From a virus, in IMG/VR virus record IMGVR_UViG_3300022670_000072, positions 1-36,941 of that record: a stretch of 36,941 bases of DNA, one strand, 5' to 3'. Below, piece after piece: positions 1-36,941 of this stretch. The translations under genes were made by a program, and so were the position numbers. The number at the start of each line of letters is the position of its first letter. Within the stretch, counting starts at the first letter, position 1. The notes under the pieces were generated by a model. The model ran no database searches. It saw only the letters and a list, made by a program, of their open reading frames with translations, and was not told the origin of the DNA.

Positions 1-144
1 TCAAGAGTTTATCATTGCTATGCGTGGTAAACTGTTAAACGAGTTTGAAAGCACTGGTCTTGATGATGACAAGGAAAGATCTAACGCTTGGCAGAAGTCA
101 CAAATATTAAATAGCTTTTTAGAAGAGTTCACCAAGGCTATTAA
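1..144. repeat. Exact 144-bp terminal duplication (1..144 = 36798..36941). This is either a circular-assembly overlap or terminal redundancy.
   Basis: The window starts TCAAGAGTTTATCATTGCTATGCGTGG... The same string runs from 36798 to the last base. Confidence 0.95.
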
Positions 145-208
145 AAAAGGTAAGGACGCTAGAACATTACTAGAACGAGCAAAAGACCAAATCAGAAACA
201 TTATTTAA
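1..208 (+). CDS. Small head-module protein, 3' part. It is the same gene as 36721..36941, continued across the circular junction, and is about 95 aa when joined.
   Basis: The open frame runs from base 1 to a stop at 206-208. It is identical to the ORF that starts at ATG 36721, which overlaps the portal stop as ATGA. The gene sits between portal and scaffold. Confidence 0.6.
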   Translation, partial: QEFIIAMRGKLLNEFESTGLDDDKERSNAWQKSQILNSFLEEFTKAIKKGKDARTLLERAKDQIRNII

Positions 209-233
209 CCGTCAATAACCGTAAGGACTGACA
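209..233 (+). promoter_or_regulatory. Conserved pre-start element, copy A (CCGTCAATAACC-GTAAGGACTGACA). It includes the AAGGA ribosome-binding site.
   Basis: Nearly the same 25-26 nt string recurs at 30646..30671 just before the small terminase ATG. Confidence 0.5.
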
Positions 234-236
234 ACA

Positions 237-1190
237 ATGGCTACACCAGAACAAGAATATTTAGAAACCAGAAAGCAAGCTAGGGGTGAGCAGGAATCAG
301 CTAATGATCAACCTGCGAATACTGAAGCTGTCGATGTGTCGCAAGATGCACCAGTTGATGAAGTAATCGAATCAGAGGTAATCACCAATGAAGAAGTTAC
401 AACGGAGACTGAAGAACCAGCGGAAGAAGTTACAACAGCACAAGCGAATGATGAGGAAACAGACCTTCTTTACTATGATATTGATGATGAAGAAGTAAGC
501 TTAGACCAAATCAAAGAGTGGAAAGCTAATGGACTGATGCAAGCTGATTATACTCGCAAGACGCAATCCCATGCCGAAGATGTGAAAACATTTAACGCTG
601 ATAAAGAGTCTTTCACTGCAAAGCAATCTGAATTCAATGACAAACTCGCACAACTTAACGCGATGATTGAAGAAGATACGCCAAGCGCTGAAATACTTGC
701 TGAATGGCGAGAGTATGAACCGGAAAAGTATATCGAACACACTGAAAAAATGGATAACCGTAAGAAGCTATTAGCCTCGTCTAAAGCAGAGTTACCAGTT
801 CAAGGTGTAGATATGGCGAAAGTGAGCGCTGACTTATTTGCTGCACATCCCGAATGGATGGTAGACGGCAAGCAAAGTAAGCAGTTTACAGACGATACCA
901 ACTTGATGACGGCTTATGCTGACACTCGCGGTATTGGTCAAGCTGAGCTTTCTTCTTTTGACGCGCGACACTATGAAATCATGTTAGATGCCGCACGTTA
1001 TAAATCGCAAAATAGCAAAAATGCAGCGATTGAAAAGAAAGTACGCAAAGCGCCGGTAAGTACGAAACCAAGAGCGAAAGCTAATCACAGCATACAAGAT
1101 GAAATAAAGATTGTTCAAACCAGATATAATCAAAACGGTAACGACAAAGACTTTTTATTATTGCGTAAGCTAAACCGACAACTTAAGTAA
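237..1190 (+). CDS. Scaffolding protein (putative)
   Basis: 317 aa with a very acidic N-terminal third and a helical, charged remainder. It lies between portal and major capsid as in P22-like phages. AAGGA sits 9 nt upstream of the ATG. Confidence 0.7.
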   Translation: MATPEQEYLETRKQARGEQESANDQPANTEAVDVSQDAPVDEVIESEVITNEEVTTETEEPAEEVTTAQANDEETDLLYYDIDDEEVSLDQIKEWKANGLMQADYTRKTQSHAEDVKTFNADKESFTAKQSEFNDKLAQLNAMIEEDTPSAEILAEWREYEPEKYIEHTEKMDNRKKLLASSKAELPVQGVDMAKVSADLFAAHPEWMVDGKQSKQFTDDTNLMTAYADTRGIGQAELSSFDARHYEIMLDAARYKSQNSKNAAIEKKVRKAPVSTKPRAKANHSIQDEIKIVQTRYNQNGNDKDFLLLRKLNRQLK

Positions 1191-1201
1191 GGTAAATTAT
1201 T

Positions 1202-2158
1202 ATGACAACCCCTACAAATGCAACCAGTACATATGACGCCATTGGTAATCGTGAAGATTTAATCAATAACATTTATAATATCGCGCCAACAACTACCCCT
1301 TTTATCAGTGGTATTTCTCGCGGCCCTGCAAATGCAACTAACCATGAGTGGCAAACTCAAGACTTAGCCGCAGCAGATGACACTAACGCACAAATTGAAG
1401 GTAATGACGCGACAACAACTGCTTCAACCCCTTCTGTACGTTTAGGTAATCAAACGCAAATCTCTGATAAAGTCCCACAAGTAACACGCACGCAGCGTCA
1501 AGTTGATAGCGCTGGTCGTGGTGACGAGATGGATTATCAAATAATGCTTAAGACTAAAGAGCTTAAGCGCGACATGGAAAAGGTTATCTTAGCTAACAAA
1601 GCCAAGGTTGCCGGTTCAACTGCTGCCGCACGTATTTGTGCAGGTGTTGAATCATGGTTAGCCACTAACTTTGATGGCGGTGTTGGTGCTGTTGCTCCAA
1701 CTGGTGACGGTACAGATGTTAACACGCCAGGAACTAACCGATCGTTTGCTGAGTCTCAACTTAAATCAGTATTATCATCTTGTTTCGATGAGGGCGGAGA
1801 GCCTGATACGATTATGGTTGGTTCAACTATCAAGCAAGCTATGTCAGGCATTGTAAATGGTGGCACATCAGGCGCAGCTCAGCGCGTTGTTGATGGTAAC
1901 GCGGCAACAGTTCACACAGCTATCGACATTTACGTGTCGGACTTTGGTTCACTGGCTGTTATCCCTAACCGTTTCCAAGTTCAAACTTCAATGTTAGTTC
2001 TTGATATGAATATGTGGTCACTTGCTACTTTGGCAGACTTCCAAGAAACTCCACTAGCTAAAAACGGTGATTCAGATCGCGTACAATTGCTTTCTGAGTA
2101 TACGTTAGAAGCTAAAAACGAAAAATCAAGTGGTATCATTACCGCATTAACTTCATAG
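1202..2158 (+). CDS. Major capsid protein (HK97-fold type)
   Basis: 318 aa. The N-terminus ...GNREDLINNIYNIAPTTTPFISGI...NHEWQTQDL matches the conserved N-terminal signature of a widespread podovirus/Mu-like capsid family. It follows the scaffold gene directly. Confidence 0.85.
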   Translation: MTTPTNATSTYDAIGNREDLINNIYNIAPTTTPFISGISRGPANATNHEWQTQDLAAADDTNAQIEGNDATTTASTPSVRLGNQTQISDKVPQVTRTQRQVDSAGRGDEMDYQIMLKTKELKRDMEKVILANKAKVAGSTAAARICAGVESWLATNFDGGVGAVAPTGDGTDVNTPGTNRSFAESQLKSVLSSCFDEGGEPDTIMVGSTIKQAMSGIVNGGTSGAAQRVVDGNAATVHTAIDIYVSDFGSLAVIPNRFQVQTSMLVLDMNMWSLATLADFQETPLAKNGDSDRVQLLSEYTLEAKNEKSSGIITALTS

Positions 2159-2205
2159 GAATAACAACAAGGGCAAGGACGCCCACTAATTCAAGGTAAA
2201 GTATC

Positions 2206-2361
2206 ATGGCTAAATATATTGTAGATAAAGGTTTTCGCGCACTTGAGAAAGACTCAAAGATGCACCGAAAAGGTGACATAGTTGAATTGTCAGGTAAAGA
2301 ATTGGAATTTGCACATGATAATAAGTGTGTGTCAAAAGTAAAAGAAGAAGAAGCAAAGTAA
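2206..2361 (+). CDS. Small hypothetical protein (51 aa), below the ORF-track cutoff
   Basis: ATG 2206 to TAA 2359-2361 gives MAKYIVDKGFRALEKDSKMHRKGDIVELSGKELEFAHDNKCVSKVKEEEAK. It fills the capsid-downstream gap on the operon strand. Confidence 0.45.
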   Translation: MAKYIVDKGFRALEKDSKMHRKGDIVELSGKELEFAHDNKCVSKVKEEEAK

Positions 2362-2401
2362 ATTTAATGCGGTGAAAGGCCGCTTTATATAAGGGTTTAA
2401 A

Positions 2402-2728
2402 ATGTACGCTAGAGATGAACAAACCGACATTATAGAGAAATACTCTAAAAATTCAGATGGTAAAATTGAAGTTTATCAGTCACAAGATGTTAAGCCATTT
2501 CTAGAGCATAACAAAAAGTTTGAATCTGCGACAGGGCAAGGTTTTAAAGGCGAATGGCATCGGATGGCATCAATACCGCCAATTGTTATTGTACAGTGGA
2601 CAGAAGAATTAAAGAGAAAGGCCGCAGATTGTATAAACCCTTTAGATAAGCAAAACAGAAAGTTTCTGCTTGCTATGCTTAACTCTCCTGAGTGGAATAA
2701 ACTAAGAACTAAACAAGGTGTAATCTAA
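2402..2728 (+). CDS. Hypothetical head-module protein
   Basis: 108-aa ORF on the operon strand. Its stop overlaps the next start (TAATG). Confidence 0.6.
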   Translation: MYARDEQTDIIEKYSKNSDGKIEVYQSQDVKPFLEHNKKFESATGQGFKGEWHRMASIPPIVIVQWTEELKRKAADCINPLDKQNRKFLLAMLNSPEWNKLRTKQGVI

Positions 2729-3354
2729 TGGCTATAGCTGACTTTGATGAACTGCAAAAAGAGATTGTCGAATGGTCGCACCGTGGCGATTTAGGTAAAA
2801 AGATAATCACCTTTATACAGCTAGCTGAAAACGCTATGTACTCAAATGACCAAGAAGTGCTAGCCGTTAGAAGTATGGAAACCGTATCGACTGCCGCGAC
2901 TGCTGGTCAGTATGTAGAGTTACCGCCTAACTTTGAATCAGCGCGCAGTATTAGATTGGTTACTGGTGATAATGGCGGCGAATTAAGATTCCAAGCGCCC
3001 GAGCAAATGCACAAGCATGTTGCTACAGGTCGACCAACTTTCTTTACTATTGTAGGTAATGAAATTCAGCTAGATAGAGTGCCTGATTCCGAATACACAT
3101 TAGAGATTCAATACTACCGTAAAGCCACAGCACTGAGTGATAACAACTTAACTAATGAAATACTAACCAGCCATCCAAGTATCTATCTATTTGGCGCATT
3201 GACCGCCCTATTCAGTTATTCACAAGATACCGAGCAGCATTTAAAATATAACGGTATGTTTATCAGTGCCATCAAAGGCGCAAACAAAGCAGATAAAAAA
3301 GGTCGTTACGGGCCAGCTCCAGCAATGAGCCTTGACCGTGGGATGATAGTATGA
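2728..3354 (+). CDS. Head-tail adaptor protein (putative, P22 gp4 position)
   Basis: 208 aa. The pattern ...EIVEWSHRGDL...FIQLAENAM...YVELPPNFESARSI...FFTIVGNEIQLDRVPDSEYTLEIQYY...HPSIYLFGAL resembles phage adaptor/connector families. It lies directly upstream of the gp10-like gene. Confidence 0.6.
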   Translation: MAIADFDELQKEIVEWSHRGDLGKKIITFIQLAENAMYSNDQEVLAVRSMETVSTAATAGQYVELPPNFESARSIRLVTGDNGGELRFQAPEQMHKHVATGRPTFFTIVGNEIQLDRVPDSEYTLEIQYYRKATALSDNNLTNEILTSHPSIYLFGALTALFSYSQDTEQHLKYNGMFISAIKGANKADKKGRYGPAPAMSLDRGMIV

Positions 3355-4781
3355 CCTTTCAAACAATACCCGTACAAGTTACGGGGCCATCATATCAAAG
3401 CAGGTCTAAGCCTTTATCAAGTCAGGTTACACAAAGCTGGTACCCTCAACTTAGCGAGCTAGGCAAAGACCAATTTGTATTAATGCCATTCCCAGGGCTT
3501 AAAGTATCAGGTAGTGCGGCAGGTATTGATCGCGGCTTTAATCGTATGGCTGAAATATTATATCAAGTCAAAGGTACTTCACTGTATGAGATTGACAGGC
3601 TAGGCAATCACACCTTGCGAGGCACTATACCTGGCACTGGTCGCGCTATTATTGCCAACGATGGCATTAATATGTTTATCGTTGCAGACTTAAAGGTCTG
3701 GAAATACACGACCGACACCAATGCAGTGACCGAAGTTACCAACGTAAATATTACAGGTGCAAAGTCCGTTGATTTCTTTAACAACCAATTCATTTACACG
3801 TTTGATAAATTTTCCACTGTCTCAGATGTTGGTAACGGTGGCGAGGCTAGCGGTTTAAATATCATTGGCGAGGAAACTTTGCCAGATGATTTAGTAAGGG
3901 ATTATGTATTTGACGAAGTTATTTATCGTTGTGGTGTTCGCTCTATTGTTGGTTGGTACAATTCAGGTATTGGCGCGCCTCCTATTGCTAAGCTACAAGG
4001 CCGTATATTTACTGTTGGCCTCGCTGCTATAAACTCAATAGACCAAACTGACCAAGCATTTTACTGGTTAGGTGATGATTTTTCTATATATCGATCATCA
4101 GCCGGTAGAGAAGAAAGAATAAGCACCGATGCAATATCAAACGAGATTCAAAAATATTCAAGAGTTGACGATGCTATCGGTAATACGTTTACATTTGAGG
4201 GCCAAAACTTCTACTCGATAACCTTTCCTTCAGGCAATAAAACATTTGTCATTAGTGAGCTGTTAGGCGTTAACGGTTGGTTTGAATTATCTTCAGGTGT
4301 TAATAACCCCAATCAATCAAGCAAATATCAAGGCACATCAATCATTAGTGCTTATGGTAAAAACTTTGTCGCTGATGTTGATAACGGTAACGTTTATGAA
4401 TTAGATTTAAATGCCTTCACCAATAACGGCGAACCATTGCAGCGCATCAGAGTAACACAGGCCGCAAACGGTGACTTACTTGGCGCCAAAGGTAAGCTAA
4501 TTCAAATGTCATGCTTAAAGCTAATCATGGAGACTGGTGTCGGTGTAATTGACGGTCAAGGGGATGACCCTCGTATTATTATTGAATACAGTGACGATGG
4601 TGGCAGAACATGGAACGCTGGCTCATGGCCTAGAGTTGGGCGATTGGGTGAGTTTACGTTACAAGTCGAATGGTTTGATTTAGGTTCTTTTTATGATCGT
4701 ATATTTCGCATATCAACCACTGACCCTGTAAACTATACGATATATTCAGCAACTATTGATCTTCGACTTGCAGGTAAATAA
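3351..4781 (+). CDS. Tail hub / packaged-DNA stabilization protein (P22 gp10-like)
   Basis: 476 aa, compared with 472 aa for P22 gp10. The C-terminus ...YSDDGGRTWNAGSWPRVGRLGEFTLQVEWFDLGSFYDRIFRISTTDPVNYTIYSATIDLRL parallels the gp10 C-terminal pattern. Gene order also agrees. Confidence 0.7.
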   Translation: MTFQTIPVQVTGPSYQSRSKPLSSQVTQSWYPQLSELGKDQFVLMPFPGLKVSGSAAGIDRGFNRMAEILYQVKGTSLYEIDRLGNHTLRGTIPGTGRAIIANDGINMFIVADLKVWKYTTDTNAVTEVTNVNITGAKSVDFFNNQFIYTFDKFSTVSDVGNGGEASGLNIIGEETLPDDLVRDYVFDEVIYRCGVRSIVGWYNSGIGAPPIAKLQGRIFTVGLAAINSIDQTDQAFYWLGDDFSIYRSSAGREERISTDAISNEIQKYSRVDDAIGNTFTFEGQNFYSITFPSGNKTFVISELLGVNGWFELSSGVNNPNQSSKYQGTSIISAYGKNFVADVDNGNVYELDLNAFTNNGEPLQRIRVTQAANGDLLGAKGKLIQMSCLKLIMETGVGVIDGQGDDPRIIIEYSDDGGRTWNAGSWPRVGRLGEFTLQVEWFDLGSFYDRIFRISTTDPVNYTIYSATIDLRLAGK

Positions 4782-4783
4782 TT

Positions 4784-5197
4784 ATGGCTATTGAAGTTAA
4801 CCCGCTTCCCCTTCTGAAAATCCCTAGGAAATTCCTAGCAGACCCAGAAACAAGGGCATTCATTGAGCAGCAGAACACCATTATATTTCAGTTACGGAAT
4901 AGAACAGGTGGTAACGTTGATGTAGTAGGCGGTAACGCTGAAGGTGTAGCAGAAAACGCAGCAGACATACTGGTAAATACTGGATTAATAGCGGATAACG
5001 CCGATGCAATCAGCGATAACACCGACTTGATCAATATCAACTCAGGTTTAATTGATGAAATCCCTATCTATTCGGGCTTTATGGCACAAATACAATTCTT
5101 ACAAAGACAGTTTGATGGTTTACCAGAGTTTACTATTGACACATCAGGCTTTACAACAGACTTAACCTTTATAACTACCGACAAGGTGATCGCATAA
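4784..5197 (+). CDS. Virion protein with Asn/Ile heptad repeats. It is a possible trimeric needle or fibre-stalk protein.
   Basis: 137 aa with five consecutive heptads: ENAADIL VNTGLIA DNADAIS DNTDLIN INSGLID. It occupies the position of the P22 gp26 needle. Confidence 0.5.
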   Translation: MAIEVNPLPLLKIPRKFLADPETRAFIEQQNTIIFQLRNRTGGNVDVVGGNAEGVAENAADILVNTGLIADNADAISDNTDLININSGLIDEIPIYSGFMAQIQFLQRQFDGLPEFTIDTSGFTTDLTFITTDKVIA

Positions 5198-6612
5198 TGG
5201 CACAGCAAAATATAAACATTGGCGCGGCAGATACTAAAGCGGGTGATACCTTATTTTCAGCATTCACAAAAACTGAAGCTAACTTTACTGAGCTATATTC
5301 TAGGTTATCATTAGACCAGTTACAGATGCTTTATGTAGCTAAAGCGGGTAACGATTCAAACACAGGTTTAAATGCTAATGAGCCGTTTCTAACAATAGGT
5401 GCGGCGATAACCGCTGCTTCATTATTAACCCCCGCTGAGGACAATCAAATAACAATTAAGGTTGTTGATACAGGTACTTACCTTGAAAGCGTTGACTTGC
5501 CTGAATGGGTTCACATTGACGCAGGTAATGCCGCATTAGATGGGCGGTTGACAGTATCAGACAATACTATAACTAGCTTTAGGCGGCTACAACACTCCAC
5601 TAATTCGACACAGCCTGTCACAAGAAAGGTAGCCGGTCTAGGCTTTGCTAAACTAGCAGTTGAATTGCTTATAGTCGCAGGATCAAACCAAGAAGGGTTA
5701 CTTGTTGATATGGGAGTAATGCACATTGACGCCGGTGTCATCTCAGTAGATGCAGGAACAGGGATAAAAGCAAAGAACGGTAGCAGAGTATCGTTTATTG
5801 TTTCAGAGGTTCAATTGATAGATGGCGGCTTAGGTATAGGCACAAGAACAGCTGGCGGTGGTGCAAACTTCTTTTCTGGTAATGTTCTATACGCTAAGGA
5901 TGATGGTTCAGGTGTATTATTAGAGTCAAGGGTTACTGGTGATGTTATTAATATTCAGGCTGGCTCACTTATTGTTGACACTCTTTATGATATGGCGGCT
6001 AACACTACTTTAAATATGTTTGCTACAGAGGCTTCAGGAACAGAAACAGCAGACCCAGCAGCGACCATAAATGTCACAATATCAGGCGTGTCTAATTTTA
6101 TTCCTACTACAGACATAATTATAGACAGAGTATTAGAAGCCGTTAGTTTAGCTACTAGCCAAGAGCCAACAGGCCTAGGTATTGCAAACTCTATAATGGT
6201 GGAGTTTGGGGCTGCACAATTTACAGTTTCCGATCCTGTAATGATTGATGTTAATGGGAAAGTTACCTTTAATGTTGCCGGAATGTATCGCGTCAAGTCT
6301 GTTTTCCAGTTTGGACGGACAGGTGCTAGCGGAACCTCAGAGGTGTTATTTAGATTACTAGTTGACGGTATTCAATTGGGTCGTAGTGTTGGTGTTAAGC
6401 TCGGTAACTCTGACGTGTTGAATTATATCGACATAGATAACTGGTTTAATGTTCCAGCGGGTACAGAGTTAGAGACTGAAATGATGCGCGATAACTCAGG
6501 TAATAATAGCGGTGGTATATTCAAAACAGAGCCTACTGATGAGGGTGCAGGAACTTGGAGCGAAGTTCCTTGTACTGTATTACGTATTGAAAGATGGGCA
6601 TCACCAACATAA
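5197..6612 (+). CDS. Tail fibre / receptor-binding protein
   Basis: 471 aa. The N-terminus ...NINIGAADTKAGDTLFSAFTKTEANFTELY is the common phage tail-fibre N-terminal motif. The middle is Gly/Val/Ile-rich and beta-helix-like. Confidence 0.7.
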   Translation: MAQQNINIGAADTKAGDTLFSAFTKTEANFTELYSRLSLDQLQMLYVAKAGNDSNTGLNANEPFLTIGAAITAASLLTPAEDNQITIKVVDTGTYLESVDLPEWVHIDAGNAALDGRLTVSDNTITSFRRLQHSTNSTQPVTRKVAGLGFAKLAVELLIVAGSNQEGLLVDMGVMHIDAGVISVDAGTGIKAKNGSRVSFIVSEVQLIDGGLGIGTRTAGGGANFFSGNVLYAKDDGSGVLLESRVTGDVINIQAGSLIVDTLYDMAANTTLNMFATEASGTETADPAATINVTISGVSNFIPTTDIIIDRVLEAVSLATSQEPTGLGIANSIMVEFGAAQFTVSDPVMIDVNGKVTFNVAGMYRVKSVFQFGRTGASGTSEVLFRLLVDGIQLGRSVGVKLGNSDVLNYIDIDNWFNVPAGTELETEMMRDNSGNNSGGIFKTEPTDEGAGTWSEVPCTVLRIERWASPT

Positions 6613-6624
6613 TAGGGTTGAACA

Positions 6625-6951
6625 ATGGCTACTAAACAATTAACTGATAACTTTTTAAATACTATCGTTGACACTGTTCAGGTGGCATTTTCTGCCCCTG
6701 TTGATAAAGATGTTGTTATTGATGTTTTCACGGTAACTAATAACTCTTTAGTTAATGCGAGTTATAAAGCTTATGTGAAATCTGCTTCAGGTGCTTTGGT
6801 GCCAATCATACCGTTTAAGATCGTGGTATGGGGTGAGAATGATTTGGGTATTGGCATCGTTAACCAGGTAATACCGGCGGGTGGTTCGTTACAGGTTGAA
6901 TCATCGGCGTTAATTTCTTTATACTTTACCGCTTCAGGTCGTGAGTTATGA
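6625..6951 (+). CDS. Hypothetical virion-module protein
   Basis: 108-aa ORF on the operon strand. Its stop overlaps the next start. Confidence 0.55.
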   Translation: MATKQLTDNFLNTIVDTVQVAFSAPVDKDVVIDVFTVTNNSLVNASYKAYVKSASGALVPIIPFKIVVWGENDLGIGIVNQVIPAGGSLQVESSALISLYFTASGREL

Positions 6952-7382
6952 TCATTAAAGAGTGTCATAATATTGACGATATTAAAGCGGTGCTTTGTCA
7001 CCCTGAAATATACGACACTATATCAAGCGACGAATGCCCGAAATCAGAAGATTTTGAGCCACCAATGACTGAAGAGTATTGCTATATAGTCGGTTACGTG
7101 AAAGGCGAGCCTATTGGTGTTATGATATACCATAAGTACAAAAACGGTAATGAGTGCCATGTGCAAGTCTTACCGCAGCATAGAAAAGAACACGCGATTA
7201 ACTTCGGACAACAATCCCTTGAGTTTCGGGGAACTGTACCACTTTACGCAGAGATACCAGATTTATATAAAAACGTTTTAGATTTTGCTTTGTTGAATAA
7301 CTTTGAAGTTATCGAGGTAAAAGAAAACGACTATATAAAGAATGGTAAAACATATAACGTAAATGTATTGAGGTATAAGTAA
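6948..7382 (+). CDS. GNAT-fold-like small protein (P22 gp14 position)
   Basis: 144 aa. The segment ...YIVGYVKGEPIGVMIYHKYKNGNECHVQVLPQHRKEHAINFGQQ... resembles an acetyltransferase-like core without a clear Q/RxxGxG motif. It lies immediately upstream of the three large internal-protein genes. Confidence 0.5.
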   Translation: MIIKECHNIDDIKAVLCHPEIYDTISSDECPKSEDFEPPMTEEYCYIVGYVKGEPIGVMIYHKYKNGNECHVQVLPQHRKEHAINFGQQSLEFRGTVPLYAEIPDLYKNVLDFALLNNFEVIEVKENDYIKNGKTYNVNVLRYK

Positions 7383-8374
7383 TGGGCTTTGTCCGGAATC
7401 TTACAGGTAAAACATCAGCAAAAGCAGCCATAAGAGGCGGCGAGATACAAAGTGAAGCTGCAACATTAGCAGCTGATCAAGTTGGCGTAGCAGGTCAAGA
7501 GGCTGGCTCTCTTGTTCGTAACGCTGGCGGTATTTCGCAAAGGCTAATACAGCAAGGCGGCAAGCAAGCCGGTGCTTTACTTGACCCATTCCAGCAAGTC
7601 GGGCAGCAAGGTATTGATCAAGCTGGTTTCTTAACTGACCCTCAAGCTCAATTTGACTTCTTGCAAAACAATCCTTTATTTCAATTGGGTTTAGATAATG
7701 CGAACAGGCAAACAAGCCAGTTAGCTGCATCAAGAGGCCGTTTATCTGCCGGTGACACACTAACCCAATTAAACAACAACGCATTATTAACTGCATCACC
7801 ATTAATTGCGCAACAAAAGCAATCTATCGGTGACTTGTTAAATCTTGGTCAAAGCACAGCGCTTAGTCAAGGCGGTATCCTGCAAAATACAGCGGGCGGA
7901 AGGTCTAACATCATTCAAAACTCAGCGCTTAATCAGGCTAACATTTTACAAGGTACGGCGGCAAATCAAGGTAACTTATTAACAGGTGCAGCGGCAGCAG
8001 AGGCGGCGGGGCTTGTTGGTGCTGCTAACGCTAGAAGCTCAGGCGCAGCAAACGTTCTAAGTTTAGGCGCTCAGATTGCTGGTGCTGCATTTGGTGGTGC
8101 TGGTGGTGCTTCTGGTGGTACACCAGGCGCATTTAGTAATAGCATAGGCGACTTTTCAGACCCCGCACTAAAAGAAAACATTACCTTAATAGGTGTCGAG
8201 AATGGATTTAATATCTACTCTTGGGATTGGAATGGCAAAGCTATAGAGTTAGGCTTATCCGGCTCTAATAATGGCGTAATGGCTGATGAAGTATTAAGTA
8301 AAGAGCCTAAAGCTATATCTATTGATAGAGGGTACATGAAAGTCAACTATGAAATGATAGGAGTATCTCACTAA
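7382..8374 (+). CDS. Gln/Gly/Ala-rich internal or ejection-position protein. It carries a C-terminal peptidase S74-type intramolecular chaperone domain.
   Basis: 330 aa with a low-complexity Q/N/G/A body. The C-terminus SDPALKENITLIG...YSWDW...GVMADEVLSKEPKAISIDRGYMKVNYEMIG (nt 8156..8371) matches the SDxxxK autocleavage/chaperone domain of endosialidases and fibres. Confidence 0.7.
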   Translation: MGFVRNLTGKTSAKAAIRGGEIQSEAATLAADQVGVAGQEAGSLVRNAGGISQRLIQQGGKQAGALLDPFQQVGQQGIDQAGFLTDPQAQFDFLQNNPLFQLGLDNANRQTSQLAASRGRLSAGDTLTQLNNNALLTASPLIAQQKQSIGDLLNLGQSTALSQGGILQNTAGGRSNIIQNSALNQANILQGTAANQGNLLTGAAAAEAAGLVGAANARSSGAANVLSLGAQIAGAAFGGAGGASGGTPGAFSNSIGDFSDPALKENITLIGVENGFNIYSWDWNGKAIELGLSGSNNGVMADEVLSKEPKAISIDRGYMKVNYEMIGVSH

Positions 8375-9591
8375 TGGCAATCGACCCTAGAATAGCGCTA
8401 CAAGGTCAAGTAGCAAGCATTGCACCAGCTATAAATATATTTGAAAACGCATTGATGAACGCTCAAACGCGAGATATCAGAGCGCAACAAGCACAACGCG
8501 CCCAAGAGTTAGTACCTTTTCAATTACAGCAAGCACAGCAAGGTGTTGATATTAATCAGCAGACTCTAAATCAAAATAGAGACACGCAACGTTTAACTAA
8601 CCTGCATCAAACAGGGCAACGCTTAAAGCCTTTCCTTGAAAGTAACGATATACAAGGCGCACAACAATTCTTGCTTGATAACATCGCTCAAATACAAACA
8701 CGTATTGAGCAGGGTTCAGGCGAAGACGTTACCGAGTCAATGGAAACGTTAGCCAAGTTACAAACCGGTGATACTCAAGGTGTACTAGGTGATATTGAGG
8801 CGGTTTCTAGTTTAGTAAATCAAAGTAGTGCCACAGCAGGCCAAAGAGAATTTACTTCTCTAACTACCGGATTATCAGAAGAGGACAAAACAAAAGCGGC
8901 GCGGATTAAATTAAGATTAGACGCAGGTGCCTCATTAACTGGTCAAGAGCGAATAGCTTTAAATAACGAGCTAGGCGAAAAGGTTGTCAAACAATTAGAA
9001 GCGGAAGCCGGAGCTAAAGAGGGTGGAAAACTTAAGCAGCAACGCAAACATCTACCAACACTAAGAAAAGAAATTAAACTAGCAGAGACGGCAGCGGCAG
9101 AGCGAGGCGAGGTATTAACAGACTTATCCAGAATGAACGCAGGTCTACCAGGCCTATTAGATGCGGTAGCTCAGTTAAAAGAGTTATCTGCATTAGCTAC
9201 TAGTAATTTCTTAGGTGGGGTTTTTGACGCAGCGGTAAAACAGACAGGCTTCGGATCAACAAAAGGCTCTACAGCTAAAGCTAAAATGGTGGCAATTATA
9301 GCCAACCAAACACTACCTTTATTAAAAGAAACTTTCGGCTCTGCATTCACTGAGGCAGAGGGCGCAAGGCTAGAAGCTTCATTTGCAAATCCAGATTCCA
9401 CACACGAAGAAAGGCTAGCTCAGTTAGATGCGTTTATAGACCAAAAAACAAGAACAATAAAAGCAAAAGAAACTCAGTTAGGTGTTGTACCAACAGAAAG
9501 CGCAAATAATGCCGATGTTCCAGATGTTGATATTTCAACGCTATCAATCGAAGAGTTAATTGCAGAAAGAAACAGACTAGGTGGTCAATAA
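8374..9591 (+). CDS. Internal virion / ejection protein (putative, gp20 position)
   Basis: 405 aa, Gln-rich and helical. It has ATG/stop overlaps on both sides within the structural operon. Confidence 0.55.
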   Translation: MAIDPRIALQGQVASIAPAINIFENALMNAQTRDIRAQQAQRAQELVPFQLQQAQQGVDINQQTLNQNRDTQRLTNLHQTGQRLKPFLESNDIQGAQQFLLDNIAQIQTRIEQGSGEDVTESMETLAKLQTGDTQGVLGDIEAVSSLVNQSSATAGQREFTSLTTGLSEEDKTKAARIKLRLDAGASLTGQERIALNNELGEKVVKQLEAEAGAKEGGKLKQQRKHLPTLRKEIKLAETAAAERGEVLTDLSRMNAGLPGLLDAVAQLKELSALATSNFLGGVFDAAVKQTGFGSTKGSTAKAKMVAIIANQTLPLLKETFGSAFTEAEGARLEASFANPDSTHEERLAQLDAFIDQKTRTIKAKETQLGVVPTESANNADVPDVDISTLSIEELIAERNRLGGQ

Positions 9592-11798
9592 TGCCGACTA
9601 TTGAAGAGATAGACGCCGAGATAGCAAAAAGACAACGTATAGCGGATATTGATACCTTGATCGCTGAAAAACAGGGCGGTGTATCTGATGCTATATTTGA
9701 ACCTATTGGCGCAATTGGCGCTAACTTAGCTGGTTTTGTTGGCTCTGGATTGGCTGGTATCGCTGAACTAATTAGAACAGGTGATATTGAGTCTGCCGCT
9801 AATGCAGTTGAAGCAGTTCAGCAAGGTGTATCGGAACAATTCGCGCCACAAACCGAAGCAGGAAGATCGGGACTTGAAACAATTGGCGGAGCAATACAGG
9901 CTGTTGATGAAAATATTATACGCCCTGCTGTTGCGGGTACTGCTGGGCTTGCTCAACTCGCATTAAATCCAACTGACTTAGCAGGAGCTAGACAAACAGT
10001 TAGATCCGTTAGAGATGTTGGTTTAGGTAAATCAGCAGGTCAACAAGCCTTTGATGTTACTGGTAGTCCTGCCATAGCAACAGCGTTTGAAACTGCCCCC
10101 GTATTATTAGAGGAGGCAGTTGGCGGGTTATTAGGCAGAACAGCCGGAGCAGCACAAGCAGCAAAAGCACAAACAAGAACGCAGGGATCACAAAAAGCAC
10201 TAGAAGCAATCGAGCAGGCACAAACAGGTCCCGTAACCGATGCAGGACTTCAGGATATAGCAGAAACAATACAAAAAGGTACGCCTGAAGAAATAGCGGG
10301 AATTGTACAAGCCGATCCTAAATTCTTTCTTGCTGCTGATGAGTTAGGCATAAGCACAGAGCCACTTGCAGCATTTTCCAGTAAAAACCCACAGTTTAGA
10401 GATGTGTCCGGGGCATTACAAAAAGTACCGGGTAGCGTCCTCGATGTTCAAGCTCGAAATTTTATAAATGAAACTAGCCAAGTCGCTGATAATCTAATAG
10501 TTCAATATGGCGGCACACTGGACAAGGCGCAGTTAGGTTTAGACTTTAAAGCTAACTCATTAAAGACTGTCGATGATTTATTTCAACAGGCTGACGATGC
10601 TTACAGCTCATTAAGGCAGGTACTGCCAGAGGAAAGTAGATTTAACCCTGCTGCAACTGTTGAATTTTTAGAGCGATTACAGAGACAAGATAAACTATCG
10701 CCTAAATTATCTTCCATGCTAAACAAGTTAAAGCCTAGAGTTAAAACAACAAAAGGTAAGGTTACTGTTAACCCTGCAACAGGCGCAAGAACCAGTACAG
10801 GCACAACGGAAACAATAAACCCTACACTGGGCCGTATTGACTTAATCAGAAAAGAGATAGGGCAAGCGGTCGGTAAGGGTAGCGGTCAATTTAAGGATGT
10901 AGAAACAGGTTTAAACAAAGCTTTATATGCTAGGTTATCTCGCGATATGGATGACATAGCCACCACATCAGGCGGCGATGCTTTAGCTATTAGCGACACT
11001 GCAAAAGGACTAGTTAGACAACGCAAACAGGTTGAAGACAACCTTGTAACATTACTCGGTAAAGACTTAAATCAAGCGCTTAATGTTAACGTTGCTGGTG
11101 TCGTTAAGAATCTACAAAAAGGTGAGATTGATAAATTTAATCAAGTCGTCAACGCGATCCCAAAAGCAAAAAGGGGTGAGGTTGTATTGTCAGCAATGAA
11201 TGATGTATTTAAAGGTACGGGAGTTAATCAGGCTCAATTAAGCCCGACAGCGTTTACTAAATGGTATCAAACTATAAACCGATCACCCGCAGCAAGAAAA
11301 GCATTGTTTGACGTGTTACCGCCTGACAGTAAGAAAGCTATAGATAATCTTTTTGAAGTATCAAGAGGTATCAGTAGAGCGCTAGGGCAGACAACGCCAA
11401 CAGGCAGAATTAACGCCATGTTTAACCCTGAAACGGGATTCATACGCAAAATGGTAGGGGGGTCGCTTCCTCGCATGGTGGCTTTTGCCACTGGTTCACC
11501 TGTCGCGGCTTTTGCCACAGATGCAACGGCTAACTTCTTGCGTCAAACTACTGACGGAGCAAAGGCGGCATCAGACTTAATGGGTACAGCTCAGTTTCAA
11601 AATATCATAAGGCGGTCGGTTAAAGATGGGGTTATTGATGGAAATAAAGCCTCGAAACAATTATTAGAAGCAGAGTCAAAACTAATGAAGTCAAAAAGAT
11701 ACCAAAAGTGGGTTAATACATTAACCGATAACGACAGGGCTGCATTGCAAGGCGGCTTATTAGGCTATTTATTCAGCCAAGAACAGGAGCAAAACTAA
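9591..11798 (+). CDS. Large internal virion / ejection protein (putative, gp16 position)
   Basis: 735 aa and Ala/Gly/Gln-rich. It is the third of three consecutive large genes between the gp14-like gene and the tailspike, as in P22-like phages. Confidence 0.55.
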   Translation: MPTIEEIDAEIAKRQRIADIDTLIAEKQGGVSDAIFEPIGAIGANLAGFVGSGLAGIAELIRTGDIESAANAVEAVQQGVSEQFAPQTEAGRSGLETIGGAIQAVDENIIRPAVAGTAGLAQLALNPTDLAGARQTVRSVRDVGLGKSAGQQAFDVTGSPAIATAFETAPVLLEEAVGGLLGRTAGAAQAAKAQTRTQGSQKALEAIEQAQTGPVTDAGLQDIAETIQKGTPEEIAGIVQADPKFFLAADELGISTEPLAAFSSKNPQFRDVSGALQKVPGSVLDVQARNFINETSQVADNLIVQYGGTLDKAQLGLDFKANSLKTVDDLFQQADDAYSSLRQVLPEESRFNPAATVEFLERLQRQDKLSPKLSSMLNKLKPRVKTTKGKVTVNPATGARTSTGTTETINPTLGRIDLIRKEIGQAVGKGSGQFKDVETGLNKALYARLSRDMDDIATTSGGDALAISDTAKGLVRQRKQVEDNLVTLLGKDLNQALNVNVAGVVKNLQKGEIDKFNQVVNAIPKAKRGEVVLSAMNDVFKGTGVNQAQLSPTAFTKWYQTINRSPAARKALFDVLPPDSKKAIDNLFEVSRGISRALGQTTPTGRINAMFNPETGFIRKMVGGSLPRMVAFATGSPVAAFATDATANFLRQTTDGAKAASDLMGTAQFQNIIRRSVKDGVIDGNKASKQLLEAESKLMKSKRYQKWVNTLTDNDRAALQGGLLGYLFSQEQEQN

Positions 11799-14111
11799 AT
11801 GTCATTTTCGCCTATTGCGTTCATATCCCCTAATTTTAGGGATTTCAAAAACGACTATCTCAAAGCTTACGAGCCAGGAACAACCACGCCAAAAGTCATG
11901 GCTCTTGAGTCTAACGGAGGTACACAGGTTGCTAAACTTCAATTAAACGCTGATGGATTTATAATATCTGCCGGTAATGCGCTGGTAATACCTTATATTG
12001 ACGGGGCTTATGATTTATGGTTATTTCCTACCGAAGCCGAAGCAGATGCAAACGATACATCGAACGCTGAAAGATTGGCAGATAACATAATAGGTATTAG
12101 TAGTAGCTCAGTAACGACCGACTTAATCAACGACCTATCACAATCTTATGAATTCCCAACAGTCGCAGCATTTGAGATTTTCGCCACCTTATTCCCTGAC
12201 GGTAAGACAATCCACCTCAATGATCGTGATGCTGATTTTACTAAGGTTAGCGGCACAACGCCAGGTAATGGAATCATAGTTAGCACATCAGTTAACCAAA
12301 GCATAGAGTTAATAACTAACGGTGTTGTTAATGTAAGGGCTGTAGGTGTTGTAACTACTGACACACCTATACAGCAGCACACGAAGTTTTTAGAAGCTAT
12401 CGCCTTACTTCCTGCCAGTGGTGGTAAGTTTGTTATTCCTTATAATACTTATTCTATTGACATAGCAACGGGTAATTGTAATTTAGATTTTGACGGTAAA
12501 TCAAATGTAATACTTGACGGTAATAACGCCAAGATTAATTGGATTAACGCGCAGATTGGCGGCACTCATACAGGCGGTAGATTTAAAACCGAAGACGGAA
12601 TGAAAGCTGTTAGCCCGTTACATATTGACGGAGGCATAACGACTTTAACCATGGCACAAGCTTTATCATTCTATGATGTAGTATTAGGTACTTATGCAAA
12701 TGGTATTCAGCGTGGTTTCTACATTCAATCTGATACTGGTGTTGATTTAAGTAAATGTTCAGCTAAGCATTTTAGACATTTTGGTATAGATTTCACCGGC
12801 ACCACAGACCCAACACAAAGCGTTGATATTGTACTTAATGATTTTCTAGTCGAAGATTGTTTTGCTTATACAAACACGCTTGCGGCAATTGTTCGCGCAA
12901 GGTCTTTATCGTTAAAAGGTTTTACCTCGAGAAACACCGCAGCCAGTGAAATGACAGGATTTGTCGGAGGTTTACGCTTAGAGCCAGCAACAACCAACGG
13001 TCAAGATTTAAACAGCATAATTATAGATGGTGTAATCAGTGAAGGTTGCGAGTTACAAGTAATAACCACTGAAGAAGACCTTACTGTTAATGCAATTATT
13101 ACTAACCTAACATCTAGCGATCCAGATAGCACAGGCTCAACTTTTGGATTATTTACAAGGGGGCTAGCGGGGCTAGTTAGCAATGTTCGCATCGCCTCTG
13201 GTGGTCGCTTTTTACTTAACGCGCCTGATAATAAAGATGCAGGAACGGAAAACACCCAAACGAATAATTACAGAATGGATTTTACTAACATTCAGGTATC
13301 CGGTGAAAACACCAGTAAAAACCTAATACTAGATGCTGATTTTAGAACTCTTGATAGCTGGACTGTATCAAAAACTCAAGGTGCAGAAACGGCAACATTA
13401 AGCCCTACTGCCATTAACGGTGAGAACATATTGGTAATTGATATCAATACTATCGGCAGTGGTACTGGTATTGCTGTATTCCAAGAAGTCCCAAACATAA
13501 AGCCTAACACCCTTTACACGTTTGGTGTCTGGGCTAAATCTTCCGGCGAGTCTGCACCAGGCAACCCGTCAAACTTTCAATATGTAGTTGATTTTAGAAG
13601 TGGAAGCACAAGTATTGAATCGTGGCTGTATCAGATACCTCGCGTTGGCGATGACGTTTATGACAAATTACTAGCTTGCATCAAGTCACCTGCTGGCTGT
13701 GATAACGTTAGAATTCTACAGAGATTTGAGGGGAGCGGCGGCGCTAACGGTGTAGGTTTTGTTGATGGTATATTCTTATACGAAGGTGTTAGCAAGGATT
13801 ATTTCAGTGTTGATGTAACTCCTGTTATAACAAAGATACTTGATGAGAAAATAATAACAGATACGCAGCCAATCAATATCGCTAACGTACCGGCTAATGA
13901 CTCAGTGGTAATTGTTAGAACTTTAATGGGTGCTGTGCCAGGTGATAACGTAGTAGTAACTAAACCCAATGAAGCCAGTCATGCTAAAATATCATATGGA
14001 GCGGTGGTTACAGCGAATGATACAATTGATTTATTCGCTTATAATTGCACACTAAGTGATATTAACCCCACTTCTGCTACAACATTTAGCTTTACCATAA
14101 TCAAGCACTAA
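11799..14111 (+). CDS. Tailspike / tail fibre with a beta-helix and a C-terminal carbohydrate-binding-like module
   Basis: 770 aa. The N-terminus YLKAYEPGTTTPKVMALESNGG...IPYIDGAYDLWLFPTEAEA resembles a particle-binding domain. The middle looks like a parallel beta-helix. The segment NLILDADFRTLDSWTV...LYTFGVWAKSSG (about nt 13320..13800) resembles CBM4/9-type sugar-binding modules. Confidence 0.75.
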   Translation: MSFSPIAFISPNFRDFKNDYLKAYEPGTTTPKVMALESNGGTQVAKLQLNADGFIISAGNALVIPYIDGAYDLWLFPTEAEADANDTSNAERLADNIIGISSSSVTTDLINDLSQSYEFPTVAAFEIFATLFPDGKTIHLNDRDADFTKVSGTTPGNGIIVSTSVNQSIELITNGVVNVRAVGVVTTDTPIQQHTKFLEAIALLPASGGKFVIPYNTYSIDIATGNCNLDFDGKSNVILDGNNAKINWINAQIGGTHTGGRFKTEDGMKAVSPLHIDGGITTLTMAQALSFYDVVLGTYANGIQRGFYIQSDTGVDLSKCSAKHFRHFGIDFTGTTDPTQSVDIVLNDFLVEDCFAYTNTLAAIVRARSLSLKGFTSRNTAASEMTGFVGGLRLEPATTNGQDLNSIIIDGVISEGCELQVITTEEDLTVNAIITNLTSSDPDSTGSTFGLFTRGLAGLVSNVRIASGGRFLLNAPDNKDAGTENTQTNNYRMDFTNIQVSGENTSKNLILDADFRTLDSWTVSKTQGAETATLSPTAINGENILVIDINTIGSGTGIAVFQEVPNIKPNTLYTFGVWAKSSGESAPGNPSNFQYVVDFRSGSTSIESWLYQIPRVGDDVYDKLLACIKSPAGCDNVRILQRFEGSGGANGVGFVDGIFLYEGVSKDYFSVDVTPVITKILDEKIITDTQPINIANVPANDSVVIVRTLMGAVPGDNVVVTKPNEASHAKISYGAVVTANDTIDLFAYNCTLSDINPTSATTFSFTIIKH

Positions 14112-14113
14112 CC

Positions 14114-14145
14114 AAAAGGGCAGCTATCAACTGCCCTTACTTATT
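14114..14145. terminator. Bidirectional intrinsic terminator between convergent operons
   Basis: AAAA-GGGCAG-ctatcaa-CTGCCC-TTACTTATT. The 6-bp GC stem is flanked by an A-run and T-rich sequence. Confidence 0.6.
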
Positions 14146-14218
14146 CGAAAGGTAACGGTATAAACCCGTTACTTTCTTCTTCGAATGCGTATCTGTCGTA
14201 CTCTTCTTTATCATCCAT
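14141..14218 (-). CDS. Tiny acidic ORF (25 aa), speculative
   Basis: ATG 14218 overlaps the NinG stop (ATGGATGA). Translation is MDDKEEYDRYAFEEESNGFIPLPFE. It ends at the terminator hairpin. Confidence 0.25.
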   Translation of the reverse strand: MDDKEEYDRYAFEEESNGFIPLPFE

Positions 14219-14741
14219 TAGTCAACTCCTTTAGTTTTCGTTTATATAATAATTCAATTTCTTTGAGCTCAGCACAGGTGTATTTTTTAGGCTTGTGCGG
14301 CCCCTCTAAATATTTCATTCTAACCAGTCCTAGTTTTTCAATTAAAGCAGGACGGTAATTACTGATATTACCAGAGAGATGATTATTACAAGGCGCGCAC
14401 TGTTTGTGGCAGTTGAGTTCCTCGAATCTAAGTTCAGGGTGCGCCCCACGGCTTCTATAATGCCCAGCATGATATTGCCCAGTATGATGACGACCGCAAC
14501 TAATACAAGGTAGGCTACAATCACGCTTTCTAATGAACGCATTAAAAGCAGCTTGAGCTTGTTTTTCTCGAAGTGATTTATCATTATCTTTCATCTTCCT
14601 TTTTTTGACTGCGTGAACCTTATCGGCTTTCGACTCCCTTTCGATCTTTGCATGCTCAGCTAAGCAAGCCGGATTAAAGCAAGCCTTTTGCAGAAAGTAT
14701 CTAGGCTCGAATTTATCGCGGCATATTTTACATTTAGCCAT
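14211..14741 (-). CDS. ninG: NinG/Rap family recombination endonuclease
   Basis: 176 aa. MAKCKICRDKFEPR...CISCGR...YHAGHYRSRGAHPELRFEELNCHKQCAPCNNHLSGN is the typical lambda NinG (Rap) Cys/His pattern. Confidence 0.85.
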   Translation of the reverse strand: MAKCKICRDKFEPRYFLQKACFNPACLAEHAKIERESKADKVHAVKKRKMKDNDKSLREKQAQAAFNAFIRKRDCSLPCISCGRHHTGQYHAGHYRSRGAHPELRFEELNCHKQCAPCNNHLSGNISNYRPALIEKLGLVRMKYLEGPHKPKKYTCAELKEIELLYKRKLKELTNG

Positions 14742-14853
14742 ATTGAAACGCCCTCACTATATAACTAATACTCAAAGCCATCGGCATACTTAAAACTATA
14801 CCGAAGCCAACGAATAACAACCATTGCCTTGTGCCTTCAGGTAGGTTAATCAT
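14734..14853 (-). CDS. Small membrane peptide (39 aa)
   Basis: MINLPEGTRQWLLFVGFGIVLSMPMALSISYIVRAFQYG. Its ATG overlaps the upstream stop (ATGA) and its TAA overlaps the ninG ATG. Confidence 0.4.
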   Translation of the reverse strand: MINLPEGTRQWLLFVGFGIVLSMPMALSISYIVRAFQYG

Positions 14854-14999
14854 CTTAATTCTGCCGTAGCGTACCAACCAACATTAAAGGCACCTTCACA
14901 TTCAGGGCAGTCAATTTCTACACTATCACAAGAGAAATCATCTAAATCAAAATCATCTAAATCAATATTCTTTTCACAATGTGGGCAATCAATATTCAT
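14850..14999 (-). CDS. Zinc-ribbon protein (49 aa)
   Basis: MNIDCPHCEKNIDLDDFDLDDFSCDSVEIDCPECEGAFNVGWYATAELR carries CPHC...CPEC knuckles. It is translationally coupled to the next ORF. Confidence 0.5.
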   Translation of the reverse strand: MNIDCPHCEKNIDLDDFDLDDFSCDSVEIDCPECEGAFNVGWYATAELR

Positions 15000-15023
15000 A
15001 TCAATAATCCTTATATATACTTG

Positions 15024-15356
15024 TTAATTACCGTAGTTAGCAAATTCTTTCCGCTTACTTGCTTCATGAGTTCGATAAATGCCAATTCTTTCCTCAGCTA
15101 TTTTCATTTGCCATCTAAACTTTTCGCTTTTTTCTGTGGCGGCTTTAAGTGCCAACAGTAAATCCAAATAATCTTGGTGTGCATAAGCATAGCTTTCTCG
15201 CTCCTGCCCTGTTTTAAAGCCCTCAACGCGAGCTTCATTCATTAGAATAGCTTTCTTTGACTTGCGGTACTCTGTCAAGTAAATAACATCAGCGCGACTC
15301 TTGGCGGCATCATCAATACAAGCTCGCCAGTCTGAGAATAGTTGCTCAACGTTCAT
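15024..15356 (-). CDS. Hypothetical protein
   Basis: 110-aa ORF on the leftward early operon strand, with an ATGA-type junction to the upstream ORF. Confidence 0.6.
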   Translation of the reverse strand: MNVEQLFSDWRACIDDAAKSRADVIYLTEYRKSKKAILMNEARVEGFKTGQERESYAYAHQDYLDLLLALKAATEKSEKFRWQMKIAEERIGIYRTHEASKRKEFANYGN

Positions 15357-15608
15357 TTTATTTCGTACCTCAATAGCGCAGATTTTAACGGCTCTAATTG
15401 CTCCGTTGCTGCATTTTTAATTATTTCGTACTTTGCTGTTTTGTATGCTTCGAATGCTAACTCTGCCGTATCGAATGAGCCAAGAAATACTTGCTTTCCA
15501 TCTTTCATAATAAGGACACGAAACCCTTTTATCATTGACATATAAGCTTACATTATATGATGCGTCATTTACTCCGACACCATATACCTTTCTATCACTT
15601 CGCATCAC
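15353..15608 (-). pseudogene. Frameshifted, internally deleted relic of the AP2/HNH-family gene (paralogue of 22798..23397). The AP2-like 62-aa part may still be translated.
   Basis: Frame A (15417..15608) gives RKVYGVGVNDASYNV...VSCPYYERWK, which aligns to the N-terminus of the 199-aa protein. Frame B (15353..15541) gives KDGKQVFLGSFDTAELAFEAY...EQLEPLKSALLRYEIK, which aligns to its C-terminus. About 90 central residues are missing and the two parts are out of frame. Confidence 0.55.
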
Positions 15609-15738
15609 TAAGCCCTTTTAAATACTCCTGATAATCAGGCTTGAGCTTTTTAGCTGCTGCCATATCCTTTTTAGCATCACCGCAAGGGGTAACGCCGTGC
15701 CGCTCTAATAATTCGCGTATCGCCCTTGTAGTGCTCAT
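15595..15738 (-). CDS. Small hypothetical protein (47 aa)
   Basis: MSTTRAIRELLERHGVTPCGDAKKDMAAAKKLKPDYQEYLKGLSDAK. It fills the gap between the 116-aa ORF and the relic. Confidence 0.4.
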   Translation of the reverse strand: MSTTRAIRELLERHGVTPCGDAKKDMAAAKKLKPDYQEYLKGLSDAK

Positions 15739-15740
15739 GG

Positions 15741-16091
15741 TTAATCCTTTTTAGCATCTTTATTTTTAATTGCTTGTTCGATTGCTTCGCTAAAGCCATA
15801 GCCACCGTTGTAATATTTAACTTCAAATAAAATAGACCCTGACAAATCTGGGCTCAATGTCGCTTTAAAGATATCATCAGTTTCATCAATAAAGTCTTTT
15901 TCAACAGTAAATACCATACCGTCAATTATTACCGCTGCTTCATAGTAATGATCTTCAAAATACTCTTCAGGATCTTCATAAGAACAGCCCTCTTCAAGCA
16001 AAACATTACCTATGAATTGCTCAGTTGTTTTTCCAGTTGGCGTTAACTTGCCTCTGTAGTGATCAGTTTGACTCATTTTCATTCTCTCCAT
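15741..16091 (-). CDS. Hypothetical acidic protein
   Basis: 116-aa ORF. The likelier start is the internal ATG (MSQTD...), which follows GGAGAG. Confidence 0.6.
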   Translation of the reverse strand: MERMKMSQTDHYRGKLTPTGKTTEQFIGNVLLEEGCSYEDPEEYFEDHYYEAAVIIDGMVFTVEKDFIDETDDIFKATLSPDLSGSILFEVKYYNGGYGFSEAIEQAIKNKDAKKD

Positions 16092-16143
16092 TAATTAAGT
16101 AACTAAACTATAACCTATAAACCTTGAAACACTGCTCCGACCA

Positions 16144-16449
16144 CTACCCCTTAACCTTTTGGAAAAACACGAACTCGTTACCGCATTTTTTCTCATGAAC
16201 CTTTCTGATTTTACCGACACTTTTTAAATATGTCCCAATATCACTAATAGTGTTAATTGAAAACCCGGTGAGCTTCTCCATCTCACTTCGTCCGACTAAT
16301 CCGTCAAATGTAAGAAAACTTAAAAATTTATTCAGCGCGTTATCGCTTGGCTTTTTTGGATTCTTTGTAGTCGAAACCTTTTTAACTTTGACTTTCTTTT
16401 CTGCGAAAAATGCAGGGTTTATAATTTTTAATGATTGAATGTTTAACAT
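16144..16449 (-). CDS. Putative winged-helix DNA-binding protein
   Basis: 101 aa with a basic N-terminus, followed by ...LVGRSEMEKLTGFSINTISDIGTYLKSVGKIRKV, which looks like an HTH plus wing. Confidence 0.5.
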   Translation of the reverse strand: MLNIQSLKIINPAFFAEKKVKVKKVSTTKNPKKPSDNALNKFLSFLTFDGLVGRSEMEKLTGFSINTISDIGTYLKSVGKIRKVHEKKCGNEFVFFQKVKG

Positions 16450-16451
16450 GA

Positions 16452-16649
16452 TTATTTCCTTTTCTTAACGCGTAATTTTTTAGCTTCGACAATTGACTCG
16501 CTGACTAATTTACTAGCCTTGGTGGACTGCCCGTTTTTATACTCCTGCAAAGCACTGATAGCGGCATTTTTTGATATAAGCTCATCACAACCAGCAGCCT
16601 TGCAGCCCTTGTAAACTGAATTCCATACAAAATCATTTGGCGAGGTCAT
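16452..16649 (-). CDS. Hypothetical protein
   Basis: 65-aa ORF packed tightly in the operon. Confidence 0.5.
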   Translation of the reverse strand: MTSPNDFVWNSVYKGCKAAGCDELISKNAAISALQEYKNGQSTKASKLVSESIVEAKKLRVKKRK

Positions 16650-16918
16650 AGCCTTTGCTCCATATTATAATTTAGTAAAGATTTTAGATTGCTTTCGCAT
16701 GAGTTACCAGTGTAATGAGCTAAGCCAGCATCTTTACCAGATTTATAACCGGCATAGAATGCGCGCTCAATCTTGTTTTCCATTTCTAGCATGGCCTTGT
16801 CATAGCCATCATCAAACCTGTCATCGTGCTGCTCAGATTCTTCTAATGATTGCTCAAGCTCTTCGACTTCATTTTTCAACTCTTCGATGCGTTCTTTTAA
16901 TTCATCAACTTCATTCAT
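16646..16918 (-). CDS. Hypothetical protein with an acidic coiled-coil N-terminus
   Basis: 90 aa starting MNEVDELKERIEELKNEVEELEQSLEESEQ. Its stop overlaps the next start. Confidence 0.55.
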   Translation of the reverse strand: MNEVDELKERIEELKNEVEELEQSLEESEQHDDRFDDGYDKAMLEMENKIERAFYAGYKSGKDAGLAHYTGNSCESNLKSLLNYNMEQRL

Positions 16919-17085
16919 GACAAATCTTCCCTTGTTAATTTAAAGTGCTTAGCTAGTGCTATAACATCATTCTTATTTAATGCTATCCAAGCTACACCGT
17001 TAGTGTCCAATGCTACAGCAACAGAATTAGCGCTTAGCACTTTAGGTTCGTACATGTCGCTAAATTCATAACCTTCAATACTCAT
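16915..17085 (-). CDS. Small hypothetical protein (56 aa)
   Basis: A strong TAAGGAGG site lies 6 nt before ATG 17085. Translation starts MSIEGYEFSDMYEPKVLSANSVAVALDTNGVAWIALNKND... The stop overlaps the next ATG (ATGA). Confidence 0.55.
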   Translation of the reverse strand: MSIEGYEFSDMYEPKVLSANSVAVALDTNGVAWIALNKNDVIALAKHFKLTREDLS

Positions 17086-17111
17086 TTTATCGCCTCCTTA
17101 GTAACTATGTG

Positions 17112-17309
17112 TTATTTAATTCGGCTAATCTCTTTATCAAGAGTGGAGTTGATTTGGTGCTTAGCCTCTTTATAGTCCATAGGCACGTACTTTATTAAAT
17201 GAGTTATCACTTCTATCAAGCCCATACCTTTCGGCATTGTCATATCTAATGAAGTTCCAGATTCGCACTTTAGCTTTACTGGTAAGTTAGTTCTTAATAC
17301 TGTTTTCAT
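17112..17309 (-). CDS. Hypothetical protein
   Basis: 65-aa ORF on the operon strand. Confidence 0.5.
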   Translation of the reverse strand: MKTVLRTNLPVKLKCESGTSLDMTMPKGMGLIEVITHLIKYVPMDYKEAKHQINSTLDKEISRIK

Positions 17310-17341
17310 AATTTATATCTCTCTATAGTTGCTATTGGTTG

Positions 17342-17605
17342 TTAAATACCTTTAGATGCTCGCCATCCTAGCCACATTGAACTAACAATATCGACGGGGG
17401 ATAACAAATCAAATCTAGCATTTAAGTACTTTCTATCAATTAGTGTTTCATCAGAATCAGGGATTGATTTATACCATTCACAAAACAAATCAAACTGCTC
17501 TTGCAATTCCGCCTCATGCGCAAAACCCGCTTCCATTTGATCCTGCATTTTACTTTCCATATATTCCATAATATATCTCTCTGTTAGGCAACTATTGCAG
17601 TGCAA
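17342..17605 (-). CDS. Hypothetical protein
   Basis: 87-aa ORF. The internal ATG (MEYMESK...) is a more plausible start. Confidence 0.5.
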   Translation of the reverse strand: MHCNSCLTERYIMEYMESKMQDQMEAGFAHEAELQEQFDLFCEWYKSIPDSDETLIDRKYLNARFDLLSPVDIVSSMWLGWRASKGI

Positions 17606-17621
17606 CAGTTGCCATTAATGG

Positions 17622-18554
17622 TTACTGCTCTAAATAATTTTTAGCATCATCACCAAACTCTGCAAACAAGTCGGTAATCATTCGGTTTAATTCGCCAGCC
17701 ATCAAAGTAAAATCAGCCGTAATTTTAGCGCTCAAATCATCGAGATCAATATCATCATTTTGCTCAACAATCACATCAAAGAACTTAATACGCTTAATTG
17801 ATAAATCATCGCTTAGCATGAATGACATTGTTTCGTCGTATTCAAGTGCAATTTTAGTGACGTATTGGTCTGCATCTAAATGCGCTTTAACTTCCTCACC
17901 TAATAAGTCCTGATTCTTAACGGTAGCACTAGCACTCTGATCACCTAATGAATTGAAATGAGCTTCCATACCAAGAGAGAATAAGTTAGATTTTATAAAT
18001 CTCTCGGTACTATCAATTGTTAACCATTCCGTCATTGTTTCATCAGGGCAAATTTCAGGTGACGGGCTTGTCACAGGCAAAGTACCAAGAGTTTTACGAA
18101 GTAGCGCAAGTAAGTCTTCAGCTTTACCGCGGCTTGATGTATTGATCACAATAACATTTTCTTTAGCGTTGATATAAGCGTGAGTATCGGTAACACGATT
18201 AAAAGCGCGCGGTAACAATTCAAAAATAACATCCTCCTTCATTTGCTCACGTTCTTTTTTAGTTGGAGATCTTCCATATTGAGTTTCAAACGTTTCAATC
18301 CAACTTTCTAGCTCATCTTTAATGACTGGCGCTGGTAAAATCTTCTCTTCGCTGCGAGCGCAAATCAATACATTACCGTTTGATTCGGTAGTTAATAAGC
18401 TGCCTTTGCCTAGCGACTCAGACCAGCCAAAATGACGAAGCTCAGTTGAACCTAACGGTGTAAATGTGCATTCCTGCATATGTCTATTAAGGTCTAATTC
18501 AGTAGTAGTAAATGGACGGGTAAAGGCGAATACGAATATATTTTTAAAAAACAT
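17622..18554 (-). CDS. rdgC: Recombination-associated protein RdgC
   Basis: 310 aa, colinear with E. coli RdgC. Shared stretches include MFFKNIFVF..., FTPLGS...GW, NGNVLICARSEEKILPAPVIKDEL, LLPRAFNRV, KAEDLLALLRKTLGTLPV, KRIKF and FTLMAGEL. Confidence 0.92.
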   Translation of the reverse strand: MFFKNIFVFAFTRPFTTTELDLNRHMQECTFTPLGSTELRHFGWSESLGKGSLLTTESNGNVLICARSEEKILPAPVIKDELESWIETFETQYGRSPTKKEREQMKEDVIFELLPRAFNRVTDTHAYINAKENVIVINTSSRGKAEDLLALLRKTLGTLPVTSPSPEICPDETMTEWLTIDSTERFIKSNLFSLGMEAHFNSLGDQSASATVKNQDLLGEEVKAHLDADQYVTKIALEYDETMSFMLSDDLSIKRIKFFDVIVEQNDDIDLDDLSAKITADFTLMAGELNRMITDLFAEFGDDAKNYLEQ

Positions 18555-18696
18555 TTTAATCTCTCTTCTGTGGGTTGGTTGTATTTATTAACTGACACCT
18601 AGTATAAACAACTATATTAACTTTGCAACAACTTTTCATTGAAAGTTATTAATTCATGTGCAATAATTAACTCAACTTAAATAAGAGGTATAAATT
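18555..18696. promoter_or_regulatory. Divergent control region between the rdgC operon and the replication operon
   Basis: The rightward candidate is TTGAAA(18639)-17-AATAAT with an upstream TG. The leftward candidate is TTGCAA-16-TATACT and uses the palindromic TTGCAA at 18623-18628. Three copies of ATTAACT lie at 18587, 18616 and 18666. Confidence 0.4.
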
Positions 18697-18846
18697 ATGG
18701 ATAAGAAAGTAAGGGGTTCATTTCAAATGTTAGAATCGACAAAAAAGGCAATTGATAAAGCAGCTAGTAAGGAAGGAAGAACATTTAATAATATGCTTGA
18801 GCAATTAGCAAAAAGAGCCATTGAAAACAAATTGGTTCAGGCATAA
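18697..18846 (+). CDS. Ribbon-helix-helix (Arc/CopG-like) DNA-binding protein (49 aa)
   Basis: MDKKVRGSFQMLESTKKAIDKAASKEGRTFNNMLEQLAKRAIENKLVQA has a beta-strand then two helices. AAGAGG precedes the start. It is the first gene of the rightward operon. Confidence 0.6.
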   Translation: MDKKVRGSFQMLESTKKAIDKAASKEGRTFNNMLEQLAKRAIENKLVQA

Positions 18847-18900
18847 AAAACCGCGTCTTGGCGATAGCGGCTTAATCAATTAGTAGAAAGGAATTATATC

Positions 18901-19152
18901 ATGGGTAGATTTAGAATTTATAAAAGATTAATGGATGTGTTCGTAAAAGGCGAGCTCATTCGTATAAAAGAAACTGGCGAAGTATTAACTTATGAGAGCT
19001 CAACAGGCGGTGCTAATTTTAGTTCTTACTTGGTCGTTAATGTTGGCGGTACGCTAATTGATTGGCGTAGAAGTTTACATGTTGATGACGTGGAAAAGAT
19101 GACTATTTCCGGCGGTGTAGAAGATGACTTTAAATCACTGAGGAATAAATAA
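18901..19152 (+). CDS. Hypothetical protein
   Basis: 83-aa ORF with GAAAGGA upstream. Confidence 0.55.
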   Translation: MGRFRIYKRLMDVFVKGELIRIKETGEVLTYESSTGGANFSSYLVVNVGGTLIDWRRSLHVDDVEKMTISGGVEDDFKSLRNK

Positions 19153-19153
19153 C

Positions 19154-19918
19154 ATGAGCGCTAAATATACGTTTCTAGCGTGGGATACACCAGTAAAGGA
19201 CGCTTCAACAAAGCTTGCTCTTTTGCAGCTAGCAAACAACGCCGATGATGATGGCTTTAGTTATTATTCAATATCAAAAATGGCTTTATCTTGTGATATG
19301 AGTGATAGAACATTCATGAGAAAAATCAAAACTCTTGAAGAATTAAAAGTATTAACAGTTGAAAGGAGAGCAAATAGGCCGTCACTTTATACTTTAGTTG
19401 GTGACGAAATGGGGGTGACACTTTGTCACTTACAAAATACTGAGGTGACAGGTTGTCACCCTGAGGTGACAGGTTGTCACCCTGAGGTGACAGGTTGTCA
19501 CCCTGAGGTGACAGGTTGTCACTTAGTAGGTGACAGATTGTCACACGATCTTAACAGTACTCCTAACACTACTCTTAACAGTAGTAATAAGATAATAGCC
19601 GCCAAGGCTCCAAAGTTTAAATTCAAAGGCGTGCTTATTAGATTAGGAGCAGACAAAGAAGTTGTTAGCGATTGGATGGAAGTTAGAAAAAAGAAAAAGG
19701 CTTCTAATACTAAAACGGCTATGAAGTTATTTCTAACTCAGGTTAAAAAATCAGGACATACAGTTTCACAAGCTGTAGAGATTGCCGCCGGTAAAAGTTG
19801 GTCAGGCTTTCAGGCTTCTTGGTGTGCAAACATAAAGAAAGATGAAAACAAAAACAAAGACGTTATGCAAATTTCAGCAGATAGCAGCTGGGAGGACGGA
19901 ATAAATGAAATCTTCTAA
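19154..19918 (+). CDS. Replication initiator (lambda O-like, N-terminal winged HTH)
   Basis: 254 aa. The N-terminus ...LALLQLANNADDDGFSYYSISKMALSCDMSDRTFMRKIKTLEELKVLTVERRANRPSLYTL is typical of phage replication-initiator HTH domains. It contains the iteron array and precedes the P-like gene. Confidence 0.8.
   Translation: MSAKYTFLAWDTPVKDASTKLALLQLANNADDDGFSYYSISKMALSCDMSDRTFMRKIKTLEELKVLTVERRANRPSLYTLVGDEMGVTLCHLQNTEVTGCHPEVTGCHPEVTGCHPEVTGCHLVGDRLSHDLNSTPNTTLNSSNKIIAAKAPKFKFKGVLIRLGADKEVVSDWMEVRKKKKASNTKTAMKLFLTQVKKSGHTVSQAVEIAAGKSWSGFQASWCANIKKDENKNKDVMQISADSSWEDGINEIF
19414..19545 (+). repeat. Origin-of-replication iterons: six copies of GGTGACA-NNN-TGTCAC(C)
   Basis: The inverted-repeat unit GGTGACAGGTTGTCACC starts at 19444, 19465 and 19486, and as GGTGACAGGTTGTCACT at 19507, on a 21-bp period. 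Degenerate copies start at 19414 (spacer CTT) and 19529 (spacer GAT). Three 12-bp units CYTAACASTA follow at 19550, 19562 and 19574. Confidence 0.8.
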
Positions 19919-20648
19919 CATGGTAAACATGAAGGACTTAGTTAGTAATTTAAATATTACCGAGCATCAAGAAAAAGAAATTGTTGTCGATGCTTTTGCT
20001 AAAAACATAATCAATAAAGTATTTAAAGAATTATCGTTGATTTTACCGGCTTGGCAATATGCTTGGAAAAGTGACGATCCAGAAAACCCCGACAAGATTT
20101 TAAACGCTGCCAAACAACAATGGACTAAAGCCTTTATTGAAAACGATATCTGTACTTTAGAGCAAATAAAATTCGGGTTTGCCAAAGCAAGAGCTTACGA
20201 GAGTGACTTTGTGCCAAGCTGCGGTAAATTCGTTTCCTGGTGTAATCCATCACCTGAAGACTTAGGCTACCCAAGTGAGCAACGCGCCTCAATGCTTTGT
20301 GTATCGTACAGAGCCAAGTTAAAACTCAACCTACCTACGCACACTAGACCGTTGATAATGGAACTCTGCAAACGTGTTGACTGGTTTCTAATGAATACAG
20401 CTATCACGCAGCCGGAACATAAAAAAGCCGAAGCGCACTTTAAAGCTGAATACATGTCATTAATTAATTCAGGATATCAAGAACCACCAGAAAGCTCTGA
20501 GCCTCGATTAGAGACTGCCGAAGTTGTGGTTGATAGAATGAGTCCAGAACAATTAGAAAGTCGCAAGAATCGCGGTTTAAACTGCATGAGTGACGTAAGA
20601 AAGGCTTTGGTACAGGCTAATAGGAATAAATTGAATGAAAAGAATTAA
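19905..20648 (+). CDS. Replication protein P-like helicase loader
   Basis: 247 aa. ...QQWTKAFIENDICTLEQIKFGFAKARAYESDFVPSCGKFVSWC... parallels lambda P ...RQWVLAFRENGITTMEQVNAGMRVARRQNRPFLPSPGQFVAWC... Confidence 0.88.
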   Translation: MKSSNMVNMKDLVSNLNITEHQEKEIVVDAFAKNIINKVFKELSLILPAWQYAWKSDDPENPDKILNAAKQQWTKAFIENDICTLEQIKFGFAKARAYESDFVPSCGKFVSWCNPSPEDLGYPSEQRASMLCVSYRAKLKLNLPTHTRPLIMELCKRVDWFLMNTAITQPEHKKAEAHFKAEYMSLINSGYQEPPESSEPRLETAEVVVDRMSPEQLESRKNRGLNCMSDVRKALVQANRNKLNEKN

Positions 20649-20811
20649 ACCACACAAGTTCGGCAAGAAGCTTTATAGACCAAGACATAAAAAGTTGAGG
20701 CTTCGTAAAAACATACAAGGTTACCGGCATGAAGAATTTTATGTACAAAGATGTTACGCGATGAGACAGGGTTGTTATTACTACCCTAGCAAATACTTAG
20801 CATTAAGATAA
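20635..20811 (+). CDS. Small basic protein (58 aa), speculative
   Basis: MKRIKPHKFGKKLYRPRHKKLRLRKNIQGYRHEEFYVQRCYAMRQGCYYYPSKYLALR. The ATG overlaps the end of the P-like gene. Confidence 0.35.
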   Translation: MKRIKPHKFGKKLYRPRHKKLRLRKNIQGYRHEEFYVQRCYAMRQGCYYYPSKYLALR

Positions 20812-20850
20812 ACCGCATGAATCGCATAATTAAAAACAGGGTGAATAATA

Positions 20851-21138
20851 ATGAAAGTTGAATTGAATAGTTTAAACATAACTAACGATGTACCGAGAAG
20901 GGGTGACACGTTAATAATAAGAACTAAAAAGTCAGGCATGGAGCAAATACTGGTTTTAGTTAAGGACGTTATTAATACGGGTGACGGATATGAAATAATA
21001 CTAAACAAAAGCACTAACTCTTATTTTATATGGGATATGTATTCAAAGGGCGAAAGCTGGGTTTGGCGTGTTTGGAATCTCGGAAGTATAACGCACACGG
21101 CATCAACAAATAATACTAACAGCTTAATTGAGTTGTAG
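20851..21138 (+). CDS. Hypothetical protein
   Basis: 95-aa ORF on the operon strand. Confidence 0.55.
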   Translation: MKVELNSLNITNDVPRRGDTLIIRTKKSGMEQILVLVKDVINTGDGYEIILNKSTNSYFIWDMYSKGESWVWRVWNLGSITHTASTNNTNSLIEL

Positions 21139-21173
21139 CGTATCTAAAGAACAGTAAATAAAGGGATTATAAA

Positions 21174-21800
21174 ATGAAGATTTTGGTAGCATGTGAAGAA
21201 AGCCAGGCGGTAACAATTGAACTGCGTAAGTTAGGTCATGAGGCTTTTAGTTGTGACATTGATGATTGTTCAGGTGGTCACCCTGAGTGGCACATTAAAG
21301 GCGATGTGCTGGCAGTATTGAATGATGGGTGGGATATGATGGTTGCTCACCCGCCTTGCACTAGACTAACTAATGCCGGAAGAAGATGGATGCACTTACC
21401 GCCAAAAGGTAAAACAATGGTTGAAATGTGGCGAGAGTTCTTTTTTGGTGTTGAGTTTTATGAGGCCATTCGGGCGGCAAACATACCTAAGATAGCAATA
21501 GAAAACCCTGTAATGCACGACCATGCTCGGGAGGTACTAGGAAAGCACAATAGAAATATAGTTCAGCCTTGGTGGTTTGGTGAAGAAATGTTTAAGGCTA
21601 CTGGATTTGAATTAAAAGGATTGGAGCCGTTAATAGCCACTGATAAATTAACGCCTCCTAAACCAGGAACCGATGAACATAAAAAATGGTCATTTATTCA
21701 CAGAATGTCACCTGGCCCAGAGCGAACAAGGCTAAGAAGTAAAACGCCAATCGGTATAGCTAAAGCAATGGCTGAGCAATGGGCTGGTAAAGTTAAATAA
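21174..21800 (+). CDS. Short DNA (cytosine-5)-methyltransferase-like protein
   Basis: 208 aa. Recognisable motifs are GDV (motif III-like), HPPCTRLTNAG (motif IV PC) and IAIENPV (motif VI ENV). The position of the FxGxG SAM loop reads ACEESQ, and there is no room for a target-recognition domain. Confidence 0.55.
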   Translation: MKILVACEESQAVTIELRKLGHEAFSCDIDDCSGGHPEWHIKGDVLAVLNDGWDMMVAHPPCTRLTNAGRRWMHLPPKGKTMVEMWREFFFGVEFYEAIRAANIPKIAIENPVMHDHAREVLGKHNRNIVQPWWFGEEMFKATGFELKGLEPLIATDKLTPPKPGTDEHKKWSFIHRMSPGPERTRLRSKTPIGIAKAMAEQWAGKVK

Positions 21801-21825
21801 CCCATCTAATAAACATACATAAACA

Positions 21826-21856
21826 ACCTATACACGTTATTAAAATGTGTATAGGT
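21826..21856 (+). other. Perfect 10-bp stem-loop in an intergenic gap
   Basis: ACCTATACAC-gttattaaaat-GTGTATAGGT. No clean T-tract follows. Confidence 0.4.
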
Positions 21857-21887
21857 AATTAAATAATTTATACAAGAGGACTATAAG

Positions 21888-22082
21888 ATGATAACAACCG
21901 AGGAAATAATTAAAGATTGGGTTTATGTTAGTAACACTGAAGCTAACGGAAAGCATTGCCACGATGAAAAAAGCGACAGGTCCGCGGTAGTATACTCCGG
22001 TAACACAAAAGTATTCAGCCGTAGAATAAAGGGGCTTAGAGGTAATTTTCCGGCAGCATATGAAGGTGTGGATTATATTTAA
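21888..22082 (+). CDS. Hypothetical protein
   Basis: 64-aa ORF with AGAGGA upstream. It is the last gene before the terminators. Confidence 0.5.
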   Translation: MITTEEIIKDWVYVSNTEANGKHCHDEKSDRSAVVYSGNTKVFSRRIKGLRGNFPAAYEGVDYI

Positions 22083-22150
22083 ATAACTATGCTACACTAA
22101 AGCCATAACATTACCCGACAGGTTTCGTTATTACTCTCCTTGGTTGCAAA

Positions 22151-22179
22151 GCATCAGATTAATTACCTGGTGCTTTTTT
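22151..22179 (+). terminator. Intrinsic terminator
   Basis: GCATCAG-attaattac-CTGGTGC (one G.U pair) followed by TTTTTT. Confidence 0.55.
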
Positions 22180-22193
22180 ATGTGTGCAATTTG

Positions 22194-22226
22194 AACTATC
22201 CGGAACTTCCGGATAGTTGAATTTTT
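22194..22226 (+). terminator. Second hairpin with a T-run (12-bp perfect palindrome)
   Basis: AACTATCCGGAA-c-TTCCGGATAGTT, then GAATTTTT. Confidence 0.5.
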
Positions 22227-22229
22227 GGC

Positions 22230-22255
22230 AAAAGAAAACCTCAATTAAGAGGCTT
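22230..22255 (-). terminator. Intrinsic terminator for the leftward 22.3-23.6 kb operon
   Basis: The minus strand reads AAGCCTC-ttaatt-GAGGTTT followed by TCTTTTGCC. It lies 21 nt after the stop at 22276. Confidence 0.45.
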
Positions 22256-22275
22256 AGTTCTATGGGTTAAAGTAG

Positions 22276-22635
22276 TTAGTCCTTATGTGCTTCTATGATT
22301 GCAAGTAGTATTGCTTTGTTGAATGTAACGGCAGTAACCCAGCCCTGAACGCCTCTTATGCAAACATTGAATTGACCGCAATAAGGGTTTGACCAACGCC
22401 AAACCTTATACTTAACCATAAGCTGAAAACATAAAGCATCATCAGTTAATGGGTTGTACGTATTGTGCTTAAAGTATTCTGATTCTAAAGCTATATTTCG
22501 CGCTGAAGATCCATGTAACTTGCCGCTGTAATAATGTTTCTTTATAGCAATCCTTTGAATATCAAAAGTCTTTGAGTGAATAACCTCGACACCTTCAATC
22601 TCTGCTATACGCTTACATATCGCTAAGTTATCCAT
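22276..22635 (-). CDS. DUF2591/NinX-like phage protein
   Basis: MDNLAICKRIAEIEG...YNPLTDDALCFQLMVKYKV... is typical of that family. The ORF is open to 22656, but ATG 22635 follows AAGGAG and overlaps the upstream stop. Confidence 0.6.
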   Translation of the reverse strand: MDNLAICKRIAEIEGVEVIHSKTFDIQRIAIKKHYYSGKLHGSSARNIALESEYFKHNTYNPLTDDALCFQLMVKYKVWRWSNPYCGQFNVCIRGVQGWVTAVTFNKAILLAIIEAHKD

Positions 22636-22795
22636 AGTTATAACACTCCTTATCAAAATCTAACACTTTGGCATCTTCAGCATGAGTTAATTGAATGTCA
22701 CGGCGCTCACGTGCTTTGATTCTATTCCAGGCTAATCTAATTACTGATATGTTTGCTTTAGTTTGAAGTTGTTCGGCTAATTGAGTTTGTGACAT
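22628..22795 (-). CDS. Small hypothetical protein (55 aa)
   Basis: MSQTQLAEQLQTKANISVIRLAWNRIKARERRDIQLTHAEDAKVLDFDKECYNYG. It fills the gap between two operon genes. Confidence 0.45.
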   Translation of the reverse strand: MSQTQLAEQLQTKANISVIRLAWNRIKARERRDIQLTHAEDAKVLDFDKECYNYG

Positions 22796-22797
22796 GG

Positions 22798-23397
22798 TTA
22801 ATACTCGCTTATTTTATAGTTAAGTAATGCTGATTTAAGTGGTTCGGTTTGTTGTAGTGCTACACCTGCTATTAGTTTGTATTTGTAATCACAGTAAGCG
22901 TTGTGAGCTTCTTGCTCTGTAATAAAAACCCCCAAGTGAACTTGTTTTCGGTTTCCGTCGTTACAGATAGATACAAACTTATTTCCGCTCTTGCTGGATG
23001 TTACTCCTACCTTGTACTTTCCTCTCAATGATTTTCTTGTTGTGGTTAATGTGTTTATTTTCTTATCCACAAAAATACAATATAAAGGCGAATAGATTTT
23101 ATTTCCTTGCGTGAGTAGATCTTTATCCAGCTCTTTACCTTTCCAATCCTGCTTTTCCATCCACTCTTTAAAGTTAGAGAATGTTAACCACTCACTACAA
23201 ACGGTGCACCCTTTATATGTTGGTTGTCTAGATTGGTATTCGCTTGAGTAACATCGCCTTAACATACCAACCCACCTACCGTAATAATTGCAAATGACAT
23301 TGCCGTTGGCTGATCTTGTTAATACCTTATAGTCTGCGTCATTTATACCTACACCTTGAACTAGGGACTTTCTGACCGCTAATGACTTTCTTAACAT
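22798..23397 (-). CDS. AP2-domain DNA-binding protein of the HNH/homing-endonuclease-associated family
   Basis: 199 aa. The N-terminus is GVGINDADYKV...CNYYGRWVGMLRRCYS...CTVCSEWLTFSNFKEWM. The C-terminus KYKVGV...NKFVSICNDGNRKQVHLGVFITEQEAHNAY is an AP2-type sheet plus helix. Confidence 0.6.
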   Translation of the reverse strand: MLRKSLAVRKSLVQGVGINDADYKVLTRSANGNVICNYYGRWVGMLRRCYSSEYQSRQPTYKGCTVCSEWLTFSNFKEWMEKQDWKGKELDKDLLTQGNKIYSPLYCIFVDKKINTLTTTRKSLRGKYKVGVTSSKSGNKFVSICNDGNRKQVHLGVFITEQEAHNAYCDYKYKLIAGVALQQTEPLKSALLNYKISEY

Positions 23398-23399
23398 AA

Positions 23400-23591
23400 T
23401 TATTTAAGCTCCGCTTTTAACTGATAACCCATGCAGTCAAGTAATTCGACCACAACCCTTATACCAACGTTTTCATCGTTGATTGCTCTTGCTACTGTTC
23501 CGTACTTGACACCGGTTAGTTTGTGCAGCTCAGTAGCGTTCTTAATTCCCTTATTTGCCATGGCCGTTAATAGTAGTGTTGAAATCTTCAT
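23400..23591 (-). CDS. XRE/Cro-like helix-turn-helix regulator
   Basis: 63 aa. ...GIKNATELHKLTGVKYGTVARAINDEN... is a classic HTH. It is the first gene of the leftward unit from a divergent control region. Confidence 0.75.
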   Translation of the reverse strand: MKISTLLLTAMANKGIKNATELHKLTGVKYGTVARAINDENVGIRVVVELLDCMGYQLKAELK

Positions 23592-23725
23592 GTTGTTCCT
23601 TCTTTATTAAGTTGAGGTAATATTAAATTAATTTGATAAATATAGCAAATAATACTTGATATATGATTAAAATGATTTAAGATTGGTCGTATTGAAACAG
23701 CAGCAACTAACAAGTGAGAGAGATT
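23592..23725. promoter_or_regulatory. Divergent control region (candidate back-to-back promoters plus repeated TTGATAWAT)
   Basis: The leftward candidate is TTGCTA (23648-23643), a 17-nt spacer, then TAATAT (23625-23620). The rightward candidate is TTGATA (23656), a 16-nt spacer, then TAAGAT (23678). TTGATAAAT starts at 23633 and TTGATATAT at 23656. Confidence 0.4.
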
Positions 23726-23992
23726 ATGAATACATTGGATAAAGCGAAATTGCACTACTCAAAAAATGCAGATTTAAAAGTTGTACTTGAAGATATGATT
23801 GACAGCTTAAATCGCTATGACGGTGATATGAGTAATGTCGGCATGGAATACATTATCGGTAAAATATTTGGCGGCGAACTTAAATTAACATTCAGCCCCG
23901 ATGCTTCAATATATGACGTTCTTGAAACTGACGGCGTTGACGGCTTTGGATATTGCGCGGTAATTGAATTAACGGAGAGTAACAATGATTAA
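23726..23992 (+). CDS. Hypothetical protein
   Basis: 88 aa from ATG 23726, which follows GAGAGAG. The ORF track starts it at an upstream GTG at 23714. Confidence 0.55.
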   Translation: MNTLDKAKLHYSKNADLKVVLEDMIDSLNRYDGDMSNVGMEYIIGKIFGGELKLTFSPDASIYDVLETDGVDGFGYCAVIELTESNND

Positions 23993-24167
23993 CCTAAACG
24001 AATTACCCCAGGATAAGAAAGGCAAGGAAGAGCATTTATTAGCTAGAAAACTTCAGTTATTAGAATTGATTTCAGAAATGACAACCAGCCAACTAGTTAC
24101 ACCCGCTCAAGTTCACGGGTTAATGTGGTCAACTATTGAAGAAATTGACGGGATGCTTGATGAATAA
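23985..24167 (+). CDS. Hypothetical protein
   Basis: 60-aa ORF overlapping its neighbours by a few nt. Confidence 0.5.
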   Translation: MINLNELPQDKKGKEEHLLARKLQLLELISEMTTSQLVTPAQVHGLMWSTIEEIDGMLDE

Positions 24168-24300
24168 TTACCACGACCAATCAGAAAGCGAGCCGGCTGA
24201 GTGTAGTGAATGCCATAGCTCAATGACTGAGCATTTGAATAACGTATTAGAGTGTGACGAGTGTTCACACCTAGAATTTAAGGATGATAGTAATGAGTAA
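24160..24300 (+). CDS. Zinc-ribbon protein (46 aa)
   Basis: MNNYHDQSESEPAECSECHSSMTEHLNNVLECDECSHLEFKDDSNE carries CSEC...CDEC. It bridges the gap to erf. Confidence 0.45.
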   Translation: MNNYHDQSESEPAECSECHSSMTEHLNNVLECDECSHLEFKDDSNE

Positions 24301-24913
24301 TGTATTAAATATTTATCAGCGCATAAATGCAGTAATGAAAACCGTTGAGTACGTTCAAAAAGACAGCTCAATATCAGGAGGTGGCGCAAACTATAAAGCG
24401 GTATCTCACGACCAAGTAATATCAGTGCTTCGTAAAGAAATGGTTAACCAAGGTATAATGATGTTCCCTAACCAAACAAGCGGCGAGTTTTTAATTAAGC
24501 GCGACCTATCAGCAACACCACCTATTAAGATGGGGCTTTACACTGGCACTTATGAGATTACCTTTGTAAATATTGATGTTGCTATGGGTAGTGATAAGGT
24601 AACGGTTACTGTTCAGGCTCATGCAAGCGATAACGGAGATAAAGCACCAGGTAAGGCGTTAAGTTATGCAACTAAAGCCGCTATGCTTAAAACATTCATC
24701 CTTGAAACTGGCGAGAATGACGAAAGCCGCGAAGAGCAACGCGATTTTAATTTAATTACTGCCGCACAAGTTGATCAATTATTCCCGTTACTTTGTGACT
24801 CGAACGGGCAGTACACAGAAAAAGGTTCAAAGGTTTGCCGAGCATTCAAGTTTCAAAACCTAAGTGAAATTAAATCTAAAAAGTTTGCTGAAATATTAAG
24901 GTTCGCATCATAA
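24293..24913 (+). CDS. erf: ERF-family single-strand annealing protein
   Basis: MSNVLNIYQRINAVMKTVEYVQKD...ANYKAVSHDQVISVLRKEMVNQGIMMFPN... is the ERF N-terminal pattern. AAGGA lies 8 nt before ATG 24293; the ORF track starts it at 24284. Confidence 0.8.
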   Translation: MSNVLNIYQRINAVMKTVEYVQKDSSISGGGANYKAVSHDQVISVLRKEMVNQGIMMFPNQTSGEFLIKRDLSATPPIKMGLYTGTYEITFVNIDVAMGSDKVTVTVQAHASDNGDKAPGKALSYATKAAMLKTFILETGENDESREEQRDFNLITAAQVDQLFPLLCDSNGQYTEKGSKVCRAFKFQNLSEIKSKKFAEILRFAS

Positions 24914-25686
24914 TGATTATTATTGACCAGATAGAGCAAGGTACGCCTGATTGGCATCGTGCGAGAGCTGGAGTTATTACAGCTAGCCGAGCAAGTGAGT
25001 TTTCAAGTAAAGCAAAGCTTGCGCCATTACCTGATGGACTTGTATTTGAAAAACAAGGCAAAACAAACTCATGCGTTTATAAAGATATTATTTATTCTGA
25101 CACTAGCAAGGCAAATGTGCAGCACGAAATAAGGTCGTTACTGCCAATGGTTTACGGTGATATGCGCCAAGGCTATATGGCTGAGTTAGTAGCGCAAATA
25201 GCTACCGGTTTGATACCTGAGCAAATGAGCTTTAAGCAATGTGAATGGGGCCACGAACACGAAGACCAAGCAAGAGCGTTTTTCGAGTTAGAGCATGGCG
25301 TTGATGTAACTGTGCCAGCGTTTATTTACCGCGATAAAGAAAAGCGCTTTGGTATTTCACCGGATGGATTAATAACAGGCACTAAAATTGGCCTTGAATT
25401 AAAGTGTCCGTTCACCAGTAAGGTATTTGTAGAGTTCGCTACATGCGACAAAATTAAAAAGGAGTATATCGAACAGTGTCAATACTCAATGTGGGTGACG
25501 GGTTACGAGGGTTGGTATTTTGCCAACTACGACCCGCGCATAACAACCAAGAAATTGCACTGGGTATTAATTGAACGTGACCAAGCATTCATGGATAAAT
25601 ATGACGAAGCAGAAAAAAACTTTGTTCGTGACATGGATTCAATGCTAGGTAAATTAGATTTAAAATTCGGCCAACAATGGCAATAG
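24913..25686 (+). CDS. YqaJ-type viral recombinase exonuclease (lambda Exo-like)
   Basis: 257 aa. EQGTPDWHRARAGVITASRASEF..., GISPDGL and LELKCP are the PD-(D/E)xK YqaJ motifs. It is coupled to erf by TAATG. Confidence 0.9.
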   Translation: MIIIDQIEQGTPDWHRARAGVITASRASEFSSKAKLAPLPDGLVFEKQGKTNSCVYKDIIYSDTSKANVQHEIRSLLPMVYGDMRQGYMAELVAQIATGLIPEQMSFKQCEWGHEHEDQARAFFELEHGVDVTVPAFIYRDKEKRFGISPDGLITGTKIGLELKCPFTSKVFVEFATCDKIKKEYIEQCQYSMWVTGYEGWYFANYDPRITTKKLHWVLIERDQAFMDKYDEAEKNFVRDMDSMLGKLDLKFGQQWQ

Positions 25687-25895
25687 TAAAGCCGTTCAAG
25701 TTTACTCTTGAAGTGTTTATTAGCGCCGTAACCGATAACCCAGGCATTAACAGAAAGCAGCTAATAGACGCCACTGGCTTTGGCCATCACTGTATTGATA
25801 GATGTATCGCGTACCTACTTAGTACGAAGGAAATCAAGCGGGTATTTATTAGAATGTCAGGGCCATATAAGGTTTATAATTATGAAATTAACTAA
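25677..25895 (+). CDS. Putative winged-helix protein
   Basis: 72 aa. ...NPGINRKQLIDATGFGHHCIDRCIAYLLSTKEIKRV... Confidence 0.5.
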   Translation: MAIVKPFKFTLEVFISAVTDNPGINRKQLIDATGFGHHCIDRCIAYLLSTKEIKRVFIRMSGPYKVYNYEIN

Positions 25896-25926
25896 CAAAG
25901 CCTCTACGGAGGCAAGGAGAATATAA

Positions 25927-26118
25927 ATGGAATGGATAAGTATCACCGACGAACGACCGCAAGAGGACTTTCAGGTATTGGTTTGTGTGGACGATGATGT
26001 TTATATTGATACATTTAGGTGTGGAAGTGTGGACGGTCACTATTGGTTTGATAGTGAAAAGCCTTTTTTTGACATAATTACTCACTGGATGCCACTACCA
26101 GAACCACCAAAGGAGTAA
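25927..26118 (+). CDS. DUF551-domain protein
   Basis: 63 aa starting MEWISITDERP and ending ...ITHWMPLPEPPKE, the hallmark DUF551 ends. Confidence 0.8.
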   Translation: MEWISITDERPQEDFQVLVCVDDDVYIDTFRCGSVDGHYWFDSEKPFFDIITHWMPLPEPPKE

Positions 26119-26120
26119 CA

Positions 26121-26303
26121 ATGCGCCTAATCATAGCAAGGAAATCTCCATTAAGATGTCGCGGATATGATGGGCGGCACCACCAAATATTCACACGGTT
26201 TGAATACGCAAAATTAAGGCGCGGTAAGTTCTTATGTAAGAGCTGCCGCGATAAACTAGAATTAGATAAGTGCAGTAAATTCTTTAACGAGTTAATTAAA
26301 TAG
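26121..26303 (+). CDS. Hypothetical basic protein
   Basis: 60-aa ORF with a possible CKSC pair. Confidence 0.45.
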   Translation: MRLIIARKSPLRCRGYDGRHHQIFTRFEYAKLRRGKFLCKSCRDKLELDKCSKFFNELIK

Positions 26304-26316
26304 GTAGGTTAAGGTT

Positions 26317-26517
26317 ATGTTAAAAGGAAAAGGTTGTAGAGTTGGAAATAGTACCGATATAAATAAAGACGGATTTAGCTATTTTGAAGGTGTCATTGTA
26401 TCAGACCCGATAATGTCCGTAGGCGATAATGATTATATTTATATACTGGTTCAGGTTGGCGATAGACTTGTGAGGGCTGATGTTGATTATATTTATTATC
26501 TAGATGCTATGGACTAA
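26317..26517 (+). CDS. Hypothetical protein
   Basis: 66-aa ORF on the operon strand. Confidence 0.5.
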   Translation: MLKGKGCRVGNSTDINKDGFSYFEGVIVSDPIMSVGDNDYIYILVQVGDRLVRADVDYIYYLDAMD

Positions 26518-26999
26518 TGGCTGGTTTAACCACTACAGACGATAAGATTCCGCTTATCGTTGTTGTACCTAATTTCGATCACCTGATAATAAGGAAGAGT
26601 AAAATGACATATAAATTAAGCGCTCGGTCACAAGAAAGATTAAGCGGCGTAGATAATCGTATATTTGCTATAGTTGAGTTAGCGTTAACTATCAGTATTA
26701 TTGATTTCGGCATACCAAAGCTAGGAGGATTACGAACAGCAGAAGAACAGCGTAATTTATTTAAAAGCGGCAATGGTGTTACTAAGTGCGATGGTATAGA
26801 AATCAAATCAGAGCATCAGTCAGGCTTAGCATTTGATATTTACGCTTATGTAGACGGGAAAGCTTCATGGGATAGGTACCACTTAACACAAGTAGCGGCG
26901 GCATTATTACAAGCTGCTGCGATGTTAGGTTATCCGTTAACCTGGGGCGGTCTTTGGGAGTCTTGGCAGGACTTACCACACTTTCAATTAGAGGATTAA
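26517..26999 (+). CDS. Peptidase M15 endolysin (L-alanyl-D-glutamate / D-Ala-D-Ala peptidase type)
   Basis: ...GGLRTAEEQRNLFKSG..., SEHQSGLAFDIYAY and ...WGGLW....DLPHFQL are the zinc-ligand motifs of T5-type M15 lysins. An alternative start at ATG 26604 follows AAGGAAG and gives 131 aa. Confidence 0.85.
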   Translation: MAGLTTTDDKIPLIVVVPNFDHLIIRKSKMTYKLSARSQERLSGVDNRIFAIVELALTISIIDFGIPKLGGLRTAEEQRNLFKSGNGVTKCDGIEIKSEHQSGLAFDIYAYVDGKASWDRYHLTQVAAALLQAAAMLGYPLTWGGLWESWQDLPHFQLED

Positions 27000-27001
27000 T
27001 T

Positions 27002-27163
27002 ATGTACAGAGTTAAAAAAGCAAATGGATGGAATAAATACAAAGTACAAAAGCGTTTTATGTTGATATTTTGGCGTGATTTAGAGGGGGCAGTTTTTGAT
27101 AGTGAAGGGTTGGCGCATCTTGCATGGGGTAATCTTATGTTAATAGCAAAAAGTAAGGGGTAA
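27002..27163 (+). CDS. Small hypothetical protein (53 aa)
   Basis: GAGGA lies 6 nt before ATG 27002. The ORF track extends the frame back to 26954, inside the endolysin gene. Confidence 0.45.
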   Translation: MYRVKKANGWNKYKVQKRFMLIFWRDLEGAVFDSEGLAHLAWGNLMLIAKSKG

Positions 27164-27166
27164 TTT

Positions 27167-27562
27167 ATGAGTTGGATTGGTAAGTTATTTGGAACGGAAA
27201 AAGCGGTTAATAGCCTAGTCGATAAAGACAATGGATTATTAACTCAGGCTGGCAATTGGATTGGCGGGTTTAGCTATACCGACGAAGAAAAGGCAGAAAA
27301 CAACCTGTTAGTTAAAAGCTGGGGGCTAAAGCAGCTAGAAGCCTTGGAGCCGTTCAAGGTAGTACAGAGGATAATAGCTTTTTCAGTATTGTTTGTATGG
27401 GGGTTTGTGGCGATTAATTATGTGGCAATGTTATGGTTTAAACATGAGTCAGCGGCAGAGTTATTAACTTTTGCATTAAGCGACTATGTATTCTGGCCCA
27501 CATTGGCGGTGTTATCTTTGTATTGCGGAGGCGGAACACTTAACTCGTTTACTAAGAAATAG
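27167..27562 (+). CDS. Putative holin (two C-terminal transmembrane helices)
   Basis: 131 aa. A soluble N-terminal part is followed by VVQRIIAFSVLFVWGFVAINYVAMLW and YVFWPTLAVLSLYCGGG. It lies next to the endolysin and resembles the layout of gene-transfer-agent-type holins. Confidence 0.5.
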   Translation: MSWIGKLFGTEKAVNSLVDKDNGLLTQAGNWIGGFSYTDEEKAENNLLVKSWGLKQLEALEPFKVVQRIIAFSVLFVWGFVAINYVAMLWFKHESAAELLTFALSDYVFWPTLAVLSLYCGGGTLNSFTKK

Positions 27563-27638
27563 TATATAATGTAATAGCGGTGACATGCCGTGTAATGTTC
27601 ATTTAATTAAATCGGAGTAAGATTATGAGAAGTAAGTT

Positions 27639-28172
27639 TTGCAATATGCCAGGTGGTCACGGACACGATCCAGACAAAGATCCGGACAAAGACGGCAGCG
27701 ACTAGCCTTGTATTTTTATAATTATATTTTATTGGCAGGGTTTGCCTGCCTTTTATTTAATGGCAGAACAAGATTTGCATCATCTGTATTTCTTGCTGGA
27801 TGGGCTGTTTACCTATTATCAACCTTTACCGCTAGTACTGAGTTTTACTATATGGCTTCGGGTACTATAGAGGCTGCAATAGCTTACTTGCTAAATAAGC
27901 GTTATAGAGTAATAGCATACCTTGGATACTTACTTATATTTGTTAACTTTTACGGCTTGATTTTATACAACAATAAAATAGGGCCATTATCATATGATGT
28001 TATTTATGCCATAATATCAGTCACTCAATTTATATTCTTACTAGCGAGGCTTATCCCGAATGGACTCAATAGATTACCTGCTAAACATTTTGTGGTTCGC
28101 GCTGTTAATTTTGATAGCCGTGGTGCGTATGATAGAATGTATAAAAATACACAAACGCAAGGTAAGAATTGA
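27639..28172 (+). CDS. Multi-pass membrane protein (4-5 transmembrane helices); start uncertain
   Basis: The ORF is open from a TTG at 27639. The first in-frame ATG is at 27852. Hydrophobic helices run throughout. Confidence 0.5.
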   Translation: MQYARWSRTRSRQRSGQRRQRLALYFYNYILLAGFACLLFNGRTRFASSVFLAGWAVYLLSTFTASTEFYYMASGTIEAAIAYLLNKRYRVIAYLGYLLIFVNFYGLILYNNKIGPLSYDVIYAIISVTQFIFLLARLIPNGLNRLPAKHFVVRAVNFDSRGAYDRMYKNTQTQGKN

Positions 28173-28387
28173 TGAGTGGCGAAAAAATAAGACAGATAGT
28201 AGATGTGGTTGTATCCCATCCCAAAACTGCGACTGTAGTAGTGGCAGCAGCTACAAACTTTAACGTATGGCTCGCAGACTATGAGCCGGTTGTTAAGTTT
28301 GCCACATCAATACTCGGTATAATTCTGGTCAGTGTATTAATCATCAAGCATACCATCGATTTAGTGAAATCATTAAAGAGCGATTAA
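28169..28387 (+). CDS. Small membrane protein (possible holin or lysis accessory)
   Basis: 72 aa with the hydrophobic segments TATVVVAAATNFNVWL and FATSILGIILVSVLII. The start overlaps the upstream stop (ATGA). Confidence 0.5.
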   Translation: MMSGEKIRQIVDVVVSHPKTATVVVAAATNFNVWLADYEPVVKFATSILGIILVSVLIIKHTIDLVKSLKSD

Positions 28388-28418
28388 CAATCACAGTGTA
28401 ATAACATAAGGTTAAGTA

Positions 28419-28760
28419 ATGGCGTGTCAAATATTGGTATCAAACAAAAGCGGATTACCAAAAGCCGAGATAATCACACTCGTTGACGGTGATCATAAGT
28501 GGTCTGCTCTCGAATCAATGCAGAAGTTTATAGCTTGCGGTGGATTATTTGATGATTGGTCACGATTATTTTCGATAGTAAAAGTAACAGATAAAAACTT
28601 AGATGAAATTAAATTCCTGTATGACGCTAATAACAATGCTGTTAGAAAGTGGGTATTTATTGAGCCACCAAAAGATTCGCAAGAATGGAAAGACCTATAC
28701 TTAACGGGTGAGGTTTCATGTACATGGGCGGTAATCAATCAATATCTGGTAAGTAAATAA
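28419..28760 (+). CDS. Hypothetical protein
   Basis: 113-aa ORF. Its stop overlaps the next start (TAATG). Confidence 0.6.
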   Translation: MACQILVSNKSGLPKAEIITLVDGDHKWSALESMQKFIACGGLFDDWSRLFSIVKVTDKNLDEIKFLYDANNNAVRKWVFIEPPKDSQEWKDLYLTGEVSCTWAVINQYLVSK

Positions 28761-29668
28761 TGCCTACAGTAACAGAAAAAACACTAAAAAAAGACGGTAG
28801 CGGAGATTATACAACTATAAACGCATGGTTAGCTGCTGAGGTAAGCGGAGTTGATTTTGTATCTCTTGATGAAGTACGGCGGTTAAAGGTATTTAAAGCT
28901 GGTTGGGGTTCAGCAACGCCATTAAGTGAGAGTTTTCTCGATTTCGGAACAGGAACGACAACAAGCGCCACACAAAGGCCAGAAATTGTATGTGGCGGGG
29001 TAGAAACTCATGATTTTACCGCGGGCACTGGTTTTGTTTTTACTGTGCCGACAAGTTTCGGTTTCATTGGTAGAGATAATTTTATATTAATTGATGGTAT
29101 AGAGATTGCGGATTGTACTAATACAAGTCTTCTTTGGCATACGTCTATAAATATAGAATTAAGGAATACAATATCACACGGGATCTCAAATCTTGGTATG
29201 TTTGAGGGAGATCCGCAATTTTGTATATTTTATGATTATTTCCCCGCCTCGTCAGCAAGTGAGAATGATGCTGTTATAGCGGGTAATGTAGTAAATTGCA
29301 CAATTATAGCCAAACTTGTAGAGTTCGGATTCGGTGGCGATATAATGCTGCAAAACGGAACTGCAAATGACACGTTAATATTCAAGACTACCGCGAGAAT
29401 TGCCTTTGACGCTTACTTTAATGTAACAGGTGATTTTAACGGAGTAAACAGAACGGGTGAGGGTGTGCCTGGTTCTAATTCACAAACAAATTTAACTACG
29501 GCAGACTTTAACGATTACGCTAACGATGATTATAGGTTAGATCCAACCTCAAATTTTGTCACTAACGGTAGCAGCTCTGGGTTTATGGGTGCTGCTGTTG
29601 CTCCTAGTGGCGGAGGTGCATCAATTCCTGTTATAATGAACCAACTTAGAAATCAAGGGATAAATTAA
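28760..29668 (+). CDS. Beta-helix-like protein (possible virion-associated glycan-binding or depolymerase protein)
   Basis: 302 aa. DGSGDYTTINAWL resembles the pectinesterase/pectate-lyase-type N-terminal motif, and the body is repetitive with Gly/Asn turns. Confidence 0.5.
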   Translation: MPTVTEKTLKKDGSGDYTTINAWLAAEVSGVDFVSLDEVRRLKVFKAGWGSATPLSESFLDFGTGTTTSATQRPEIVCGGVETHDFTAGTGFVFTVPTSFGFIGRDNFILIDGIEIADCTNTSLLWHTSINIELRNTISHGISNLGMFEGDPQFCIFYDYFPASSASENDAVIAGNVVNCTIIAKLVEFGFGGDIMLQNGTANDTLIFKTTARIAFDAYFNVTGDFNGVNRTGEGVPGSNSQTNLTTADFNDYANDDYRLDPTSNFVTNGSSSGFMGAAVAPSGGGASIPVIMNQLRNQGIN

Positions 29669-30439
29669 ATGTGGCTAAGACAATCTACAGCTAGCCAAGA
29701 GATTAGCTTAGGGCAGTTTCTTGATAGTACAGACGGCAACACAGAAGAGAACGGTTTAACTATTGCCAATACTGATATTAAATTAAGAAAGGGCGGCACG
29801 ATAACCCTAGCAAATAAAAATTCAGGTGGTGCAACTAGTATTTCAAACGGCGTTTATCATGCGACATTAGATGCGACTGATACGAACACTTTAGGATTGC
29901 TTGAAGTTTATGTTCACGTTGCTGGTGCGCTGGCAACTAAATCTAGCTATATGATTTTACCGGCTGCTAGTTATGATGCTTTGGTGACTAACGGGTTGAT
30001 CAACTTTAATCCGGCATCCGATACGGTTGCTAATGTAACTTTAGTTGCTACGACTACCACAAACACAGATATGAGAGGCACAAACAGCGCCAATACTGTT
30101 GTACCCGCATCAGTGGCACAATTTAACGCTAGAAGTATTTTAAGTGGTAATTATGCGTTAGAGGCTAGTATCACATCATTGAACGATTTCAACCCTGCAA
30201 GCGATACTGTTGCAAATGTTACACTAGTAGCAACAACCACAACCAATACTGACATGCGCGGAACTGATGGAGCCAATACAGTGATACCGCCAACAGTCAC
30301 AGAGTTTAACGCCAGGACATTACCAACCGCTGATTATTCTCAATTTGACTTTTCTGTAAACGAAGTAAGTGCAGATATAACCAAGATTAACGGCGTAACA
30401 ATAACGGGTGACGGTAACGCAAATCCGTTTGATGTATAA
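29669..30439 (+). CDS. Putative structural / fibre-like protein with an internal 61-aa tandem duplication
   Basis: 256 aa. MWLRQSTASQEISLGQFLDSTDGNTEENGLTIANTDIKLRKGG... is a conserved N-terminal pattern seen in podovirus accessory structural genes. Confidence 0.6.
   Translation: MWLRQSTASQEISLGQFLDSTDGNTEENGLTIANTDIKLRKGGTITLANKNSGGATSISNGVYHATLDATDTNTLGLLEVYVHVAGALATKSSYMILPAASYDALVTNGLINFNPASDTVANVTLVATTTTNTDMRGTNSANTVVPASVAQFNARSILSGNYALEASITSLNDFNPASDTVANVTLVATTTTNTDMRGTDGANTVIPPTVTEFNARTLPTADYSQFDFSVNEVSADITKINGVTITGDGNANPFDV
30005..30319 (+). repeat. Intragenic tandem duplication with a 183-nt period. The cores are 30005..30136 and 30188..30319.
   Basis: FNPASDTVANVTLVATTTTNTDMRGT is encoded twice with 26/26 identical residues, but 21 of the 26 codons differ. 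Confidence 0.9.
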
Positions 30440-30639
30440 TGAGCTTAGAAATTGATGGAGTATGGAGGGGTGGGCTATGGGCATCAACCGTCTGGGCTGC
30501 TGGGGTATGGAGAGAGGGCGAGTCAACTTCAGTATGGACAGACAAGGCAGGAGTTAACACTAGTTGGGGCGATAAAGCATCAGTAAGCACTACATACACA
30601 ATTCAAGCACCTGTAAATACAACTTGGACAGATAAATAA
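30439..30639 (+). CDS. Trp-repeat small protein
   Basis: 66 aa starting GVWRGGLWASTVWAAGVWREGESTSVWTDKAGVNTSW... with W every 4-8 residues. It is coupled to the upstream gene by TAATG. Confidence 0.5.
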   Translation: MSLEIDGVWRGGLWASTVWAAGVWREGESTSVWTDKAGVNTSWGDKASVSTTYTIQAPVNTTWTDK

Positions 30640-30645
30640 ACTAAC

Positions 30646-30671
30646 CCGTCAATAACCTTTAAGGACTGACA
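30646..30671 (+). promoter_or_regulatory. Conserved pre-start element, copy B (CCGTCAATAACC-TTTAAGGACTGACA)
   Basis: It matches 209..233 apart from the 1-3 nt linker and lies 2 nt before the small terminase ATG. Confidence 0.5.
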
Positions 30672-30673
30672 CC

Positions 30674-31123
30674 ATGACACAACCATTTTGGAAAGCCAGA
30701 TCGAAACATGGCAGAGATAAAATATTTAAAACCCCCGCAAGCCTATGGAGTGCCGCACAAGGTTACTTTCAATGGATAGAGAATAACCCATTAACTAAGC
30801 CTATAATCTATCAAGGCGCAGTTACAGGGAAGGAAGAATTAGCGCGACCTATGACGGTAAAAGGTTTGTGCATACACCTAAATGTAAACTCCAAGTATTT
30901 CAATGACTTCAACGCAGCTTTAGACCTAGATAAAGAATTAGACAAAGATTTTTCCGAGGTCTCAATAAAGATCCGGGAAATAATTGACACTAATAAGTTT
31001 GAAGGCGCCACTGTTGGTCTATTTAATCCAACAATTATAGCGCGTGATTTAGGGTTAGCTGATAAGCAAGAAGTAACATCTATTGAGATGACTCACGAAG
31101 AATGGCTAGACTCTCTTGAGTAG
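30674..31123 (+). CDS. terS: Terminase small subunit (gp3-like)
   Basis: 149 aa. ...GRDKIFKTPASLWSAAQGYFQWIENNP...RPMTVKGLCIHLNVNSKYFNDF... is the HTH-type pattern of the gp3 DNA-packaging family. It lies directly upstream of the large terminase and overlaps it. Confidence 0.8.
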   Translation: MTQPFWKARSKHGRDKIFKTPASLWSAAQGYFQWIENNPLTKPIIYQGAVTGKEELARPMTVKGLCIHLNVNSKYFNDFNAALDLDKELDKDFSEVSIKIREIIDTNKFEGATVGLFNPTIIARDLGLADKQEVTSIEMTHEEWLDSLE

Positions 31124-32642
31124 CCAGCGACAAAGGCTAAAGGATGATTTCGAATTCTACGCTAGAAACTGCCTAAAAATAAGAACCAAAGATAAAGGGT
31201 TGCAACCTCTGTTGTTAAACGAGGCGCAGCTCTATATCCATGAATGCCTACAAAAGCAGGTTGCTGATACTGGCAAGGTTAGAGCTATTATCCTCAAAGG
31301 AAGGCAGCAAGGTGCATCTACTTATGTTGGTGCTCGCTTTATCCATAAGACCACACACAATAAAGGCGTGAGAGCTTTTATACTTACACATGATGGTGAG
31401 TCAACAAACGCCCTGTTTGAAATGACCGATCGTTATTATGAAAACCTACCTAAATTTGTTAAGCCAGCAACCAGCAAAGCAAACGCTAAGGAATTACAGT
31501 TCGCCGCGCTTGATTCTGGTTACAAGATAGGGACAGCGGGTAACAAAGCTGTTGGTCGTGGTCAAACGCTGCAATACTTTCACGGTTCAGAGGTTGCTTT
31601 CTGGATGAATGCTAGTGAACACACAAAAGGAATCATGCAAGCAGTACCGGACGCACCAGGAACAGAAGTAATATGGGAAAGTACCGCCAATGGTGTTGGT
31701 AATTTCTTTCATGAGCAATGGAAGTTAGCAGAGAAAGGTTTATCAGAATTTATAGCTATATTTGTTCCGTGGTTTTGGCAGTCTGAATACAGAAAAGAAT
31801 TACCGGAAGATTTTAGATCAACAGAGGACGAGGATAAACTCAAATCTGTTTATGGTATTAATGACAATCAAATATTCTGGCGCCGAATGAAGGTAGCAGA
31901 ATTAACAACTGATGGTATTGACGGCGGTAAAGCATTTAAACAAGAATACCCAATGAATGCAGCCGAAGCCTTTCAGGTATCAGGTGGTGACGGTTTGATA
32001 ACTGCTGACCATTGTATGACATCACGAAAAGAAGTGGTAAACGGTAGCGGTGCTTATGTTATTGGTGTTGATCCTTCACGTGGTGGTGATAGGTTTGCCA
32101 TTGTTAAACGTCAAGGGCGTAAAATGTATGGTATGGAGGCTTACATAGGAGAGCAGTGTAACGCGCTTGGTAAGAATGTAGCTATCTGTAAAAAGATACT
32201 AGACACCAAATGCACGATAGCTAAGAAGGTACCCGATATGATGTTTATTGATTACGGTGCTGGTGCTGACTTAGTTGATAGGCTTCATGAGTTAGGATAT
32301 AAAGGCCGTGTTAAGTCTGTTCACTTTGGATCGACTCCTTTAAACCCTGAGAAGTACACGAACAAGCGCAATGAAATATGGCAAGAGCTATCTGATTGGA
32401 TGGTTGACGAAACGTTACCGGTACAAATACCTGATGATGATGAAATGCAAGCTGATTTATGTGCTAGCCCTTTTAGTTGGGATGCTAAAGATCGCAGAGT
32501 GTTATGGTCAAAGGATAGGATAAAAGAGAAGTATGGCTTTAGTCCTGATTATGGTGATGCTGCCGCATTAACATTTGCTGAACCAGTACGACAGGACAAG
32601 AAGAAGAAAAAACTAAACTATGGAGCATCAAGTGTCGTTTAA
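31116..32642 (+). CDS. terL: Terminase large subunit
   Basis: 508 aa. It has a Walker-A-like ILKGRQQGASTY and a nuclease-domain pattern VIGVDPSRGGDRFAIV. The only in-frame start near the 5' end is TTG 31116, which overlaps the small terminase stop. Confidence 0.92.
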   Translation: MSSQRQRLKDDFEFYARNCLKIRTKDKGLQPLLLNEAQLYIHECLQKQVADTGKVRAIILKGRQQGASTYVGARFIHKTTHNKGVRAFILTHDGESTNALFEMTDRYYENLPKFVKPATSKANAKELQFAALDSGYKIGTAGNKAVGRGQTLQYFHGSEVAFWMNASEHTKGIMQAVPDAPGTEVIWESTANGVGNFFHEQWKLAEKGLSEFIAIFVPWFWQSEYRKELPEDFRSTEDEDKLKSVYGINDNQIFWRRMKVAELTTDGIDGGKAFKQEYPMNAAEAFQVSGGDGLITADHCMTSRKEVVNGSGAYVIGVDPSRGGDRFAIVKRQGRKMYGMEAYIGEQCNALGKNVAICKKILDTKCTIAKKVPDMMFIDYGAGADLVDRLHELGYKGRVKSVHFGSTPLNPEKYTNKRNEIWQELSDWMVDETLPVQIPDDDEMQADLCASPFSWDAKDRRVLWSKDRIKEKYGFSPDYGDAAALTFAEPVRQDKKKKKLNYGASSVV

Positions 32643-32669
32643 CTAACGGGAGGTGATTATCTAAAGATT

Positions 32670-32697
32670 AAAAGCCCACTTCGATTGTGGGCTTTTT
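32670..32697. terminator. Bidirectional intrinsic terminator
   Basis: AAAA-GCCCAC-ttcgatt-GTGGGC-TTTTT, between the convergent large terminase gene and the reverse-strand island. Confidence 0.75.
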
Positions 32698-32706
32698 ATT
32701 TATTTA

Positions 32707-32856
32707 CTATTTAAATGTAAGCCAAGCCTTTACTGTAATGCCACTAGAAAACAAAATCATAATAAAATAATAATAAATACCTATCGGCTTATCATAAGGT
32801 ATTAATAGAAAAACCAAGCAACACAGTAAAAACAGCAAGGTGTACTTATTACCCAT
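32707..32856 (-). CDS. Small membrane protein (49 aa)
   Basis: MGNKYTLLFLLCCLVFLLIPYDKPIGIYYYFIMILFSSGITVKAWLTFK. The ATG lies 2 nt after the upstream stop. Confidence 0.4.
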   Translation of the reverse strand: MGNKYTLLFLLCCLVFLLIPYDKPIGIYYYFIMILFSSGITVKAWLTFK

Positions 32857-32858
32857 AA

Positions 32859-33041
32859 TCAAACCCTCTTCTTTTTAAAGCTAGCATTACCACCAGTACT
32901 ATTACCAAGGAACTTAGGTGCGGTTATAACTCTTACAGCTTCAGTGCCACAGTTACAAAAAACCAGCCTTACATCATTAGTAACTAGCCTATCGAATACA
33001 GTGCCAGATTCTTGACACTTAAAGTCTTTAAATATTTTCAT
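32859..33041 (-). CDS. FmdB-like zinc-ribbon protein (first knuckle degenerate)
   Basis: 60 aa. ...FKCQESGTVFDRLV...VFCNCGTEAVRVITAPKFLGNSTGG follows the layout of CxxC_CxxC_SSSS-type proteins. Confidence 0.45.
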   Translation of the reverse strand: MKIFKDFKCQESGTVFDRLVTNDVRLVFCNCGTEAVRVITAPKFLGNSTGGNASFKKKRV

Positions 33042-33246
33042 TTGGAAACTCCTTTCTCATATCAACACCCCTAGCAACGCGCTTAGTTAGCTTGTAATCA
33101 GTCACGATACTAAAACCTAGATAACCGCATGCTTGACAACCTTGGTTAGTGCGATTGATACATGAGCAACTAACTCTAGCTGCGCTTGATTTAACATCAA
33201 ACCCTAACGCATCAATAAGCGCGTCTAATTTCTTTTCGATAGTCAT
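33028..33246 (-). CDS. Cys-rich hypothetical protein
   Basis: 72 aa with SCSC...GCQACG. AGGAG precedes the ATG. Confidence 0.5.
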   Translation of the reverse strand: MTIEKKLDALIDALGFDVKSSAARVSCSCINRTNQGCQACGYLGFSIVTDYKLTKRVARGVDMRKEFPNENI

Positions 33247-33257
33247 TTAACAATCTC

Positions 33258-33335
33258 CTAAACCGTTGGCATTGTCATAACGCACACCGCTATGATAACT
33301 AATGCGGCTATGCTGAATTTATTAAACTTGTTCAT
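33258..33335 (-). CDS. Hydrophobic micro-ORF (25 aa), speculative
   Basis: MNKFNKFSIAALVIIAVCVMTMPTV. The ATG lies inside the end of the upstream gene, and the stop lies inside the next gene's AGGAG site. Confidence 0.3.
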   Translation of the reverse strand: MNKFNKFSIAALVIIAVCVMTMPTV

Positions 33336-33546
33336 TATCTGCCTCTAAATAATCCGCTATCATTTCATCAATACCTACAGCCTCACAGTGTGAATCAAAC
33401 TCATCAACAACTAAAAAATCATCACCGAATTTATAATCATGGTGACCATTCTCTATAATAAGATGCTTAATCTTTGTTAAGGTGTCCGGTGTAGCCTCTT
33501 TAGTGTCCACATGAATGTAAAATTGTTCAATCTGATGTACAGTCAT
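33322..33546 (-). CDS. Strongly acidic small protein
   Basis: 74 aa with about 18 Asp/Glu against 4 Lys/Arg. Confidence 0.55.
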   Translation of the reverse strand: MTVHQIEQFYIHVDTKEATPDTLTKIKHLIIENGHHDYKFGDDFLVVDEFDSHCEAVGIDEMIADYLEADNEQV

Positions 33547-33685
33547 TGTTATTATCCTTGTTATGTTTCTGGTTTAATCGCCATTGTTTATTCTTACAAG
33601 TATTACCGCAATACTCTTTGCGCTCAGTACCCCAGAATTCTTTTTCGCATTCAGGCCAAGCGCATTGTTTTTTAGTTATTGCCAT
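33527..33685 (-). CDS. Zinc-finger protein (52 aa from ATG 33685)
   Basis: MAITKKQCAWPECEKEFWGTERKEYCGNTCKNKQWRLNQ... carries CxxxxC...CxxxC. The ORF track extends it to 33745, inside the upstream gene. Confidence 0.5.
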   Translation of the reverse strand: MAITKKQCAWPECEKEFWGTERKEYCGNTCKNKQWRLNQKHNKDNNNDCTSD

Positions 33686-33956
33686 TGCTACAACCCGTTG
33701 CTTTGCTAAATAAAGCCTTTTCACAATCATTAAAAGTCTTGGCATTCATAACCAAGCCTTTAGGTGTTTTAAATATCTGCCCGTCCTTTAAAACCTCTGT
33801 AAGCGTTTTTACTTCCTTGGTTGCTGTAAATGGGGTGAATGGTCGTGTAAATAATCTTTCCTTCCACGTGCGCTTTACGTTTGATGTTGTTAGCACTGGA
33901 TCGGATATCGTAACTGGTACGCCTTGGGTTGATAATGGTATATAGCTATTGAGCAT
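33672..33956 (-). CDS. Hypothetical protein (first gene of the reverse-strand island)
   Basis: 94-aa ORF. GGAG is upstream, and the candidate promoter lies 30-60 nt upstream. Confidence 0.55.
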   Translation of the reverse strand: MLNSYIPLSTQGVPVTISDPVLTTSNVKRTWKERLFTRPFTPFTATKEVKTLTEVLKDGQIFKTPKGLVMNAKTFNDCEKALFSKATGCSNGNN

Positions 33957-33986
33957 TTCTTTTATTCTCCATCTGATTAATTAACT

Positions 33987-34016
33987 ACAGTATGACTCAG
34001 TACCGTCACAAGTCAA
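33987..34016 (-). promoter_or_regulatory. Candidate sigma70-type promoter for the reverse-strand island
   Basis: The minus strand reads TTGACT (34016-34011), an 18-nt spacer, then TACTGT (33992-33987). Confidence 0.5.
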
Positions 34017-34022
34017 CACTAT

Positions 34023-34051
34023 TTGTTAATTAAATCGCAATGCTGTATAAT
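34023..34051 (+). promoter_or_regulatory. Near-consensus sigma70-type promoter facing the non-coding region
   Basis: TTGTTA (34023-34028), an exact 17-nt spacer, then a perfect TATAAT (34046-34051). Confidence 0.6.
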
Positions 34052-34057
34052 TGATTC

Positions 34058-34161
34058 TGTTGATTGGCGTGAGACCCTGAGCAGCAGATAAGGTTTAGTA
34101 TGCGTATTTGCGGTTATTAAGTTAATCCGGTCTCAACAGATACGCGCACTAAGCCTTTTTT
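34058..34161 (+). ncRNA. Candidate small RNA of about 100 nt (promoter, long imperfect hairpin, U-tract)
   Basis: 34090-34110 pairs with 34137-34157 over 21 positions (17 Watson-Crick, 3 G.U, 1 mismatch). TTTTTTGTT follows directly. There is no credible ORF inside. Confidence 0.5.
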
Positions 34162-34180
34162 GTTACCTAGAATCCCGCAT

Positions 34181-34210
34181 TAATCTGTATTAATCTGTAT
34201 TAGTCTGAGT
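34181..34210 (+). repeat. Three tandem 10-bp units
   Basis: The units are TTAATCTGTA, TTAATCTGTA and TTAGTCTGAG. The reverse complement AATACAGATTA occurs at 34311-34321. Confidence 0.85.
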
Positions 34211-34311
34211 AGCCCCGTGTGGAATGGGTGTTGTACCAGTCGCAATGGTTGAGTCATTAAACGCTAATAGAAGAGTTTATAATTTAGGTTCGAATCCTAA
34301 TGCTCAGACCA
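34205..34311 (+). ncRNA. Non-canonical tRNA-like element (107 nt) with a canonical T-arm and an encoded ACCA
   Basis: The T-arm is TTAGG-TTCGAAT-CCTAA (34284-34300), followed by TGCTCAG-A-CCA. The 5' CTGAGTA (34205-34211) pairs with TGCTCAG. A D-arm-like CCCG-TGTGGAA-TGGG lies at 34214-34228. The region between the D- and T-arms is 55 nt, which is too long for a normal tRNA. Confidence 0.5.
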
Positions 34312-34657
34312 ATACAGATTACCAACCAACCGATTTAATTCGGGCTTTCGTAACAAATCCGCATAACTAGCTAAGTTTTTAAAGTAGCAAATATCGAATA
34401 CTTAGTATTAATCGACTTTTAGACACGAGAATAAACAGCATTTTCTGCATGGTATATGGATTGGGCTTCCAACAAGGATTGTGAATAGCTAGCTGATACT
34501 GATTTAATACTACTTGATATAAACTAAGCACACTTACTCATCCATGCAGTAACGTGTCTAATGATACTTATTGCCTACATTTAACACCTATTATGAATTA
34601 ACCTTAAACAATGCTAAAATAAACAAAACGAATTCAACAACGCCTGAGTAATTATTA

Positions 34658-36724
34658 ATGCCTAAGATGACAGACCCAGAGCTAGTTGCTCTACTCTCTC
34701 AAGCTAAAGAACAAGCCGCTATCTTTAACGGTGAATTCATGCGTGAGAACACTAAGTTTTTATCTGCTTATTTAGGTGAGAAAACAGGCGAGTTTAGCGC
34801 TATACCAAATCAATCAAGCGTTGTGTCAACTGATATTGCTGATGTAATTGAGGCAGACATGCCTAGTCTCATGCGTATATTCTACGGCTCAGGCGATGTA
34901 GTAACATTTCAAGCGAACACTGAAAACCCAGTGGAAGTTCAAGAGGCGGAAGAAAAGACCAAGTATGTTAATTGGATTTTAAGGAATCAGCCTGAATCAT
35001 TTATGATGTGGCACTCTTGGCTGAAAGATGCTGAGATTCAAAAGAACGGTGTTGTTAAATACTTTGTTGATGAGCAGAAAGAAGTTGACGAAGTTAGATT
35101 TACAGGTGTTGACTTTGACGAGTTAAACACAATCGTTGAAAGCTTAAACGATCCAAACGTTATAAAAACAGAGATTACCGAGCAAGAAGAAACAAGCCCA
35201 GGCGTTTGGGATTTAAGTTTTAAAGTCACGCGCGAAACTAAAAAGATTTGTGTTCTTAATATACCTCCTGAATCCTTCTTGATATCACGTAACGCTAACA
35301 GTCTTGAAGATGCTGAATTAGTTGGTGATAGAGTTAGAAAGACTCGCGGTGAGTTGTTAGCGGAAGGCTTCAAGAGAGATTTAATCGATCAACTAACATC
35401 AGTTGAAGAAGAAGATAATCGGACATCAAATATAAAAGCAGTTCGTGATCGTGACCAAGGTGGCAACAACCCCAATGAGTCTATTAATGATTGGGCTAGT
35501 CAGTACGTAGAAATATCAGACCTGTATGTCAAGATTGATTTTGATGGTGATGGTATCGCAGAGCGCAGACACGTAATGATTTCAGGTAACAAGGTGTTGG
35601 TTAACGAATACTTTAACCATGTTCCGTATGCTTCATTATCAGCTATCTTGATGCCTCACAAAGCTATTGGCCGAAGTCGCGCAGAAGTAACGTATTCGAC
35701 ACAATTACAGAAAACAGCATTAGTGCGTGGCATGAATGATAACATTCGCATCTCACAAAGACCTCGTAATGTTGTTCATGGCGATGTTGATCTCGATGAC
35801 ATGTTAACCTATCGAGATAACGGTATTATTAGGTTGGATGATGAGTCCACTATATTACCCCAGCAAGCAGTGATGCCTTTGGTTATTCCATACACTGGCG
35901 ATAAAACCTTACAAGTTATTCAATATGTAGATGGAGCAAGGGCGCAAACAACCGGCACTAACATGGCTAATCAGAGCTTAGATGCTGACTCAATAGGCAA
36001 GGAGACAGCAACTAGATTTAATGGTATCGAGGCTAAAGGCGATGAGAAGATGGAGCTTATAGCCCGTAACTATGCCGAAACCGGAGTACGTAAGCTTTAT
36101 AGCGGTATTGCATGGCTAGCGTCAAGATTCCAAGATACACAGGCGGAATTCATGGTACTTGGCAAGCCTTTAACTGTTAACCCTACAAAATGGAAGTTTG
36201 AACATCAAATTCAAACCAATGTCGGCTTAGGTGCTGGCAATAATGAGAAGTCAATCGAAAGCTTACAAGGTTTGTATGCTATTCAACAGCAGTTAAAAGC
36301 AACACAATCACCGCTCGTTGATGATAAAGATATTTACAACACGTTAGCCCGTATCACTGACGGTTTAGGATTCCCACGCACTAACGAATTCTTTAATAAT
36401 CCTGAAGAGCCTGACGAGTTACTTCGCCATGAAAACGAGCAGTTAAATGCTATCGGCTTACAGCAGCAACAAGCTATTGAGCAGCTAACAGAGCAACTTA
36501 GGCAGTTAAGCGCACTATCAGAAGTTGAAGAGAAGAAAGTAGCAGGTAAGGCAGAGTCAGATAATAAGAAAGCAGCTTTAGAAATTGCCAAACTTTCAGA
36601 GAATCAGCGCCAATTCAATATTGATGCAACGCAAACAGCTAACAAACAGCAATCAGATGAGGCTTTAGCAGTGACTAAATTGGAATTAGATAACGAAACA
36701 GACTTACCAGGTGGATTAGCATGA
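34658..36724 (+). CDS. Portal protein
   Basis: 688 aa, the second-largest head-module gene. It lies upstream of scaffold and capsid. The long C-terminal Gln/Glu-rich coiled-coil tail (...QQQQAIEQLTEQLRQLSALSEVEEKK...) resembles the P22 portal barrel. Confidence 0.9.
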   Translation: MPKMTDPELVALLSQAKEQAAIFNGEFMRENTKFLSAYLGEKTGEFSAIPNQSSVVSTDIADVIEADMPSLMRIFYGSGDVVTFQANTENPVEVQEAEEKTKYVNWILRNQPESFMMWHSWLKDAEIQKNGVVKYFVDEQKEVDEVRFTGVDFDELNTIVESLNDPNVIKTEITEQEETSPGVWDLSFKVTRETKKICVLNIPPESFLISRNANSLEDAELVGDRVRKTRGELLAEGFKRDLIDQLTSVEEEDNRTSNIKAVRDRDQGGNNPNESINDWASQYVEISDLYVKIDFDGDGIAERRHVMISGNKVLVNEYFNHVPYASLSAILMPHKAIGRSRAEVTYSTQLQKTALVRGMNDNIRISQRPRNVVHGDVDLDDMLTYRDNGIIRLDDESTILPQQAVMPLVIPYTGDKTLQVIQYVDGARAQTTGTNMANQSLDADSIGKETATRFNGIEAKGDEKMELIARNYAETGVRKLYSGIAWLASRFQDTQAEFMVLGKPLTVNPTKWKFEHQIQTNVGLGAGNNEKSIESLQGLYAIQQQLKATQSPLVDDKDIYNTLARITDGLGFPRTNEFFNNPEEPDELLRHENEQLNAIGLQQQQAIEQLTEQLRQLSALSEVEEKKVAGKAESDNKKAALEIAKLSENQRQFNIDATQTANKQQSDEALAVTKLELDNETDLPGGLA

Positions 36725-36941
36725 AAAGCGAAACAGATTTAAGAAACGATGTTCAACGCGCTCAACGTGCAGATCAATTACTCAATGACCCAATGATTCA
36801 AGAGTTTATCATTGCTATGCGTGGTAAACTGTTAAACGAGTTTGAAAGCACTGGTCTTGATGATGACAAGGAAAGATCTAACGCTTGGCAGAAGTCACAA
36901 ATATTAAATAGCTTTTTAGAAGAGTTCACCAAGGCTATTAA
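36721..36941 (+). CDS. Small head-module protein, 5' part (continues at base 145 of the window in the circular genome)
   Basis: ATG 36721 overlaps the portal stop (ATGA). Translation begins MKSETDLRNDVQRAQRADQLLNDPMIQEFIIAMRGKLLNEF... and the frame stays open to the window end. Confidence 0.6.
   Translation, partial: MKSETDLRNDVQRAQRADQLLNDPMIQEFIIAMRGKLLNEFESTGLDDDKERSNAWQKSQILNSFLEEFTKAI

What the first reader, a model, noticed from the sequence alone, without database searches (positions are those of the whole stretch)
34181..34321. Non-canonical tRNA-like element with a perfect T-arm and an encoded ACCA, buried in a 21-bp extended helix
34284-34300 reads TTAGG-TTCGAAT-CCTAA, a 5-bp stem closing the universal GGTTCGAATCC T-loop. 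It is followed at once by 7 nt (TGCTCAG), then A, then CCA. That is exactly the layout of a tRNA 3' end.

CTGAGTA at 34205-34211 pairs with the 7-mer (one G.U). Two nt later comes a D-arm-like hairpin, CCCG-TGTGGAA-TGGG, that contains GG.

The molecule would be 107 nt, with 55 nt between the D- and T-arms. U8, A14 and U33 are not in their usual places. The best anticodon-arm candidates are 34230-34246 (loop ACCAGTC) and 34244-34258 (loop GTTGAGT).

Pairing also continues beyond the acceptor stem. 34191-34211 pairs with 34301-34321 at 20 of 21 positions, with the single mismatch at A34202/C34310. The CCA is therefore inside a leader/trailer helix. The 5' arm of that helix is part of three tandem 10-bp repeats.

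A second, perfect complement of the acceptor 3' strand (CTGAGCA) lies at 34077-34083, inside the upstream small-RNA candidate.

The genome has no integrase, so a simple attP tRNA-fragment explanation does not fit easily. The options are a divergent phage tRNA, a tRNA mimic or decoy (for example against host anticodon nucleases or tRNA-sensing defences), a Y-RNA-like module, or a relic.
Basis: partly seen in the sequence, partly recalled or inferred. Interest (0 to 1): 0.72.

Follow-up and report, generated by a model that had tools for sequence, protein, structure and literature searches.

The report
tRNA-like hairpin cassette in phage leader
The window holds a real, evolutionarily conserved RNA that copies the top half of a tRNA but cannot decode; it is a self-contained, optional hairpin cassette inside a portable non-coding leader upstream of the phage's portal gene, and its job is still unknown.

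Summary
ARAGORN and Rfam do not call it tRNA, tmRNA or Y RNA. Homologues exist in about ten uncultured (mostly marine) phage contigs. Across eight of them the outer helix, acceptor stem and T stem are 93.5% paired, with 10 of 25 pairs changed on both sides. The three core hairpins covary too. A covariance model built without the window finds 34191-34321 (+) at 110 bits.

It is not shown to be an att relic: no exact match to its 3' end in 185,579 species genomes, and no integrase.

New findings:
- The hairpin is a discrete cassette. L064 and L065 carry the same surrounding module but lack exactly 34179/81-34321.
- The module (about 34020-34586: promoter, terminator-like leader, cassette, pseudoknotted RNA of about 240 nt) is absent from portal relatives and present in unrelated phages.
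- The closing helix TARTCTGTATT/AATACAGAYTA is kept while the apical part varies from near-tRNA (37 bits) to non-tRNA.

Best reading (inferred): a tRNA-derived mimic excised from the leader by RNase III/RNase P. Its function in trans is unknown.

The parts
34020..34586 (+). Portable non-coding module: promoter, leader, tRNA-like cassette and downstream structured RNA
   Evidence: 34020-34573 is 73% identical to L047 (TARA), which shares no protein with the window. nhmmer aligns 34188-34586 to L001. 34369-34586 is 94% identical to L064 and 34327-34586 is 87% identical to L065. Portal relatives L002-L037 share only 34590-34637. L008 has only about 130 nt of intergenic DNA before the portal gene.
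34023..34051 (+). Sigma-70-type promoter, TTGTTA-17-TATAAT
   Evidence: Consensus scan gives 10 of 12 matches. The stretch is conserved in L064 (33960-34059, 83% identity) and L047. That it is used as a promoter is inferred.
34084..34163 (+).
   Evidence: Fold of 34058-34170: -35.3 kcal/mol, z = -3.0. The stem is 34090-34107 with 34140-34157, followed by UUUUUU. It is homologous in L047 and L065.
34179..34207 (+). 2.9 tandem copies of ATTAATCTGT. The last two make up the 5' closing arm and the start of the acceptor; the first is an extra copy specific to this window
   Evidence: TRF; comparison with homologues.
34191..34204 (+). 5' arm of the conserved closing (outer) helix, TAATCTGTATT-AGT
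   Evidence: Pairs with 34308-34321. The TARTCTGTATT sequence is conserved in every family member. Position 3 is A-U, G-C or G.U, and is never A.C on this strand.
34205..34211 (+). Acceptor-stem 5' strand, CTGAGTA, preceded by U at -1
   Evidence: Seven pairs with 34301-34307, including a U6.G67 wobble. Compensatory changes occur in L053 (CTAAGTA/TGCTTAG), L039 and L052.
34214..34228 (+). D-arm-like hairpin, CCCG-TGTGGAA-TGGG, with GG in the loop
   Evidence: Three of four pairs changed on both sides among window, L047 and L001a; 100% paired. A GG-containing loop is present in 7 of 8 tRNA-like members.
34229..34257 (+). Anticodon-arm equivalent: an extended, interrupted helix whose core is ACCA 34235-38 / TGGT 34246-49 with loop GTCGCAA
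   Evidence: Two of the four core pairs changed on both sides; 100% paired. Linker pairs 34229/34256 and 34232/34253 are kept in all three sequences and 34230/34255 in two of three. The loop is GTCGCAA in the window and L047 and GTCATAA in L001a.
34258..34279 (+). Variable-arm-like hairpin, TAAAC-(12 nt)-GTTTA
   Evidence: Five pairs, 100% paired; U-A becomes C-G in L001a.
34284..34300 (+). T arm, TTAGG-TTCGAAT-CCTAA
   Evidence: The T loop is invariant in 7 of 8 members. The stem is 97.5% paired, with 2 of 5 pairs changed on both sides.
34301..34307 (+). Acceptor-stem 3' strand, TGCTCAG
34308..34321 (+). Discriminator A plus CCA (34308-34311), continuing into the 3' arm of the closing helix, AATACAGATTA (34311-34321)
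   Evidence: ACCA is present in window, L047, L001a, L053, L056, L050 and L039, although its pairing partners differ between them. It is absent in L052, L001b and L094.
34328..34344 (+). Small hairpin H2, AACCGA-TTTAA-TTCGGG
   Evidence: The same hairpin with other sequences occurs in homologues: gccaagttaattggt, gccgatgttctcggt, accgaattttctcggt. It directly follows the leader in the cassette-less L065 and L064.
34403..34574 (+). Pseudoknotted downstream RNA. Pa 34403-14 with 34500-12; Pb 34419-27 with 34553-61; Pc 34445-52 with 34542-49; hairpin 34461-72; conserved end CTAATGATACTTAT
   Evidence: RNAalifold finds Pa with covariation. Pa and Pb form in all seven homologues with different sequences. 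Pc forms clearly in five and only weakly in L001a and L063. There is no Rfam match.

Best explanation
34191-34321 (+) is a tRNA-derived RNA domain that does not decode. It keeps the 'top half' and elbow of a tRNA: a 7-bp acceptor stem, a canonical T arm, a D-like loop with GG, discriminator A and an encoded CCA. The anticodon arm is replaced by a long interrupted helix and the linkers are lengthened.

It is the apical 'cargo' of a self-contained hairpin cassette. The base of the cassette is a sequence-conserved helix of 11-14 bp, UARUCUGUAUU/AAUACAGAYUA. The cassette sits in a long structured leader that starts at a strong promoter (34023-51). It lies after a terminator-like hairpin and before a pseudoknotted RNA of about 240 nt and the portal gene.

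Proposed mechanism (inferred, not shown):
- Transcripts that read through the leader carry the cassette.
- The continuous helix of about 21 bp (closing helix plus acceptor stem) is cut by RNase III. This would resemble the excision of intervening sequences from rRNA.
- Cutting frees the acceptor end, so RNase P can cleave 5' of C34205 (the -1 base is U) and 3' exonucleases can trim back to CCA34311.
- The products would be a stable 107-nt tRNA mimic ending in CCA, and a downstream RNA or portal mRNA with a processed 5' end.

The mimic would then engage proteins that read the tRNA acceptor, T arm and elbow. Which protein, and to what end, is unknown.
For: Shown:
1. The structure exists and belongs to a family. 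Model R1, built without the window, scores the window element at 110.2 bits.
2. In eight tRNA-like members, 25 pairs of closing helix, acceptor and T stem are 93.5% paired. Ten pairs changed on both sides, and 0 of 500 shuffles reach any measure. Slid controls give 30-39% pairing.
3. In window, L047 and L001a the D-, AC- and V-like hairpins are 100% paired, with six pairs changed on both sides.
4. The folding strand is +. G.U appears where the other strand would have A.C, in ten loci and never the reverse.
5. It is tRNA-derived. The L050 member reaches 37 bits on Rfam tRNA, above the gathering score, and ARAGORN calls it. L049/L039 reaches 28.2 bits. Real tRNA genes lie directly upstream of the cassette in L063 and L058.
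6. It does not decode. See the AC-arm covariation and the negative results.
7. It is a discrete cassette. L065 and L064 have the same flanks but lack exactly 34179/81-34321.
8. ACCA is kept in 7 of 10 tRNA-like members although its pairing partners vary. That points to a role for the CCA end itself.
9. There is precedent. M. smegmatis YrlA, a tRNA-like domain closed by a stem, is cut by RNase P and receives CCA in vivo (PMC4201824).
Against: - No expression or processing data exist. Promoter use, read-through of the U-run hairpin, and cleavage by RNase III and RNase P are all inferred.
- With CCA base-paired in the closing helix, RNase P would be hindered unless another cut comes first.
- Family members whose apical domain is not tRNA-like (L055, L059, L063, L066) show that the generic role of the cassette does not need tRNA mimicry.
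- The module works, at least evolutionarily, without the cassette (L064, L065). The cassette could therefore be selfish or dispensable.
- The strong sequence conservation of the closing helix is not explained by RNase III, which needs little sequence. It hints at an unidentified sequence-specific partner.
- The covariation tests rest on only 3 to 8 related sequences.
Confidence: 0.55

Rival explanations
1. A selfish mobile hairpin, or a DNA-level recombination site. On this view the 11-bp inverted repeats are ends recognised at the DNA level (MITE-like or att-like), the tRNA-like interior is a decaying captured tRNA, and the RNA does nothing.
For: - Precise presence/absence at the inverted-repeat boundaries.
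- The cassette occurs in many unrelated contexts and with unrelated interiors.
- The ends are conserved in sequence, not only in pairing.
- In Ferrimonas, tRNA 3'-end repeats are followed by AATACAGAYTA.
Against: - Compensatory changes maintain five helices, including three in the interior.
- G.U/A.C asymmetry always favours the transcribed strand.
- No target-site duplication is visible at filled versus empty sites.
- No transposase or integrase is found in the window, and no conserved neighbouring protein recurs across loci.
- There is no exact host tRNA match.
Confidence: 0.15
2. A trans-acting decoy or sponge against host defences or toxins that act on tRNA acceptor ends or elbows. Examples are CCA-modifying toxins and tRNA-cleaving effectors. 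On this view the variable cargos reflect an arms race.
For: - The acceptor stem, ACCA and elbow are conserved while the anticodon region is free to vary.
- The cassette is accessory and patchily distributed, like anti-defence genes.
- It lies next to hypervariable small genes in most loci.
Against: - There is no direct evidence.
- A literature search found no described RNA decoy of this kind in phages.
- Several members lack CCA or the T arm.
Confidence: 0.12
3. A Y-RNA-like scaffold. The conserved closing helix would bind a Ro60/Rsr-type or other protein, and the tRNA-like module would recruit an effector, as in bacterial YrlA.
For: - The layout is the same: a stem formed by the 5' and 3' ends, sequence-conserved, carrying a variable module with D and T arms (PMC4201824).
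- YrlA-like RNAs are reported in phages in the same paper.
Against: - The Rsr motif GNCGAAN0-1G is absent from all 15 members.
- No Y RNA family appears among Rfam matches up to E = 10.
- There is no TROVE hit in the window and no conserved neighbouring protein.
Confidence: 0.08
4. A cis-regulatory part of the leader (antitermination, attenuation or translational control of the portal operon), with tRNA mimicry incidental or used to sense a tRNA-binding factor.
For: - It always lies downstream of a strong promoter and, in the full-module loci, of a terminator-like hairpin. It lies upstream of genes on the same strand.
- Many loci have a conserved boxA/boxB-like arrangement upstream: CCCUUUCAAAGC followed by a hairpin.
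Against: - The same leader exists without the cassette.
- The window and L047 lack the CCCUUUCAAAGC motif.
- The downstream genes differ between loci.
Confidence: 0.07
5. A divergent but functional phage tRNA that is aminoacylated and used in translation.
For: - 7-bp acceptor stem, T arm, ACCA and a D-like loop with GG.
- The covarying loop GUCGCAA has U at position 2 and A at positions 6-7.
- The L050 member passes the Rfam tRNA threshold.
Against: - 107 nt long, with linkers of 6, 8 and 4 nt.
- The anticodon-equivalent arm is about twice the normal length.
- The loop triplet differs between close homologues, CGC versus CAU.
- ARAGORN finds nothing and the Rfam tRNA match is 16.7 bits and partial.
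- Other members have no anticodon loop at all.
Confidence: 0.03

Closest known systems
Bacterial Y RNA YrlA (the Rsr/Ro60 partner that mimics tRNA)
   Same: A tRNA-like module with D and T arms closed by a stem made from the RNA's 5' and 3' ends. The anticodon arm is non-canonical. In M. smegmatis the RNA is cut by RNase P and receives CCA. The family is reported in some phages (PMC4201824).
   Different: No GNCGAAN0-1G motif. No rsr/TROVE gene nearby. No Rfam Y RNA match. Here CCA is encoded, and the conserved stem sequence is unrelated.
Canonical tRNA (Rfam RF00005), especially class II tRNAs with a long variable arm
   Same: 7-bp acceptor stem, 5-bp T stem with a GGTTCGAATCC loop, a D-like loop with GG, discriminator A plus CCA, and a five-arm topology. 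One family member (L050) scores 37 bits.
   Different: The window element scores 16.7 bits and only partially. The linkers are too long. The anticodon arm is replaced by an interrupted helix of about 10 layers. The element is buried in a leader/trailer helix.
Intervening sequences (IVS) of bacterial 23S/16S rRNA, excised by RNase III (from my own knowledge: Burgin et al. 1990)
   Same: Optional, patchily distributed hairpin insertions in a structured RNA. They are bounded by a long closing stem and show precise presence/absence between relatives.
   Different: The host RNA here is a phage leader, not rRNA. The cargo is tRNA-like. Excision is not shown.
tRNA-like processing signals and small stable phage RNAs. 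Examples: mascRNA at the 3' end of MALAT1; T4 species 1 and 2 RNAs in the tRNA cluster; P1/P7 C4 RNA as an RNase P substrate (from my own knowledge)
   Same: A non-decoding tRNA-like fold inside a longer transcript. It would recruit RNase P and so define the ends of neighbouring RNAs.
   Different: No sequence relationship. Those cases have no conserved closing helix and no cassette behaviour.
GOLLD and ROOL large ornate RNAs of phages and prophages
   Same: Large structured non-coding RNAs, often next to tRNAs and possibly co-transcribed with them (PMC5737381). Here a pseudoknotted RNA of about 240 nt follows a tRNA-like element or real tRNAs.
   Different: No Rfam match to GOLLD or ROOL. The RNA here is much smaller and has a different fold.
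tmRNA tRNA-like domain
   Same: Acceptor stem plus T arm with encoded CCA, and no anticodon.
   Different: No tag reading frame and no pseudoknot ring between the acceptor strands. ARAGORN and Rfam are negative. There is no G3.U70.

Membership tests
tRNA (RF00005 / ARAGORN) | Score at or above the Rfam gathering score (29 bits), or an ARAGORN call | tested here: not met
   ARAGORN finds 0 genes. Rfam finds nothing at gathering score. In E-value mode there is a partial match of 16.7 bits, model positions 7-64.
tRNA (RF00005 / ARAGORN) | 7-bp acceptor stem stacked on a 5-bp T stem with a T-loop of TTCRANY type, then a discriminator and CCA | tested here: met
   Covariation is shown.
tRNA (RF00005 / ARAGORN) | 5-bp anticodon stem with a 7-nt loop, joined to the D arm and variable region by 0-1 nt | tested here: not met
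The covarying arm is a 4-bp core extended through internal loops. The linkers are 6, 8 and 4 nt.
tmRNA | A tRNA-like domain formed by distant 5' and 3' ends, enclosing pseudoknots and a tag reading frame; detection by ARAGORN or Rfam | tested here: not met
   The two acceptor strands are only 89 nt apart.
Bacterial Y RNA (YrlA) | Rsr-binding motif GNCGAAN0-1G in the 5' strand of the stem (PMC4201824) | tested here: not met
   A regular-expression search over 15 family members found none.
Bacterial Y RNA (YrlA) | Encoded next to an rsr (Ro60/TROVE) gene | tested here: not met
   No TROVE hit in any window ORF of at least 80 aa. No recurrent neighbouring protein in 16 loci. ORFs of the other loci were not scanned with Pfam.
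Bacterial Y RNA (YrlA) | A tRNA-like module with D and T arms, closed by a stem made from the 5' and 3' ends | tested here: met
Phage attP / tRNA 3'-fragment relic | Identity to the 3' end of a host tRNA or tmRNA gene | tested here: not met
   Exact 21-mer scan of genome contigs returned 0 hits. Near-identical matches were not searched, and the host is unknown.
Phage attP / tRNA 3'-fragment relic | An adjacent integrase, with only the 3' part of the tRNA present | tested here: not met
   No integrase or recombinase domain was found. The element has both acceptor strands and all arms.
rRNA-type intervening sequence (RNase III-excised hairpin) | An optional hairpin insertion with a long closing stem, precisely present or absent between homologous RNAs | tested here: met
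   L065 and L064 compared with window and L047. The helix of closing stem plus acceptor is 21 bp.
rRNA-type intervening sequence (RNase III-excised hairpin) | Excision by RNase III in vivo | not testable with these tools
   Needs cleavage assays or end mapping.
MITE / transposon-derived element | Terminal inverted repeats plus a target-site duplication, with a cognate transposase somewhere | tested here: inconclusive
   11-bp inverted ends are present. No duplication is visible at filled versus empty sites. No transposase was found in the window.

The most novel reading that the evidence does not exclude
The cassette and its host module would be a new kind of phage RNA system. It would be a portable, multi-domain non-coding leader with a pseudoknotted core of about 240 nt. 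This leader accepts interchangeable 'cargo hairpins' bounded by a sequence-specific closing helix. Host RNases (or an unknown partner that reads UARUCUGUAUU/AAUACAGAYUA) would excise the hairpins, releasing small RNAs such as this CCA-ended tRNA mimic. In effect this would be an RNA-level cassette system for delivering tRNA mimics during infection.
Probability: 0.3. Interest if true: 0.8.

Novelty: new variant of a known kind. Interest (0 to 1): 0.62.

Why it matters
Phages are known to carry tRNAs. Bacteria are known to carry tRNA mimics such as tmRNA and YrlA. A conserved, non-decoding tRNA mimic that behaves as a plug-in hairpin cassette inside a mobile structured leader has not been described in Rfam 15, nor in the papers I could search.

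If the RNA is excised and stable, it offers three things:
- a compact natural example of how phages use host tRNA-processing enzymes to cut their own transcripts;
- a candidate RNA decoy for tRNA-directed host factors;
- a lead into a second uncharacterised RNA, the pseudoknotted downstream domain.

Natural alleles with and without the cassette exist (window and L047 versus L064 and L065), so the question can be tested directly.

Tried and rejected
- ARAGORN and Rfam (gathering and E-value modes) on the window and on 13 to 18 family loci. They found only real tRNAs in L063 and L058, the L050 member, and a near-threshold L049.
- blastn of the region against GenBank phages: no match. Portal and capsid tblastn found only relatives at 30-45% identity, so no host could be inferred.
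- The att-relic idea: no exact 3'-end match in genome contigs. The family pattern hit one genome, Ferrimonas balearica, at an ordinary tRNA followed by AATACAGATTA. About one such hit is expected by chance (my estimate).
- A coding reading of the 48-aa ORF at 34224-34370. The homologous ORF in L001 differs by a 1-nt indel, and the substitutions are compensatory in stems. Rejected.
- A conserved partner protein: clustering ORFs within 5 kb either side in 16 loci gave no recurrent neighbour.
- Target-site duplication: none seen.
- XerCD/dif-like and IS-end similarity were considered from memory only. No convincing resemblance, and not pursued.
- The looser T-loop pattern scan returned 51 stretches. 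Apart from the already known L001, L039 and L056, only L094 had a 5' arm; the rest are chance hits on ordinary tRNAs. L057 lies inside an ORF and L061 is low-complexity; both were left out as doubtful.
Full report
**1. The observation.**
- T arm: TTAGG-TTCGAAT-CCTAA (34284-34300), then TGCTCAG-A-CCA (34301-34311).
- Acceptor 5' strand: CTGAGTA (34205-34211).
- D-like hairpin: CCCG-TGTGGAA-TGGG (34214-34228).
- Extended helix: 34191-34211 with 34301-34321, paired at 20 of 21 positions.

RNAfold reproduces the whole layout: -43.3 kcal/mol, z = -4.4, and no shuffle of 200 folds as well. TRF confirms 2.9 tandem copies of a 10-bp unit at 34179-34207.

ARAGORN finds no tRNA or tmRNA. Rfam finds nothing at gathering scores. 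In E-value mode it gives only a partial tRNA match of 16.7 bits, against a threshold of 29.

**2. Setting.**
The window is a lambdoid-type podovirus genome.
- It has NinG, lambda-P-like, Erf, YqaJ and RdgC proteins, an SU10-type capsid and adaptor, TerS, TerL and a portal.
- No integrase, reverse transcriptase, TROVE protein, RNA ligase or nucleotidyltransferase domain was detected.

The element lies in a 700-nt non-coding gap, 33957-34657. On one side is a minus-strand cassette of small ORFs. On the other is the portal gene, 34658-36724. A strong promoter-like site, TTGTTA-17-TATAAT, is at 34023-34051. It is followed by a long hairpin ending in a U-run at 34084-34163.

**3. Homologues and covariation.**
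Pattern scans of IMG/VR and of metagenomes recovered a small family.
- Members with a tRNA-like interior: L047 (TARA), L001a, L053, L056, L050, L039/L049, L052 and L094.
- Members with the same closing helix but another interior: L001b, L055, L059, L060, L062, L063, L066 and L058.

On eight tRNA-like members, the 25 pairs of closing helix, acceptor and T stem are 93.5% paired. Ten pairs changed on both sides. No shuffle of 500 reaches any measure, and slid controls give 30-39% pairing.

In the window's own subgroup (window, L047, L001a), all 13 pairs of the D-like, anticodon-like and variable-arm-like hairpins stay paired. Six of them changed on both sides.

A covariance model built from six homologues, without the window, finds 34191-34321 on the + strand at 110.2 bits (E = 7e-22). 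The minus strand scores 41.5 bits, and there is no other copy in the window.

Position 3 of the closing helix is A-U, G-C or G.U, and never A.C on the + strand. The folding strand is therefore the transcribed one.

**4. What it is not.**
- *Not a decoding tRNA.* The arm that covaries is ACCA(34235-38)/TGGT(34246-49) with loop GTCGCAA, extended through internal loops by linker pairs. It has about ten layers, where a tRNA anticodon stem has five. The loop triplet differs between close homologues, CGC versus CAU.
- *Not tmRNA*.
- *Not a member of the YrlA family.* The Rsr motif GNCGAAN0-1G that defines it (PMC4201824) is absent from all 15 members. No TROVE gene or other recurrent neighbour is present.
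- *Not shown to be an att relic.* The 21-mer GGTTCGAATCCTAATGCTCAG has no exact match in one genome from each of 185,579 species. Both acceptor strands and all arms are present, and there is no integrase.

The second complement, CTGAGCA at 34077-83, is not conserved in L047.

**5. What it is derived from.**
The family runs from near-tRNA to barely tRNA-like.
- The L050 member reaches 37 bits on Rfam tRNA and is called by ARAGORN, with a poor anticodon stem.
- L049/L039 reaches 28.2 bits.
- The window element reaches 16.7 bits.

In L063 three genuine tRNA genes, and in L058 one, lie directly upstream of the cassette. In L053 the preceding hairpin also has an acceptor-like stem and a T arm. A tRNA origin is therefore likely.

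Seven of eight members keep GG in the D-like loop. Seven of ten keep ACCA although its pairing partners vary. This suggests that the elbow and the CCA end are under selection.

**6. The cassette.**
L065 has the window-type leader and terminator. These run directly into hairpin H2 and the downstream RNA, which is 87% identical to 34327-34586. L064 has the window-type promoter (83% identical) and downstream RNA (94% identical over 34369-34586), followed by structural genes. Both lack exactly 34179/81-34321.

The tRNA-like hairpin, bounded by its own 11-nt inverted repeat, is therefore a discrete and optional unit. No target-site duplication is visible. The cassette also occurs alone, just before a start codon, in L039 and L050. 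Across the wider family the closing helix is conserved in sequence while the interior is swapped.

**7. The module.**
34020-34573 is 73% identical to L047, which shares no protein with the window. Portal relatives at 60-86% identity share only 34590-34637. L008 has only about 130 nt before its portal gene. The module is therefore portable.

Downstream of the cassette lies a structured RNA with three helices:
- Pa: 34403-14 with 34500-12.
- Pb: 34419-27 with 34553-61.
- Pc: 34445-52 with 34542-49.

Their order makes a pseudoknot. Pa and Pb form in all seven homologues with different sequences. Pc is clear in five and weak in L001a and L063. There is no Rfam match.

**8. Mechanism (inferred).**
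The continuous helix of about 21 bp is a plausible RNase III substrate. The acceptor/T minihelix, with U at -1 and ACCA at the 3' end, is a plausible RNase P substrate once the end is freed. The layout parallels rRNA intervening sequences. It also parallels M. smegmatis YrlA, which is cut by RNase P and receives CCA.

I therefore favour excision of a CCA-ended mimic of about 107 nt from the leader, which would also create a processed 5' end for the downstream RNA. Whether the released RNA acts as a decoy, a scaffold or nothing at all is open. No step has experimental support.

**9. Verdict.**
This is a real, conserved, tRNA-derived mimic: a new variant of a known kind. It has two unexpected properties, its cassette behaviour and its place in a mobile structured leader. 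Its function is unknown.

Noticed in passing
window 34322-34574: A conserved structured RNA of about 240 nt with a pseudoknot (helices Pa, Pb, Pc plus hairpins). It ends in CTAATGATACTTAT just before the ribosome-binding region of whatever gene follows. Pa and Pb form in seven homologues with different sequences; Pc is weak in two. No Rfam family matches. It may be more novel than the tRNA-like element itself.
   Followed up: partly
window 34058-34165: A leader RNA that folds into a long hairpin ending in a U-run (z = -3.0), directly downstream of the strong promoter at 34023-51. It is homologous in L047 and L065. It looks like a terminator or attenuator that must be read through to reach the cassette and the portal gene.
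   Followed up: partly
L053, L055, L056, L059, L060, L066, L001 (upstream of their cassettes): A second leader type begins with a small hairpin, GCAG-UGUGAAGA-CUGC, right after a TTGAAA/TAAAAT-type promoter. Later it carries CCCUUUCAAAGCWUCU immediately before the cassette. This resembles a boxB/boxA (nut-like) arrangement. Not tested.
   Followed up: no
L053 807-907; L001 minus strand 3866-3920: The hairpin that precedes the cassette (GUGUCUG...CAGACAC) has a T arm (CTAGG-TTTGATT-CCTAG) next to its 3' strand in L053, so it is a second tRNA-like element. In L001 it is a plain hairpin. In L063 and L058 real tRNAs occupy this slot.
   Followed up: partly
L063 602-845; L058 3339-3413: Genuine tRNA genes (Pro-TGG, Leu-TAA and Leu-TAG; Trp-CCA) lie immediately upstream of the closing-helix cassette. 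This suggests co-transcription with a phage tRNA cluster.
   Followed up: partly
L060 6113-6212; L001 minus strand 95-215: Tandem paralogous hairpins keep the inner helix (GAGUGAGUUA/UAGCUCAUUC) but have a different closing helix: CAGUCUGUUUAUA/UAUAAACAGAUUA, and AUCUACAUA/UAUGUAGAU.
   Followed up: no
L054 (Ferrimonas balearica NZ_JAHVHW010000012.1), minus strand, about 1650-2270 in that orientation: Two ordinary tRNA genes, followed by three tandem copies of the tRNA's last 26 nt or so. The second tRNA and each copy are followed by AATACAGAYTA and a terminator hairpin. The 15-mer GACCAATACAGATTA is shared with the window. By my estimate about one such hit is expected by chance. It could still point to a tRNA-trailer motif or an att core in marine gammaproteobacteria.
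   Followed up: partly
window 32670-32696 and 32859-33956: A strong intrinsic terminator lies right after TerL. It is followed by a minus-strand cassette of five small ORFs, one of them zinc-ribbon-like. Only the first ORF (32859-33041) is shared with portal relatives. The structural genes therefore appear to need the promoter at 34023.
   Followed up: partly
L039 908-2401 and 9309-9405: A phage whose TerL is 74% identical to the window's carries its (short-core) cassette about 7 kb upstream of TerL, not before the portal gene. Related phages therefore hold the cassette at different sites.
   Followed up: partly
window 22798-23397 (-): A free-standing HNH endonuclease gene (PHROG 953, E = 1e-77) in the early region. 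No link to the cassette was found.
   Followed up: no
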